Sequence record: OQ938541.1
Length of the DNA stretch: 64,000 nucleotides
Direction: 5' to 3' (one strand)
Source: Escherichia phage vB_EcoP_PE006
This document shows positions 1-64,000 of this stretch, piece after piece. A model generated the notes under the pieces. The model worked only from the letters and a program-made list of their open reading frames with translations. It did not search any database and had not been told where the DNA came from. A program made the position numbers and the translations under genes. How positions within the stretch are numbered: position 1 is the first letter of the stretch; the number at the start of each line of letters is the position of its first letter.

Positions 1-148
1 ATGACCGTTGCTATAAATACACTCGCAAATGCACTTACAGCAACGCAAAAAGCCGCTCAAAGGCGGCTATGCGGAAGCTTCAAATGGGGAGAGGGCACGA
101 CGCCACAGAAAGAGCGTCATAGTACTAAAAGAGGGGGCTATATTCCTA

Positions 149-571
149 CTACTTAACCCTTGCCTCTTTGATGGGGTCAATGTATTTCTCAACGCCCCAC
201 TTGTGTTTACTGTCTGCGTAGAAAACATCAGGCGCACACTGGCTAGTCTTGGGAAACGCTTGAGGATCTTTTGTACTACCCTTAAACTTCTGTTTACCAC
301 GGGTGCGACCATTACAGAAGATTTCTAATTTCTTCTCCTCTTCTGTTTTAGCTCCCCCGCTCTTTAACAAAGAACGTTTATGATCGGCTAACAATAACGC
401 ATCAGCACGATGGACACGATGGCCTACACGTTTTGCCACACTAGAAGGGATATAGGATTCAGCTTCAGCTTTTGCAGCACGACGTTTTAAACTGCGCTTA
501 CTGACGTAATTGGTTGCCTTTGGCTTCTCTTTCTCCAGTTCAGAGATAGAAAAACAACGCCCACCTTTCAT
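149..571 (-). CDS. hypothetical basic protein (start moved to internal Met of track ORF 149..727)
   Basis: Open minus-strand frame, Lys/Arg-rich, no recognisable motif; start uncertain. Confidence 0.3.
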   Translation of the reverse strand: MKGGRCFSISELEKEKPKATNYVSKRSLKRRAAKAEAESYIPSSVAKRVGHRVHRADALLLADHKRSLLKSGGAKTEEEKKLEIFCNGRTRGKQKFKGSTKDPQAFPKTSQCAPDVFYADSKHKWGVEKYIDPIKEARVK

Positions 572-662
572 GCTGATTTTTGATTTAGTCACAATCTTAT
601 TCCTTTTTAGTGATAAATTATATCGGGCAAGCCCATCAAGGCGACGGGCTTGAACAAATAAC

Positions 663-872
663 TTAATCAAGTAAACTAAACGACTTCCAACTGCGCAGCA
701 GGATTGTACCGTCATCCATAGCCACACATAATTTTAGCAGTGTTTTGTTGGTACTGCTCACCGTTGTAATTTGTCCGGTTGTGCTTTTACCTTTGTTGCT
801 GTAAAGATATACAACACGACGGCCTAACAAACGAGATGGCGCTTTCTTAAATTCTGAAATATTAGTGATCAT
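663..872 (-). CDS. hypothetical protein (69 aa)
   Basis: ORF abutting neighbours on the same strand; no motif. Confidence 0.3.
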   Translation of the reverse strand: MITNISEFKKAPSRLLGRRVVYLYSNKGKSTTGQITTVSSTNKTLLKLCVAMDDGTILLRSWKSFSLLD

Positions 873-1090
873 TATCCGTATACCTTAACGTGATTGATTC
901 GACGTGAATGATGATAAGAAGACTCAACAGCCATTGCCTTTAATTCTTCCTTACGTTGGTTAGTGTGCACTGTACCCCAATGGTTGTTATCACGTTGGCG
1001 CTGTAATATCTTACTACATTTGCGATGGTTTCCCGTGCTGCGATGTTTCTCACAAATAGGACACTTGCCAAAGTTATTACTGAATATCAT
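872..1090 (-). CDS. hypothetical Cys/His-rich small protein
   Basis: CPICEKH...HRKC pattern suggests a zinc-binding ribbon; 4-nt overlap with the upstream gene. Confidence 0.35.
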   Translation of the reverse strand: MIFSNNFGKCPICEKHRSTGNHRKCSKILQRQRDNNHWGTVHTNQRKEELKAMAVESSYHHSRRINHVKVYG

Positions 1091-1314
1091 TTTCTTAATC
1101 CCAGCTTTCTTAAGATACGGCCTAACGTTGTTTCTTGCGTGATGATATAGCTGATCGCTTCACGTTCCAACGTTTCAATTTTCATTGGCGACGGATACCA
1201 TTCACCAGTAAGCACGCATTTACATTCAACGCCATACTTTTTAGATAGGCGGTAATGTTGACCGTTGACAAGATTCCGATAAATCGTGGTATGCGTAATT
1301 AACATGATCGTCAC
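1087..1314 (-). CDS. hypothetical protein (75 aa)
   Basis: ORF in operon-like packing with its neighbours. Confidence 0.35.
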   Translation of the reverse strand: MTIMLITHTTIYRNLVNGQHYRLSKKYGVECKCVLTGEWYPSPMKIETLEREAISYIITQETTLGRILRKLGLRK

Positions 1315-1416
1315 CTTTGATTAGATTCTTTGATTAATGCACTAAATCAATGCACTGATAAAAGAAAAGGCGCTACCCGTTAAGATAGCGCCTTATGCTT
1401 ATTTGAATTATCTTAC

Positions 1417-2325
1417 TTATGCTGCCTGACGTGCCGCCATAATCTCAGCTGCCTTGCGCAATACTTCTTCTTCTTCTGCTTTCGCAGCTTGTTCGGTACG
1501 GGTAGCAACCGTTGAAGAGATACGACCGCGCAGACTTTCTAACTTCTCCTGAATAGCCGCAATAGTCTTTTCCATTTCATCAGCGTATGAATCGAGTGAT
1601 TCTAATTCCTTGCTTGATGCGTTCATCAGATAATCGTCTGAGATCGCTACAGTTGAAGCCGTGACTTTCTTGATGAGTGAATCAAAGGACTTTTTAACTT
1701 TCCCCACGTCTTCACTTAAGGCGATAGTGTTGTCACTGGTAGCGCCATTGCGCTCATCAGCCAATAATTTGGCTTCAATACGGATTGCATTCAATCGTTC
1801 GACCAAAGCGTAAACATCTTGGTTAAAATCTTCCTTGTTTTTCGCCGGGATTTGCAGATGTGCCGCCACGTTGTCATTGCAACCCTTGTAGAAGTTAGGG
1901 TTATCGACTTCAATTTCACGGCCTAAAGCAAAGTTTTCGAAAGCATTTGACCAGCGAGCGCGGTTTTGTTCCATTTTGGCCTTAATTTGCGCTTCTTTCG
2001 CATCTTCTTTCGCTTTCGCTTCACCTTCCAGATTAATCCACTTTTTACGACCGTTTGCCGCATCAGTGTTAAACTTGATGGGAGTTAAGAAAGTAATTGC
2101 AGTGGCGATCACATCCATATCGCGGAAACGTTCAGTTAACAGAAAATCGACTGCCGACTGCAATACGTCCAGCTTTTTACCGTTACTGCGGAAGTGCTGC
2201 AAGTGCCCTAACAGAAAATTAGAAACATCTTGCTTAATCGCCGCGTTATTGCTACGAATGTTGTTAGCCAGTGCGTTAAAACCAGATTCTTTTACCAGAT
2301 TAAAAATTTTAGCCATGATATTCAC
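1417..2325 (-). CDS. hypothetical protein (302 aa)
   Basis: Long ORF with AGGTGA Shine-Dalgarno about 5 nt upstream of the ATG; Ala/Glu-rich helical C-terminus; no catalytic motif recognised. Confidence 0.6.
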   Translation of the reverse strand: MNIMAKIFNLVKESGFNALANNIRSNNAAIKQDVSNFLLGHLQHFRSNGKKLDVLQSAVDFLLTERFRDMDVIATAITFLTPIKFNTDAANGRKKWINLEGEAKAKEDAKEAQIKAKMEQNRARWSNAFENFALGREIEVDNPNFYKGCNDNVAAHLQIPAKNKEDFNQDVYALVERLNAIRIEAKLLADERNGATSDNTIALSEDVGKVKKSFDSLIKKVTASTVAISDDYLMNASSKELESLDSYADEMEKTIAAIQEKLESLRGRISSTVATRTEQAAKAEEEEVLRKAAEIMAARQAA

Positions 2326-3139
2326 CTTTCAATTGTAAGGGCACTATGCCCCGCTCTCTATGAGCTTTTTAAGTCGCCATTGACTTATCAATAAACACTC
2401 ATTGTTAAGTAATTATTGATAAGTGGGGCGGTCTTATCAGGAGTTAACCTTGCCGCCCCCTTATCTGTGATGTTTCATCTGGTATCTTTAATTAGTCGCT
2501 ATAAACGAAGCCGACCTGATAGCGATGATCAATCATCACAATAAGGCTATGCGTCCGACACTATTTAATTACATTGCTGTAACCGTCGGCAATATCGTTT
2601 ACTTTGTTTTCGCTCCCGCTTATCCTTTGTGCCAACTCCTAACCGCTAACCATCGCCCACTACGGGAGGTTATTGCGGAAAGAGATCATTGACCGCCTAA
2701 TATTCCGGCGTTTTATATCTTTCGGCGGGTTTACTACATAACCCGACTATGTACTTCCGTCATAAGACGAATCTCAAGCCGTTCACATCGTAAACGTTCG
2801 CATTAAACCTTATTGTTAAATAGCAATTTGCCACTTTTTAACCACTCCCCGCCGCTCTCAATTGAGCGTTAATTCGTCGGGATTGCCTACCCTGATTAAC
2901 TTCTTTCACTGTAGCACCGTGTTAGCGATGGCCGCCGCTACCCTTTAACCGTGGGCGATTAGTTTAAGCCGTTGCGTGTACTCAATGAATCCGTCTAACA
3001 GTGGTGACGTTTCCAGTTAAGGGATTGTAAGACTGTTTACCCTGATAGTTTAGGGGCCTTACACCGTTTTATCTGGTATGCTGTCCGATGGTTATTATCT
3101 TCCAGCATATGCAACCGATATATGGGAATGTTTAAATTA

Positions 3140-3967
3140 TTAAAGAGCGGTAAATCTGTCAGCGTGCTTTCTCACGCTACGCAACTGTTAGCCGTTGTTA
3201 CGCTTTTCACTGAAGCGGTGATTTGCTTAAGTGTGCTCATTATGGACCATGATGTTTTTGCTGTCAACCGCTTTTTTAATCTTTTTCGTCGTTCCCGCTA
3301 TTGGGAGGATATATCAACCAGCTTTATTTGATTGAAGATTAAGCGATGAGGCTAAAATCATGATTCACATTGTTAAAGAGCGGTTACTGCATTTACAGCT
3401 TAACACATCGTGTTAGCTTGTCAATCTCTTTTTTATCATCTTCTTTTATTCTTTTCCCTTATCTCGCGTGAATCTATGCGAAAGGGCAAGATGATAAATT
3501 TTTAAAGAGCGGGATGTTTCACGTCATCGCTGACTTAAGCTCATTATAGGTTAGGCTTTCCAGTTGTCAAATACTTTTTCAAGTATTTTTCACTTTCTAG
3601 CCTGATTTTTAAAGAGCGTTTAAAGCTGTATGGCTCCCATAACACCATTTGATAGTCAGATAACCTGCGACTATTCCGGGGCATGGTATCCGCCTGCCTG
3701 CGTCTGACTTGCTTCACTCACTAGGGAGTTACTTGAGCGGTCATCTTGTCTTTCTAAGCTCATTATAGTTCAGGCTTTCCAGCTGTCAAACACTTTTTCA
3801 AGTATTTTTCACTTTCTAGCCTGATTTTTAAAGAGCGGGGCAATTTCTTGCCTTGTATGTTTTACATCGTACCCGATGAAAATCAGTATACGCCAGCTTT
3901 CACGAAGTGCAATAGGGTAAGGCAAATTATTTTAAACTTTTTCACTATGGGGAAGATAAAAGAGCGG
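3140..3967. repeat. six dispersed copies of an 11-bp motif TTAAAGAGCGG (one or two 1-nt variants)
   Basis: Copies near 3140, 3373, 3502, 3609, 3828 and 3957, all in one orientation, in a region with no convincing ORF. Confidence 0.6.
3541..3837. repeat. pair of near-identical ~80-bp direct repeats, each ending in the TTAAAGAGCG motif
   Basis: aagctcattatag...ggctttccag(t/c)tgtcaaa(t/c)actttttcaagtatttttcactttctagcctgatttttaaagagcg occurs at about 3541-3618 and 3760-3837. Confidence 0.6.
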
Positions 3968-4067
3968 GCGCACGTGATACATCAAAGGAAACGGCTTGTA
4001 AAGCGATAAAAAGCGGCCTAAAACGCGCTACAGCGAACTAAAAGGGAGTAAGGTATACAATCACCTT

Positions 4068-4096
4068 AGAAAAGAAAAAAGCCTCATGGCGAGGCT
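4068..4096 (-). terminator. candidate rho-independent terminator (minus-strand sense)
   Basis: AGCCTC / GAGGCT stem with a 5-nt loop, followed on the minus-strand transcript by a U-run. Confidence 0.45.
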
Positions 4097-4395
4097 TTCA
4101 GGAGGCTTTAAAACATCAGATAGATTATGACCATAGGCATGACTACGGCACAATAAAGGAGAAAGATTAGTCCTATAGATTTAAGCATTACCCTAAACCG
4201 ATCTCAATTAGTTTAAGAATATCGAAAGCGGCAACAATCAGTAAATAGTTTAAAGAAACGAAGCCAATGACAAACAAAAACAGAAAGAACACAACCGGAC
4301 ACCTAAAAAACGTAAGAATAAAGCATATCAGCGACGAACAACGCCACTGCAACAACGAATAAGCAACGCAAAAAATAATCATGAATCATTAATTG

Positions 4396-4656
4396 CTACC
4401 CTTGCCAAAAAAATGCTACTCTAATCTGTTCCACTTCTTCCAGCGACAACAAAATCCCACGTTGCGCCAAATACTGACCAACTATCTGTAATCTTTCTAG
4501 AAGAGCGATAGCGGGGAAATCGATCGCATTAATATTATTACCTACAATAAACAAGATTAAGCACTTGTCAGAATCGTCAGTATATGAGAAATCGATCTCA
4601 CCATAATTATGAGATGGTATAGTAAAGCTGTATTCTTTATTCATTTTTATCACCAT
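4396..4656 (-). CDS. hypothetical protein (86 aa)
   Basis: Third ORF of a compact three-gene minus-strand cassette with 7-nt overlap. Confidence 0.4.
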   Translation of the reverse strand: MVIKMNKEYSFTIPSHNYGEIDFSYTDDSDKCLILFIVGNNINAIDFPAIALLERLQIVGQYLAQRGILLSLEEVEQIRVAFFWQG

Positions 4657-4901
4657 TTTGGCAGATCACAATCAAGAAGACCGGCAAGCGACAAATTACC
4701 GTCAACATAAATCGAACGGAAGTCATCGCGGTTAATATCAATGCGCACCAATTGGAGCCACCTTTTGGCCTCGCTAAAACTCATGGAACAAAAGGCAACG
4801 GTAGGCAGTATTACGTCACCTTCACGCAAGCCGAACGCAATAAAAGTATCACAAACAAAACAAGAAACACCGCTGGATAGTTTGATCACTTTGTTACTCA
4901 T
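4650..4901 (-). CDS. hypothetical protein (83 aa)
   Basis: Middle ORF of the cassette. Confidence 0.4.
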   Translation of the reverse strand: MSNKVIKLSSGVSCFVCDTFIAFGLREGDVILPTVAFCSMSFSEAKRWLQLVRIDINRDDFRSIYVDGNLSLAGLLDCDLPKW

Positions 4902-4928
4902 TTTTTGTTACTCCTGAAAATTGGTTAT

Positions 4929-5420
4929 TTACTTACTGGCCTTGATGCAGTTGGCTAAATTAATGTGAACGGTATAAACAGCGTTATCAGCGTTATTGTA
5001 AACAGTAGTCGCAATCATCGACTGATTAACCGGGCCATAACTCACTAGATTGGTGACAGCTTTAACGTCTTTGTAACGTTGTACAGTGCCATACGTCACC
5101 ATATCCGCATCGTTATCAGTACGCTTGAGAACTAGATCACTGTTAGGCTGATTATCTAGTGTTTTGGTACTAACGACCAGACCATCACGGGAAACGTTAC
5201 TAAATTTAACCTTTAAAACGACCTGATTGGTGTCACTATCAGCACCGTTGCAAATCATCCAACCTTTATTGATGGAACTAACGAAGACACTAGCCGCATC
5301 AGTTGCGGAAGTAGGGCCAGCGATAGCCTTGTCAGAAAGAGATGTGACCAGTGCACTAACACCGATCGCGGCGACTAGCGCATAACTTGCCAGATTAATC
5401 ATCTGCATCGGTTTAGTCAT
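4929..5420 (-). CDS. predicted secreted protein (N-terminal signal peptide)
   Basis: MTKPMQMINLASYALVAAIGVSALVTSLS...AIAG looks like a Sec signal peptide; rest is Ser/Thr/Asn/Val-rich. Confidence 0.5.
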   Translation of the reverse strand: MTKPMQMINLASYALVAAIGVSALVTSLSDKAIAGPTSATDAASVFVSSINKGWMICNGADSDTNQVVLKVKFSNVSRDGLVVSTKTLDNQPNSDLVLKRTDNDADMVTYGTVQRYKDVKAVTNLVSYGPVNQSMIATTVYNNADNAVYTVHINLANCIKASK

Positions 5421-5769
5421 TTGTGAAGCCTCATTGATATGTAATAGATAGGGATATAATAGGACACGCTTTCTTACATTGCAATCATCTTTCTAACTTT
5501 CTTTCTTTCTACTAAAAGTAGCGCCATTAAACTTACTAGGCTTATTTCTCGGGCTTAACTTGCTATCAGTGAACGACTCGACTACTTCACAAACAACCAA
5601 AACAAGTAAAGGAAACACCACAGCCATTGCCATCATTATTAAGATAATCATTTCTATCACTCCAATCACTCAATCAATAGGCTTCAATTTACTACTACTT
5701 AACAAGGAAGACAAGCGACCACGGATGTAACGCTATCGCTACGGGTAACAGACCAACATACCAGGACGA

Positions 5770-6186
5770 ACGGGGAACAAACATCCGCATAACAGACCAC
5801 GGGGAAACATAGCAAGATAATGCGGTAATAATATACCACTTAAATAATTGTATAACTCAAACATCAAAGATCATTCGCTACGCTCATGCACGCTGAAAAA
5901 GAAAGTAATAAAAGAAATAATAACATACATCAATCATTATCCACTTAATTAATACATACATCATTATTGCACTCATAATCATTACCATTGAAACTATTAT
6001 CAACGTAACTATGGGGAGCTGCGACTGTTACATGACGGTATTATATCGCCTTAAACTGATCGTTATACAGACCTTTATACAGTGCTAGCCTTTCTCCTAC
6101 TCTTTAAAGGGGAACTAAATAAACGGGTAGGTAATGAATAGGATGGTATACACGGGGAAAGAATAACGGGGAGTAGGCACGGGGAA
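5770..6186. repeat. iteron-like ACGGGGAA repeats (5 copies)
   Basis: ACGGGGA(A/G) at about 5770, 5799, 6152, 6166 and 6179 in non-coding DNA. Confidence 0.5.
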
Positions 6187-6572
6187 AAGCTGGAACGTTG
6201 ATAGGGATGTAAAGGCATTGCCAATAACCATTTTTTATTTGAGGACTCCCCCTTTTTGAGAAACACGCTGCGAGCGCCTAGCCCCATTCGGTCAAATCAG
6301 AATTTTAAACAGATGTATATAAGCTTAAGAGAGAACTTAATGAATCTAATTAAAGTATTTAGACGGATGAAGTGTAAGCACAATTACTATCTTCTTCGTA
6401 AAGCTTACGGGGATGAAAGAATACATGGTCTCTACTTATCAACATGGAAGTGTAGGGAATGTGGTAAGTTGAGATTCAGTACGTGGGTGGATAAGCCTTA
6501 ATGGAAATAATCTTTTGGTTAGTAATAGTCTTCTGTTTATTCATCTGCTTCTCTATAGCAAGGTGTATCAAG

Positions 6573-6708
6573 TATGACTAATGACATGGCCTTAACATGA
6601 GGGTGCCTTTATGACATGCCCTTTACTTCAGCGTACACGGGTTGTTGGTATGAGGTAGTCATCTTTGATGACGTGGCCTTTACGGGTTAGATATGACTAG
6701 CCCTTTAT
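6573..6708. repeat. iteron-like repeats ATGAC(A/G/T)(T/A)G(G/C)CCTTTA(C/T) (4 copies)
   Basis: Copies at about 6581, 6611, 6667 and 6693, just upstream of the first plus-strand genes. Confidence 0.5.
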
Positions 6709-6828
6709 ACTTTTATTCAGAGGATAGAATATGAAGTTTTTAAAAGAACTACACTCCTTGATTTATAAGGACATAGTGTACTCAGTATCCCGCAATGCAT
6801 GGTTCTACCAAAAAGGTGGCAACGGTGA

Positions 6829-7119
6829 ATGGGTAGATTGAATCTTATTCAGAGGAGAAGTATTATGGATTTAGTATTAGACTTTTTATCAGAGATGGTG
6901 CCTCGATTCAGAACGGAGACATACGCTTTCGTAATCAACAGTGACTCTGAAGATGGGATGGAAGCTACATGCCTAGGTCGACTTGTTGACTTGGATGATG
7001 ATGACGATTTCGATATTACAATTGATGTGAGTAGCTTAGGTTGGCTCTTCTTCAGAGCATTCCGCACTTACAAAGTAGAAACATACAAAGATTACAGCAA
7101 GGGAGATACAGATGAATAA
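6829..7119 (+). CDS. hypothetical acidic protein
   Basis: Asp-rich stretch (DLDDDDDFDITID); first ORF of the plus-strand block; true start may be the internal Met. Confidence 0.45.
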   Translation: MGRLNLIQRRSIMDLVLDFLSEMVPRFRTETYAFVINSDSEDGMEATCLGRLVDLDDDDDFDITIDVSSLGWLFFRAFRTYKVETYKDYSKGDTDE

Positions 7120-7681
7120 TTTAATCAAAGCGATGGACCTTAACGAGTATAATTCACAGCTATGTCGCTCTGGCTGTAGCTTACAACATTTAGAAACTAT
7201 GGGAAATGTTTCAGGGTTAGCTGTACAAGATTTGTATAGTGGAAGTATTCTTAAACCAAATATTACGGAGAACAAAAACATGTTAGATTTGATTCATACT
7301 ACTCGCCCTGATTCTAAAACTAAAACACAACCATCTACTCTGGAAGTAATTGAATACGAATCTACTAAACATGATCACCTCCCTGACTATGCTCGTGCAA
7401 TGATTGAGATGATTGAAGAAGCTGAATATGAAATGCTCCATGACTACATTACCTCCAAAGATGAATGGCATCGTGATGTTCGAATCGAAGAAGATGGTAC
7501 AGAAACAATTACGTGGATTCACAAGAGTGAGTTAGTAGACGACGCACTGCGAGACTACGAAAATTTTTTGGTCGACGGCTCTATTCTTTTAGAGGAAGAG
7601 AAGGGTGTAGAACTTCCGTGGGAGGGTGAGACGATTGCTTTAGGTAAGATGTTTAACCTGTCCGTTGGTGATTGTAAGTAA
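7112..7681 (+). CDS. hypothetical protein (189 aa)
   Basis: Acidic ORF overlapping the previous gene by 8 nt; followed by a hairpin. Confidence 0.55.
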   Translation: MNNLIKAMDLNEYNSQLCRSGCSLQHLETMGNVSGLAVQDLYSGSILKPNITENKNMLDLIHTTRPDSKTKTQPSTLEVIEYESTKHDHLPDYARAMIEMIEEAEYEMLHDYITSKDEWHRDVRIEEDGTETITWIHKSELVDDALRDYENFLVDGSILLEEEKGVELPWEGETIALGKMFNLSVGDCK

Positions 7682-7686
7682 TGTTT

Positions 7687-7709
7687 GCCTCCCTTGGGAG
7701 GCTTTTTGT
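7687..7709 (+). terminator. hairpin plus T-run (terminator or attenuator)
   Basis: GCCTCC / GGAGGC stem followed by TTTTTGTG. Confidence 0.45.
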
Positions 7710-7737
7710 GTTGTTGATAATGTAGAAGGAGTATAAA

Positions 7738-8211
7738 ATGTTTGGAGAAAACGGAGAACTCACGCCTGCACAGGTAGCTGAGATTACAGGAAGATTACCC
7801 GGAGTAACGGAAGAACTTGAAAGCCGTGGTATGAACCCAAGCAATGGGAAGTTTCAAAAGGGAAATAAATTCGGACGACCCAGAGGTAGTAGAGGTAAAC
7901 TGACACAATTAATGTTGGACCGTGTTGCTGCAAGTCATTTGTCTCCTGATGAAGTGTTAATTCAAATTTACGAAGATCCTAATATTCCACCTGATCTTAG
8001 ATTCAAGGCTGCATCAAAAGTTGCAGATCTGGTATATCCTAAGGCGGCCTCTGTTGAAGTTAAGATTGAGGAAGAGAATGTAATTAACGAAGAATCATTG
8101 AATGCACAAATCAAGGACTTCTTGACTGGAGCACTTGGTATCGACGTTATGCCTCCAGAAGAAGACAACTCTGAGGACGCTGAAAAGGGGGAGGAAGCGG
8201 ACGAGAGTTAA
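7738..8211 (+). CDS. putative terminase small subunit
   Basis: Immediately upstream of the large terminase; basic Gly/Arg motif KGNKFGRPRGSRG typical of small DNA-binding packaging proteins; acidic C-terminus. Assignment by position and motif only. Confidence 0.45.
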   Translation: MFGENGELTPAQVAEITGRLPGVTEELESRGMNPSNGKFQKGNKFGRPRGSRGKLTQLMLDRVAASHLSPDEVLIQIYEDPNIPPDLRFKAASKVADLVYPKAASVEVKIEEENVINEESLNAQIKDFLTGALGIDVMPPEEDNSEDAEKGEEADES

Positions 8212-8329
8212 GTAAAGGAAGCTGTATGGATGCTGGATTCATAAGTTAACCAGATATACAGCGAATAAGAGAGGGGGAGGTTCTTTGACGAAGGGACTTT
8301 CCCTTTTCTATTTTTAAACTGGAGGAAGT

Positions 8330-9871
8330 ATGTCATTAGATAAACAAATTTATGAAGCTCTAACTGGTAACAATCTTAGTGTAGAGGAAAAGAAAGCACT
8401 ATTGAATATGTTGAAAGAGCGTGACCAATGGAGGAAGTATAATAGGATTTTGTCTTTCAAGGCGTATGACTTCCAAAAGAAATTTTATGCAGCAGGATTG
8501 AAGCATCGCTTTAGATTCTTGTGTGCAGCGAACCGTGTTGGTAAATCTTATAGCGAGGCATACGAGTTTGCTTGTCATGTCACAGGTCGCTACCCAACTT
8601 GGTGGACAGGATATAAATTTAAAAGACCTATCTTAGCATGGGCAGTTGGTATTACAGGGGATTCCACAAGGAAGGTATTGCAAAAGGAATTGTTTGGTAC
8701 ACCTATCGGAAAGGATACAAATTTATTAGGGACAGGTGTCATTCCTCGTGATGCTATCGTCATTGATACGATAGAACGAGATGGTAACAAACTTCAAATC
8801 GTACAAATCAAACATCAAAATGAGAGAGGAGAGTTTGACGGTTTAAGTACATTAGAATTCCGTTCAACCCAACAGGGTGAACACACATTGATGGGTGCAA
8901 CAGTTGACTACATTTGGTTAGACGAAGAAGATCCATATGAGTCTATGGCTATATTCGCACAATGCGTCACACGTACACTCACAACTAAAGGTCTAGTTAC
9001 AATTACAGCTACACCAGAGAACGGTTTAACTGAACTGGTAGATAAATTTATGAAAGGTGAAGGGGATGAGAGCACAGGTTCTCTTTATTTCCAGAATGCT
9101 TCTTGGTGGGATGCTCATGCAGACCTAGGTGGACACATCACTGACCAAGATATAAAAGATATGACTGAAGGTATTCCAGCATGGCAGTTAGAGATGCGTT
9201 CAAAAGGTATGCCATTGTTAGGAAGTGGTTTGATATATGATGTATCGGATGACACAATTAAATGTGAACCATTCGAAATTCCTGATACGTGGAAACGTGT
9301 CTGTGCAATTGATATTGGTATTGATCACCCAACTGCTGCTGTTTGGACAGCTTACGACGCAAACACGGATACTATCTATGTTTACGACTCATATAAAGAA
9401 GGTGGCTTTACTCCAGTGTATCATGCTCCAGCTATTAATGGTCGTGGTCAGTGGATTCCTGTCATCCTACCGCATGATGCGGACAATACTGAGAAAGGTA
9501 GTGGCTCATCTGTTGCTCAATTCTATAAGAATGCAGGAGTTAACGTACAGAGTGAGACCTTCTACAACAAAATTGGAATGGATGGTAAAAAGAACTTCTT
9601 TGTAGAACCGGGAATCACAGATATCCGAGAAAGAATGATGAGTGGACGCTTTAAAGTCTTTAACACAGCCGCTAACGCTAAGCTATTCGAAGAGAAAGCT
9701 AGATATCATCGTAAGGTTGGTAAGATTATTAAAGAACATGATGACTTAATGGATGCAATGCGCTATTCAGCGTGCTCTGTTACACATCGTGGTCGCTCTA
9801 AGCATGATGTTAGCTACGGAAGCGCTTCTTTGTATGAGGCAAACGTAAGCAGATGGAATCAGAGCTACTAA
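8330..9871 (+). CDS. terL: terminase large subunit
   Basis: 513 aa with N-terminal Walker-A-like AANRVGKS, acidic Walker-B-like segment (YIWLDEED) and a C-terminal nuclease-like region; sits directly before the portal gene. Confidence 0.85.
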   Translation: MSLDKQIYEALTGNNLSVEEKKALLNMLKERDQWRKYNRILSFKAYDFQKKFYAAGLKHRFRFLCAANRVGKSYSEAYEFACHVTGRYPTWWTGYKFKRPILAWAVGITGDSTRKVLQKELFGTPIGKDTNLLGTGVIPRDAIVIDTIERDGNKLQIVQIKHQNERGEFDGLSTLEFRSTQQGEHTLMGATVDYIWLDEEDPYESMAIFAQCVTRTLTTKGLVTITATPENGLTELVDKFMKGEGDESTGSLYFQNASWWDAHADLGGHITDQDIKDMTEGIPAWQLEMRSKGMPLLGSGLIYDVSDDTIKCEPFEIPDTWKRVCAIDIGIDHPTAAVWTAYDANTDTIYVYDSYKEGGFTPVYHAPAINGRGQWIPVILPHDADNTEKGSGSSVAQFYKNAGVNVQSETFYNKIGMDGKKNFFVEPGITDIRERMMSGRFKVFNTAANAKLFEEKARYHRKVGKIIKEHDDLMDAMRYSACSVTHRGRSKHDVSYGSASLYEANVSRWNQSY

Positions 9872-9876
9872 AGTAA

Positions 9877-9905
9877 GGGGAGGTTTGTCCTCCCTTCTTT
9901 TATTT
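9877..9905 (+). terminator. hairpin plus T-run after the terminase gene
   Basis: GGGAGG / CCTCCC stem followed by TTCTTTTATTT. Confidence 0.45.
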
Positions 9906-9931
9906 AAGCTATCAACCGAGGGAGAGAATAG

Positions 9932-12175
9932 ATGGCTAAGCAAAAATATAGTGAAGAGGTGTTGGACGAGTTACGTGTTGACCTTCAACGTCGTTTTAAT
10001 TACGCTCAAGGTTACGTTGACATGGCTGTTAAGGGCTATGCTCGTGAAGCTTGGGAATATTTCTATGGTAACTTACCTGCACCAGTAACTGCTGGCAGCT
10101 CTAGTTGGGTAGATCGTACTGTTTGGGAATCTGTTAACGGTACACTGCAAGATATTATTAACGTATTCTGTTCTGGTGATGAAGCGGTTACTTTCGTAGC
10201 TGATAACCAACAGGATTCTGATGCTGCTGATGTAGCAACTAAATTAGTTAACCAAATCCTTCTGCGTGATAATCCGGGATACAATATTATCTCCTCTGCT
10301 GCACAAGAATGTCTGGTTACTCGTAACTCTTTTATTAAATATTATTGGGATGAGCACACTTCTACTCAAACTGAAGAAGCTGAAGGTGTACCACCGGAAG
10401 CATTGGCTGCATATGTTCAGGGATTAGAAGCTGGTGGACTCAAGAATCTGGAAATCTTCACTGAAGAAAATGAAGATGGTACAGTTGATGTTAAAGTCAC
10501 TTATGAACAAACTGTTAAACGTGTGAAAGTTGAATATGTTCCTTCAGAGCAAATCTTTGTTGATGAACATGCTACCTCTTTTGCAGATGCACAATATTTC
10601 TGTCATCGTGTACGTCGTTCTAAAGAAGATCTGGTTGCTATGGGCTTCCCTAAAGATGAGATTGAAGCATTTAATGACTGGACAGACACGATGGATACCA
10701 CTCAATCTACAGTTGCTTGGTCTCGTACTGACTGGCGTCAGGACATTGATGCTGACATTGGTACAGATACTGAAGATATTGCTACTATGGTTTGGGTTTA
10801 TGAGCACTACATCCGTACTGGTGTTCTAGATAAGAATAAAGAATCTAAACTCTATCAGGTTATTCAAGCTGGTGAGCATATCCTTCACACTGAAGAAGTA
10901 ACTCACATTCCGTTTGTAACCTTCTGTCCGTATCCGATTCCGGGTTCCTTCTACGGTCAATCAGTCTATGACATTACGAAAGATATTCAGGATTTACGTA
11001 CCGCGTTAGTTCGTGGTTATATTGATAACGTCAACAATGCTAACTATGGTCGATACAAAGCTCTTGTTGGTGCATACGATCGTCGCTCTCTGCTTGATAA
11101 CCGTCCCGGTGGAGTGGTTGAAATGGAACGTCAGGACGCTATCGACCTGTTCCCATACCATAACCTACCTCAAGGTATTGACGGCCTCCTAGGTATGTCT
11201 GAGGAGCTTAAAGAGACACGTACCGGTGTAACTAAACTTGGCATGGGTATCAACCCTGATGTGTTTAAGAATGACAACGCTTATGCAACCGTAGGCTTGA
11301 TGATGAATGCTGCACAGAACCGTCTCCGTATGGTATGTCGTAACATTGCTCACAATGGTATGGTTGAATTGATGCGTGGTATTTACAGCCTTATCAGAGA
11401 AAACGGTGAAGTTCCTATTGAGGTACAAACCCCTCGTGGTATGGTTCAGGTAAATCCGAAACAATTACCAGCTCGTCACAATCTTCAAGTAGTTGTAGCT
11501 ATCTCTCCTAATGAGAAAGCAGAACGTGCACAGAAACTGATTAGCTTGAAACAGCTGATTGCAGCAGATGCACAGTTAGCACCTCTCTTCGGTTTGGAGC
11601 AAGACCGTTACATGACTGCACAGATCTTTGAGTTGATGGGTATTAAGGACACTCATAAATACTTACTGCCTCTGGAACAGTATCAGCCTCCTGAGCCGTC
11701 TCCGATGGAAATCCTCCAGCTCGAGATGACTAAAGCGCAGGTTGAGAACGTACAGGCTTCTTCTCAGAAGATGATTGCTGATGCATTCGACCAGCGTGAA
11801 CGTACTACATTCGAACAGCAGAAAGCTGCGGATGAATTAAGTCTGCGTCAGGAAGAGTTGCAGTTCAAGCAAGAAAATGCAGCAGATGCTATGACTCTGG
11901 AAAACCGTAAAGAAGATAACAATGCAACTCTGGAACAAGCTAAGCACAAGTTAGCTCTTATGCAACAGCAGGTCCGTCAGTATGAGTCTGTACTGAAAGA
12001 ATTGCAGATGGTTATGGAGCATCAGGTTGACCAAGAGAAGATTGTTCAGCAAACTCGTGTTCAGGATAAAACTTTGGAACTCCAGAAGAAAGAAGCAAAT
12101 GTAACTAAGAAAGAGCAACAAGCTTCTCTCAAAGATTCACGGATTCCAGGCAAACGTCTTGGAAGTAAAAAGTAA
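9932..12175 (+). CDS. portal protein
   Basis: 747 aa directly after the terminase, with a C-terminal Glu/Gln-rich coiled-coil tail; assigned by size, position and composition. Confidence 0.75.
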   Translation: MAKQKYSEEVLDELRVDLQRRFNYAQGYVDMAVKGYAREAWEYFYGNLPAPVTAGSSSWVDRTVWESVNGTLQDIINVFCSGDEAVTFVADNQQDSDAADVATKLVNQILLRDNPGYNIISSAAQECLVTRNSFIKYYWDEHTSTQTEEAEGVPPEALAAYVQGLEAGGLKNLEIFTEENEDGTVDVKVTYEQTVKRVKVEYVPSEQIFVDEHATSFADAQYFCHRVRRSKEDLVAMGFPKDEIEAFNDWTDTMDTTQSTVAWSRTDWRQDIDADIGTDTEDIATMVWVYEHYIRTGVLDKNKESKLYQVIQAGEHILHTEEVTHIPFVTFCPYPIPGSFYGQSVYDITKDIQDLRTALVRGYIDNVNNANYGRYKALVGAYDRRSLLDNRPGGVVEMERQDAIDLFPYHNLPQGIDGLLGMSEELKETRTGVTKLGMGINPDVFKNDNAYATVGLMMNAAQNRLRMVCRNIAHNGMVELMRGIYSLIRENGEVPIEVQTPRGMVQVNPKQLPARHNLQVVVAISPNEKAERAQKLISLKQLIAADAQLAPLFGLEQDRYMTAQIFELMGIKDTHKYLLPLEQYQPPEPSPMEILQLEMTKAQVENVQASSQKMIADAFDQRERTTFEQQKAADELSLRQEELQFKQENAADAMTLENRKEDNNATLEQAKHKLALMQQQVRQYESVLKELQMVMEHQVDQEKIVQQTRVQDKTLELQKKEANVTKKEQQASLKDSRIPGKRLGSKK

Positions 12176-12184
12176 GGACGTCGA

Positions 12185-12421
12185 ATGAACATTAGGCATC
12201 AATTCAATAAAGAGCACGCCGCCGCTTTGGCGGCTCTCAATCTTAACGGCAGTCTTGACGCAGCATTAGAGGCATTGAAAGAAAGACTCATGACAGAGAT
12301 AGTTCAAACTGAACCTCATGAGAATAAGAAACGCGAAGATTGTTATCAAAAGTATAAAATGGTGGGTAGCTTAAAAGAGGTCATAAAAGCTGCTATCAAT
12401 AGTGCAGGAGATGTTTCATAA
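12185..12421 (+). CDS. hypothetical protein (78 aa)
   Basis: Small ORF between portal and scaffold; its stop overlaps the next start. Confidence 0.45.
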   Translation: MNIRHQFNKEHAAALAALNLNGSLDAALEALKERLMTEIVQTEPHENKKREDCYQKYKMVGSLKEVIKAAINSAGDVS

Positions 12422-13506
12422 TGCCACAAGATAATTATATTGACCCGAACGATTTTAAATCTTTCCTCCAACTGGATGACCTGAAAGGTTCTTTTAAAGA
12501 AGAGCTTGGTCGATTAGAATCTGAACAAGAACCAGAAGTGGACATTGACGATGAGTTCCCGGAAGATACCGGTGACAATTTCGACTTTGATACCGACCTT
12601 CTCGGTGAAAGCGATGAGCTTAAGTTCGAAGATGAAGATGGTTGGGAAGATCATGATGAGGAAGGCGAAGTCGAAGAAGATGGGGATGACTCTGATGAAG
12701 GTGATGAAAACACTGAAGTAGAAGAGGAAGACTCAAGCGATGCAGGATATGAAGATGATTCTGCTGACGGTGATGGTGAGGTCTTTGATGTAGACTACGA
12801 AACCGTTATCACCCTTCCTGATGGACGTGAGATGACTATTGAAGAACTCTCCAATGGCTATCTTACTGGTGCTGACATGACAGAACGAGAAACAACTCTT
12901 CAGCGTCATATGGAAGCATTTGAGGAACGTGTAGTAGGTTTGAAGGATGTATTAGAATTAGCGTCTTTAGAAGCAGACCGAGTAATTGAAGATTACAACG
13001 GATTTGATTGGGACAAGCTTGCAGTAGAAGATCCTCAAGCATATGTTGAAAACAAACGTTTCCTAGAGAAGTACACAGCTCGTCGTAACCAGCTTGAACA
13101 GGCTCAGATGCGTGTTAAGCAGGAAGCAGCAGCTAAAGAACAGGAAGCTTTCCAAGCCAAGAGTGTTGAGTGCGTTAATATTCTGAAACGTGAGATTCCA
13201 AATTGGGATGAAAACTTATATCAAAACTTAATGCAATATGCAATTGACTTAGGTGCTACTGAAGAAGAAGTATTGAAGGAAAACCGTCCGTCTATTTTCC
13301 TAGCTCTCCACAAAGCATACCAATTTGATAAAGGTAAGCAGCAGGTGATGGCTAAGATTAAACGTCCCGGTGCTCCACGCAAGGTTGTGAAGTCTGATGC
13401 TGCAAAGTCTCGTACTTCCAATAAGCCAGACAACGCTAAGGTTGCCAAGGCATTCGCAGAGGGTCGCGTTAGTCACGAAGACGCATTCAAATTCCTCGTA
13501 GATTAA
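12421..13506 (+). CDS. scaffolding protein (putative)
   Basis: Directly upstream of the capsid gene; extremely acidic N-terminal third (long Asp/Glu runs) followed by a helical, coiled-coil-like region. Confidence 0.6.
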   Translation: MPQDNYIDPNDFKSFLQLDDLKGSFKEELGRLESEQEPEVDIDDEFPEDTGDNFDFDTDLLGESDELKFEDEDGWEDHDEEGEVEEDGDDSDEGDENTEVEEEDSSDAGYEDDSADGDGEVFDVDYETVITLPDGREMTIEELSNGYLTGADMTERETTLQRHMEAFEERVVGLKDVLELASLEADRVIEDYNGFDWDKLAVEDPQAYVENKRFLEKYTARRNQLEQAQMRVKQEAAAKEQEAFQAKSVECVNILKREIPNWDENLYQNLMQYAIDLGATEEEVLKENRPSIFLALHKAYQFDKGKQQVMAKIKRPGAPRKVVKSDAAKSRTSNKPDNAKVAKAFAEGRVSHEDAFKFLVD

Positions 13507-13547
13507 TCGACAAATTAATTATTTAATAGTATAGGAGCTAACATAAC

Positions 13548-14609
13548 ATGGCTAATCCAACTTTATTTGTATCGTATGACCAGAATGGTAAAAAACTTTC
13601 TTTTGCTAACTGGATTTCTGTTCTGTCCCCTCAGGATACTCCGTTCGTATCTATGACCGGTAAAGAGTCTATCAACCAGACTATCTTTAGCTGGCAGACC
13701 GATGCACTGGCAAGCGTTGATGGTAATAACGCACACGTCGAAGGCTCTCGTGCTGAAGACGGTGAAATGAAACCGACTGTTATCAAGTCTAACGTTACTC
13801 AGATTCTGCGTAAGGTTGTTCGTGTTTCTGACACTGCTAACACCACCGCTAACTACGGTCGTGGTCGTGAACTGATGTATCAGCTGGAGAAGAAAGGTAA
13901 AGAGATCAAGCGTGACCTCGAGAAAATCCTTCTGTCCGGTCAGGCTCGTACCGACGTTCTGGCTGACCAGTATCTGACTAACTCCGCAGCTGATCCGACT
14001 CAGATTGGTAAGAACGACACCCATGCAGCTCGTAAGACTGGTGCATTCCAGTTCCTGTGTGCTCACGGTGGTCTGGCTGGCGGTGTTGTTGACAAGACCA
14101 AGAATGGTCCTGCTGACCCGGATACCGGTGCAATCACTGTTAAAGTTGCACAGAACGCATCTAACCCGGCTACTAACATCGGCTTTGATGAAGCAGATAT
14201 CTTTGACATGACTCTGCAACTGTACACCGCTGGTTCTGAAGCAGATATCATCATGATTAACCCGGCTCATGCTAAGATCTTCGCTGGCCTGCAAGAAAAT
14301 ACTCAGGGTTCACGTAAGCGTATCTTTGAGAACACCAAGCAGTTCATCTACGAAGTTAACAGCATCACTGACCCGCTGGGCCAGAGCTACAAAATCATCG
14401 TTAACCGTTGGATGCCTACCGATGCAGTTTACTTCTTCCGTAGCGCTGACTGGACTCAGATGGTTCTGCGTGCTCCGAAACGTACTGAACTGGCTAAAGA
14501 CGGTTCTTACGAGAAGTGGATGATTGAAATGGAAGTTGGTCTGCGTCACCGCAACCCGTATGCTTCCGGTGTTCTGTTCACTGCTGCGGGAAAGGCGGTG
14601 GCGGCGTAA
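13548..14609 (+). CDS. major capsid protein
   Basis: 353 aa, strong RBS (AGGAG), follows the scaffold gene; composition and size typical of an HK97-fold capsid protein. Confidence 0.8.
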   Translation: MANPTLFVSYDQNGKKLSFANWISVLSPQDTPFVSMTGKESINQTIFSWQTDALASVDGNNAHVEGSRAEDGEMKPTVIKSNVTQILRKVVRVSDTANTTANYGRGRELMYQLEKKGKEIKRDLEKILLSGQARTDVLADQYLTNSAADPTQIGKNDTHAARKTGAFQFLCAHGGLAGGVVDKTKNGPADPDTGAITVKVAQNASNPATNIGFDEADIFDMTLQLYTAGSEADIIMINPAHAKIFAGLQENTQGSRKRIFENTKQFIYEVNSITDPLGQSYKIIVNRWMPTDAVYFFRSADWTQMVLRAPKRTELAKDGSYEKWMIEMEVGLRHRNPYASGVLFTAAGKAVAA

Positions 14610-15136
14610 CAGTAGATACTATAACTGTTAGTCCTTCGTCGGTTGCAAGCCTTCCGACGGGGGCTACTCAGCAGTTTACAGCTACAGCACAAATGAGTGA
14701 TAGCTCCACATCAACAACTGGATTTGTTTGGTCCGTTGAGGGTGGTGGGGCTATTTCTGTTTCTGGACTGTACACTGCACCGAGTGCGTCGCAAGAAACC
14801 CCGATTACAGTGAAAGCTACTAAAGGTGGTAAATCTGGTACATCTACGATCTCAGCTATTGCTGACCCTGAACCTACCCTTGTTAGCCGAGGTCCGATTT
14901 CAGGGAAGGTGGGTGGATCAACAACCGCATTCTCTACTATGTTTACAGCAACAAACTCTACCGGAAGTGACTATACTTTTGAGGTAACTCCTCCGGAAGC
15001 GGGCACTGTTAGTGCAGCTGGTCTTTTGACTCTTGCTGATACTGCTACGGGTGCAGTCTCTGTTACAGCTACACACGAGACTAAACCTCTTGTAACAGCC
15101 ACTTGTGAATTCACAGGTGTTACCCCCAAAGCCTAA
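13548..15136 (+). CDS. major capsid protein, candidate -1 frameshift isoform with two C-terminal Ig-like (Big_2-type) domains (~529 aa)
   Basis: The -1 frame is open from 14528 to 15136 and encodes Ig-like sequence (ITVSPSSVASLPTGATQQFTATAQ...); a G_GGA_AAG heptamer lies 4 codons before the capsid stop. Confidence 0.55.
14588..14594 (+). other. candidate -1 programmed ribosomal frameshift slippery heptamer G_GGA_AAG
   Basis: Heptamer of the X_XXY_YYZ class in the capsid zero frame; shifting here yields ...AAGK-GGGGVTVDTITV... Confidence 0.55.
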
Positions 15137-15140
15137 AACT

Positions 15141-15170
15141 AAAGCTGCCTTCGGGTGGCTTTTCTTGTTT
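15141..15170 (+). terminator. rho-independent terminator with UUCG tetraloop
   Basis: GCUGCC-UUCG-GGUGGC hairpin (two G-U pairs) followed by TTTTCTTGTTTT. Confidence 0.6.
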
Positions 15171-15193
15171 TAAGACCTATACAAGCTAGTGTG

Positions 15194-15202
15194 TAATGTA
15201 TA
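15194..15202 (+). promoter_or_regulatory. TAATGTATA promoter-like motif
   Basis: Exact TAATGTATA 34 nt upstream of the ATG at 15236, just after a terminator. Confidence 0.45.
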
Positions 15203-15235
15203 TTCTTTGTCTACATATAACAAGGAGGACAACCT

Positions 15236-15988
15236 ATGGCGATGCCTGAAGTGCAAAACCCGATTAACACGTATGGCTGGCTTAAGAAAGCTGTTGCCTT
15301 GTGGGCCGATCGAGACGATGATGAATTTGTTAATCAAATTCCAAACTTTATTAACTTTGCAGAGAAAGAGATTTATCGTAACTTACGTATCCCTCCTCTG
15401 GAAAAAGAAGTGTATTTAGATATTAAAGATGGAGTAGCTTACATTCCTCCTGATTACTTAGAAGCTCAGTGGATGATGAGAGCCAAAGATGGTACAATCT
15501 TCCAAGTAACATCTCCTGAAGAGATTAGCTATCGTAGACAGCATGGAACAATTAACCCATCTCACTGGAATAACCAACCTGTTAACTTTGCTCGTTTCGG
15601 TAGTCGTTTCATTTTCTACCCTAGTATTGAAGCAGATACTCCTGTTTATCCTGATGATGGAAGTCCTTTGATTCCAGCAGAAAACTCAGTCATTCTTAGC
15701 TATTATGCAGACCCACCGGAGTTCCATGAAGATACAGATACCAGCGCTATTCTTACTATTGCACCAGAACTTCTTCTGTATTTCACTCTACGTCATGCTT
15801 GCTTGTTTGTTCAAGATGATAACGGAGTTCAGAAATGGTCTGCATTAGGAAAAGCTATCCTTGATGAAATGGTAGAGCAGAATAAGAAACAAGAGTACTC
15901 AGGTTCACCTATCGCAATTCCGAATAACATGACTCGACTTCAGAGCAGCTTGCCTGACATTTATGGTATTCGTACTTCTCGTGTATAA
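15236..15988 (+). CDS. virion structural protein, function unassigned (first gene after the capsid terminator)
   Basis: 250 aa ORF with RBS AAGGAGG; position suggests a neck or tail component; no motif recognised. Confidence 0.45.
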   Translation: MAMPEVQNPINTYGWLKKAVALWADRDDDEFVNQIPNFINFAEKEIYRNLRIPPLEKEVYLDIKDGVAYIPPDYLEAQWMMRAKDGTIFQVTSPEEISYRRQHGTINPSHWNNQPVNFARFGSRFIFYPSIEADTPVYPDDGSPLIPAENSVILSYYADPPEFHEDTDTSAILTIAPELLLYFTLRHACLFVQDDNGVQKWSALGKAILDEMVEQNKKQEYSGSPIAIPNNMTRLQSSLPDIYGIRTSRV

Positions 15989-15997
15989 GGAGATAAT

Positions 15998-18778
15998 ATG
16001 ATCGTTTATAATAACCAAGCACCTGATGCAGTGAATAACGTTGGGCAGTTTGGTGCTACTGAAGGCTCTATCGGAGCTTACAAGCAAGCAGCAGAATATG
16101 CAGCTGATTCTAAATATTGGGCACTGCTAGCGGAGTCTAAGTTTGGTACAATTGATGATTTAATCGCTGAAGTAGAACGTCTATATCAACAAGGTGTTCT
16201 GATGAAGCAGGATATTGAAGATCTTAAGCAGGATTTTATAGATCAAGATGCTCGTTTGATGACTCTGATTGCTCAAACTAATGCGGCAGTATCTGATGCA
16301 AACAACGCAGTTGCTTTAATTAATCAGAAACTTATTGAAGTTCAGAAGCAACTCGATGTTCTGTTGGGAATGTCCGTTGACGTAACTACACTTCCTCCGG
16401 GAACCCCAGCTACTGGTTCTTTTAATCCGACCACTGGTGTAATCTCTTTAGGTATTCCAGAAGGCGATCCCGGAAAGGATGGTTCTGTTAAGGATTTGGA
16501 TACAGCACCTACCGGTGTTCCAGAGTTAGGCGACTTAGGTTTCTACGTTGACAAAGATGACAATACTGTCCACAAAACTACTCTAGAGAGCATTGCTAAC
16601 TTAATCCCATCTGTTCGTTCTGTTTCTGTTAACGAGGGTCCAGCTCTTGATGGAGAAGTTGCTCTGACAATTAACAAGAATACAGTTGGTTTAGGGAACG
16701 TTCTGAACGTTGCTCAATATAGCCGTCAAGAGATTAACGATAAGTTTGACAAAACTACCAAGACATACCAATCAAAAGCAGAAGCAGATGCTGACGCTCA
16801 ATATCGTCAAGTTGGCGAGAAGGTCTTAGTTTGGGAAGCTACTAAGTATGAATTCTATACGGTTGCTGCCGACAAAACACTAACCCCTGTTAAGACTGAA
16901 GGTAGAATCCTTACTGTTAACTCTCGCTCTCCAGACTCAAGTGGTAACATTGATATCACGATTCCAACAGGAAACCCTTCTCTGTATCTCGGCGAGATGG
17001 TAATGTTTCCTTATGACCCGACGAAGAATATCTCATACCCAGGGGTTCTTCCTGCCGACGGTCGTCTGGTGTCAAAAGAGTCTGCTCTTGACTTAGGCCC
17101 ATCTCTTGTTAGTGGGCAGCTACCTGTTGTCTCTGAAACAGAATGGCAGGCTGGTGCTAAACAATACTTCTCTTGGGGTAAGCTTGCGGATGGCGTAACT
17201 GATGCAGATTCCACCAATTTCATCAATATCCGACTACCTGACTGGACTGGTGGAGAGGCAATTCGATCTCCAGATTCTACTAAAGACAGATCATATAAAG
17301 GTAGTGTTCAGAGTCAGATACCTTATGTAGTTACCGTCAATAATCAATCTCCTGATGAAGTCACAGGTAATGTCAGCATCACTAAAGAAATGATAGGGGC
17401 AGCCAGTTCTGGAGATAACTCGGATATTACATCATTGACTGGATTGACTACCGCTCTGTCTATCACGCAAGGAGGTACTGGGGCAACTACTAAAGAACAG
17501 GCTCGTATAAACTTGGGGGTTAGCAGCATAGTTAATGACGGTAGTTCACAAACTACCGTAAGCTCTCCAAATGGTAACACCATATTGGCAGTTCCTAATA
17601 ACGCTGGGCAGTGGGGGGTTATCCAATGGAACGGGTCATCCTACGACAACGTGCCGCTGAATATCATAGGGGGTGGTACTGGAGCAACAACCCTAACCCA
17701 AGCCCGGTCTAATTTTGAGGTTGACAGACTAGTTCAAGGGGAAGCAGAAACTGCTCTGTGGAGTGAGGATAGGTCAAATAAAATCGTTCTCTGGGGTACT
17801 GATAATAGCGTAGAGTGGGGTTGTTATGATAATAAAAACGCTAAATGGAATGCCCTCGGGCTAGGAAAGGGTGGTACTGGAGCAACAACAGCATCTGGTG
17901 CTAGGACCAACCTAAACGTCGACAGAGTTAACCAAGAGCCTACTTCTACAAGAATGTGGTCAGCAGATAAAAGTTTTTACTTTTTTGTAAATGACAACAA
18001 AGATTGGGGTGTGTGGGATGCAACTCTGAATAAATCTATCCCTCTCCATATTGACAAAGGTGGTACAGATGCATCTGATCCTTGGACGGCTACCCATAAC
18101 CTGAAAACATTCTCTCAGAAAACAGCTCGATTTGTTCCAGGGGACAATCCGTTGGATATTTTTTGGGCAAACTCTTATGGGTTTCTTACAGGACAGTATG
18201 AGCAAAGCTTAACTGGCCCTTGGATGGATGTTACCAGTTTTGACAACAAAGCAAGGATGCAGTTGATTGGGTTTTATGGTAGCTCACTCGGGACTAGTGG
18301 TTTTGCTTACAAAGTATTTGAGCCTAATGATAATACTTGGCTTCCCACTCGTATTGTAAAAGATTCTGGTAACACCACTATCGACGTTAACGGTTTCATA
18401 AAAGCTGCCTCTCCAATTGTAGACATCTTTCATGATGGAGCTTTTAAAACCAACCACGAAGCAGAGGGCGTTTCTGTAGAACGTATTTCTGTTGGTGAAT
18501 ACCTTGTCACCGGTTGCTTGGGTACTAATAGTGACAAAGGATGGGGCGGTGTTGATGGAGGGTTTGAAATACCTTTAGATAGGAATAAACAACCTCGAAT
18601 CTGGCTTGACTATGAGATTAAAGAAGATGGGTCTATCCTAGTCAAGACGTATCATAGAGAACACCCTAATGCTCCTAAATTCGCACAGAATATCATAGAA
18701 GGTGTATCTGACGGTGACCCAATTGATATTCCTGCTGATGCGTTCATTTCGGTTCGTGTTGAGATGCCTTCTGAGTAA
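15998..18778 (+). CDS. tail fiber protein with phage-fibre repeats
   Basis: 926 aa with repeated GGTGATT...AR.NL motifs (ITQGGTGATTKEQARINLGV, IIGGGTGATTLTQARSNFEV, LGKGGTGATTASGARTNLNV). Confidence 0.75.
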   Translation: MIVYNNQAPDAVNNVGQFGATEGSIGAYKQAAEYAADSKYWALLAESKFGTIDDLIAEVERLYQQGVLMKQDIEDLKQDFIDQDARLMTLIAQTNAAVSDANNAVALINQKLIEVQKQLDVLLGMSVDVTTLPPGTPATGSFNPTTGVISLGIPEGDPGKDGSVKDLDTAPTGVPELGDLGFYVDKDDNTVHKTTLESIANLIPSVRSVSVNEGPALDGEVALTINKNTVGLGNVLNVAQYSRQEINDKFDKTTKTYQSKAEADADAQYRQVGEKVLVWEATKYEFYTVAADKTLTPVKTEGRILTVNSRSPDSSGNIDITIPTGNPSLYLGEMVMFPYDPTKNISYPGVLPADGRLVSKESALDLGPSLVSGQLPVVSETEWQAGAKQYFSWGKLADGVTDADSTNFINIRLPDWTGGEAIRSPDSTKDRSYKGSVQSQIPYVVTVNNQSPDEVTGNVSITKEMIGAASSGDNSDITSLTGLTTALSITQGGTGATTKEQARINLGVSSIVNDGSSQTTVSSPNGNTILAVPNNAGQWGVIQWNGSSYDNVPLNIIGGGTGATTLTQARSNFEVDRLVQGEAETALWSEDRSNKIVLWGTDNSVEWGCYDNKNAKWNALGLGKGGTGATTASGARTNLNVDRVNQEPTSTRMWSADKSFYFFVNDNKDWGVWDATLNKSIPLHIDKGGTDASDPWTATHNLKTFSQKTARFVPGDNPLDIFWANSYGFLTGQYEQSLTGPWMDVTSFDNKARMQLIGFYGSSLGTSGFAYKVFEPNDNTWLPTRIVKDSGNTTIDVNGFIKAASPIVDIFHDGAFKTNHEAEGVSVERISVGEYLVTGCLGTNSDKGWGGVDGGFEIPLDRNKQPRIWLDYEIKEDGSILVKTYHREHPNAPKFAQNIIEGVSDGDPIDIPADAFISVRVEMPSE

Positions 18779-18787
18779 AACAATAAT

Positions 18788-18806
18788 GCTCCCTTCGGGG
18801 AGCTTT
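18788..18806 (+). terminator. intercistronic hairpin with UUCG loop (weak terminator or RNA-processing/stability element)
   Basis: GCTCCC-TTCG-GGGAGC followed by only TTT. Confidence 0.35.
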
Positions 18807-18818
18807 AAGGAGATTTAA

Positions 18819-20939
18819 ATGTCTAGAGAACTAATGCCTAAATCTGGCATAATGATGCCTCATGTAGTTGTAACCAGAGATGCGGCTGTTGTCGGTGTTT
18901 CTACTGTAGATGGACAGGCTGGTGCTGTTGACCTTACTGGAAAGTATTTACAGAAAACCGATGCGGCTGCTACATACCAAACTAAAGCAGAAGGTGCATC
19001 TAAAGATTTTGTACTGGATTCAATTCAACCTATTATGTCTGGTGCTTTATTCAGAGCAGACCCTTGGGTTGTTAACGACACCCCATTCCGATCTACTGGA
19101 GCTAACGGTGTAGAATCAGTTGATATGATGAAAGTAACCCCTGATAACTCAATCAAGATTGGTAGTTATGCCTCTTCAGTTCAAGGTGTAGAGATTCATT
19201 CTGCTGGTCGTCTTCAGGTTGTTGACCAGAATGATTCTGGGGTAGAAACTAAGTATCCGGTTTATTCTAAACGTTATCGTCCTGAGATTGAGGATTTGCC
19301 TTTTGCTGCAATTGGTTCTTATGTTAAAGATTCTAAGGGTCGTACTGTTGGGGTTACTCGTACAGGGATTAACTCTGATATCAAACAACTTACCCAGAAG
19401 GTAACTTTCACTCAACCAGTTACCGTTCCTGATGCAGTTGGGGATTATGATGCAGTTACTTTGAGACAGCTTCGTAATAGTGGTGGCGGTTCTGGTGGTC
19501 CTACAATGAGTGGTATATCTAACTTCGGTATTGGTGATTTCCACTTACGTGACAGTCGAGCTTTTATTCCAGCTTTTGAAGTAGTGTCTGACGGACAGCT
19601 TTTGAACCGTGCTGACTATCCAGACCTTTGGGCATACGCTCAATTGCTGTCTCCTATTGAAGACTCTCTGTGGTTGTCTGATAAATTTCAACGTGGCAGA
19701 TACTCAAAAGGTGATGGTTCTACTACATTTCGTGTTCCGGATAGGAATGGTGTTCAGGAAGGGTCTATTCGGGCTTTATATGGTAGAGGTGATGGTGGCT
19801 CTTCTACTACTAATGGAGCTATCTTTGATTCAGCTGCCCCTAACATAACAGGCGGTTTTGAAATCGTAACAAACACTACCGTACTTGAGAATGCTGATCT
19901 TGAAGGGGCAATATTTGGTGCGCGGAAAGGGTACAAATATGCCCAATTGAATACTATTGAACTTCCTTCTTCCGGTGATATATATCCCAAACAGATGCGG
20001 ATTGACGCGTCACGTTCAAGCCCTATCTACGGGGCGTCCTATGACGAGATTATGGGTCGTAACTTTGTAGGTGTTTGGACTATTCGTGCTCATGGTGGAT
20101 TCACAGCAGCTAACACTTCTTGGTCTGTTATTAACAGCGATGCAGATAAACCTAGCAGCGGAACTTCTGTAAGTGGTGGGTCAATTCTCTCCGAGTATAA
20201 AATAGGAACTGAAGTTGAAGGTTATGCGTCTTTTAGGATGGTGGGAACTATCGGTGCTACTTATGCTGCTCGTGTAACCGTTTTTAATAAGTCTTCAGGA
20301 GCCAACGAAACCTTCGATTTTGGAAGTGATGGAAACTTAAACATTCCGGGAAGTTTGCGTACTAACGAAGGTGACGTCATCGCTAAGAGTCAACTGATAT
20401 CTCAAGGAGGTCGGATAGTTCTTATAGGTAATAGTAATCAAAGCCAATCTTTTGTTGAATTTAAGAGCAACAATGGTTATACTGTGAATTCAAGAGTTTA
20501 TTCTGAGCGTGATGGCGAACTCACCATATCAACATCTACAGCTGGAGCTAATCAGAAATATTTTCAATTTCTTAAGGATGGTAGTGCTACAAGCTCTGGT
20601 GGCTGGATCCACTCTTCTGATATGAGAATTAAAGAGAATATTAAACCAATAGAAAACCCTCTGGAAAAGATGAAAAACATCAAAGGTGTTTCTTGGAAGC
20701 TTAGAAACGGGGGTAAGATTGGTTTTGGTTTCATAGCTCAAGATGTTGAAGTAGACTTCCCTGATGCGGTATCTATTTCTGGTGATATGGAGATGGAAGA
20801 TGGGTCTGTAGTTAAGGGTGTAAGATCGGTTGATACTTATGGTGTTTCCGCCGCTTTACACCACGAAGCTATTCTTGAACTTATGAAACAGATCGAAGAC
20901 CTTAAGAAAGAGATAGCAGAACTTAAATCTGGTAAATAA
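18819..20939 (+). CDS. tail fiber/spike with C-terminal intramolecular chaperone (peptidase S74-like) domain
   Basis: 706 aa; C-terminal ~106 aa begins ...HSSDMRIKENIKP..., resembling the auto-cleaving chaperone domains of endosialidase-type and L-shaped tail fibers. Confidence 0.7.
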   Translation: MSRELMPKSGIMMPHVVVTRDAAVVGVSTVDGQAGAVDLTGKYLQKTDAAATYQTKAEGASKDFVLDSIQPIMSGALFRADPWVVNDTPFRSTGANGVESVDMMKVTPDNSIKIGSYASSVQGVEIHSAGRLQVVDQNDSGVETKYPVYSKRYRPEIEDLPFAAIGSYVKDSKGRTVGVTRTGINSDIKQLTQKVTFTQPVTVPDAVGDYDAVTLRQLRNSGGGSGGPTMSGISNFGIGDFHLRDSRAFIPAFEVVSDGQLLNRADYPDLWAYAQLLSPIEDSLWLSDKFQRGRYSKGDGSTTFRVPDRNGVQEGSIRALYGRGDGGSSTTNGAIFDSAAPNITGGFEIVTNTTVLENADLEGAIFGARKGYKYAQLNTIELPSSGDIYPKQMRIDASRSSPIYGASYDEIMGRNFVGVWTIRAHGGFTAANTSWSVINSDADKPSSGTSVSGGSILSEYKIGTEVEGYASFRMVGTIGATYAARVTVFNKSSGANETFDFGSDGNLNIPGSLRTNEGDVIAKSQLISQGGRIVLIGNSNQSQSFVEFKSNNGYTVNSRVYSERDGELTISTSTAGANQKYFQFLKDGSATSSGGWIHSSDMRIKENIKPIENPLEKMKNIKGVSWKLRNGGKIGFGFIAQDVEVDFPDAVSISGDMEMEDGSVVKGVRSVDTYGVSAALHHEAILELMKQIEDLKKEIAELKSGK

Positions 20940-20945
20940 TCTATT

Positions 20946-20962
20946 GCCCCTTAGGGGGCTTT
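20946..20962 (+). terminator. intercistronic hairpin (weak terminator)
   Basis: GCCCC-TTAG-GGGGC followed by TTT. Confidence 0.3.
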
Positions 20963-21032
20963 AGTAGTAACTGGAGCTAGTAAGTAATGAAACTAATATA
21001 TCCCAAGAGGTTAATATATAGGAGACACTCAA

Positions 21033-21251
21033 ATGAAAATGATGAAACAAGCTGCATATGGTTTAATCTGTTTAGGTGCAGGTGTTGTGGTGTCAACCGC
21101 AGTTCCTGTAAGCGCAGTTCATCCATTAATAACTGTCCCTGCTCCAGTAGAGAAGCTTAGCTCTCAATGCAAGCAGAGAACAATTCAAAATAACCTAGTT
21201 GTTATTTGTCCTGATGCTGAATCTAACGCTCTGAGAAAGATACTACCTTAA
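21033..21251 (+). CDS. small membrane or secreted protein (possible holin-like protein)
   Basis: 72 aa with one N-terminal hydrophobic segment (AAYGLICLGAGVVVSTAVPV); lies directly upstream of a lysozyme gene. Confidence 0.35.
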   Translation: MKMMKQAAYGLICLGAGVVVSTAVPVSAVHPLITVPAPVEKLSSQCKQRTIQNNLVVICPDAESNALRKILP

Positions 21252-21280
21252 TTTAAAGGGACTACAAAAGGAGGTTAGAA

Positions 21281-21772
21281 ATGGATAACGTCGCATTGCC
21301 ACCTGTACAATTAAATTTAAGCCCAGCTGGAATGGAATTCATCATGAAGCATGAGGGTATGAGAACCAAGGCTTATAAAGATTCCGCAGGTATCTGGACT
21401 ATATGTGTAGGGGCTACGCGCGATATGAATGGTTATCCGGTTAGACAAGGATTAACGTATTCTATAGAGGATTGTCTAGCTCTGCTAGATAGAGACACAC
21501 AAGACTCTGTTCGTGCTACTCAGAAGAACATAAAGGTTCCTTTACTAATTCATGAGTTTGATGCACTCACTTCTTTCAACTTCAATGTTGGCAGTGGTGC
21601 TTTGAGCACATCTAAGTTAAGGAAGGTTATCAATGGAGACGTTAAGGGGGATGTTTATTCCGAATTTCTTCGTTGGGATAAAATAACGGTCAGGGGAGAA
21701 AAGCAGAGAAGTCAGGGTCTTCATAACAGAAGGGTTGCAGAAGCTGATCTTTACACTGAAGGTAAATATTAA
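21281..21772 (+). CDS. lysozyme, glycoside hydrolase family 24 (T4-lysozyme-like)
   Basis: N-terminal motif EG.RTKAYKDSAGIWTICVG matches the catalytic Glu/Asp/Thr region of GH24 phage lysozymes. Confidence 0.75.
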   Translation: MDNVALPPVQLNLSPAGMEFIMKHEGMRTKAYKDSAGIWTICVGATRDMNGYPVRQGLTYSIEDCLALLDRDTQDSVRATQKNIKVPLLIHEFDALTSFNFNVGSGALSTSKLRKVINGDVKGDVYSEFLRWDKITVRGEKQRSQGLHNRRVAEADLYTEGKY

Positions 21773-21784
21773 TGGAGGTGCCTT

Positions 21785-22588
21785 TTGGCTATCGAAACTA
21801 ATGCGGTAGTTATTACCGACTTAAACCCGCTCTATCCTAGAGACAGGGATTACATCTACGAAGGGGCGGCTCAAATCCGCCTCATTAAACAAACACTACA
21901 GAATACATTCCCTAATGTTACAGAACCAGTTGATATAGATTCTGACACCTTTAAGATTATGTCAGAGAAGCTCAAGTTTACTGGTGATGCAATGGATGTT
22001 GGTGGTCTGATGATTAAGAACGTCACTCCGGGGACTGGTGACAAAGATGTTGTCACTAAAGGCCAGATGGAAGCGTTCATGAAGAACTGGATGGAGAATA
22101 AGCTCTATCGAATTGGCTCTTACTACATCACTGAAGAAGATATTAACCCCGGTGATTCTATCTCCCTAGGGTTTGGCTCTTGGGCTAAAGTGACTGGTGT
22201 TATCATGGGTACTGGTGTTGTAAACCCTGATGGCTCTGTTCCTAATGCTCAGAGAGTCGAGTTCCAAGCAGGTGGCACAGGTGGTCGCGTCTTCAATACC
22301 ATTCGTACAGAGAACGTACCTCTGATGACAGTTAATGGCTCCAGCTTCTCCTTATCCAGCAACACCCATAGTCACAACATGGTGTTTGGTCGTGGGGATG
22401 CTAGTGGTCATAACAGCTCACCTAACTGGTATAGTCCGGGTGGTGGTTATAGTCAGAGAACTGAGAACGATACACACTCTCATACAATCTCTGGTAGTGT
22501 AAGTCTTGGTCGTGATGATATTTCTCGTCAACCTATTAACACTTTGCCACCATTCAGAGCGGCTCACATTTGGAGACGTATTAGCTAA
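21785..22588 (+). CDS. tail fiber-like / baseplate protein with His-rich C-terminus
   Basis: 267 aa, Gly/Ser/Thr-rich, with NTHSHN...DTHSHTISG motifs reminiscent of metal-binding fiber tips. Confidence 0.5.
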   Translation: MAIETNAVVITDLNPLYPRDRDYIYEGAAQIRLIKQTLQNTFPNVTEPVDIDSDTFKIMSEKLKFTGDAMDVGGLMIKNVTPGTGDKDVVTKGQMEAFMKNWMENKLYRIGSYYITEEDINPGDSISLGFGSWAKVTGVIMGTGVVNPDGSVPNAQRVEFQAGGTGGRVFNTIRTENVPLMTVNGSSFSLSSNTHSHNMVFGRGDASGHNSSPNWYSPGGGYSQRTENDTHSHTISGSVSLGRDDISRQPINTLPPFRAAHIWRRIS

Positions 22589-22597
22589 GGAGGAATT

Positions 22598-25500
22598 ATG
22601 GCGCTGTATCCAATAAAGTCGTTAGGTGCTGTAGGCGTTATCGCTGATCAGGCTCCGACAGACTTAGCTCCTAATGCTTTCACTAATGCTATAAATGCTC
22701 GATTTGTTGAGCAGAGAGTATTTAAGACGGGGGGCAATGCCCCTCTTTCTTATGTAGACGAAGATAAGGATTTAACCCCTCTGTCTTTCGTGTCTATGCC
22801 TTTCGATTATTATAGCGCAGGTAATAGCTTTCTTGTTGTAGGTACGGATAAGAAGTTATATAAACTGACAGATGAAAGCTTGACTGACATTAGCCGTAAG
22901 GTTGCTACAGTCACTAAGAAGGCTTCTGCCTCAATTAAGATTTATCCAGTTGTTTCTCAGATTGTTCCTAAAGAATCAACCATCTCAATGAACTTTAATC
23001 AGACTAAGAGTCTAGAAGTTTCTCTTCTTCCTGCTGATGCTAACAATACCGATCTTGTTTGGGAGGTTAGTAATTCAACCTATGGGAGTGTTACAGTAGA
23101 CCCTAGTGATTCTAAACTTGCTACTCTAACATCTTTTGAGAGAGAGGGTAATCTTGTAGTAACCATCTCTACTGCTGATGATTCTGTAGTGGCTCAGATT
23201 GCTGTGAACATTATAGATGGTGATTCAGGCATCTTCTTGAGTCAAGATACTGTTACTATCCGTAAAGGAGGGACTACCACTCTTACAGCTGTTACTGGTA
23301 AAACCCCTGTAACTTGGTCCAGCAATAACGCTTCTATTGTATCCGTGACCCCTAACGCTAATTCTCTAACTGCTGTTATTACTGCTAATGGTGAGGGCAA
23401 TGTAACAATAACTGCTGATAACGGAACGAAAACTGCTTCTTGTGAGGTTGTTTCCATCCCTCAGATTGACAGTATCACTTTGAGTCAGTCAGATGTGATC
23501 GTTAGTAGAGGTTCTCAATACATTTTAACTGCTACCCTTTCTCCTGCTAATGCCCCTAATCAAAACATTACTTGGACCTCTTCTAATCCAAATATTGCAA
23601 CAGTATCAGGGACCAGTACACAAGGGACGGTCAACGCCCTACTCGCTGGCTTTACTGAGATTACGGCTACCACTGAAGAAGGTAACAGAGTTGCTGTCTG
23701 TACTGTACGAGTAGACTTAGCTGGAAGGGCGATGAGAACAAGTGCTATGGCATTTGCTGCACCTGCATCAGAACCAATTGAATCACAAGAGGAAGAAGTA
23801 GTAACTCCTCCTGAAAGTGAAGAGACGATTTATTTTGCTGAGCCTACGTCTGGTATTGACACATCTGGTATGTACGAAGGTAACAGCTTCTACGACTACT
23901 CTAACGTGAATGATATTGAAGGTTTTGCAAGAGCTTCTTTACTGGCAACCCCTTTGTCATCTGTAACATTAGATGTTGTCAGCGCCTCTCTTGATGTTGG
24001 TGAAGAGATTGTTATCACAGCTACAGCCTCTCCAGAAGGTGATTATTCCTATCAGTGGTCTGTGGATAAGACAGGTTATGTTTCTACAACTTCAGTTACT
24101 GGTAAATCTATCAAACTGGTTGCTCTTCGTAAAGGAGAGATTAATGTAACATGTACTGTCAGCCAAATGACTCAGAAGGATTACGACGCTTTTGATGACT
24201 ACCCTTGGTATCACGCTGTTATCTCTAACTGTGCAGTTGCTACAACTCACTATGAAACTCCTCAGGTAAAAGAATTCGAATCAGAATACTTTGTAGACCT
24301 TCCGGGATGGGGTGAGCAAACAGTTGTTGATAATGATGGAAACCCTTCAGTCAAGAAGTTTAACTGGAAATGTGAAAGAGTAAGATCTTTTAATAACCGT
24401 CTTTTTGCTCTGAATATGAGAGAGGCTAATGCTTCTGGTGTTACCACTAACTACCCACTTCGTCTTCGTTGGTCTAACTTTGCCAATGAGAACAAAGCTC
24501 CTACACTGTGGGATGACTTTGCCTACGATCGGGTTGTGTCTTCGGACTTGGCTTCTAACATCGTAGGACAGACTCAGGCTTTAGAAAATGGATATGCTGG
24601 TTACATTGACCTAGCGGACTCTAACGGCAGCTTAATTGATATCTTACCTCTTAAAGATTACTTGTTCGTTTATACAGAGTTTGAAACGTATATTGGTTCT
24701 CCGACTAATAACACATACCAACCTCTGATGTTCAAGAAACTCTTTAATGACTCTGGTATCCTTGCTCCTGAGTGTGTGGTTGAAGTAGAAGGTAGCCACT
24801 TCGTAGTTACTCAGAACGATGTAATCCTACACAATGGTGCAACCAAGAAGTCAATTGCATCTAACCGTGTTAAGAACATGCTGATTAATGAGGTGTGTCT
24901 GGTTAACCCTCTAGCAACTCGAGTACACTTGCATCAGGATAAGAAAGAAGTTTGGGTTCTCTATGTAGGTCCGGGAGAGCCGAAAGAAAGCTTCGCTTGC
25001 ACTAAAGCTGCTGTATGGAACTACGAGTTTGATACTTGGTCTTTCCGTACTATCCCTTATGCTCAGTGTATCGGTCTGGTTGATCCTCCTGTTCTAGAGA
25101 GAGGTCCAATCTGGTCTGACTTCCAAGAGATCACTTGGGATGACCCATCTATCAAAGAACTCGTTTGGAGAAAGGATGCAACAAACTTTAGACAGAGGGT
25201 TACGATAGTAGGTTCGTTCTTGAGGGGATTCTACCAAGTGGATGTAGGTGCTCTTGATTATTTCTATGACAGGCTTAATGATAAGGTTATAGAAAAACCA
25301 CTGGAGATGAGATTAGAGAGAACTGGTATGGATTTTGATAACATCACTAACGAATGGAATCAGAAACATATCAATAGGTTCAGACCTCAGACGACAGGTT
25401 CCGGTACGTATACTTTTGAAGCAGGTGGTAGTCAATTCTCTAACGAGTATGGTCATCCACACACATCTAAGACGTATACGATTGGTGTTGATAGGCATGT

Positions 25501-25615
25501 CTCGGTGAGACTGAACCATCCATACCTTTTCTATAATGTTATAGATAATGATGTTAACAGTAATGCTGCTATCAATGGGTTAACGATAGAGTTTGCTGTT
25601 GGCGGACGGAGATAA
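22598..25615 (+). CDS. large tail structural protein with Ig-like (Big_2-type) domains
   Basis: 1005 aa with at least two Ig-like segments (e.g. ITLSQSDVIVSRGSQYILTATLSPANAPNQNITWTSSNPNIATV). Confidence 0.55.
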   Translation: MALYPIKSLGAVGVIADQAPTDLAPNAFTNAINARFVEQRVFKTGGNAPLSYVDEDKDLTPLSFVSMPFDYYSAGNSFLVVGTDKKLYKLTDESLTDISRKVATVTKKASASIKIYPVVSQIVPKESTISMNFNQTKSLEVSLLPADANNTDLVWEVSNSTYGSVTVDPSDSKLATLTSFEREGNLVVTISTADDSVVAQIAVNIIDGDSGIFLSQDTVTIRKGGTTTLTAVTGKTPVTWSSNNASIVSVTPNANSLTAVITANGEGNVTITADNGTKTASCEVVSIPQIDSITLSQSDVIVSRGSQYILTATLSPANAPNQNITWTSSNPNIATVSGTSTQGTVNALLAGFTEITATTEEGNRVAVCTVRVDLAGRAMRTSAMAFAAPASEPIESQEEEVVTPPESEETIYFAEPTSGIDTSGMYEGNSFYDYSNVNDIEGFARASLLATPLSSVTLDVVSASLDVGEEIVITATASPEGDYSYQWSVDKTGYVSTTSVTGKSIKLVALRKGEINVTCTVSQMTQKDYDAFDDYPWYHAVISNCAVATTHYETPQVKEFESEYFVDLPGWGEQTVVDNDGNPSVKKFNWKCERVRSFNNRLFALNMREANASGVTTNYPLRLRWSNFANENKAPTLWDDFAYDRVVSSDLASNIVGQTQALENGYAGYIDLADSNGSLIDILPLKDYLFVYTEFETYIGSPTNNTYQPLMFKKLFNDSGILAPECVVEVEGSHFVVTQNDVILHNGATKKSIASNRVKNMLINEVCLVNPLATRVHLHQDKKEVWVLYVGPGEPKESFACTKAAVWNYEFDTWSFRTIPYAQCIGLVDPPVLERGPIWSDFQEITWDDPSIKELVWRKDATNFRQRVTIVGSFLRGFYQVDVGALDYFYDRLNDKVIEKPLEMRLERTGMDFDNITNEWNQKHINRFRPQTTGSGTYTFEAGGSQFSNEYGHPHTSKTYTIGVDRHVSVRLNHPYLFYNVIDNDVNSNAAINGLTIEFAVGGRR

Positions 25616-25620
25616 CAACA

Positions 25621-25648
25621 AGGGGCTTCGTGCCCCTTTTATTGTTTT
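25621..25648 (+). terminator. rho-independent terminator
   Basis: AGGGGC-TTCGT-GCCCCT followed by TTTATTGTTTT. Confidence 0.55.
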
Positions 25649-25658
25649 GGAGGAACTT

Positions 25659-26627
25659 ATGGGTGCAGGTGGTTTTCGTAAGAACACTGGTCGTAATAAC
25701 ACCACACTCCCGTACAACGTTGGGTTTCTCAATAATGTACAGGACACAGAAACATATAACGTAGCCGTATATGACGAGCTACAGAAAGTTAGTACAGCTA
25801 CTAACCAAATGTTCCAAGCTATTGATGAGATTCATGATGAGATTGATGTTCGTATCAAAGCTCTTCATGCGATGAACTTACAATTTGATGAGCTTGAGAA
25901 TAGAATTACTACAGAGATAGAGACAGCTATTGCAGATATTATAACACAGATGGGGAACCTCTCCACTGAAGATATTTGGGATAATTCTGTTCAACCTCCT
26001 GTAAAATTAGAAAGCACTGTATCTGGCTTTAAAACAAGTATTGAAGGTAACACAACTAAGATTCAAACGGTAGAAGGGATTGTTAACGACCAAGGTCAAG
26101 AGATTGCTTTAGTTCAGACAGAGATTCAAAATATTAATGGAAGCCTATCTCAGTATATGAAGCTTTCTGAGTATGAAGCTACATGGGGAGTTAACTCTAC
26201 AGTCAACGGAAGATATGCTGGGGTCAAGTTAACTAACAACGGAACAAACAGTCAATTCCAAGTAACAGCTAACAAGTTTATTGTTGGTGATGGTAGCTCT
26301 GGTAACACCCCTTTTGTGTTTGAGGGTGGAAGAGCTAGGATGGAGTTCGCTGACATAAAGAACGTCAACATCACAACAGCTCAGATTGCCAACGCTAGAA
26401 TCCAATGGGCACAGATTGATAACGTATCTATCTCCAATGCTCAGATTCAGAACTTGTCAGCGGATAAGATTACTGCTGGTTCTATGTGGGGTTCTAACTG
26501 GAGACTTACGGTTGGTGGTGATTTTGTTATGGGTGGTACAGGTGGTTCTCAGTTGTGGATGAATGGTAATAGAATAGATTTTTATGATGGGAGTGGGACT
26601 CTTCGCATAAGAATAGGGAGTTGGTAA
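25659..26627 (+). CDS. tail fiber-like protein
   Basis: Start placed at the ATG preceded by GGAGGA; the track start at 25593 lies inside the preceding terminator. Contains repetitive ...AQIANARIQWAQIDNVSISNAQIQNLSADKITAG... Confidence 0.55.
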   Translation: MGAGGFRKNTGRNNTTLPYNVGFLNNVQDTETYNVAVYDELQKVSTATNQMFQAIDEIHDEIDVRIKALHAMNLQFDELENRITTEIETAIADIITQMGNLSTEDIWDNSVQPPVKLESTVSGFKTSIEGNTTKIQTVEGIVNDQGQEIALVQTEIQNINGSLSQYMKLSEYEATWGVNSTVNGRYAGVKLTNNGTNSQFQVTANKFIVGDGSSGNTPFVFEGGRARMEFADIKNVNITTAQIANARIQWAQIDNVSISNAQIQNLSADKITAGSMWGSNWRLTVGGDFVMGGTGGSQLWMNGNRIDFYDGSGTLRIRIGSW

Positions 26628-26628
26628 T

Positions 26629-27663
26629 ATGGCATATGGAATATGGACACGCCCGGTCGGTCCGGGTCCAGCGGCACCTGCTGATATTTACATTGATAGT
26701 GGTAGCACATTTCCTCAACTCAGAAACAGGGTCAGTGGGAATTTCTCTTTTAGTGGAAATACCTGTGACTTGCCTATAAGCGGTTGGGATGGAAGTGGTC
26801 AGATAGTTGTAGTTCCAACAGGATCTGTTGTTTGGGAGAGATACATACCTCCTAACGTAACATCTGATGTGTATTGGCTAACGGATATATCTGTTATTAA
26901 CAACTCAACCTTCAGAGTTACTATGGATTATAACGTAAACGGTTGGGTATTTGATATGGCTTTTAATGTGTATCAAATATGGCCTAGAGCTAATAGAAAC
27001 TATGGAATCACATTCTCCAACTCTGCTGACTATTTCTCAATCTCTGATTCTGGGGTTGTTGGTCAATGTATTTGGGCTTGGGAGGGTGATATAAACGGTT
27101 CTCTTCAAATACCAGATATTGGTGGTTTTGACATGAGCCGAGCAACTGTCTACGCGAATTGGAGTAACGGCGGAGCAGGTCTGCTATACAACCCATCCAA
27201 TAGGGTTGTTTATGTGTACCAGAACAGGTCTCATGATAATGGTAACACAAACCAAACAGGGTACATTGGTGGTGTTAGGATTGCCGTCTTCTGTGATGGT
27301 TCGGGAGTACCAACCCACAATGGAGGTTTAAATATCTTTTCTCCAAATGGATCTCAGTGTGTATTTTCTACATATAGAACCCCTTTTAGAGTTGAGGGCT
27401 TTATGCCTATGAGTGGTGGTAACACATCTTTGGCCTATCCAATGATACCTCTATCTTATGGTGCTGGTGCAATAAGAGGTAAGGCTAGTGGTTGGTATTT
27501 TCAACACACAAGATCCCACATGATGAATGGCTCTTCTTTCGGTACAGGTTTCGGAAGGATGATTTACTCTTGGAGTAGTCAATATGATTTAGGAGGGGGT
27601 GGTGCCCTCGGGTTAAGTATTCCAGTATTAGATGCTAGAAAGATATTCAGGAGTATACAATAA
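26629..27663 (+). CDS. virion structural protein (Gly/Ser/Asn-rich, probable fiber-associated)
   Basis: 344 aa, beta-rich composition, 1-nt overlap with the upstream gene. Confidence 0.45.
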   Translation: MAYGIWTRPVGPGPAAPADIYIDSGSTFPQLRNRVSGNFSFSGNTCDLPISGWDGSGQIVVVPTGSVVWERYIPPNVTSDVYWLTDISVINNSTFRVTMDYNVNGWVFDMAFNVYQIWPRANRNYGITFSNSADYFSISDSGVVGQCIWAWEGDINGSLQIPDIGGFDMSRATVYANWSNGGAGLLYNPSNRVVYVYQNRSHDNGNTNQTGYIGGVRIAVFCDGSGVPTHNGGLNIFSPNGSQCVFSTYRTPFRVEGFMPMSGGNTSLAYPMIPLSYGAGAIRGKASGWYFQHTRSHMMNGSSFGTGFGRMIYSWSSQYDLGGGGALGLSIPVLDARKIFRSIQ

Positions 27664-27672
27664 GGAGATATT

Positions 27673-28455
27673 ATGGCAATTAGAATGGGTATCGAAGAAC
27701 TAGACCCAATGGTACAGCAAGCTTCAAAGAAGTACGGGATTCCTGCTGCTTTGATTCATGCTGTAATCCAAAGAGAGTCTAGTGGACGTCCTAAAGTAGC
27801 CTCTGGAACTGGTCCTGTAGGTTTAATGCAGATCAGTAAAGGGTTGGCTAAAGACTATGGATACAAACTAGAAGATAGACTGGACCCAGCAAAGAATATT
27901 GACATGGGTGCTCGTTATATCAGAGATAACTTAAAAGCTTTTAATGGCGATGTTAAGAAAGCAATGGTTGGTTACTCTGAAGGGACAGGGGGTGCTAGGC
28001 AGATGTTTGCTGGTAAGAAAGGGTTTACCCCTCAGGCTCTAGACTCAATGAACAACAAACACTTTCTTCCTTTTTACGGTGATGCAGCTTCTCAGATTGC
28101 TAACCCAATTGGGGCTTTGCAAGCTGTTCAACCATCCAATCAGTTTAATCCTGACTTGTTAGATAGAGAGAAGGCTGCACAAGCTCCCACTCAGGCAGAG
28201 ATTGCTGCTTCTAAGACGGGTGCTTTAGGTGGTAATCCGGTAGAGTTTTACTCTGATGAAGTACAGGAGGGTGAAGACCAGAAGCCTCAACAGAACTTTG
28301 GTAATGCAGTATTAGGAGTAGCTGCTATGCTTGCTGGTAAACCTCCTACTTCTCAAACAGTTCAGAGGGCAAGTGCACCTCATGCAGCAGGTTCTCAGTA
28401 CAGTCCACAAACACAAGCAGTGCTTAGACGTTTGGCTAGCATTGGTGTTAAGTAA
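27673..28455 (+). CDS. lytic transglycosylase (SLT domain), probably virion-associated
   Basis: Motif IQRESSGRPKVASGTGPVGLMQI matches the SLT catalytic E-S...GLMQ signature. Confidence 0.75.
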   Translation: MAIRMGIEELDPMVQQASKKYGIPAALIHAVIQRESSGRPKVASGTGPVGLMQISKGLAKDYGYKLEDRLDPAKNIDMGARYIRDNLKAFNGDVKKAMVGYSEGTGGARQMFAGKKGFTPQALDSMNNKHFLPFYGDAASQIANPIGALQAVQPSNQFNPDLLDREKAAQAPTQAEIAASKTGALGGNPVEFYSDEVQEGEDQKPQQNFGNAVLGVAAMLAGKPPTSQTVQRASAPHAAGSQYSPQTQAVLRRLASIGVK

Positions 28456-28474
28456 TAGTCATTAAGGAGGACTT

Positions 28475-29527
28475 ATGTCTTTATTTGGAAAATCAGCTTC
28501 TAGCAAAACCACAGTGGCTCCTTCCTCTCAGGTTGATGCCCTGCTGAAGCAGATTGTTGCTAATGCTCAGAATATGCAGAACAACGATCAGGGATTTATT
28601 TCCCAACAGCTGGCTGGGTTTAATGGCAACCAACAAGGTGCTCTGAATAACTTAGCAGCTTCTACAACTCAAAAACAATTGGCTGATATGTACACACCTC
28701 GTACACAGCAAGGTTTGGACCAACTGAACTCTCTTGCCAAACAGTATCAGAATATTGTTAATGGTGGCGGTTTAACTGCTGATGGTGTTAACAACTTTAG
28801 TAAAGGATTAAATAGCTCAGCTCTTGCTCAGGCTACTAGCAAAGCAGCTTCTAATGTTTCTCTTGGCAATGGCTCTGATTCAGGCTCTCTCCGTAGGGCT
28901 GCGGCTCAAGGGGCGGCTTTGAATGGTGCTAATACAAATCTATCTCGTACCATCAATGGTAAGAACATGGGAATCAGTGCTCTTCAACAAGACCAGAACT
29001 TCCAGAGAGGTTTGCTTGGTGCTCAGTCTGGTTTAGCTGGACAGAATCTCAATCTTGGTGCTCAAGGTGTTCAGTCAACTCAGCAAGCTATCCAGAATCA
29101 ACTTATGGCTGGTAATCTACAACAGCAACAAGCTCAAGCTCAAGCAGATATCAATTGGCAAAACGCTATTGGTTCTCAGCAGTATGGATGGAATCAGCTT
29201 AACAACCAGCTTAATGTATTAAACAGTGTAAGCCCGATGGCTGGATACACAATTAAGAATGCTGCTCCGGGAGTTAATACTGGACAACAGCTCCTAGGTG
29301 CTGGTATCACTGGCTTGGGTATTGCAGGTCGTTTGGGTGCTTTCTCTCCTAACCAACAGACCCAGAATGCTTGGAGTTCCTATAACAACTCAGGTGGGCA
29401 GTCTGGTATGGCTGGTCCTATGATTGGAGGTTCTAATCTTTCTCAACAGAAAGGTCAGTCTAACTGGTTATCCACAACGGGTAATAATATCTTAGGCGGC
29501 GTCTTAGGGGCATTCGGAGCAAACTAA
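28475..29527 (+). CDS. Gln/Asn/Gly-rich low-complexity virion protein (putative internal/ejection protein)
   Basis: 350 aa dominated by Q, N, G, A, S. Confidence 0.5.
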   Translation: MSLFGKSASSKTTVAPSSQVDALLKQIVANAQNMQNNDQGFISQQLAGFNGNQQGALNNLAASTTQKQLADMYTPRTQQGLDQLNSLAKQYQNIVNGGGLTADGVNNFSKGLNSSALAQATSKAASNVSLGNGSDSGSLRRAAAQGAALNGANTNLSRTINGKNMGISALQQDQNFQRGLLGAQSGLAGQNLNLGAQGVQSTQQAIQNQLMAGNLQQQQAQAQADINWQNAIGSQQYGWNQLNNQLNVLNSVSPMAGYTIKNAAPGVNTGQQLLGAGITGLGIAGRLGAFSPNQQTQNAWSSYNNSGGQSGMAGPMIGGSNLSQQKGQSNWLSTTGNNILGGVLGAFGAN

Positions 29528-29539
29528 AGGAGATTTAAT

Positions 29540-30508
29540 ATGGCACTTTTCGGAGGCGGGGGTAGTAAGACTACTTCTCAAATGATTCGCCCTGAATATA
29601 TTCAACAGTATATTGACCAGCTTAATCAACAGATTGGTAATACTAGTTCAGGGGATTATGTTTATCGTGACAATGTAGGATTCAATAACAACCAGACAGA
29701 AGCTCTTAACAACTTAGCACAATCTGGTGCCCTAGGGACTCTCTCACAGCAATACATAGATGCAGCAGGTCAAGGGTTGGGTTATCTAGATAATGCCTAT
29801 AAAGGCTATCAGAGCCTCTCTGGACAAGGTGGGATTACTGGGGAACAGATTGGTGCTCTTGCTGGTCAACTGTATGATGACGATGCTGTTCAGGCAGCTA
29901 TTACAGCTAATAATGAACAAGTTCAGCAGAACCTAGCACGCAACGCTCTTCCTCAGCTAGCTCAGCAGTATGCTGGTCAGCAGGGTTCAGGTGCTCGTAT
30001 GGCTAAATCTTTTGCTCAAGGTGATGCTCTGAATCAGATGCAAAGCCAAGCAACAGATATTACTAACAGTGCTTATAACTCGGCTATCAACCAAGCTGAA
30101 AGCATTCTCTCTGGTAATAGACAGAATCAGGCAGCTGCTCTCTCAGGTCTTTCTACTATTGGTTCTAACCTTTCCAATTTAGGTCAACAAGGTGCTGATC
30201 TATCTCAACAACAAATATTAAACCAATGGAAGGCTGGGTTGCAGCAACAACAGCAACAACAGAATGAATATGATAATGCCTACCAGAATGCTCAGAACGC
30301 AGCTAATTGGGGATGGCAAGATATCAACAACCAACTCGGTGCAGCAGGTGTACTTAACGGCGCTCTCGGACAAACTACAACTACTAAAACATCTGGTGGG
30401 GGTGGTGGCTTCTTAGGTGGAGCTATGAGTGGTGCAGCAGCTGGCTCTTCTTTTGGTCCTTGGGGTGCCTTGGCTGGAGGGGTGATTGGCGGGATGGCTA
30501 GTTCTTAA
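29540..30508 (+). CDS. Gln/Asn/Gly-rich low-complexity virion protein, paralog-like to the preceding gene
   Basis: 322 aa with similar composition and shared motifs (e.g. ALNNLA, NNQLN). Confidence 0.5.
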   Translation: MALFGGGGSKTTSQMIRPEYIQQYIDQLNQQIGNTSSGDYVYRDNVGFNNNQTEALNNLAQSGALGTLSQQYIDAAGQGLGYLDNAYKGYQSLSGQGGITGEQIGALAGQLYDDDAVQAAITANNEQVQQNLARNALPQLAQQYAGQQGSGARMAKSFAQGDALNQMQSQATDITNSAYNSAINQAESILSGNRQNQAAALSGLSTIGSNLSNLGQQGADLSQQQILNQWKAGLQQQQQQQNEYDNAYQNAQNAANWGWQDINNQLGAAGVLNGALGQTTTTKTSGGGGGFLGGAMSGAAAGSSFGPWGALAGGVIGGMASS

Positions 30509-30521
30509 TTAGGAGATAAAT

Positions 30522-32201
30522 ATGCAACAGACAACTTACGCTCAGGTCAGAAGTCGTGACCCGAGAAATACTTTCTATGGTGTTAATCCGGGAGCGGCTT
30601 CGGCCTCTCCTTATATGGCTAGACCTACTCAGACAGCGGATGTTTCTATGTACCAGCGTCCTGCTGTACCTTCATCTCTCGCAGGTCTTGTCTCTCAGGC
30701 AGAAGAAGATCAGAATGCTATGGTGAATCCGGGATTCCAGCAACGTCTTATGGAACAACAGAATCAAGGAACCCCAACAAGTCTTCAGGGTATTGACATT
30801 GGAGCACCAGCCCCTGTAGCAGCTAATCCTAATTTATCTACTGATCAAGGTTTGCAGGATGCTGGACTTATGCCTAGTGACCCTCTTCCGGTGACACCTC
30901 CTGCCAAGCCACTAGAAACTGGTCCTATGGAGTTTACTCCTTCTCAGGTTGAACAAGCACAAGGTGTTGTTAATACTCTTGCTCAAGGACAAGACACTGG
31001 TGACGGAATGGCTGCTGCTACTCGTACTAAAGATCAAGAGCGTGTTAACAATGATATCTTGCAAGTTGCAAAAGCTAAAGATCCTTCAGAAGCTTGGAAG
31101 AAGTTACAGAAAGAACCTTTCTATCAGAACTCTAGTTTCTATACAGGTTTAATGGGTGTAGGTCTTTCTATCATGTCAGGTAAATCTCCTATCGAAGCAT
31201 TCCAGATTGGTCAGGGGATGGCTAATCAAGATGAGACTAAAAAGCAACTGGAAGCTAACCGTGATGCTCTGATTGAACAAGGTTTCTCTCAAGACTCAAT
31301 TGCAGCTGCTATTGCTCAGGGTGATCCATCTCTTCTGAAGATGAAAGCTAAAGACCCTCTTCAACAGGAAGATCTGTATGCTGCTCGTGAAGAACGTCAG
31401 AATGCTGAGTGGGATAGACGTCAAGCTATCAATGAAGAATCTGCTGAGAGAAACCGTAAGGCTACTTTGGAAAATCAGTTAGCTCTGGCGGAAGCGCGTG
31501 GTGAGATTACTCGCGACAACCTTTTGTTCAAGAAGGATCACAATGTTCGTAGAACATCTCCTAAGTGGGAAAAATCAGAGGAGCTTGGTGGTATTACCCC
31601 TAACTTACGAGATAAGTTACAGCAATCTTATCGTCCTGTTATTAATGTCCTAGCTTCTCGAAACAAGTGGATGGCTCCTACAGAAGCTGCTATTTCTAAA
31701 TTAGGAACTGGTGCAAACTCTCAAGAGAACTCAGCTCAGCAACGTGCTGCTATTGAGAACTTGACTAAACTTATTCAGGGTGGTTTAGCTTCTATTAACG
31801 GAGAAGTTATGAATGAGCTTACAGGTGATCCAGATTGGGTTAACAACAAGTTGAACAAGATTCAGATGATGGCAGGTCAAGGCCCAACCGAAGCAAATAT
31901 CAAGTGGCTTAAAGCACTCGGTACAGAGATTCAAGAGATTGATAAAGAGGCAACTAAATACCAAGTAGCCCCTCTAGTAGAATCTTTGATTCTTGACAGC
32001 GGTTTGGCTCCTGAAAATGCTATTAGAGCTGCTAACTCTATTTTTGCTCCTGGCTCTGTTCGACTCACTACTGAAGAGTTTAAAGAATGGTCTCGTGGAC
32101 ACAGTAAAGTTCATGATAAAACATTCCCTGATGACAAGCCTCCTAAATTGAAGGGTGGTGCTTTATCCGATTCTTCAGATACTAGCTGGTTCACTCAATA
32201 A
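30522..32201 (+). CDS. putative internal virion protein (559 aa)
   Basis: Large ORF in the virion module; Gln/Pro-rich N-terminus, helical C-terminus. Confidence 0.5.
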   Translation: MQQTTYAQVRSRDPRNTFYGVNPGAASASPYMARPTQTADVSMYQRPAVPSSLAGLVSQAEEDQNAMVNPGFQQRLMEQQNQGTPTSLQGIDIGAPAPVAANPNLSTDQGLQDAGLMPSDPLPVTPPAKPLETGPMEFTPSQVEQAQGVVNTLAQGQDTGDGMAAATRTKDQERVNNDILQVAKAKDPSEAWKKLQKEPFYQNSSFYTGLMGVGLSIMSGKSPIEAFQIGQGMANQDETKKQLEANRDALIEQGFSQDSIAAAIAQGDPSLLKMKAKDPLQQEDLYAAREERQNAEWDRRQAINEESAERNRKATLENQLALAEARGEITRDNLLFKKDHNVRRTSPKWEKSEELGGITPNLRDKLQQSYRPVINVLASRNKWMAPTEAAISKLGTGANSQENSAQQRAAIENLTKLIQGGLASINGEVMNELTGDPDWVNNKLNKIQMMAGQGPTEANIKWLKALGTEIQEIDKEATKYQVAPLVESLILDSGLAPENAIRAANSIFAPGSVRLTTEEFKEWSRGHSKVHDKTFPDDKPPKLKGGALSDSSDTSWFTQ

Positions 32202-32221
32202 GACCTAAGTCCTGCCTTCTA

Positions 32222-32230
32222 TAATGTATA
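32222..32230 (+). promoter_or_regulatory. TAATGTATA promoter-like motif
   Basis: Exact TAATGTATA 39 nt upstream of the RBS-backed ATG at 32269; it overlaps the track's upstream ATG at 32224. Confidence 0.45.
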
Positions 32231-32268
32231 TAGGGGGTAGGACATTTTTATTTATAAAAGGAGACGTT

Positions 32269-35200
32269 ATGGCTAACATTAAACCGTGGGAAGAAGCTTC
32301 CAAAGCTCCTGCGTATCTGAATGCCTCTCCAGAGCAGCAAGCTCAGATGAGAGAACAATATAAGGCAGCAGGTGGCTCTATTCCTGAGGAACAACCAGCA
32401 GCACAACCACAACAAGAAGAACGTGGTGTTATTGGTGAGTTTGCTCAAGGTGTGTCAAATGCTCTTCAATCTGGTGGTGCAAACATTGCAGCTAGTACTA
32501 CTAGAGGTATTGGTGGTTTGGTTGAGCTTGGAGAAAACCTAGCTGGAGCACAAACTAGTTATGGTAAGCGTATCCAAGAGAATGCTCAAAACCTCTTGAA
32601 AGAACGTATGGATAAGATTGAGGATGGGATTGGTAAAACTGCCGGTCAGTACGCTGGAGTGGCTGCCGATATCGGTTTGACAGTTGCTAGCCCATTAACT
32701 GCCGCTGCTGTCATCGCAGGTCGTGAGACAGGTCGTGCATATGCAGACCAAACCCCTGAAGAGGGAGAAGATAAGTCTGTTCTGGATGCAGCTCTAGTCG
32801 GTGGTGCTAACTATGCAGCTATGAGAATCCTTCCGGGTGCTGTTGGTACAGCTGAGTCCACACTTGGACGTATTGGTCAGAACGTTGCTTCTAACGCAGT
32901 GGCTGGTGCTAAAGGTGGTGCTCTTATTGGTGCTGCTGAAGCTCAGAACAAATATGGTGATGACAATGATCTAGCTAAGACATTAGAAGGTGTTATCACA
33001 GAAGGGGCTATGGGTGCTGCATTCGGTGGTGCAGTTGGTGGTGTTCATGGTTTGATTAGTCGTCCAGGTTCTGCTGTCTTTAAGAATACTCCAGAGTATG
33101 CAAAGACTGACATTGCTGCTGATGATGAACTGATTCGTAGTGCTAAGAATATTGATGAATTGAAAGAAGCTTATTCTAAAGCTGAAACCGCTAATGCTGC
33201 TTCTGCTCTGAATCTTCTAGATGAGAATGGATTCCGTATTACAGATGCTGTTGCTGTAGATTCTCCTGCTGCTCAGCGTATTCTTAATACAGACCAAGCT
33301 CGTGCTGAGAAAGCTGCTTCTGCTCAGAAAGAACACTCTAACATTCCGGGCCTTAATCCTTTGGCTGCCCCTGCTAAGACTCGTGGTAAAGCTTTCGCTG
33401 ATAATGAGCACAACCAGAAACAGGCTGTTGCTATGAAAGATGCAATGGCTGACTACACCAAGGATAACACGAAAGCCCTTACAGATGTTCTAGACAACCT
33501 AGATCGTGAATTAACCTCTCTTAGAGCATCTGGACACTTCACCGGTAGTCCACTTGATGTTAAGAATCGCACACAAGCTGACCGTGATTTCATTGATGCT
33601 TACAAGACTTTCTACAACGAGGCAAATCGATTCAAAGCTCGTGATGGTGAAGACTTTAATAACTTTGTAGAGAAAGCTGCTGAGCTACAGAAGATGGCTG
33701 ATAACGTTTCTCCAGAGATGAAACAGGCTATTGATGGGTTAAAGAAACTGAAGGGTATGCCTGAAGGTTTTAATCCTATTCAAGATTCTTATACTCTGAA
33801 TAATATGGCTAAGTTCATGAGCAACCAAGACCGTGGTTGGACTTCCCTAACTGATGATGGCTTCCGTGAGGCTTCTTCTCCTAGTCTGGTTATGAACACC
33901 CTTGGTGCTGCTAAGTATGCTCTGAATCGCTTCTCTTCTCAGCGTGCTCGTTCTCAACGTGTCAAGCAACAAGAGTCTAACAGTGAAGCTATCCGCTCTC
34001 TGGCTCGTGGTGATTTGGAAGTTGCTCGTGCTAAGTCTACTGTTGATGAAGCTCGCGCTAAGATGGAAGAAGAACCAGTTGTTGATGACATTAATTTTAA
34101 GACGCAAAATGACGTAGAAACCGAACCGGTTCGGGAGCCTTCTTCTAGTACTGTGACGGAAGAAAATCTTCCTTCTTCTGCTCTTCAAGATTCCCCTCTT
34201 ACAGCTCGTGATTTAGTTGCGCAAAGACGTGCTATCCGTCAGGCTGAACAGCGTCGTGCTGAAGAAGAGGCAGCTGCTGCTCAAGAAGCTCCGATTGAAC
34301 AAGCTCCGAAAACTGAACCACTCCCTGCTCGTAACCCTTTAGAGGAACGTCGTGCGATGGAGCAGCAACGTGCTCAAGAAGAGGGCCAAAAGGCTGCATC
34401 AGAGGATGCATCTTCTGTTACTAAAGAATCCCTCTCTCACTACGCTGAAGATGGGATACTTTCTCAAGATTTAAATGGCAACATGGCTCTTCGCCTAAAC
34501 CAGTTCACCCCGGCTGAGCAACAATTTTTGCGTAACCATAATTTGGTTGACTCAAATGATATGGTCAAAGCTAGTTCTCTAAGACAAGCTGATCCATTAC
34601 CTGCTAGTGCTCCTAAAGCTCCTAAGGAAGCTGTACAGGACGTTAAACCGGAAAGCGGTGTAGAGTTCCTAGCTTCTATGTCAAGCACTGCTCGTCAAGT
34701 TGCTAAAGATCGTGCAACACGTTTTGCTAAATCTTTATACTCTAAGGCTGCTAAAGCTAAAGCTACTGCTGAAAACTTCTTGGCTTACAAGGGAGATCCT
34801 TTGGAGTTGATGCGGCGTATTCGTCGGGAAGATAATGCTATCAACACTGAACGTCATGAAGAGATGGCTCGTAATCAGAGAGCTACTCAGAAAGGTATTG
34901 CTACTGCTAAGAACAACGCTGTACGATCCGAGTTTGCTGAATGGGTTAAAGAACGTGGTCTGCCAGAAGATATTGCTACTAAGGCATTACGTGCTGAAGA
35001 GAGTGGTTTAGGTGGGAACGTAACTAACTTGGAAAGCCTGAAACGCAGATCTGAAAGGTTGTATCAGAAGCAACGTGAGGCTGAGTTTGATAGATTATAT
35101 CAAGAAGCTCTGGAAGAAAACAAAGCTTTCGATAAGAAGGATGCTCCTAAACTGGTTGACCAGAAGAAAGAACTTCAGTCTGAGATTGATACTTTGATTG

Positions 35201-36849
35201 ATTCAGAACCTTTACGTCCTGCTCAGAAAGATGCTATGCGTAGGCTGATGAATGATTATGTGGACGGGAAGTTTAAATCTTCAGAGAAGGCTGGTAGGGA
35301 AGAGGCTTTGGAAGTTGGTCAGATGAAGGATGTTTGGGATGGGTTTATTAACACCTATAACAGAGAAGTGAATGCCTTCAACAAAGCTAACAAGAACTCT
35401 CAATACGAAGCTGCTGCTAAACACTTGCAGGCTCGTGAAGAACGTCTTGCTACTCTGAGAAATAAGGCACAGGCTCGTTCAGATGCTAAAGCTGCTGTTG
35501 AGAATGAACGTAAAACTCTAGAGGCTATTGCAGCTCAGAAGAGTGAGATTGAGAAGATGATGGAAGGTTTACCTAAGCCTGTTCGTGAAGCTCAGGAATC
35601 TCGTACATTGAAACAGTTGGCTGCTCACCATGATAAGAACTCTCCAGTTCCTCCAGAGAAGTTCCGTAGTTACATTGAACGTATCCACAACGCCGAGTCA
35701 GATTACCTTGACCGTCAGCGTCGTTTAACTGATGCAGAGGAGGATGCTCGTCAGGCTAAGTGGAACAAGATGTATGAGCAAGCGGAAGAGATGGACCGTA
35801 AGTTTGATATAGACAAAAGAGTTAAGCGCAGTGAAGAGCTTAAAGCGGCTCAGAAGCGTGAGAATGACCTTATGGCAGTACAACGTCAACGTGATGACAT
35901 TCATCGCCGTCTGGTGCGTACTATGGAAGATAAGGGCATATCTAGAGAGGATGCTGAAGCATTTGCTGGTTCCTACATGGATAACCGTTATGCACTTCTT
36001 GATAAGCCTATGACTCCTACTGAACATCAGAATGCTCGTTCTCGTATCGAGACTGACGTTGAGAAGTTTGCTAAGAAGTATGAATCAATGACTCCTATCG
36101 AGAAAGAGATTGTTAAGGTTACTGGAGATACTGAAGGTAAGCTTGATAACTTGGATGCGGATACTAGGAAGGCTGTTGAGGAGGCTCAGAAGGTTGACTC
36201 TGATATTAAGAAACTGCAAGAGGAAGAGATGGAGATGGAGAAGATTCGTTCTGCTCTGCCTGACGATGAAAAATCTCAAGCAAATTCTGATATCTTGGAA
36301 AGTATTAAGCAGCAGGAAGAAGTCTTTGCTGATAAAGTAGAGAAAGCTTTCTTGAGTGGGAAGAGCTTGGATGAGTTAGCTAGTGTGGCTGAAGTTTTAG
36401 ACAGGGTTCATGGTGCAGACAAGGCTGGTAACAACCGTCGCTTTGTACGTGCATTGCAGACTGCTGCTGAAAACAAGAAGAAGTATGGTGATAATCCGGT
36501 AGCTTGGTTTAGTGCTGATGATTACTCTGCTATTGCTAAACTTGGTGCTTCTTCCGCAGGTGGTAACAAATCTAGAGCACTGGAGAAAATCTTTGGTTCT
36601 ACAGCTGAACAGGCTAAGAGTAAGTTGCTTGGTAGGGATGATGTAGCGAAGATGAGACGTGTAATTGAAGAGAACCCTGATATTAAGATTCCTTCTTACA
36701 AGACAACTAATCGTACTGAGTACTTGCAGTTCTTGGAGAAGTTTAATGACGAAGGGAAGCCGAAGATTAAACGTGGCTCATTGTCAGAGAAGCTTGAACG
36801 CAGTAAGCGTCAATCGAGACTCCGTGTAAGAGTTCGACCTAAGGAGTGA
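32269..36849 (+). CDS. giant virion protein (~1527 aa), putative internal core / DNA-ejection protein
   Basis: Start placed at ATG 32269 preceded by AAAGGAG; very long, largely helical, charged protein at the end of the virion module. Confidence 0.6.
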   Translation: MANIKPWEEASKAPAYLNASPEQQAQMREQYKAAGGSIPEEQPAAQPQQEERGVIGEFAQGVSNALQSGGANIAASTTRGIGGLVELGENLAGAQTSYGKRIQENAQNLLKERMDKIEDGIGKTAGQYAGVAADIGLTVASPLTAAAVIAGRETGRAYADQTPEEGEDKSVLDAALVGGANYAAMRILPGAVGTAESTLGRIGQNVASNAVAGAKGGALIGAAEAQNKYGDDNDLAKTLEGVITEGAMGAAFGGAVGGVHGLISRPGSAVFKNTPEYAKTDIAADDELIRSAKNIDELKEAYSKAETANAASALNLLDENGFRITDAVAVDSPAAQRILNTDQARAEKAASAQKEHSNIPGLNPLAAPAKTRGKAFADNEHNQKQAVAMKDAMADYTKDNTKALTDVLDNLDRELTSLRASGHFTGSPLDVKNRTQADRDFIDAYKTFYNEANRFKARDGEDFNNFVEKAAELQKMADNVSPEMKQAIDGLKKLKGMPEGFNPIQDSYTLNNMAKFMSNQDRGWTSLTDDGFREASSPSLVMNTLGAAKYALNRFSSQRARSQRVKQQESNSEAIRSLARGDLEVARAKSTVDEARAKMEEEPVVDDINFKTQNDVETEPVREPSSSTVTEENLPSSALQDSPLTARDLVAQRRAIRQAEQRRAEEEAAAAQEAPIEQAPKTEPLPARNPLEERRAMEQQRAQEEGQKAASEDASSVTKESLSHYAEDGILSQDLNGNMALRLNQFTPAEQQFLRNHNLVDSNDMVKASSLRQADPLPASAPKAPKEAVQDVKPESGVEFLASMSSTARQVAKDRATRFAKSLYSKAAKAKATAENFLAYKGDPLELMRRIRREDNAINTERHEEMARNQRATQKGIATAKNNAVRSEFAEWVKERGLPEDIATKALRAEESGLGGNVTNLESLKRRSERLYQKQREAEFDRLYQEALEENKAFDKKDAPKLVDQKKELQSEIDTLIDSEPLRPAQKDAMRRLMNDYVDGKFKSSEKAGREEALEVGQMKDVWDGFINTYNREVNAFNKANKNSQYEAAAKHLQAREERLATLRNKAQARSDAKAAVENERKTLEAIAAQKSEIEKMMEGLPKPVREAQESRTLKQLAAHHDKNSPVPPEKFRSYIERIHNAESDYLDRQRRLTDAEEDARQAKWNKMYEQAEEMDRKFDIDKRVKRSEELKAAQKRENDLMAVQRQRDDIHRRLVRTMEDKGISREDAEAFAGSYMDNRYALLDKPMTPTEHQNARSRIETDVEKFAKKYESMTPIEKEIVKVTGDTEGKLDNLDADTRKAVEEAQKVDSDIKKLQEEEMEMEKIRSALPDDEKSQANSDILESIKQQEEVFADKVEKAFLSGKSLDELASVAEVLDRVHGADKAGNNRRFVRALQTAAENKKKYGDNPVAWFSADDYSAIAKLGASSAGGNKSRALEKIFGSTAEQAKSKLLGRDDVAKMRRVIEENPDIKIPSYKTTNRTEYLQFLEKFNDEGKPKIKRGSLSEKLERSKRQSRLRVRVRPKE

Positions 36850-36859
36850 TAAAAGAAAA

Positions 36860-36893
36860 GCCCTCAACCGAAAGGAAGAGGGCTTTATTGTTT
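36860..36893. terminator. bidirectional terminator between convergent modules
   Basis: GCCCTC / GAGGGC stem with 12-nt loop, flanked by A-run upstream and TTTATTGTTT downstream; lies where plus- and minus-strand gene blocks meet. Confidence 0.6.
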
Positions 36894-37063
36894 CTAGAGG
36901 TTATTGATGAAATTAATTAGACGTTCTTCACTATCATCAAAAGCTTTTCCAGCTGCTTCCATGTCCCAAGTATCTGCATGGTCAATGAAGCTTTGAGCTT
37001 CTAATAGGTCGTGGATTAAGTCGAAGAGTTTATTTTTATCTGCTTGTGTGATCATGTCAGTTC

Positions 37064-37321
37064 CTAGATTAAATCGTAATACTGAATAATGTCAGAGAGT
37101 TTGAACTCTCGAATCTCATCTTTCTCTACATCTATCGCTGTCATAATCCAACAAGGTTTGCCACCGTTATGAAAACGGGAGCTAGCAACGGAGGTTCGGA
37201 GTGGAATAACGGACCGGTCAGCAACCTCGCCTCTCCAATTGCGATAGCGAAAGCGAAGCACTTGTTGCGTAGATTTTTGATCATCACTCATTTCCTTTTT
37301 TGAATTGTTTTCTTGCATCAT
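37064..37321 (-). CDS. hypothetical protein (start moved to internal Met pair)
   Basis: Track ORF 37064..37432 overlaps the upstream gene by ~150 nt; an internal start (MMQENN...) removes most of the overlap. Confidence 0.35.
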   Translation of the reverse strand: MMQENNSKKEMSDDQKSTQQVLRFRYRNWRGEVADRSVIPLRTSVASSRFHNGGKPCWIMTAIDVEKDEIREFKLSDIIQYYDLI

Positions 37322-37685
37322 TTTCCATCTTTGTTTTAATCTTATGACAAGGGTCTTTACACAGAACCTGAAAACCTTCTTTTTCACATAGAGCACGAGA
37401 GATGATTTCATCCCAAGTTGCTTCATGGTCAAGAGGGACTATAGGCTCTATGTGGTCAATAGCCATATCCTTTACAGGGTGGTCAGAACCACACATGGCA
37501 CACTTAAAGTGCATTGCCAGTCTTCCTGTCTTTGGATTAATTTTCTGCTCTGTCTTGGCGTCTGCTAGTGCATCGAACATAGGCTTCCACTTTCTAGTCA
37601 GAGAACGAATCCCTGACTTGATGAAAGAATTGTAACGAGCTTCAGTCCACATTCCAGAGCATCTAGTCTTCTCAGCCTTCGCCAT
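37284..37685 (-). CDS. HNH endonuclease-like protein
   Basis: CAMCG...AIDHIEPI...CKDPCH pattern (Cys pairs flanking a His-Asp-His core). Confidence 0.5.
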   Translation of the reverse strand: MAKAEKTRCSGMWTEARYNSFIKSGIRSLTRKWKPMFDALADAKTEQKINPKTGRLAMHFKCAMCGSDHPVKDMAIDHIEPIVPLDHEATWDEIISRALCEKEGFQVLCKDPCHKIKTKMENDARKQFKKGNE

Positions 37686-37863
37686 AACCTACACTCATAT
37701 CATCTTCTTCCCATACACGTTTATCCACTCGATGTGATACTTTTTCACGCTTTTCTTTAATATAGCGATTGCCTAATTCATGACTATATTTAATACGCTG
37801 CTCTTTTCGAGATTCGCGATTGGAGGAGTTTTCATCATATGAACGATAGTCAAATTTACCCAT
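37672..37863 (-). CDS. hypothetical basic protein (start moved to internal Met)
   Basis: Track ORF 37672..37971 overlaps the exonuclease gene; the internal Met (MGKFDYRSY...) avoids this. Confidence 0.3.
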   Translation of the reverse strand: MGKFDYRSYDENSSNRESRKEQRIKYSHELGNRYIKEKREKVSHRVDKRVWEEDDMSVGYGEG

Positions 37864-37873
37864 TATAATATCC

Positions 37874-38695
37874 TTATTCCCAAGTTTTTTCGAGCCACGA
37901 CCAATCAAATAGGTCTTCCGGAGTCTGACCAACAAAGAGCAGCCGAGCATTCTCAAGCATCTTCTCTTCATCTTCAGTATCGAACTTCTTATAATATTCC
38001 ATTCGTACTATATGATACATGGTCCACTTGTCTGTAACACCAGCCAATAACTTAGCTGCTGCTTTCTTCCCTATTCCTTGACGTCGAAGCTGAAGCTTAC
38101 CGCCCCACATAACTTCTTTACGTTCTCCACATCCGGGGATATTATCTGTACCATCTCCAACCAACATCTGATAGAAGAAGTTTTGCCATGAAACTAAATC
38201 AGATACATAGTGAGGAGGGACTTCTTTCTGTCTTTCTCCACAAGCCCAACGGTAGTGCCATCCGGGAGTTATCAACAAATCCTTGTCTCTAGTACAGATG
38301 ATAGTGTTCTTATCCCTACGTTGCCTTTCAGCTAGTGCATCATCAGCCTCTCTCCCAAATACATCTATATATTCATACTTACCTTTAATGTAATCACCAA
38401 CGTTCTGCCAGTGAAAAGGTCTTTCTCCGGGAGGTCTGTTTGCTTTGTAGTCTTGCTGCTTAGCAACATCAAAACGGAAGTTACCGCCTTCGCTGAAGTA
38501 GAACACAACCTTACTGCAACCTGAGCGAGCAATGATAGTATCTATCTTGTACTGAAGTCGTTCAATCATGAAATTGTAATCAACTGGAACACGTCCTGTG
38601 TCAAGAAAGGGATGCTCCTGAGTAAGAGCACCCACTTCATATCGAAGAACGTCAGCATCCACTATAGCTACTTCAGGGAGCTTAACGTCTTCCAT
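37874..38695 (-). CDS. 5'-3' exonuclease / flap endonuclease (FEN family)
   Basis: Motif VGDGTDNIPGCG...GKKAAAKLL matches the H3TH region of phage 5'-3' exonucleases. Confidence 0.7.
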   Translation of the reverse strand: MEDVKLPEVAIVDADVLRYEVGALTQEHPFLDTGRVPVDYNFMIERLQYKIDTIIARSGCSKVVFYFSEGGNFRFDVAKQQDYKANRPPGERPFHWQNVGDYIKGKYEYIDVFGREADDALAERQRRDKNTIICTRDKDLLITPGWHYRWACGERQKEVPPHYVSDLVSWQNFFYQMLVGDGTDNIPGCGERKEVMWGGKLQLRRQGIGKKAAAKLLAGVTDKWTMYHIVRMEYYKKFDTEDEEKMLENARLLFVGQTPEDLFDWSWLEKTWE

Positions 38696-38696
38696 A

Positions 38697-39220
38697 TTAT
38701 TCTCCTAACAGCTTACGAATTTCACTACGGAAATTATTATACTCTTCAGGGTATTCAAACCCACATTCGAGAAGAGCGTAGTGAACAACCTTCAACAAAT
38801 CCTGAGACTTATTCTTATCTTTATGTCGATAAGCGTATTTGATCATATTGGTTTGTTGGAAGTTCAACTGAGGGTTTGCATGGTAGAACTCAATAGGTTG
38901 AATCATCTTATTATTGGGATTGTAGTGAGAGCCTCCCACCATAGATTCTAATGCTGGATTGCCTTGAGATGCCATTTCTAATTGCTCTGTGTGGTCATGT
39001 GAATAGTCTACTGGAGAGGTTTTGTTACCGGTAATTTTAGGCAAAATCGCTCTAGTTGTTTCTATGTATTTACCGCCATCAACATTAATTTGAAACTCTA
39101 CAAGCTCATTCTGTAACTCATATCCTGATATGTTTGATAGCATGTCCAACTCATCCCTGAGAAAATTTAAAAGTTTGCTTTTAATTGCAAGAGCTTTCTT
39201 TAAATCTGTCATCTCTTCAC

Positions 39221-39230
<10 letters not shown>
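38697..39230 (-). CDS. hypothetical protein (177 aa)
   Basis: Conserved-looking ORF; C-terminal pattern P.NP..NF...N.IKYAYRHKDKN; family not confidently identified. Confidence 0.45.
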
Positions 39231-40514
<1,284 letters not shown>

Positions 40515-40806
40515 AATGCATCTCTTTATAAATGGTTTCCGTGTTCTTCTTCCAGCTAGATAAACCGGTAAGAACTCTCTGGGCAACTTCATCAGCTGCC
40601 TTGCTTCTTTCAATCTCTAATTCTTGCTGGTGCTTCTCTTTGTCCAGATTACTACTGTCTGTTTGATATTCGTTAAACTTCATACCACCAAAGAATACAA
40701 GAGCTGAGAAAACGATAAACCCTAAGTTATCACTTAACGTGTTTTGCATGTTGTCTCCAACGAAAAAAGCCACCCGAAGGTGGCTAAGCTATAACAAGGA
40801 GAGTTA

Positions 40807-41553
40807 TCAGAATGGGCTGTCGTTGTCATCTTCATAAGTAGAAGCAGGCTCTTTATCAATCGTAGGGATTGAAGGAGTAGCTTCTTTCTGCTCTGTTTCA
40901 GAAGCACGAGTAATTTCACGACCAGCCAGAGGCATGTTCTTAGCGTCGTTAGCTTGAGTAAGCAGGTTGCGCTGGAACGGGAACATCAGTTGATAGGATG
41001 CTACGTTCTCATCGGTTTCAGCATACGGTTCGAAGAATACCAGAGGACTACGAGCTTCACCAACTGCTGCACGATATTTGGTTGGGATTGGAGAAATGGT
41101 TTTGATGGAGTTTTTAACTTCACCAGCTTTATTAGTGTAAGAGTTAACCAGAATGTTGACAGGCTGACCTAACAGTACATCCTTAAACCAAGACAGATCA
41201 CCTTTCAGTGCTTGAATGCTTGGGTCAATCATCTTGCAGAGATCAAGGATACCAGAGTTCTTAGCTCGTGGGTTTACATCATAGCTCTTGAACTGGCAAG
41301 CAGGACGTGGTTCTAATGCCTTACCATCGGAATCTTTACCAGTAGCATCAACACCAATCAGCTCGAAAGCCAAATCCATACGGAAAGCTGGATTCTTAGG
41401 AGTTACTGCTTTGGTCTTCGGGTCAATCCAAGGGTCACGATTGTGAACACCCAAACCTACTACACGAACAATACGTGCTTCGTACTCACCATCAGGGATG
41501 ATGTCGTAGTTGGATTTACGGGAAGAGGTTGCGATAGTTGGAATCATAGACAT
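40807..41553 (-). CDS. ssb: single-stranded DNA-binding protein
   Basis: 248 aa with an acidic C-terminal tail ending ...YEDDNDSPF, like the protein-interaction tail of SSBs; sits in the replication module. Confidence 0.6.
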   Translation of the reverse strand: MSMIPTIATSSRKSNYDIIPDGEYEARIVRVVGLGVHNRDPWIDPKTKAVTPKNPAFRMDLAFELIGVDATGKDSDGKALEPRPACQFKSYDVNPRAKNSGILDLCKMIDPSIQALKGDLSWFKDVLLGQPVNILVNSYTNKAGEVKNSIKTISPIPTKYRAAVGEARSPLVFFEPYAETDENVASYQLMFPFQRNLLTQANDAKNMPLAGREITRASETEQKEATPSIPTIDKEPASTYEDDNDSPF

Positions 41554-41612
41554 ATTTTAATTTCCTTATTTAATTTGAAAGATTGTTGCTCTCTTTGAGC
41601 GGTTATGTATAG

Positions 41613-41621
41613 TATACATTA
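41613..41621 (-). promoter_or_regulatory. TAATGTATA promoter-like motif (minus-strand sense) upstream of ssb
   Basis: Reverse complement of tatacatta, ~59 nt upstream of the SSB ATG, inside the palindrome ATGTATAGTATACAT. Confidence 0.4.
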
Positions 41622-41759
41622 CGCTTATACCGATAAGAGTACTATGTAATATAAGTATCTTTGGTAGTAGATATAACACACTAGTAATGTATATATTGTA
41701 TAGCTGATAAAGTTATTGCAGGCTTGTATATTGGGCAATTCACAGAATCCCTTGCAAGT

Positions 41760-41860
41760 ACCGAAGGGCAGGAGCCACCTGCGAGATAAAAATAGAGAAT
41801 TAAGGAATCCTTGATTTAGGTTGTAGGGACTCCTAGGGACTTTGATTCTCTATTTAAAAG
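41760..41860. repeat. structured intergenic element: 11-bp inverted repeat AAATAGAGAAT / ATTCTCTATTT flanking tandem TAGGGACT repeats and a small palindrome
   Basis: Read directly in the 394-bp intergenic region upstream of ssb. Confidence 0.5.
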
Positions 41861-41947
41861 AATATTAATTACTTACTTAAAACCAATTCAAAAAGAGAAT
41901 AGCTAAAAGAACTATTCCTAGTAAAGCTAAGAAGTAAATGATATAAG

Positions 41948-42175
41948 TTACCATTCAAGTAAACCTTTAAAGTTAGACTGTTCTACTATCCTCTGATAAC
42001 GAAGATTAGAATCAGCTTGTTTCTTTAACATCTCATTATATTGGTCTCTGATAGAGTCTTTATAAACTACAGGTTCTTTAAATAATGAGATCTTCTTTTC
42101 TTCAGAGTTAGATAGTACATCCGTCACAAATGAAATCCCCACTAAGTGATTCTTGTAACAAGCGACTCTGTTCAT
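41948..42175 (-). CDS. hypothetical protein (75 aa)
   Basis: ORF only; overlaps the next ORF in another frame, so one of the pair may be spurious. Confidence 0.3.
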   Translation of the reverse strand: MNRVACYKNHLVGISFVTDVLSNSEEKKISLFKEPVVYKDSIRDQYNEMLKKQADSNLRYQRIVEQSNFKGLLEW

Positions 42176-42302
42176 CAGAGACTAATTGATTCACCACTTT
42201 CTGTAGTTCTAATAAATCATCAAAATCGATCATCATGCCTTCATCAAGCTTATCAGTATCAACAGACCAAAAAGGATTATCTCCTAGTATTTTACTAATC
42301 AT
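42108..42302 (-). CDS. hypothetical acidic protein (64 aa)
   Basis: ORF only. Confidence 0.3.
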   Translation of the reverse strand: MISKILGDNPFWSVDTDKLDEGMMIDFDDLLELQKVVNQLVSDEQSRLLQESLSGDFICDGCTI

Positions 42303-42522
42303 TCTACATCCCCTCTCACTTCAGCGTCTTTTGAATCTTCACTTGAGTATTTATCAATATATTCCATTTTTACCCCTATTAATTATGACCAAGATTTAGC
42401 TTTTACTTCAACATATGTTTTAACTTCACCTTTCAAGACCTCCTGAGAAGCATTTGCACTTTCTTCAGAGTGGTGTACAACGGTGATCTCTTTCTTTCCA
42501 ATCTTATAAGTGTGAATCCAAA

Positions 42523-42723
42523 TCATTCCTCTTCCTCATATTCCCAATTTCTTTCATAATATCCAGAGTTGTAGTTTAGGGTGCATTTCTCAGCCTCTTC
42601 TATGTCATCGGTGTTTAGGATATTAACCCATCCTCCAGCCTCATCAAAACCTTCTTCTTCCTCATTAATCCATACACTATATTTCTTCATCGAGAAGTTC
42701 TCCCCCAATCTTTTACATAGCAT
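42523..42723 (-). CDS. hypothetical highly acidic protein (66 aa)
   Basis: Glu-rich, ends in EEEE. Confidence 0.35.
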   Translation of the reverse strand: MLCKRLGENFSMKKYSVWINEEEEGFDEAGGWVNILNTDDIEEAEKCTLNYNSGYYERNWEYEEEE

Positions 42724-42859
42724 CGACCGTTAACCCACTTTGTCTCTGACTTAAATTCCTGAGACATTCGTACTTCACAGTCTTCTCTACTGGCATCCCC
42801 TCCGATATCAATCAGATACAGGAATAGAGCTATACCTAAAGTCCAAAGGATTATCTTCT

Positions 42860-43252
42860 TCATCGAATCACCAGAGGCTCTTCAGAGTACACAGGAGCGG
42901 CTATTTCTACAGGAGGTGCTGCCCTAAGGTCATTAAGTCTTACACCCTTCAGCATCCCGTCTAGGTGATCTTTCTTAGGGATTCCAACAGGGAAGTCGTC
43001 AATCCAAATATCTACAAAGAAACCTAGCTGACGACATACATCATCCTTCTGAACACCATTGCAAAAGATGATAGGAATCTGCAAACACTCTGCATCAATC
43101 TTAATGTCGTGATTATCGTACCCATTAGGCTCTGCAAAGCGATAAGTTACAAAACGTACATCATAACCTTTGGCTTGCATTAATGCCACCACAGAGCGCC
43201 ACAGCTTCTTATCTGAGGTGTAAGTATCATCGTAATCTAAACCAATATTCAT
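42860..43252 (-). CDS. hypothetical protein with HAD-like DxDxT motif (start at ATG two codons inside the track's TTG start)
   Basis: N-terminal NIGLDYDDT resembles HAD phosphatase motif I; fold not confirmed. Confidence 0.4.
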   Translation of the reverse strand: MNIGLDYDDTYTSDKKLWRSVVALMQAKGYDVRFVTYRFAEPNGYDNHDIKIDAECLQIPIIFCNGVQKDDVCRQLGFFVDIWIDDFPVGIPKKDHLDGMLKGVRLNDLRAAPPVEIAAPVYSEEPLVIR

Positions 43253-43485
43253 ATCCAAATCCTTTAGACAAGAAAAGCCGCCCTAAGGCAGCTCTTTATT
43301 TAGTCGGTCACTTTAGCTTCAAGTGCTTCATTTTCGATACTCAAGTCAATCACTACACCAGTAAGCTCAACAACTGCTTGGCGAAGGGCATCTTTACCCA
43401 TAGAGTGTACTTGAGTTAGGAAGAAAGCTTTACCTTCTTCGGTGGACAGGGTTTCTTTTAATTCAGAAGCAGTCATTGATATTCC

Positions 43486-43680
43486 TTATGTTATGTTATA
43501 AATTCGCATGATTGTACCGCCATTGGCTTCAATAGCAGCAACCATTTGGTTTCGTTCTTCATCCGTATAAACTAACACACTTCTAAATTCACCTGTTGCG
43601 TCAGTGTAAAGGATGTTATACTTCGGAGGTGGCTTACGGTAGATACCTTCCATCACTCTTTCTCCTCTCGTTCTTTCCAC
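43486..43680 (-). CDS. hypothetical protein (64 aa)
   Basis: ORF only. Confidence 0.35.
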   Translation of the reverse strand: MERTRGERVMEGIYRKPPPKYNILYTDATGEFRSVLVYTDEERNQMVAAIEANGGTIMRIYNIT

Positions 43681-43849
43681 AGTTCAGCGAGTTCTAAATA
43701 AAACTCAGCTTCATCAGGACGTCCTTGTTCATTACAGATGGCGCTCTGACGATAACACCAATCCGATGGCATCTCTTCCACTTCAATCTCCTTATTATGA
43801 ACTAATCAATAAGACTAGTTCATTTGTTTTCTAAACTTTCAGTCCTGAA

Positions 43850-44005
43850 TCAATGTGTGTGCATCCAATTCAATCCAATCTGACAATCAGATGCCAGAGG
43901 ACATTCCATGTTCAAGTACTCACCAGCTTTCTTAACACAAAGCTCGGTATGTTCTTTGAGTTTATGTACATCATTACGGTTCACTGAGAATTGGCCCTCA
44001 TCCAT
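43850..44005 (-). CDS. DNA polymerase C-terminal fragment (motif C region), separated from the main pol ORF
   Basis: Manual translation MDEGQFSVNRNDVHKLKEHTELCVKKAGEYLNMECPLASDCQIGLNWMHTH; resembles the T7 DNA polymerase C-terminus around the catalytic DE of motif C. An in-frame TAA directly precedes the ATG. Below the track's length cut-off. Confidence 0.5.
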   Translation of the reverse strand: MDEGQFSVNRNDVHKLKEHTELCVKKAGEYLNMECPLASDCQIGLNWMHTH

Positions 44006-44122
44006 TTATGTTATTCCCAAATTACTTCGGGTATCGGACTATATCATAACAGCATAGCTAATTTGCTGTTGTTGGCGCTTCGAGGGTTTCCCTGTTAACC
44101 CCCTACTCCCGCAGGATAGTCT

Positions 44123-44518
44123 CTACACTTTCCACTTTCGAATCCATCTACAAGCGATTCCAAAGCTCACACCAAATCTTTCTGCAAGAGCAACACCAGT
44201 ACATTCATTATTAAGCCAGAACTCTTTAGCAGCATCCTGTCTTTCTCTGTTTCTACCAGTATTTGATTCTATGGCATGTGCACTACCTTCTAATATCTCT
44301 AGATGATCAGTGTTACAACATGCCCTATTCTTGCATTTGTGATTAACTTCGTAGCCGTCAGGAATACTTCCAAACTTCTCTTCCATGACATACCTATGAT
44401 ACATGACCCATTTGCCATTTATCACTTTTCGAAAGTAGCCATCTTTATTTAATTTGTGTGAGATAGGGATGATACATCCTGTGCTAGTTGTTTCTAGCAC
44501 TAGATCTTTCTTAGCCAT
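44123..44518 (-). mobile_element. HNH homing endonuclease gene inserted within the DNA polymerase coding region
   Basis: GYEVNHKCKNRACCNTDHLEILEG is a classic HNH motif; the ORF lies between polymerase motif B and motif C. Confidence 0.75.
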
Positions 44519-44579
44519 ATCACCTCCTAATAGCTTAGCTCGGTATTGCCCTCAACTTAATGGTCGGGTTTCACCGAGT

Positions 44580-46301
44580 TCACCAACTTTTACATGCACA
44601 ATGAAGTTTATGCATATCAATTACCTTAGCACAGCGAACCCCATCTTTCTCAATCCACTTGTTAAGGAACATCATAGCATATTTCATAACAACAGCACCA
44701 GCACATTGCAGGAGAGTGTTAAGTGCTTTATGAACCATAACTTTACCAGTGGCATCTCGTCTCATTGTAATCTTACGACCATCAACACCAATCAAGTACC
44801 CTTGAGCAGCTTTCTCTGTCATACGATCAATGAGGATTGCAATACATGGGTTCTCTGCCAAGAAACGTGCTCGCATCACTGAACCTTCGTCAGCCCCACC
44901 ACCTACAATTGAACCGAGCTTGGCATCACCAGCACCATAGTTGAATGCGTAGATAAATGTCTTAGCGTTGTCACGAGTAGGAAGACCAGCAAGTTTCTGG
45001 TTGTGGGAGTGGATATCACCTTCAAGGAGAATATCACGATACATAATAGCAGAAGCTAAACCACGCTCTGCCAGAGCTTTCTTAGCTGGATTATTCTCTT
45101 CGATTGCTTCAGCAAGCATATCCCTACACTCTTTAATGAGGTAGTGTGCAAGCATACGCAATTCTAATCCAGAACCATCATACCCTAAGAATACTTCTTT
45201 ACCAGCGGGTATGTAATATTTGTAAGCACCTACAGGTTTGTCTTTCTTCCCCGGCTTACCTTTCTCATAAATTACGTTAGTACCTTTTCGTATATAACAA
45301 CCATCAGGAACAACGTTAGTAATAACGAAAGGACGAGAGTGATCATCATCTGAGTTATAGTCAGATTCAAACAAACTGCGACACTCGTGACCAAACAAAC
45401 CACGGGAGGGAATATTAACCACGATACGATGTTTGAATCGAAAAGTCGGCGTAGCGCAGCTGTTAGCTTCTGCCGAAAGTTTACCATCTTCGCGTTCCTT
45501 TGCTATGAGTCCACTAATAAGACCTAGCCTGTGAGCCGCTACAACGCGTCTCTTAAGCAAACTTCCGACACTCCCTAGCTCACCCCCTAACCCTTCTTCA
45601 AGAGTCTCCTCGAGGTTTGTAGGAGCTGTAGGCCACTTGTTTGAGGTAGCTAGTGCTATCTTAATCTCATCAAAAGTGATAGGTCTACGTCGGTTAGGAT
45701 TTAAACCTAAACCAAATACATAAGCCTTCATATAGTTCTTAGTCTTAAACCTAAAATGCTTCTCTAAGAACTTCCTAATATCAGCGTCAACCATCTCGGC
45801 TGTCTGCTTCTGTTTAGCATTACCTCGCATCCAAGCTGAATACCATGCTTGGTATGTTCCATACTTTCGCATATCTTTCTTGATTTCAAAAGTATTCCAA
45901 GGCTTCTTAGATACGTTAAACTCTGGAGGAAGAAAGCCCTCATCCATAAGGGCTTCTTTAACTCGTGCATCTTTCGATGGGTCAAAGTCCACGTATTCAA
46001 CACAGGTGAATGCTCCACCAATGTCTTCTCTCTTAAGACCAACTCTATCACAATAGGCTTGAGGCCACTTCTGTAAAGCTCCAGACTTCTTAAATGGCTT
46101 CATATAAGTAGAGCCATCTAATCTCATCTTAGGTAAGAGAGGAATCAGTTCTTTGTCAATATTAACAATAATCTCTTTAAGGAGGTGAACATACCACCGA
46201 GCATTTCTTCGGTTGAAACTCACTCCGTGCTTCGCTTGCTTAGAGATTATATCAGCGACAGTCATCTCTGTCAAAAATGGGAGAGCGTCCGGGTTGCTCA
46301 C
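44580..46301 (-). CDS. DNA polymerase, family A (T7-like), polymerase domain with motifs A and B
   Basis: Motif A DGSGLELR and motif B RDNAKTFIYAFNYGAGDAKLG closely match T7 gp5 (DASGLELR; RDNAKTFIYGFLYGAGDEKIG); ORF stops before motif C. Confidence 0.85.
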   Translation of the reverse strand: MSNPDALPFLTEMTVADIISKQAKHGVSFNRRNARWYVHLLKEIIVNIDKELIPLLPKMRLDGSTYMKPFKKSGALQKWPQAYCDRVGLKREDIGGAFTCVEYVDFDPSKDARVKEALMDEGFLPPEFNVSKKPWNTFEIKKDMRKYGTYQAWYSAWMRGNAKQKQTAEMVDADIRKFLEKHFRFKTKNYMKAYVFGLGLNPNRRRPITFDEIKIALATSNKWPTAPTNLEETLEEGLGGELGSVGSLLKRRVVAAHRLGLISGLIAKEREDGKLSAEANSCATPTFRFKHRIVVNIPSRGLFGHECRSLFESDYNSDDDHSRPFVITNVVPDGCYIRKGTNVIYEKGKPGKKDKPVGAYKYYIPAGKEVFLGYDGSGLELRMLAHYLIKECRDMLAEAIEENNPAKKALAERGLASAIMYRDILLEGDIHSHNQKLAGLPTRDNAKTFIYAFNYGAGDAKLGSIVGGGADEGSVMRARFLAENPCIAILIDRMTEKAAQGYLIGVDGRKITMRRDATGKVMVHKALNTLLQCAGAVVMKYAMMFLNKWIEKDGVRCAKVIDMHKLHCACKSW

Positions 46302-46317
46302 TTTATACTCCTTTAAA

Positions 46318-46740
46318 TTATTGGTAAATCAAATCCGTAAATGCTTGATTGTCTTCTATCACATCTAACACGGTAGCTTCATAACTGTAAGCCCTAACCG
46401 CCCCGTTAACAACTATCCGAGGAGTAGGTGGAGGTGGTGCATGGTTAGCCCTAGCTTCACGAGGTTGCTCTCGTACTAGATGAGCCACAACCCTTTGGTT
46501 AGCGACTTCTTCTCTTTCTCGAATAGCTCTCTGGATATAAGCCAGCTTCATGCCCCAAGCCTCTTCGAACTCTTGAGGGTGTTTATCACTGATAACCACA
46601 TACTGACGTTCAGGGATACCAGAGCGAATCTCTGATAATAGCTCATGGAACAAATCCAGTTCATGTTCAGTGAGATTCATTTCGATATCATCCCACTTGA
46701 GAACTAAGAAACGGTTTTGGTGTCTAGCTGGTAATGGCAT
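46318..46740 (-). CDS. hypothetical protein (140 aa)
   Basis: ORF with Pro-rich segment; no motif. Confidence 0.45.
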   Translation of the reverse strand: MPLPARHQNRFLVLKWDDIEMNLTEHELDLFHELLSEIRSGIPERQYVVISDKHPQEFEEAWGMKLAYIQRAIREREEVANQRVVAHLVREQPREARANHAPPPPTPRIVVNGAVRAYSYEATVLDVIEDNQAFTDLIYQ

Positions 46741-46903
46741 TCTACTCCACCTCTACTCTAACGTAAGTTCTCTCGCCAACATCATCTTTCCAGACCCATG
46801 CCTTGGCATCTTCTTCAGACTTAAAAGCTTTCACAACGCTGTATCCACCTTCCCATTCATCACCGAACCAGCGCTGTCCTACGTAAACATATTCTTTCAT
46901 TAT

Positions 46904-47188
46904 TTAACCTTTTGGGAATGGCATTAAAGATTCCATAGCAGATTTAATTTCGCTATTGATTCGAGCATCTCGATAAGAGATAAACTTACCTTTGCTATCT
47001 CGTAACATCACATGGGTTCTAGCTGTTACGTGGGGAAGTAATGTAATACTAGTTGGGATAGCGTCAATCCTTACAGAAAATTTGTCAATAGTCTTGCTTT
47101 CACTTAACAGATAAGACCAAGTACGTGGTTTCTGCTCCGGATGATTAGGGTGTGTATCTACGATTTGAACCATAGCTAACTTATTCAT
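46904..47188 (-). CDS. hypothetical protein, paralog of 47190..47441
   Basis: Shares TART.V.LR...GKFISY...L.PFPKG with the adjacent gene. Confidence 0.5.
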   Translation of the reverse strand: MNKLAMVQIVDTHPNHPEQKPRTWSYLLSESKTIDKFSVRIDAIPTSITLLPHVTARTHVMLRDSKGKFISYRDARINSEIKSAMESLMPFPKG

Positions 47189-47189
47189 A

Positions 47190-47441
47190 TTAAACTCCTT
47201 TAGGGAACGGGATGAGGTTTTCTACTGCAACACGGAACTCTTTCTCTACACCTTTATTCTTATAAGAAATGAATTTACCATCAGCCCCACGGAGGATTAC
47301 GTTAGTACGAGCTGTTTTTGGGTTATGACCAATCTGGTTTGCAATGATATTAGCAATGCCGTGATTATTGGTGAATTTCCATTTAACCATACGATTGTTA
47401 GACATTACATCAATGATATTTACAGATTTTACAATAGACAT
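47190..47441 (-). CDS. hypothetical protein, paralog of 46904..47188
   Basis: Tandem duplicate, 1-nt spacing. Confidence 0.5.
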   Translation of the reverse strand: MSIVKSVNIIDVMSNNRMVKWKFTNNHGIANIIANQIGHNPKTARTNVILRGADGKFISYKNKGVEKEFRVAVENLIPFPKGV

Positions 47442-47470
47442 ATTTATTACCTAAGAAGTTTAATTTGGTT

Positions 47471-47504
47471 TATATAAAAGAAAAGGCCACCCATTTGGGT
47501 AGCC
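47471..47504 (-). terminator. rho-independent terminator (minus-strand sense)
   Basis: GGCUACCC / GGGUGGCC stem (one G-U) followed on the minus transcript by UUUUCUUUUAUAUA. Confidence 0.5.
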
Positions 47505-47509
47505 TCATG

Positions 47510-47833
47510 TTACGTTGAGCTTAAAGCTCCTTTTCGCTTAGCAGCACCAGCTGCTTTTCCAGCTCGATCACCACTTTTGCCGCCGTTTGAACGGTTTGAG
47601 CTGACTGATTCAACACGTAAGTTGCTTGACGCATTAGAGCCTCCAGACTTGACAGCTCGTTTGTGTCCAACATCTTTACCTCTGACAGCAGCTTTTCCAT
47701 CGCGCTTTTCAACGATGCGACGTGCACGGTGGCGCTGAGCATCTCCGCTCTTGCTCCCAACGCCTGTTTCACCACGGGCAATTGCGGTACGTCTTTCTTG
47801 TGCATAATCTCTCTTTCCTACATGGTCTGCCAT
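47510..47833 (-). CDS. small basic Gly/Lys/Arg-rich protein (possible nucleic-acid-binding or KGG-repeat-like)
   Basis: 107 aa, AAGGAG RBS, own upstream TAATGTATA motif and downstream terminator; the overlapping 47521..47805 ORF is the alternative reading. Confidence 0.45.
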   Translation of the reverse strand: MADHVGKRDYAQERRTAIARGETGVGSKSGDAQRHRARRIVEKRDGKAAVRGKDVGHKRAVKSGGSNASSNLRVESVSSNRSNGGKSGDRAGKAAGAAKRKGALSST

Positions 47834-47869
47834 TTAGAACTCCTTAATATATCAGTGTACACTAAGGAG

Positions 47870-47878
47870 TATACATTA
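47870..47878 (-). promoter_or_regulatory. TAATGTATA promoter-like motif (minus-strand sense)
   Basis: Reverse complement of tatacatta, 36 nt upstream of the ATG at 47833. Confidence 0.45.
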
Positions 47879-47887
47879 TGGATGCTA

Positions 47888-48136
47888 TTAAAACTCTGCT
47901 AAGTATTTAATATCAGAGGCATATACCTCATCAAAGGAAATAGGCTCTCCGTTGTAAAGAAGTTCTATCTTCAATATACCAGAGCATTTGGTGTCTTTAG
48001 AATCAACTCTGATAGAGAGTTTATCAACTATCTGAGCTTTAATCTCTTCTATTACCAACTCTTGAGTGTTATTCACTCCACCCTCCCGGTGGCACAAAAT
48101 CATCAGGAACGTCAATGATAGTAGGTTCTCCATCAT
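47888..48136 (-). CDS. hypothetical protein (82 aa)
   Basis: ORF only. Confidence 0.35.
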   Translation of the reverse strand: MMENLLSLTFLMILCHREGGVNNTQELVIEEIKAQIVDKLSIRVDSKDTKCSGILKIELLYNGEPISFDEVYASDIKYLAEF

Positions 48137-48254
48137 TCATGCAGGTGTCTTCATTTAACTCTTCACACTCAAAACATGCTCGTTCGATATTTTTGTAGAA
48201 GTCGATGGTTGCTGAACCATCACCACAATCTCGGATAACTAGAGCTACTTTCAC
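48069..48254 (-). CDS. hypothetical acidic protein (61 aa)
   Basis: ORF only; overlaps the previous ORF in another frame. Confidence 0.3.
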   Translation of the reverse strand: MKVALVIRDCGDGSATIDFYKNIERACFECEELNEDTCMNDGEPTIIDVPDDFVPPGGWSE

Positions 48255-48994
48255 TTCTCTTGTCCTTTTTCCATTGCTTTAACAATAGCTTTACAGAAAC
48301 CAGAACGAACAATGTCATCTGATTCGCCGTCTACAATCTCAGCGAACTCATACAGATCATGTTCATCAATAAAGTTAGTAGCCCAAGTAAGACCACTCTC
48401 ACGACCACGCATATCATGCTGGTTAGTATCACCCATGCAGAACAGCTGAGAGGTTTCTCCCAATCGAGTCATGATTGAGAAGGCTTCATCTTTAGTTGTG
48501 TTCTGGAACTCATCAACGATAACGATAGCATCATTGAAAGAACGACCACGGAGATATTCCAGAGGTACGAACTCAATGTTACTGTTACCGAGCTGGCATT
48601 CATAGAACCCTTTACCATATCGCTGAGTAATAACATCAATGATAGGCATCAAATATGGTTCAAACTTCTCACGCATCCCTCCCGGAAGCAACCCAAGAGA
48701 ATTACCCATGCCGACCGAAGGGCGACTCAGGATAATCTTCTGAATCTTACCACTCTTCAGTGCATCGATAACCGTGGAAGTGATTACAAAGGTCTTACCA
48801 CAGCCCGCAGGAGCGTCTGTGAACACAACTTGTTTAGTCTTGATAGCATTGAGCAGTTCAGACTGGAACTGGTTCTGAGGGACTACAGGCTTTGCTAAAA
48901 CCACCTCTTCAAACTCGCGCTTACCCTTACGAGTGACAAGTGCTTCCCGACGAAGGTCTTTCCGTGATTCTTTCCGTGATTGACGACGACTCAT
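48251..48994 (-). CDS. phoH: PhoH-like ATPase
   Basis: Walker A DAPAGCGKT and Walker B VIVDEFQN in the spacing typical of PhoH-family proteins. Confidence 0.75.
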   Translation of the reverse strand: MSRRQSRKESRKDLRREALVTRKGKREFEEVVLAKPVVPQNQFQSELLNAIKTKQVVFTDAPAGCGKTFVITSTVIDALKSGKIQKIILSRPSVGMGNSLGLLPGGMREKFEPYLMPIIDVITQRYGKGFYECQLGNSNIEFVPLEYLRGRSFNDAIVIVDEFQNTTKDEAFSIMTRLGETSQLFCMGDTNQHDMRGRESGLTWATNFIDEHDLYEFAEIVDGESDDIVRSGFCKAIVKAMEKGQEK

Positions 48995-49203
48995 TTACGC
49001 TCTCCAATTTCTTCGTAATGACATTCAGTAGTTAAACAATCTTTACAGATTGCTGTATAAACCCTGACGTTAGTAAATCGTTTGTTCTTCCCTTTGGTTG
49101 GAGAGCCTTTAGCAAGCTCTCTGATAACCTTGTTACTTAAGTGAAGGTTTGTCCCTTCACACCTAGAGCACTTCACCACAATGTCCATTCGGTAAGAGAC
49201 CAC
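48991..49203 (-). CDS. small zinc-ribbon protein
   Basis: CSRCEG...CKDCLTTECH Cys pairs; 4-nt overlap with phoH. Confidence 0.4.
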   Translation of the reverse strand: MVSYRMDIVVKCSRCEGTNLHLSNKVIRELAKGSPTKGKNKRFTNVRVYTAICKDCLTTECHYEEIGERK

Positions 49204-49373
49204 AGAGAGTCGCCTATGTGGGCATTGTCATTCCTGATGAGGTCTTTGATTTTATCAACATTAGTTAAGTGAGTCACATTCAAAATATCCTCAACATCTG
49301 GGGCATATTTAAATATGGCAACAATACTGTTGTGATCTTCAGCATATCTTTCTAGAACATAAACTACGCTCAT
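49173..49373 (-). CDS. hypothetical protein (66 aa)
   Basis: ORF only. Confidence 0.35.
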   Translation of the reverse strand: MSVVYVLERYAEDHNSIVAIFKYAPDVEDILNVTHLTNVDKIKDLIRNDNAHIGDSLWSLTEWTLW

Positions 49374-49693
49374 GCGAAGTTAACCTCTTTATGAAGTCTG
49401 TAAACAGCTGTCGCCATACAAGCAACAGCTTCGTTATGTGGGAGATGCATCCCTGTAGAACCATCCCAATCTTTGAACTCATTGTCAAAGACTCCGGTAG
49501 GCTCTGGATACAAGGCTTGCAACTCAACCAAATCATTAGCAACTTGTTGCCATTTATCATCAGACCAGATAGGGTCATCCAACCAGTAATACAAATAGGA
49601 ATGGATGATCAATTGCCTTCTATGCCGATTAATCACTTCAGCGGGACTTATCTCACTTCCATTTGAAGTCCTAAATGTATTACTGTTAATCAT
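49370..49693 (-). CDS. stand-alone protein resembling NAD-dependent DNA ligase domain Ia
   Basis: RHRRQLIIHSYLYYWLDDPIWSDDKWQQVANDLVELQALYPEP follows the LigA N-terminal pattern (H..YLYY..D.P.ISD..YD.L...L..LE..YPE). Confidence 0.45.
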   Translation of the reverse strand: MINSNTFRTSNGSEISPAEVINRHRRQLIIHSYLYYWLDDPIWSDDKWQQVANDLVELQALYPEPTGVFDNEFKDWDGSTGMHLPHNEAVACMATAVYRLHKEVNFA

Positions 49694-49896
49694 TATGAAA
49701 ATTTCCGTTCTGTTAAAAAATACTGAACTTCTTTATCTGGAGACCAAACCTTTTCTCCATTTACCAACTTCTTAGCATCTTCATACGAAGCACAATCCAA
49801 AGCAGGGCTATCAGGTGTCGGTTTCCCTAGGAAATATTTCCAAGTCCAACGCTCTCCGTCATCATCTTGACAGTCAAGAGTCCATAATGTTTTCAT
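49693..49896 (-). CDS. hypothetical protein (67 aa)
   Basis: ORF only. Confidence 0.35.
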   Translation of the reverse strand: MKTLWTLDCQDDDGERWTWKYFLGKPTPDSPALDCASYEDAKKLVNGEKVWSPDKEVQYFLTERKFS

Positions 49897-50117
49897 TTAA
49901 CAACCTTAAATTTGAATGTTGTTGGGTGATAATAATGCAATCTGTTAATGGTGTGCTTTGTTTCAAGATATATCCTACAAGAGTGACACATGACATGAGA
50001 CAGACCAGTCACAGGGTTGGGTTTGAAGTTGGCGATAGGCTTCTCTTTCTTACAGAAGCTACACATTTTCTTATCCATCTTTTCTCCTGCTAATCCTCTG
50101 AGTTGTGGGGACAGCAA
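49893..50117 (-). CDS. small Cys/His-rich (zinc-finger-like) protein
   Basis: CSFCKK...CHSCR pattern; true start may be the internal Met. Confidence 0.35.
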   Translation of the reverse strand: MLSPQLRGLAGEKMDKKMCSFCKKEKPIANFKPNPVTGLSHVMCHSCRIYLETKHTINRLHYYHPTTFKFKVVK

Positions 50118-50223
50118 TATTCACATACTCCACAACAAGGGCAAATTTCTACACTTGGGTCATATGCATCATCAACTGTCATCCCACACTTGGTGCAGAA
50201 CACATCATCATCTTCTTCCAATA

Positions 50224-50880
50224 TTAACTCTCCAAAGTTTTCTTCAGAGCTGCCCACGAGATTGGGTAGAGTTTAGCCATCTCTTCATCCAGAGATTGAG
50301 CAAACACTCGAACTTCATACTGAGCATGGGAGGATAGTCGCTGACGACACAACTCAAACCAACCATACAAAGAACCAGTCCACACCCACTCCGTGATCAT
50401 TCCCTGAGGAAGAACAAATCGGGCTTGCTCTGGTGCAACGAATTCAATCAACTTGTCATATGCTGCTAGAGAAGCTTCATATGCATCGTTAATCAACATT
50501 AATGCTTCAGCTCGTTCTCCATTGATGAGTTGAACCCCTGAACCTGCATGGAGGTCCGAAGGTCTCGCAAAAATCTCTTTAGGGATGAAGACTTCAACTG
50601 CTCCATCTTTATACCGCCGGGACATTTCGTTCCACGAGAATCCAACCTGATGCTTGCCCAACTGTCTCGCAATTGCGATAGGTGCTTTGCATCGGAAACT
50701 GACTTGCGGGTGCCTGAAAGGCGTGACATGCTTCTCTCTCGCGAGGAAGTTGATGAGACGTTCATCACGTTCATTTAAATCACCTTCACGGGTTACGCCA
50801 AAGGAAACTCGAGCTGCGTTTACTACGCTACGATCACTTCCCATAGCTTCGATTAATGTTGCTTGTAATTGTTCATTCAT
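50224..50880 (-). CDS. ThyX-like flavin-dependent thymidylate synthase homolog (divergent signature)
   Basis: IARQLGKHQVGFSWNEMSRRY aligns with the ThyX signature region (..RHR..S.NE.S.RY) but has KHQ in place of RHR. Confidence 0.55.
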   Translation of the reverse strand: MNEQLQATLIEAMGSDRSVVNAARVSFGVTREGDLNERDERLINFLAREKHVTPFRHPQVSFRCKAPIAIARQLGKHQVGFSWNEMSRRYKDGAVEVFIPKEIFARPSDLHAGSGVQLINGERAEALMLINDAYEASLAAYDKLIEFVAPEQARFVLPQGMITEWVWTGSLYGWFELCRQRLSSHAQYEVRVFAQSLDEEMAKLYPISWAALKKTLES

Positions 50881-50895
50881 CCGTGAATTTCCTTA

Positions 50896-59153: not shown

Positions 59154-60350
59154 TTAGTAGTTTACAACAGTGCCATCATTCAGGGTAAGGCTATTAATCT
59201 GCAACACACGACCAAGCTGACGATCACTAATCGGTGCGTTCCAGCCAGAGCGGTAGAAGTTACGACCACAGAAGAACAAGATCACATTACTTGCTACAGT
59301 TGAACCGTTCTCAGGGTGCTTGATGTTAGCAATATAATAGCCACGACGTAAAGTACGACGGGTTACAGGGTTGATCTCTAACCCTTGTTCTTCAACTTGC
59401 ATTGTTTCAGGAACAGGTTCCGAAGACTCTTCAGCAACTGGTTCAGCTGTCAATGCAAAGTTCTCGTCATCTGCCGATTCAGCAAATTCTTCTTCCACTT
59501 CTTCAACAGGCAGTTCGTAAGCAACGCGGTAGTCAGGGTCAACACCAGAGAAGCTCTTAACAAACTCAACGATGTTGTGAGTATAAGTTTCCAGAGTTGT
59601 TCCAGTCAGGCCCGGAGCTGTATTAACTTCCAGAACCCATGCGTTAGTACCTTTGCTAATCAGGTCAACAGCACCGAAGTTCAAACCCAGAGCAGATACA
59701 GCTTTGTGAGCTTGAATCAGAACTTGATCAGGAGGGGCTTCAGTGAATGCGTTAGAATAAACCCAACCAGTGTGATGGTTACGAATATCTTCACGATAGC
59801 TTTCCAGTTCACGATAACCGTTACGACGAATCTTCTTCTGAACGTAAGTGATAACACCTTCGAACACATGAACACGCCATTCACGACGCGGGCCTTGAAT
59901 ACCACGGGTATAGAGAGGGGCGGGAGCTATACCTTCACCCGGAAGACGAACAGTGATGCCTTCTCCAGAATGGCCATTCAGAATAGCACGTTCATAAACA
60001 ACACTATCCAGATTCCATTCTGACGCCTGAGCAGCACGGATTGAGTACTCTACAGTGGATACCCCAGCAGCTTCCAAAGTTTGAAATGCTGTAACCTTAT
60101 TAGCTGCTCGGTTCAAGGCAACCACAGAGTTCAACACAGTTGCCCCACCAAAGAAAGAATCGTTGTATCGACGGTTTCCGTAGTTGACAACAATATCACC
60201 AACCCGAGAACGATAACGAGAACCCTCTGATACCAGAGACATTACGTTAGCATTTAAGCGGAGTTCCTGAATCTTAGTATTGATTGCAGAAGTAAGTTCA
60301 CGAACTGAATCAGAAGGGCCATAAGGAAGAACACGGATACGAGTAGTCAT
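59154..60350 (-). CDS. ATP-grasp family ligase
   Basis: GAVDLISKGTNAWVLEVNTAPGLTG resembles the ATP-grasp C-terminal nucleotide-binding block; acidic linker and extra C-terminal domain. Confidence 0.6.
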   Translation of the reverse strand: MTTRIRVLPYGPSDSVRELTSAINTKIQELRLNANVMSLVSEGSRYRSRVGDIVVNYGNRRYNDSFFGGATVLNSVVALNRAANKVTAFQTLEAAGVSTVEYSIRAAQASEWNLDSVVYERAILNGHSGEGITVRLPGEGIAPAPLYTRGIQGPRREWRVHVFEGVITYVQKKIRRNGYRELESYREDIRNHHTGWVYSNAFTEAPPDQVLIQAHKAVSALGLNFGAVDLISKGTNAWVLEVNTAPGLTGTTLETYTHNIVEFVKSFSGVDPDYRVAYELPVEEVEEEFAESADDENFALTAEPVAEESSEPVPETMQVEEQGLEINPVTRRTLRRGYYIANIKHPENGSTVASNVILFFCGRNFYRSGWNAPISDRQLGRVLQINSLTLNDGTVVNY

Positions 60351-60352
60351 TG

Positions 60353-60577
60353 TTAGATACCTTTAAGTTTAAGAATTTCGTTACGAGTTTTTTGAATCTG
60401 AGCTTCAATTTCGAAGTAGTCGTTGAACGCATCGTTCTCTACTTCATCGGATGGTGCATCAATCAGACCGAAAGCGAACGGATACAGCTTTCGCTGCTCC
60501 GTTACTAATTCGATATGAACTCCTATGTAGTACTGTAGGAGAGTGATCTTTGGTTTCTTAGGAACCAGATTTGACAT
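60353..60577 (-). CDS. hypothetical protein (74 aa)
   Basis: Small ORF inside the ligase cluster. Confidence 0.35.
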   Translation of the reverse strand: MSNLVPKKPKITLLQYYIGVHIELVTEQRKLYPFAFGLIDAPSDEVENDAFNDYFEIEAQIQKTRNEILKLKGI

Positions 60578-60791
60578 GAGGTTCTACCTTAATGCCTTTG
60601 ATTTTTACATAATCAGCAAGTACATTATTGATCACAGTTGGGAATGGAACCTCAACCTGTGTCTCAAGTACTTGACCAATACCAGCTTGCATCCACTTCT
60701 GGATTGCACGAAGGTTATCACATCCTGTGCTCGTCATCGGGATACGTCGAGTAGTTACAACGTTATCCAGCATCATCTTACGAATTTCCAT
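60558..60791 (-). CDS. hypothetical protein (77 aa)
   Basis: Small ORF inside the ligase cluster. Confidence 0.35.
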   Translation of the reverse strand: MEIRKMMLDNVVTTRRIPMTSTGCDNLRAIQKWMQAGIGQVLETQVEVPFPTVINNVLADYVKIKGIKVEPHVKSGS

Positions 60792-60793
60792 AC

Positions 60794-62824
60794 TTAACCT
60801 CTATTCAATGAACATTTAGGAGAATTACAATAAACTTGATTCATAGAACCAAGCGTACAACTTTCAGCATCGCGCCACGGAATCTGCTTAAAACACTCTG
60901 AGCAGTAGCCGAGGGTTGACCACATGGCTTTGGTGAAGTCAGTGCTTCGGTTTCCGTCGAAGCTGACAACAGTTTTGCGGAGAGCTGTTCGTGATTCAGG
61001 AAACACACCTGCTTTCTCAGCAGGTTCCTCCTTTTTTGGCTTAGTTGAGATTGCAAAAACACTGTTGCTACGTTTCTCAACATAAGCATCAACAACATCC
61101 TCCAGAGTGATGCCTGTCTGTTTCGCTGAGGAAGGTAATACAGTCATACGACCAATCATATCTTCAGTTACACGTAAAGCAAATTCAGGACGACGGGCGT
61201 TTGTTGTATCTGTTGCTTTAATCCAGATATAACCATCTTTGATCGTAGCATTAGACACTTTCTTCTTTACATCTACAGCGCAGACTTTACAGATATCTTC
61301 ACCACGAAGACGGCTGAGTTCTTCATCAAACTCGTTTTCTGTTTTAACTTCACCACAGATTTCACAAACACCGATAGGAGTTTCCTCCTCTTCTTCATCC
61401 TTTGGTTTAGTCAAACCTTCCAGACATTCAGGGTGCCAGTAGCATTGATATGCGAAGACTGCTTTAGGTGCATCCTTCCAATCAATGTGTTTGTCACAAC
61501 CACCACAATCACCATGAGAGTGCGCTTCCCAGAATTTACGAGTGATAGTAACGCCATTCTTGTTGACGAAACTATCATTCATATCAAAAGGGATATCATC
61601 ATCAAAGTCAGCAGTAGTAGACTCAGGCTCCTTTTTCTCCAGAGATGGGTCAACAAAACGACCTGCTGTGATTACTAAACGAACCATAGCATTAACTTCG
61701 GAGATGCAGGATACTGTCCCACGGTAAACAATTTTAGGGTCTTTCAGGGCATCCTGATAAGCCTTAATGTCTACGTTATGAACATCACCCTCGATATACT
61801 CTTGAGACTTCTCATCGTAGATATAACCGATCATCTTACCACGAGAAGGAACAGCACCAGCTGTTGCATAAGGAACAAACTCATGTGGTGTGATTTCTAC
61901 AGTCATGTCGCGGCGAATGTCAATGTTTCGATCGCTTGCGATTTTGTTTTGACTTACCACTGCGTTTCTTCGACGAACGTCTGCCGCTGTCACTCCCGGC
62001 TTCGTGTCGTAAGGATTGCTTGTACTGCTTTTTGAGGAACTTTGATAGTTGCTTTGGCTGTAGTTGTTCGAGTAGTAATTGCCCCAACGATTGATTACCG
62101 TAAAAACCGGAAGCTCGTGGGCGACCTCTTCAACCAGAGTCATGCTGTTGTTTGACATATCAAAGATATACTCTGTACCAACTTTACATTCAAAGTGCTC
62201 ATCAATTCGGTTCTTGTGAGACTTAGAACGCTTCAGAATCCACATCAACATATCTTCTTCAGAAGCACCAAACCAATCTCTGTTACAACGTGCGAGATGG
62301 AAAGGACGCTCTTCGTTACGGATGATATGAAGGCGGTTATCAGAAGCATCATGCCAGATTAAGGTGAAAGCACCATCCAGCTTTTGAATAGTCTCTGCTG
62401 CACCAATAGTATTAATAGAGTGGCAGATGTTCTCACTATCTACCTCGAAGTTTTTACTGTCAGGTAACAGATCTTGGTCCATCAAGGTTCCGTTATGAAC
62501 CAGAGTGATGTTACCATGTTGGAAAGGATGGGCGTTCTTGGCGTTAACTGCACCTTTCGTTGCATGACGGCTGTGACCAACAATCCATGAAGGTGCTACA
62601 GTGTAAGCTGTTTCACCAGTGGTGTGCTTCTTGTACTCATCTTGAAGGATGAATGCGAAAGAAGGAAGTGCCTCTTTATAAGTGAAGACTTCCTTAGTGC
62701 TCTTACGCTGACCAAAGATACCAGAGGAATGTTGCCCTCGGAATACCCCAGCATAAAAGAGTTGGTTAAATACGTCTAAATCGGTGCTTGACAGATTACC
62801 GCCAGCTAATACGATGCCACAAAT
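60794..62824 (-). CDS. class-II glutamine amidotransferase (Ntn-hydrolase) domain protein with Cys-rich C-terminal zinc-ribbon-like segments; proposed non-canonical ATT start
   Basis: The frame is open 113 codons upstream of the track's TTG start and encodes (I)CGIVLAGG...GHSRHATKG...NAHPF...LVHNGTL, a GAT-II signature with N-terminal Cys. An in-frame TAG lies two codons before the Cys; the only codon before Cys is ATT, with AGGTGG 8 nt upstream. Confidence 0.55.
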   Translation of the reverse strand: MCGIVLAGGNLSSTDLDVFNQLFYAGVFRGQHSSGIFGQRKSTKEVFTYKEALPSFAFILQDEYKKHTTGETAYTVAPSWIVGHSRHATKGAVNAKNAHPFQHGNITLVHNGTLMDQDLLPDSKNFEVDSENICHSINTIGAAETIQKLDGAFTLIWHDASDNRLHIIRNEERPFHLARCNRDWFGASEEDMLMWILKRSKSHKNRIDEHFECKVGTEYIFDMSNNSMTLVEEVAHELPVFTVINRWGNYYSNNYSQSNYQSSSKSSTSNPYDTKPGVTAADVRRRNAVVSQNKIASDRNIDIRRDMTVEITPHEFVPYATAGAVPSRGKMIGYIYDEKSQEYIEGDVHNVDIKAYQDALKDPKIVYRGTVSCISEVNAMVRLVITAGRFVDPSLEKKEPESTTADFDDDIPFDMNDSFVNKNGVTITRKFWEAHSHGDCGGCDKHIDWKDAPKAVFAYQCYWHPECLEGLTKPKDEEEEETPIGVCEICGEVKTENEFDEELSRLRGEDICKVCAVDVKKKVSNATIKDGYIWIKATDTTNARRPEFALRVTEDMIGRMTVLPSSAKQTGITLEDVVDAYVEKRSNSVFAISTKPKKEEPAEKAGVFPESRTALRKTVVSFDGNRSTDFTKAMWSTLGYCSECFKQIPWRDAESCTLGSMNQVYCNSPKCSLNRG

Positions 62825-62903
62825 TTTCTAATCCACCTGAAGGGTAAACCCTTTCATCTAATTAACCTTTAAATTGTGCCCCTTTATCAGAGGCACCCAT
62901 TGA

Positions 62904-63878
62904 TTACAGCGCTTGCTCTAACTGATTTTCCAGATGATCTGGAATGTACCCTGTGATATTGCTATCGCTGTGACCTGACTCACGCAGTAAGTCAAAGATA
63001 GCACGGATACGTTGTTCTGGAGCGTGTCTTACTTGAGACAGGTCAGTTGTACGAAGCATAACCAGAATCTCTTGGTATAAGTTGTTAGCGTTCCCTCGGA
63101 TATACCCAAGGAATCCGTAGAAGTCTGACATATAACGTAAGTCAACAAGAACATCTCCGTTGGAGTTGGTTCGACGTAAACGAATACGACCAGACTGCTC
63201 TACTCCATGAGAACGACAATACAAAACATCACGGGCCATACAATACCCTGAATGCAAATCCGATTCGTCCAGATTGTAATCCAGAGGAAGGTAAGTAAGC
63301 ATTGGGGCAAATCGTACAGTATTTAAATGCTCAATAAACTGATCATTGCTCATCTCTGCGTTATCTAATGCAAGCTTCTTCAACATCAAGAAGCGGTTAA
63401 CCAGATTGAGAAGTTGACCACGTTTCCACTTAGGCTCACTGATACGGAACTCAATCGAACCATATTGGGCAAGTGGCAGAAGGTTCAGAGATGTATACTT
63501 ATCCCATGAACGAACCAGACGGTTGAAGAACTCTTCATCGTCGTAGTTAAATGCGTCAGAGGCATTCATTACCTGTGCTTGTACCACTGCGAAAGCAGGG
63601 CAGAAGTTGCTACGGTAACGATGGTAGCCTGAACACTTGAACAACATCTTTTCATAGAAGGTCCAAGCGAGAATGGTTTTCTTGAGGATATTACTATCAG
63701 CATCCCTCATATCCATATGAACGTGAGTAGAGCAACGCCAAGTCCCCTCGGCGTGCGATTCAGCTACTGCTTCACTCAGGTTGTTGATAGCGTCTAACAA
63801 CTCCTGTCCGTTGTAAGGTCGTGAACATACCATTTCACAACCATTACGCAGGGAACCATCCTCTGTACAATCCCACAT
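62904..63878 (-). CDS. hypothetical protein (324 aa), part of the ATP-grasp/amidotransferase cluster; possible amide ligase by context only
   Basis: Conserved-looking ORF (EGTWRCSTHVHMD...); family not identified from sequence. Confidence 0.4.
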   Translation of the reverse strand: MWDCTEDGSLRNGCEMVCSRPYNGQELLDAINNLSEAVAESHAEGTWRCSTHVHMDMRDADSNILKKTILAWTFYEKMLFKCSGYHRYRSNFCPAFAVVQAQVMNASDAFNYDDEEFFNRLVRSWDKYTSLNLLPLAQYGSIEFRISEPKWKRGQLLNLVNRFLMLKKLALDNAEMSNDQFIEHLNTVRFAPMLTYLPLDYNLDESDLHSGYCMARDVLYCRSHGVEQSGRIRLRRTNSNGDVLVDLRYMSDFYGFLGYIRGNANNLYQEILVMLRTTDLSQVRHAPEQRIRAIFDLLRESGHSDSNITGYIPDHLENQLEQAL

Positions 63879-64000
63879 ATCTACTTCGATATGATCGGAA
63901 CCTTCGAGTTCAAGTTCAATACCGACACCGCACTGAAGTGCAATTGAACTATGCGCCTCAGTTAAACGACCTTCTCGATATCCAAAAGTTTGCGCTACAG

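Follow-up and report, generated by a model that had tools for sequence, protein, structure and literature searches.

A stand-alone Nlig-Ia protein in an Escherichia coli kuravirus: a possible NAD+/NMN-binding accessory to phage replication

The Nlig-Ia domain was named by Iyer, Burroughs, Anantharaman and Aravind (2022; Viruses 14:1977, PMC9503650, section 3.5.1), who described solo Nlig-Ia proteins in 81 phages, with ECBP2_0056 as the exemplar. A ligase is missing from 80 of these 81 carriers (PMC9503650). The same authors proposed that the solo proteins act as NAD+ sensors, or as shields against host NADase effectors (PMC9503650). Literature searches, including for work after 2022, found no experimental study of the family, and the ligase domain goes unmentioned in the NARP3 and Klebsiella papers.

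Two kinds of described system invite comparison. The NARP1, NARP2 and NARP3 NAD+ reconstitution pathways and the sponges for ADPR-derived signals are likewise phage-encoded and NAD+-centred. They are enzymes or signal binders in accessory loci, however, whereas Nlig-Ia is a non-catalytic core gene in replication modules. Domain Ia of bacterial LigA (5tt5, 1dgs, 1ta8, 7k72) shares with the phage proteins a helical hairpin and the pattern H-x-Y-x-Y-[YH] ... D-x-x-[YW]; unlike them, it lacks the 45-residue loop and helix that carry the sequence DWDGSTGMHLP.

The protein considered here is an ortholog of the published exemplar, so both the family and its proposed reading were already known. Identity to ECBP2_0056 is 78% over 103 residues (E = 4e-66), and the two genes are syntenic, each lying between PhoH and ThyX. 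Compared with phage solo Nlig-Ia proteins (PF22745) in general, it is alike in architecture, in locus and in having no detected ligase gene alongside, and differs in nothing material. New relative to the Nlig-Ia section of PMC9503650 are the carboxyl-terminal motif, the substitutions of LigA D36 by Gln and Y35 by Trp, the clamp-like tails (the word "clamp" does not occur in that paper), a helicase fusion, and the replication-module neighbourhoods.

The window analysed is a 64,000-nucleotide stretch of Escherichia phage vB_EcoP_PE006 (OQ938541.1), a phiEco32-like podophage of E. coli (Gordonclarkvirinae, Kuravirus). The region is 95–98% identical to phages NJ01, 172-1, VTCCBPA_211 and others. 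The stand-alone Nlig-Ia gene, assigned from its open reading frame, its Pfam match and its identity to ECBP2_0056, runs from ATG to TGA on the minus strand and encodes 107 residues. It occupies exactly 49370..49693, stop codon included, as the original prediction had placed it; the strand was absent from that prediction.

This gene lies within a long, densely packed leftward operon, with ThyX (50224..50880) upstream and a PhoH-like ATPase (48251..48994) downstream. The adjacent upstream gene (67 residues; 49693..49896, minus strand) has no PHROG match, and its stop codon overlaps the Nlig-Ia start in the sequence TAATG. The adjacent downstream gene (66 residues; 49173..49373, minus strand), which matches phrog_30988 of unknown function, has a start that overlaps the Nlig-Ia stop in the sequence ATGA. 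The label "isoleucyl-tRNA synthetase" that this 66-residue gene bears in phage NJ01 is a mis-annotation, and a nearby "putative NAD+ diphosphatase" of the same phage is the label of a 43-residue open reading frame and looks spurious. The NJ01 record leaves the Nlig-Ia gene itself without any annotation. The Macro-domain gene of Paul and phiEco32 was not found in the window.

Profile matches establish membership of the family. With Pfam PF22745 ("Nlig-Ia: DNA ligase-like, N-terminal NAD+-binding domain") the match has E = 2.7e-35 and 121.3 bits against a cut-off of 27, spanning profile positions 1–91 of 92 and protein residues 16–103; with PHROG 6466 it has E = 4.9e-42. A phmmer search of PDB sequences returned only bacterial LigA amino termini as top matches, all of them weak (E about 0.05–0.14), and aligned to LigA the phage stretch HSYLYYWLDDPIWSDDKWQQVANDLVELQALYPE. 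Besides Nlig-Ia, the Pfam scan of the 107 residues gave nothing but PF15592 (Imm41, polymorphic-toxin immunity protein 41), which was sub-threshold (21.2 bits against a cut-off of 26.9; residues 32–67, profile positions 13–48 of 112). All of the family motifs HSYLYY, D..WQ and F.DW.GSTGMHLP are present, as are all 18 columns that are invariant in an alignment of 54 homologs.

The predicted structure tells the same story. An AlphaFold2 model, computed template-free from an alignment of the 54 solo homologs only, is confident (pLDDT 90.8, pTM 0.83) and places helices at residues 17–38, 45–61 and 88–106, with an ordered loop at 62–87 between the second and the third. When the model was compared with the PDB by Foldseek, the top 26 matches were all NAD+-dependent DNA ligases; the hits include 5tt5 and 7k72. 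The model hairpin superposes on LigA domain Ia at 0.7–1.2 Å over 47 residues (probability 0.99–1.0), with 23–34% sequence identity in these structure matches.

Four segments can be distinguished. Residues 1–16 (49646..49693, minus strand) form an amino-terminal extension, MINSNTFRTSNGSEIS, which the alignment shows in the kuravirus-like clade only and which takes the shape of a short turn with two single-residue β-bridges in the model (pLDDT about 85). Residues 17–61 (49511..49645, minus strand) are predicted by superposition to be the two-helix hairpin equivalent to LigA Ia. Residues 62–87 (49433..49510, minus strand) comprise the loop with the family motif, identified from the alignment of 54 homologs and modelled at pLDDT 85–93 without regular secondary structure. 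Residues 88–106 (49376..49432, minus strand) form a carboxyl-terminal helix that packs on the hairpin in the model; PF22745 coverage extends to residue 103.

The original prediction had read this protein as reproducing the amino-terminal pattern of LigA domain Ia, and had proposed a profile search and a structural superposition as checks. The pattern is present far beyond chance, as judged from PF22745, PHROG 6466 and the PDB phmmer matches; the profile search is the PF22745 match given above; and the predicted LigA-like hairpin, 47 residues at about 1 Å, speaks against an unrelated fold. The further description as a free-standing Ia homolog holds for residues ~17–61 but not for residues 62–107, which have no LigA counterpart. 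With that limit, sequence, profile and predicted structure agree that the 107-residue protein is a homolog of LigA domain Ia that stands on its own.

Five residues of E. coli LigA, Y22, H23, D32, Y35 and D36, are reportedly required for the reaction with NAD+, according to work by Sriskanda and Shuman in 2002, which is reference 119 in PMC9503650. We take their phage equivalents to be Y35, Y36, D45, W48 and Q49. Two of the five are identical: Y35 (49589-49591, minus strand) aligns with Y22, and D45 (49559-49561, minus strand) with D32. Y36 (49586-49588, minus strand) aligns with H23, and Tyr also stands at this position in the T. filiformis LigA of the same alignment. W48 (49550-49552, minus strand) aligns with Y35 and keeps the aromatic character; Q49 (49547-49549, minus strand) aligns with D36 and loses the charge. 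Each of the five phage residues is invariant across the 54 diverse homologs, which makes NMN or NAD+ binding by the 107-residue protein plausible.

The last two substitutions deserve attention. LigA D36 and Y35 are replaced by Gln and Trp in every phage family member aligned, and these changes could alter ligand specificity. The second half of the protein is also the family's own: the motif F73-x-D75-W76-x-G78-S-T80-G81-M82-H83-L84-P85 (FxDWxGSTGMHLP) is invariant or nearly so across the 54 homologs, and the LigA alignment offers no counterpart to this loop. Packed against the hairpin, the loop and the third helix probably complete a ligand pocket, a role that falls to the nucleotidyltransferase domain in LigA.

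These features lend themselves to another reading, in which the ligand is some other NMN-bearing molecule at the replication fork: 5'-NAD-capped RNA; NAD-initiated primers; or an NMN, NR or NaMN signal. Invariant substitution at two of the five NMN-site positions, together with the invariant GSTGxH loop, suggests a pocket that is not LigA's. In vitro, bacterial primase is able to start synthesis with NAD-type cofactors, and a putative primase or a putative helicase gene, judged by sequence appearance, lies ~50–170 bp from the Nlig-Ia gene in five viral loci each. The case is purely inferential, however, and we consider it improbable.

The database labels "DNA ligase" and "NAD-dependent DNA ligase" are wrong, in that no DNA-ligase catalytic module was found. 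The Pfam scan detected no adenylation, OB, Zn-finger, HhH or BRCT domain in the 107 residues: the protein is too short to hold them, and Nlig-Ia is the only match above threshold. This bears out the original prediction that the adenylation, OB and BRCT domains are absent, and a protein without these modules cannot be a ligase. Nor do the 107 residues contain a catalytic KxDG motif; the sequence K74-D-W-D-G is spaced differently, and K74 is not conserved.

Might the ligase reside elsewhere in the genome? Pfam scans of seven selected open reading frames from the window and of three hypothetical proteins from the relative Paul revealed no ligase domain. The ~13 kb of the phage genome outside the window were checked through Paul, whose 79.4-kb genome is complete and fully annotated; there, the 107-residue protein is the sole "ligase".

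The family is large. When 1.84 billion cluster representatives (50% identity clusters) were searched exhaustively with the profile, 582 were recovered at E <= 1e-10 and 1080 at E <= 1e-3, and nearly all of the best 150 matches are 75–190 residues long. A relative is encoded in 276 of 50,697 cultured-phage records. E. coli kuraviruses, Enterococcus schiekviruses, and Erwinia and Salmonella jumbo phages are included, along with siphophages of Arthrobacter, Rhodococcus, Clostridium, Carnobacterium and Streptococcus. At >= 60% identity the gene is found in ~92 records, and the surrounding region is matched by ~98 kuravirus-like records; by this comparison Nlig-Ia has the distribution of a kuravirus core gene. 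Synonymous outnumber non-synonymous codon differences between the window gene and close relatives (14:6 and 12:7), and these counts suggest purifying selection on the gene.

Such a family is hard to reconcile with a ligase fragment, whether left over from the decay of a full-length phage LigA or belonging as one subunit to a split enzyme with its catalytic part encoded elsewhere. The idea draws on the routine database names and on the split NAD+ ligase of phage T5. Set against it are the 582 clusters of mostly short, solo proteins; their own invariant carboxyl-terminal motif, foreign to LigA; the synonymous excess, which suggests purifying selection; and the failure to find a nucleotidyltransferase or OB module in the selected window and Paul open reading frames or in the Paul annotation. 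A split or decayed ligase is highly improbable, and is effectively refuted by a large, solo and apparently purifying-selected family.

The phage encodes a DNA polymerase, a primase/helicase, and 5'-3' and 3'-5' exonucleases. Since primed lagging strands are made and no ligase was detected, the phage must depend on host LigA. This leads to our favoured reading, which is tentative and which we hold at a little less than an even chance: the protein is a non-catalytic, NMN- or NAD+-binding accessory of phage replication that supports or monitors the sealing step of host LigA. The amino-terminal hairpin is homologous to the part of LigA that holds the nicotinamide-mononucleotide half of NAD+, and the protein would bind NAD+ or NMN. 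Host NAD+-dependent LigA would seal the phage Okazaki fragments, and the 107-residue protein would help to sustain this sealing at the phage fork. Candidate routes include capturing NAD+ and presenting it; sequestering NMN as it is produced; or signalling to the replisome how much NAD+ is available.

The steps of this proposal differ in standing. Homology, the predicted fold, the conserved NMN-site positions, the replication-module context and the lack of any detected ligase catalytic module are its observed base. Ligand binding would follow from that base; a link to LigA or to the replisome is more tentative, as the clamp motif and the fusion that point to it come from relatives. The presentation route also carries a condition. 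Because a stoichiometric binder cannot raise the concentration of free NAD+, the protein would have to dock directly to present NAD+ to LigA; such docking is at present putative, postulated for that route.

The original prediction had suggested that the protein might modulate host LigA, and one reading of this is inhibition: as part of host shut-off, a free Ia domain would dock on the LigA adenylation domain as a decoy, or compete for NAD+. In closed LigA, domain Ia does pack against the nucleotidyltransferase domain, and clamp tethering in relatives (see below) would place Nlig-Ia where LigA acts. But no ligase was detected in this phage, 80 of the 81 described carriers lack one, and lagging strands driven by primase need LigA. 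Blocking LigA would harm the phage itself, which makes an inhibitor decidedly improbable.

How do the relatives bear on the favoured accessory role? A replication context recurs in unrelated lineages. Arthrobacter phage Lizalica has, in this order, primase/helicase, DNA Pol I, one small hypothetical open reading frame, and Nlig-Ia. In Streptococcus phage Dp-1 the order is DnaN, a Cas4-like exonuclease, RecU, dUTPase, UvsX, Nlig-Ia, and three clamp-loader subunits. Among metagenomic viral loci with a called Nlig-Ia open reading frame, 41 of 65 show a gene for replication or nucleotide metabolism within ~6 kb on the same strand. Neighbours confirmed by Pfam comprise the gp32 single-strand binding protein, the gp59 helicase loader and the gp44 clamp loader; putative primase and helicase clusters were assigned by eye, and ribonucleotide reductase β, PhoH and ThyX complete the set. 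Neighbourhood is weak evidence, because many early and middle phage genes cluster with replication genes.

A second line comes from the protein termini. The bacterial β-clamp-binding consensus is QLxLF, mostly carboxyl-terminal (PMC4549789); comparison motifs are QAMSLF in δ and QLNLF in Pol V (PMC4549789, PMC4976356). LigA itself binds the β clamp in E. coli and in H. pylori (PMC4976356). Of 265 Nlig-Ia family members, 25 (~9%) end in Qxx[LMIV]F-COOH, preceded by a flexible linker rich in Pro and Ala, with tails such as QMSLF, QLSLF, QASLF and QMALF. When only carboxyl-terminal extensions are considered, the motif occurs in 23 of 205; shuffles lead one to expect 0.41, and the maximum in 500 shuffles was 2. 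The carriers form one main clade and at least three or four scattered lineages. Their terminal arrangement matches that of β-clamp clients (Pol II, Pol IV, Pol V, δ, transposases), and from their sequences the QxxLF termini resemble sliding-clamp-binding motifs.

Similar sequences occur near the other end of the protein. In Gp16 of Dp-1 the sequence MQKSLFG is read in frame ahead of the domain, close to the amino terminus, and this phage encodes its own DnaN five genes upstream of Nlig-Ia; the relative P0241 starts MKQRSLF. In a yeast two-hybrid host-phage screen Dp-1 orf16 paired with RuvB, which recurs with several unrelated baits, and the pair is uninformative. Within the clamp-motif clade, ten large neighbouring open reading frames had no Pfam matches, except for one lambda-type integrase; the carrier next to that integrase is temperate. 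In the relatives P0181 and P0208 the domain is fused to a carboxyl-terminal partner that has no Pfam match; the sole match of this partner, a PHROG labelled "minor head protein", is uninformative.

A third line is a fusion. Gp102 of Rhodococcus phage ReqiPepy6 (542 residues) joins Nlig-Ia (E = 1.6e-32) to an SF2 DNA helicase. The same helicase is free-standing in hundreds of related actinophages, and nine records cover >= 80% of the fused gp102. The window protein has no fusion partner, and it ends in ...LHKEVNFA, with no clamp-binding-like motif. Neighbourhoods, tails and fusion in relatives inform on the family, and not directly on the window gene.

These observations can be weighed against the published proposal that solo Nlig-Ia is an NAD+ sensor or shield against NADase immunity (TIR, SIR2 and similar), acting independently of DNA ligase (Iyer et al. 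2022, PMC9503650). Bound NAD+ would let the protein either signal to the phage that host effectors are draining the cofactor or keep a pool of it out of their reach. The conserved NMN-site positions suit that proposal as well. Moreover, depleting NAD+ is a common bacterial defence against phages, to which phages have known countermeasures, and the helicase fused to Nlig-Ia could equally be an NAD+-regulated output. On the other hand, the gene is a conserved kuravirus core gene and lies in replication modules, not in variable anti-defence islands; the solo domain has no evident sensing output; and clamp-binding-like tails are unexpected for a cytosolic sponge. The cellular NAD+ concentration is estimated as millimolar, and a 12-kDa binder cannot plausibly shield so much. 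A sensor or shield is on balance unlikely, though it keeps a sizeable chance of being right.

Extending the accessory role to the whole family gives a bolder proposal: solo Nlig-Ia proteins would be replisome-associated NAD+/NMN factors, clamp-tethered or helicase-fused in many lineages, that couple lagging-strand maturation to LigA. Coupling might take the form of handing NAD+ to LigA in trans; NMN trapping; NAD+-gated fork progression; or recognition of NAD-initiated primers. This generalization is speculative, and rather unlikely as it stands. The clamp-motif tails and the helicase fusion are nonetheless leads that could shift the hypothesis from "NAD+ sensor" to "replisome factor".

Together, these results matter first for annotation. 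Hundreds of phage genomes mislabel the Nlig-Ia gene "DNA ligase", and a correct label bears on judging which phages depend on host ligase. Many bacterial defences act by destroying NAD+, and LigA is the enzyme where loss of NAD+ would most directly stall phage DNA replication. The Nlig-Ia family, whose members are small, soluble-looking and easily tested, is a good experimental handle on how phages seal nicks in NAD+-poor cells. If replisome coupling is true, these proteins would form a class of accessory factors in phage replication that has so far gone unrecognised, and would link NAD+-depletion immunity directly to the sealing of Okazaki fragments.

About 9% of solo Nlig-Ia proteins end in Qxx[LMIV]F-COOH after a Pro/Ala-rich tail. 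Examples among these relatives of the phage protein include the endings QMSLF, QLSLF, and QASLF. Carriers of the tail include family members P0018, P0026, P0027, P0029, P0035, P0040, P0064, P0071, P0072, P0089, P0112, P0117, and P0256, among others, and the tail-motif loci are L012, L021, L024, L025, and L076. Such an end was found in 23 of the 205 C-terminal extensions of Nlig-Ia proteins, where shuffled sequences predict 0.41. This tail looks like the motif that binds the β sliding clamp (bacterial consensus, QLxLF). The solo family was described by Iyer et al. in 2022 (PMC9503650); the tail motif is absent from the Nlig-Ia section of that paper, and the term "clamp" appears nowhere in it.

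Two members carry a clamp-binding-like pentapeptide close to the amino terminus instead: MQKSLFG in Gp16 of Streptococcus phage Dp-1 (L086:4845-5258), read in frame upstream of the Nlig-Ia domain; and MKQRSLF, near the start of P0241. The Dp-1 gene lies between UvsX on one side and three clamp-loader genes on the other, and a phage-encoded DnaN lies five genes upstream.

The Nlig-Ia domain also occurs in larger contexts. Rhodococcus phage ReqiPepy6 gp102 (L090:8168-9796; 542 aa), labelled "DNA ligase" in the database, combines Nlig-Ia (E = 1.6e-32) and an SF2 DNA helicase in one polypeptide; more than 300 actinophage records have the helicase part as a separate protein, and about nine have the fused form. 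P0220 (321 aa) contains two to three tandem copies of Nlig-Ia. In P0181 (290 aa) and P0208 (315 aa), Nlig-Ia is followed by a carboxyl-terminal domain of about 200 aa, which has no Pfam match and for which the sole match is a PHROG labelled "minor head protein."

Residues 32-67 of the window protein (49493-49600) resemble Imm41, a polymorphic-toxin immunity protein in Pfam, at E = 3e-4; the score of 21 bits is below the 26.9 cut-off. The homolog P0010 gives a sub-threshold match as well. Imm41 and Nlig-Ia may have an Ia-like hairpin in common.

Multiple database labels around the gene (window 49173-49373) and in the counterpart records of phage NJ01 (L001 and L088) look spurious. The 66-aa downstream gene (49173-49373) is called "isoleucyl-tRNA synthetase"; a 43-aa ORF of the region, "putative NAD+ diphosphatase," becomes "membrane protein" in the RefSeq copy; and a 67-aa ORF is a "putative ABC transporter." In NJ01, the Nlig-Ia gene itself is unannotated.

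Three other minus-strand features of the window were noted. Weak PHROG hits link a 74-aa Cys-rich protein (CxxC...CxxC; 49893-50117) to the HNH/endonuclease VII and Lar-like restriction-alleviation families; in relatives, a CDS overlapping this gene is labelled "anti-restriction nuclease." In the 199-aa product of 52001-52600, Pfam recognises a ferritin-like domain of the Dps type (E = 2.7e-7); such a gene is unusual in a podophage, and relatives label the protein as DNA-binding. Finally, the ATP-grasp, glutamine amidotransferase, and amidoligase cluster (59154-63878; weak Pfam matches to ATP-grasp and Amidoligase_2) is typical of phiEco32-like phages; it is no DNA ligase, and bears no relation to the Nlig-Ia finding.

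Phage Paul, a relative, encodes a Macro-domain ("Appr-1-p processing") protein at L002:35774-36214, flanked by a sigma-factor gene and spanin genes; its annotation refers to a phiEco32 homolog. By tblastn, no Macro-domain gene is present at the matching window position (40254-40773), nor elsewhere in the 64 kb. Thus, the ADP-ribose-related gene is variable within the group, whereas Nlig-Ia is conserved.

Follow-up and report, generated by a model that had tools for sequence, protein, structure and literature searches.

The AUU start codon of Escherichia coli infC underlies the autoregulation of IF3. Confirmed AUU starts are very rare, infC and pcnB being the only ones in E. coli (bioRxiv 063800), and reporters in that species put initiation from AUU at about 1–2% of AUG (bioRxiv 063800) or 6–8-fold below AUG and GUG (PMC3592434). 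In reporters of the thrS-infC junction (UAA-GGU-AUU), reinitiation and de novo initiation contribute roughly equal shares (PMC3592434). The pcnB gene, which encodes poly(A) polymerase I, starts on AUU in E. coli and has canonical starts in orthologues elsewhere (bioRxiv 063800). In Enterococcus faecalis, the ATT start of ebpA was predicted in silico and then verified experimentally; the rare codon attenuates expression, and the annotation had used an ATG located 120 bp further 3' (PMC4447247).

We analysed a stretch of 64,000 nucleotides (the window) from Escherichia phage vB_EcoP_PE006, a Kuravirus (phiEco32/SU10-like), in which an amidotransferase gene very probably starts on such a codon. 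The features of the locus are the following:

62904..64000, minus strand: Amidoligase_2 gene (Pfam PF12224), the upstream neighbour, with its stop at 62904 and its start beyond the window end
62876..62898, minus strand: GC-rich, terminator-like hairpin lacking a T-run, located after the amidoligase stop and ahead of the leader
62817..62874, minus strand: 58-nt perfectly conserved block (leader, mini-ORF, Shine-Dalgarno (SD), ATT and TGT GG)
62866..62870, minus strand: AAAGG, SD-like but weak (−3.8 kcal/mol), spaced 8 nt from the mini-ORF ATG that follows
62828..62857, minus strand: in-frame mini-ORF ATG AAA GGG TTT ACC CTT CAG GTG GAT TAG (MKGFTLQVD, stop)
62840..62853, minus strand: small hairpin within the mini-ORF (AAGGG-TTTA-CCCTT, −4.6 kcal/mol), directly preceding the SD
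62833..62838, minus strand: SD AGGTGG, 8 nt before ATT
62830-62828, minus strand: in-frame TAG, followed by AAA (62827-62825) and then ATT
62822..62824, minus strand: ATT, proposed AUU initiation codon, at the ATG position of homologues
62819..62821, minus strand: TGT, predicted catalytic nucleophile Cys (Cys1 of the mature enzyme), in an invariant C2-G3 pair
62483..62485, minus strand: TTG, first canonical start, 113 codons 3' of ATT, with a weak SD (−2.9 kcal/mol)
60794..62824, minus strand: amidotransferase coding sequence (CDS) from ATT by translation, 676 codons plus TAA; residues 1-255 form a class-II/Ntn GAT domain (Pfam GATase_6/7/4), while residues 256-676 are rich in Cys and match no Pfam domain

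The reverse complement of positions 62819-62830 reads TAG AAA ATT TGT, and the order on the minus strand at the start is AGGTGG-ATTAGAAA-ATT-TGT. This arrangement resembles the thrS-infC junction in the succession of stop, 3-nt gap and AUU (UAA GGU AUU there, UAG AAA AUU here), in the position of the SD inside the preceding frame and in an AUU conserved by selection rather than drifting. The preceding frame is, however, the full-size thrS in one case and a 9-codon mini-ORF of putative translation in the other; moreover, the product is here a phage metabolic enzyme, so that any link to IF3 would be indirect. The likeness to pcnB lies in an AUU that would limit translation of an enzyme presumably harmful in excess and, here, in ATG-starting relatives that adjoin the ATT lineages, although pcnB is a chromosomal host gene with no upstream mini-ORF described. 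As for ebpA, the annotated start was a downstream one (113 codons away here); that case was verified experimentally, in another organism and for another protein class, whereas ours is known from sequence.

Several relatives carry the same gene, with the same leader and the same ATT: phiEco32 phi32_83 (YP_001671828.1), SU10_085, LAMP phiL_083 and Bas93_0070 all have the length of the ATT-started protein, with no biological difference. The full-length product from ATT would be of 76.1 kDa. As the first-pass annotation had warned, ORF finders cut off the catalytic domain, giving from TTG 62485 an ORF of 563 aa (63.8 kDa) that lacks Cys1 and half of the GAT fold, and most GenBank records do likewise. 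Its claim that the homologous frame extends 5' of the first canonical start held: in distant phages, tblastn alignments start from residue 1 of the ATT-started protein, PHROG 4736, which is only a family name, aligns from residue 2, and the changes are of the coding type. Indeed, the 113 disputed codons differ from those of SU7 by 46 synonymous and 25 non-synonymous changes, and the differences at the three codon positions number 21/13/67, most of them at the third. These comparisons strongly indicate that purifying selection acts on the codons preceding the first canonical start. The start-less N-terminal stretch amounts to 114 codons, against at most 24 in the other genuine long frames of the window, a comparison that leaves out a capsid frameshift extension and the gene cut by the window end.

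The residues expected of a class-II amidotransferase are found in and around this stretch. Residues C2, G3, R29, G30, H84, R86, T89, H99, P100, F101, N111 and G112 are invariant within it, as is D129 beyond it; N97 and A98 are invariant or nearly so in the homologue alignments, and C2-G3 is invariant in both the 12- and the 43-sequence alignment. The Ntn GAT motifs found are an Arg-Gly after helix 1, His/Arg/Thr, Asn-x-His-Pro and Asp. A PDB search with the single sequence found nothing, so a profile was needed; the profile search aligned M-C to GFAT1 residues 1-2 and the Cys to PurF Cys1, and the HMM alignment matched GFAT1 HTRWATHG...NSHP. The AF2 model of the Ntn domain (pLDDT 92.5, pTM 0.90) has the four-layer alpha-beta-beta-alpha Ntn hydrolase fold, with the Cys opening beta-1 (residues 3-8), in agreement with the earlier proposal that Cys is the first residue of the mature enzyme. 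Its top Foldseek matches are GlmS, GFAT1, PurF, AsnS and EgtC (1xff, 2j6h, 6r4j, 1ao0, 1ecf, 6gq3 and 4zfk; E 1e-10 to 5e-14; TM 0.6-0.7), and the 113 disputed codons make up half of this single compact, confidently modelled fold. Cys position, modelled fold and motifs together identify the predicted product as carrying a class-II (Ntn, PurF/GlmS/AsnB-type) glutamine amidotransferase domain, whose activity is likewise predicted. It differs from known members in its C-terminal part, since a Pfam search of these ~420 residues gave no match and they correspond to no known synthase domain. The surrounding phage gene cluster comprises Amidoligase_2, COOH-NH2 ligase, ATP-grasp and GGCT-like genes; the CDS homologous to Amidoligase_2 is of 1104 nt in relatives.

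We then compared the start across homologues. The ATT stands exactly where homologues have ATG-TGT (the beginning of MCGIV), as in Proteus 3H10_20, GAP52, 7-11, LAh_8, Vibrio SJSY21, L015, L017, L018 and L106, and MCG opens 73 of the 81 database homologues. We recovered TAG-AAA-ATT-TGT from 95 phiEco32-like phage records; the 60 nt surrounding this motif are 100% identical in 67 of them and differ at one base in 28. The motif also occurs in 5 IMG/VR and 7 metagenomic contigs; altogether TAG-AAA-ATT is unchanged, and the frame open from ATT, in every one of ~110 independent sequences. The ATT is invariant though adjacent codons vary synonymously (TGT/TGC, GGC/GGT), the Cys codon being TGC in L097. 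Its carriers are Kuravirus, Suseptimavirus, a KBNP1711-like phage, Aeromonas phage BUCT695 and the metagenomic contig L103, and they occupy three positions in the tree, each beside an ATG lineage. Common to the ATT lineages are AGG(T/C)G(G/A), a 5-8-nt A-rich spacer and ATT-TGT, the SD equivalents being AGGCGG in BUCT695 and AGGTGA in L103. The latter also has an in-frame GTG three codons 5' of ATT that could act as a start, which counts against AUU as the sole start there. Degenerate-pattern scans of IMG/VR and metagenomes revealed no leader copy with anything other than TAG...ATT. Two further candidates for truncated calls were rejected, P0068 being a missed ATG-TGT and P0074 a contig edge.

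The first-pass annotation had read the ATT, directly before the Cys and two codons 3' of an in-frame TAG, with AGGTGG at SD distance, as an AUU start, and each of these elements was recovered. The AGGUG:CACCU duplex reaches −7.2 kcal/mol with an 8-nt spacer to ATT (window median −6.2), compared with only −2.9 and −3.5 kcal/mol for the internal TTG and ATG candidates. The ATT occupies the canonical position of the orthologues, its SD spacing is appropriate and it is conserved, and the in-frame TAG two codons 5' of it leaves no canonical start there. From this anatomy the ATT start is well supported, and initiation at AUU stands as the simplest reading. We consider it very probable that the amidotransferase, the phi32_83 homologue, is translated from AUU 62824-62822, that Cys1 is exposed and that the weak start is kept by selection. 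The 30S subunit would dock on the AGGUG SD, 8 nt 5' of AUU, which initiator tRNA-fMet would decode; deformylase and then methionine aminopeptidase would take off the Met, as the residue next to it, Cys, is small, leaving Cys1 as the N-terminal nucleophile of the glutaminase domain. An N-terminal CGIVLAGGNLSSTDLDVFNQLFYAGVFR with a free alpha-amine is the terminus expected from such a start. The weak codon may have been selected to keep translation of an early gene low, or sensitive to IF3, as in infC and pcnB, and some initiation probably comes from ribosomes that end the mini-ORF at UAG, 3 nt before AUU. SU10 proteomics recovered 9 peptides of the amidotransferase, meaning that the protein is made during infection; the mass-spectrometry table was searched with the shortened 63.8-kDa model, so N-terminal peptides could not have turned up. 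The weakness of AUU in reporters, set against the ready detection of the protein in SU10, counts against an AUU start.

The earlier reading had missed two features, the mini-ORF with its in-frame ATG and the invariance of the leader. In a 2.86-kb alignment of 68% identity, no identical stretch is longer than the 58-nt block, the next one measuring 29 nt; the block is identical between Kuravirus and Suseptimavirus and matches BUCT695 at 92%. As the whole leader is invariant, conservation of the ATT is inseparable from that of its surroundings. The 9-codon mini-ORF begins with the ATG at 62857. Every Gordonclarkvirinae copy has it, and so does BUCT695, which carries two non-synonymous changes in it and also retains the stem of the small hairpin (loop TTAA); the mini-ORF is absent from L103. 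In the GC-rich hairpin, the window, SU7 and L014 differ from one another in a compensatory manner. An SD-sequestering hairpin (GGUUUACC/GGUGGAUU) was unsupported, both BUCT695 substitutions breaking the pairing with no compensation. On the strand of the gene, the leader contains no sigma-70 promoter or intrinsic-terminator consensus, and a comparison by eye with tAATGTAtA, the consensus of phiEco32 gp36 promoters (PMC8948821), gave no match either; for SU10, the supplementary table places neither a promoter nor a terminator at the amidoligase/amidotransferase junction. No Rfam family matches the leader (the sole match is at chance level, E 0.55, 14 bits vs a threshold of 70), and it has no further copies within the window.

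This leader raises the possibility, which we regard as doubtful, that AUU is used essentially only by termination-reinitiation from the mini-ORF AUG (62857), the gene being near silent otherwise: ribosomes would melt the leader hairpin, end at UAG and restart at the AUU held by AGGUG. Gordonclarkvirinae indeed show no variation in the mini-ORF ATG, the TAG or the 3-nt gap, all of which BUCT695 retains, no block of the locus is more highly conserved than the leader, the geometry equals that of the thrS-infC junction, and the true start of L106, AATTTAAAGG-N8-ATG, resembles the opening of the mini-ORF in the window, AATTTAAAGG-N8-ATG. However, the mini-ORF SD is weak, with no equivalent found in BUCT695 (+0.8 kcal/mol), both BUCT695 substitutions in the mini-ORF are non-synonymous, L103 has ATT and SD but no such mini-ORF, and reporters of the same geometry show about half de novo initiation (PMC3592434). 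From its weak SD through the 9-codon mini-ORF, the hairpin, the strong SD and the stop to the AUU 3 nt further on, the leader might even constitute a self-contained module of translational control that mimics the thrS-infC junction, ties amidotransferase synthesis during infection to IF3 and ribosome availability and was exchanged between phage families or repeatedly re-evolved; we hold this to be unlikely. The families concerned by an exchange would be Gordonclarkvirinae and the Grimontviridae phage BUCT695, and re-evolution would be from ATG-starting ancestors.

The mini-ORF is also in frame with the GAT domain, and translation could in principle start at its ATG and read through the TAG, naturally or by suppression, to give MKGFTLQVD-X-KI-Cys..., from which a 12-residue propeptide would be removed autocatalytically, as in PurF. 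Bacillus subtilis PurF, an Ntn amidotransferase and a structural match of our model, is known to carry such a cleaved propeptide, encoded 5' of its catalytic Cys; in addition, all three ATT lineages have K-I ahead of the Cys, and the L103 GTG could encode M-T-K-I-C. We nevertheless find this course highly improbable. In the window, in all Gordonclarkvirinae and in BUCT695, no continuous ORF leads from a canonical start through a propeptide to the Cys, since the TAG parts the upstream ATG from it; L103 alone has its in-frame GTG. Recoding of TAG or a phage suppressor tRNA was rejected, as the window encodes no tRNA or suppressor and TAG is an ordinary stop ending 4 of its 61 ORFs. Natural hosts are without amber suppressors, so readthrough would yield very little product; a propeptide is missing from the homologues, 73 of 81 having Met directly before Cys, and an SD at the ideal distance from ATT would be needless.

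It is barely credible that the change of ATG into ATT killed the start, leaving a decaying glutaminase remnant and a functional product of 563 aa from TTG 62485 or ATG 62482. Many records and the SU10 mass-spectrometry table do use the corresponding 63.8-kDa model, but the purifying selection on the 113 codons is strong across lineages at 68% nucleotide identity, the catalytic residues are invariant, the frame is open from ATT in all of the sequences, the SDs at TTG and ATG are weak and the shortened product would lose half of a single compact fold. Finally, a sequencing or assembly error at the TAG or ATT, named at first as what could overturn the reading, has a negligible chance and is excluded by the motif itself, which recurs unchanged in 95 phage genomes sequenced independently of one another and in contigs from IMG/VR (5) and metagenomes (7).

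Initiation at AUU is not a discovery of ours, since the 2031-nt CDS already begins on ATT in the phiEco32 RefSeq and in the SU10, LAMP and BASEL records. A literature search, whose scope did not extend to the original phiEco32 paper (PMC2587145), found no text on this start and no experimental support for it. In the sample of phiEco32-like records listed, 56 are annotated, and the CDS extends to the ATT in only about 7 of them. Most genomes of the group (Kuravirus, Suseptimavirus, BUCT695) are thus annotated with an N-terminally shortened amidotransferase, predicted to be catalytically dead, and this annotation is passed on to protein databases and proteomic searches such as the SU10 table. 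The AUU start described here represents no new category of mechanism and follows the known pattern of E. coli infC. A phage gene with AUU in more than 100 genomes and an infC-like layout within an unusually conserved leader would be a convenient natural system for studies of weak-codon initiation and reinitiation, and it could show how the phage doses an enzyme of its uncharacterised amidoligase/GAT/ATP-grasp pathway.

Along the minus strand from 62960 to 62780, the Amidoligase_2 stop codon TAA (62906-62904) is followed by a GC-rich hairpin (62898-62876) and then by the leader, AATTTAAAGGTTAATTAG ATG AAA GGG TTT ACC CTT CAG GTG GAT TAG AAA ATT TGT GGC ATC GTA..., which contains the following elements.

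62838-62833, minus strand: AGGTGG, Shine-Dalgarno (SD) sequence, 8 nt upstream of ATT
62830-62828, minus strand: TAG, in frame, upstream of ATT
62824-62822, minus strand: ATT, proposed start
62821-62819, minus strand: TGT, Cys codon, directly after ATT

Every detail of this TAG-AAA-ATT-TGT layout with AGGTGG at SD distance, as described in the first-pass annotation, was confirmed by reading the minus strand. The frame opened by ATT runs for 676 codons, ending at 60794, and its product, the glutamine amidotransferase GAT, matches Pfam GATase_6/7/4. As had been predicted for ORF finders restricted to canonical starts, the window's ORF listing shortens it to 563 aa, beginning at the first ATG/GTG/TTG of the frame, TTG 62485, 113 codons in. 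The proposal that initiation occurs at AUU before the Cys is supported by ATG at this position in homologues, coding constraint, the fold and the SD sequence, and AUU is very probably the start codon of the gene.

By megablast the window belongs to Kuravirus, with 96-98% identity to phiEco32, SU10, NJ01, 172-1 and others; these podophages infect E. coli, have prolate heads and carry the GAT gene in their early region (PMC4281155). A tblastn search with the ATT-initiated protein returned 327 phage records, with alignments starting at residue 1 even at 30% identity. Reading the DNA revealed ATG-TGT-GG (MCGIV...) in Proteus 3H10_20, Cronobacter GAP52, Salmonella 7-11, Aeromonas LAh_8, Vibrio SJSY21, three IMG/VR contigs and metagenomic contig L106, and all distant homologues read in this way have an ordinary SD 7-9 nt upstream. 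MCG is the N-terminus in 73 of the 81 homologues returned from a large protein collection. In a 12-sequence profile, positions 1-2 (M-C) align to residues 1-2 of human GFAT1 and position 2 to Cys1 of mature E. coli PurF; likewise, position 2 of PHROG 4736 aligns to GAT residue 2.

Across the 60 nt covering the leader, ATT and first codons, 67 phage records agree at 100% identity and 28 more carry a single-base difference; in SU7 (Suseptimavirus) this difference is a synonymous GGC to GGT change after the Cys. TAG-AAA-ATT also occurs in five IMG/VR and seven metagenomic contigs, one of which has TGC as the Cys codon, and degenerate-pattern scans of IMG/VR and metagenomes with both positions free found no alternatives at TAG/ATT. 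A sequencing error creating TAG or ATT, which the first-pass annotation had named as a possible refutation, is thus excluded: 95 records carry the 60 nt with at most one difference, and the same sequence is present in IMG/VR and metagenomic contigs. Over 2.86 kb, the longest run perfectly kept between the window and SU7 is 58 nt (62874-62817), the runner-up being 29 nt.

ATT is found at three places of a neighbour-joining tree of N-terminal domains (no bootstrap), each beside an ATG lineage: Kuravirus/SU7/L014 beside L106, metagenomic contig L103 beside L015, and Aeromonas phage BUCT695 (Grimontviridae) beside GAP52. BUCT695 (ATG AAA GGG TTA ACC CTT CAG GCG GAT TAG AAA ATT TGT GGC) retains the upstream ATG-TAG mini-ORF, the 3-nt gap and ATT. 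L103 (...AAAGGATATAG GTG ACT AAA ATT TGT GGC) lacks the mini-ORF; its ATT-TGT follows a perfect SD, AGGTGA, at a distance of 5 nt, and automated gene calling placed the start at the GTG inside the SD. Common to all three are AGG(T/C)G(G/A), a 5-8-nt A-rich spacer and ATT-TGT. Thus, either ATT has repeatedly arisen or been retained, or recombination has moved the leader module. The canonical start region of L106 (100-145), AATTTAAAGG-N8-ATG-TGT, resembles the AATTTAAAGG-N8-ATG that opens the mini-ORF in the window (62828-62875), and GAP52 (370-410) shares TAGATGAAAGG(A)TTT...TTAG with the ATT-type leader and lacks ACCCTTCAGGTGGA, these sequences being too short to resolve homology. The sequences suggest that the ATT-type leader may stem from an ancestral start region separated from the Cys codon by a short inserted segment, or that a deletion acted in the opposite direction.

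In the simplest account, the SD would direct initiation at AUU with initiator tRNA, after which deformylase and methionine aminopeptidase would remove Met and expose Cys1, as is established from GlmS, PurF and other Ntn amidotransferases. Pairing of the SD AGGUG with CACCU of 16S rRNA amounts to -7.2 kcal/mol, compared with a weaker window median of -6.2 and with -2.9/-3.5 kcal/mol at the internal TTG/ATG (62485/62482). The GAT protein of SU10 was detected by proteomics with 9 peptides and listed at 63.8 kDa (PMC4281155), the calculated mass of the truncated model (76.1 kDa if ATT-initiated); the peptides therefore prove synthesis and are silent on the N-terminus.

A point absent from the first-pass annotation is that TAG closes a 9-codon ORF, MKGFTLQVD*, opened by ATG 62857 and preceded at 8 nt by a weak SD, AAAGG (-3.8 kcal/mol). 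The layout of stop, 3-nt gap and AUU is that of the E. coli thrS-infC junction (UAA GGU AUU), where reinitiation and de novo initiation contributed about equal shares in reporters (PMC3592434). It is plausible that reinitiation after translation of the putative mini-ORF contributes to the GAT start, since the leader is invariant and BUCT695 retains the ATG and TAG. Obligatory coupling is argued against by the weakness of the mini-ORF SD and its absence in BUCT695 (+0.8), by the two BUCT695 mini-ORF changes, both non-synonymous, and by the lack of a mini-ORF in L103. A small hairpin, AAGGG-TTTA-CCCTT, is retained in BUCT695; an alternative SD-sequestering hairpin is not, and was rejected. The leader is possibly a regulatory element. 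Compared with initiation at AUU, TAG readthrough from the mini-ORF ATG followed by propeptide cleavage is improbable and less parsimonious: no tRNA is encoded in the window, TAG serves there as an ordinary stop, homologues lack a propeptide, and the well-placed SD before ATT would be superfluous.

Between the window and SU7, which belongs to a different genus with 68% nucleotide identity over the locus, 42 of the 113 disputed codons (ATT to TTG 62485) are identical, 46 synonymously different and 25 non-synonymous, with differences by codon position of 21/13/67; the pattern is the same with L014. Invariant residues encoded by the 113 codons are C2, G3, R29, G30, H84, R86, T89, H99, P100, F101, N111 and G112. 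A confident AlphaFold2 model of residues 1-255 (pLDDT 92.5, pTM 0.90) places strand beta-1 at residues 3-8, directly after the Cys, and its best Foldseek matches are the GlmS glutaminase domain, GFAT1, PurF, asparagine synthetase and EgtC (E 1e-10 to 5e-14, TM 0.6-0.7). Judging from codon pattern and predicted fold, the 113 codons are protein-coding and indispensable for the fold; starting at TTG would deprive the product of its nucleophile and of roughly half of a single compact domain. A dead start codon with the truncated protein as functional product is contradicted by this constraint and fold. The remaining ~420 residues (about 256-676; 60794-62059, minus strand) carry several CxxC pairs (e.g. 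CGGCDKH, CEICGE...CKVC, CSEC...C) and match no Pfam domain; PHROG 4736 coverage ends at residue 518.

The upstream gene (62904-64000, minus strand) matches Pfam Amidoligase_2 and is cut by the window end. Its homologues are 1104 nt long, so its true start would lie ~7 nt past the window end at 64000; the ORF listed for it, of 324 aa, begins at an internal ATG. Among relatives, the hairpin separating its stop from the leader differs in a compensatory way (stems GTGCCTC/GGGGCAC in the window, GCGCTC/GGGCGC in SU7, a shorter loop in L014), and no T-run follows it. Analogous hairpins, with a TTTAAATGTAA-like motif after them, precede GAT in GAP52, 7-11, Proteus 3H10_20, LAh_8 and L015. The hairpin could be an RNA-processing/stability element, or a weak terminator with a promoter-like element. 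A sigma-70-like match, TTGACA-16-TACGAT (10/12; 62788-62815, plus strand), antisense to GAT codons 4-12, was the only one found (0.7 expected by chance) and is probably fortuitous, as TTGACA is not kept in SU7. Elsewhere, a frame at 14528-15136 (plus strand) with 55 start-less codons and an Ig-like repeat (VTVDTITVSPSS...) lies directly 3' of the major capsid frame (...GVLFTAAGKAV); it matches the gp9/gp10 ribosomal-slippage fusion reported in SU10 (PMC4281155), pointing to a programmed frameshift and not another non-canonical start.

The ATT start itself is not new. In the type genome phiEco32, RefSeq phi32_83 (54493..56523) begins on ATT, the only one of 15 neighbouring CDSs to do so, which marks the choice as deliberate; SU10 (GenBank record and S1 table), LAMP and the 2025 BASEL phage Bas93 have it too. 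A literature search found no published discussion or experimental test of it. The CDS reaches ATT in only ~7 of 56 annotated records (among 60 listed). In most other records it is truncated to internal ATG/TTG codons, as in Paul, NJ01, SR02, SU7, BUCT695 (NC_070977, 2507-2585) and many automated RefSeq/GenBank annotations. Such truncation in the family is not confined to ATT starts: in L104 (JGI Ga0451568_006906, 1308-1330) an ordinary ATG-TGT within a few bases after the amidoligase stop was missed and a 446-aa GAT called (P0068).

New in our analysis are the comparative proof, the distribution of ATT over three lineages, the invariance of the leader and the geometry resembling infC. Within the rare class of genes that start at AUU, the GAT gene is a well-behaved case. 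One survey (bioRxiv 063800) puts AUU starts at ~1-2% of the strength of AUG, and another study (PMC3592434) puts them 6-8-fold below AUG/GUG. By analogy with infC and pcnB, which likewise use AUU, the conserved use of so weak a codon implies that GAT may be under selection for low or IF3-sensitive expression.
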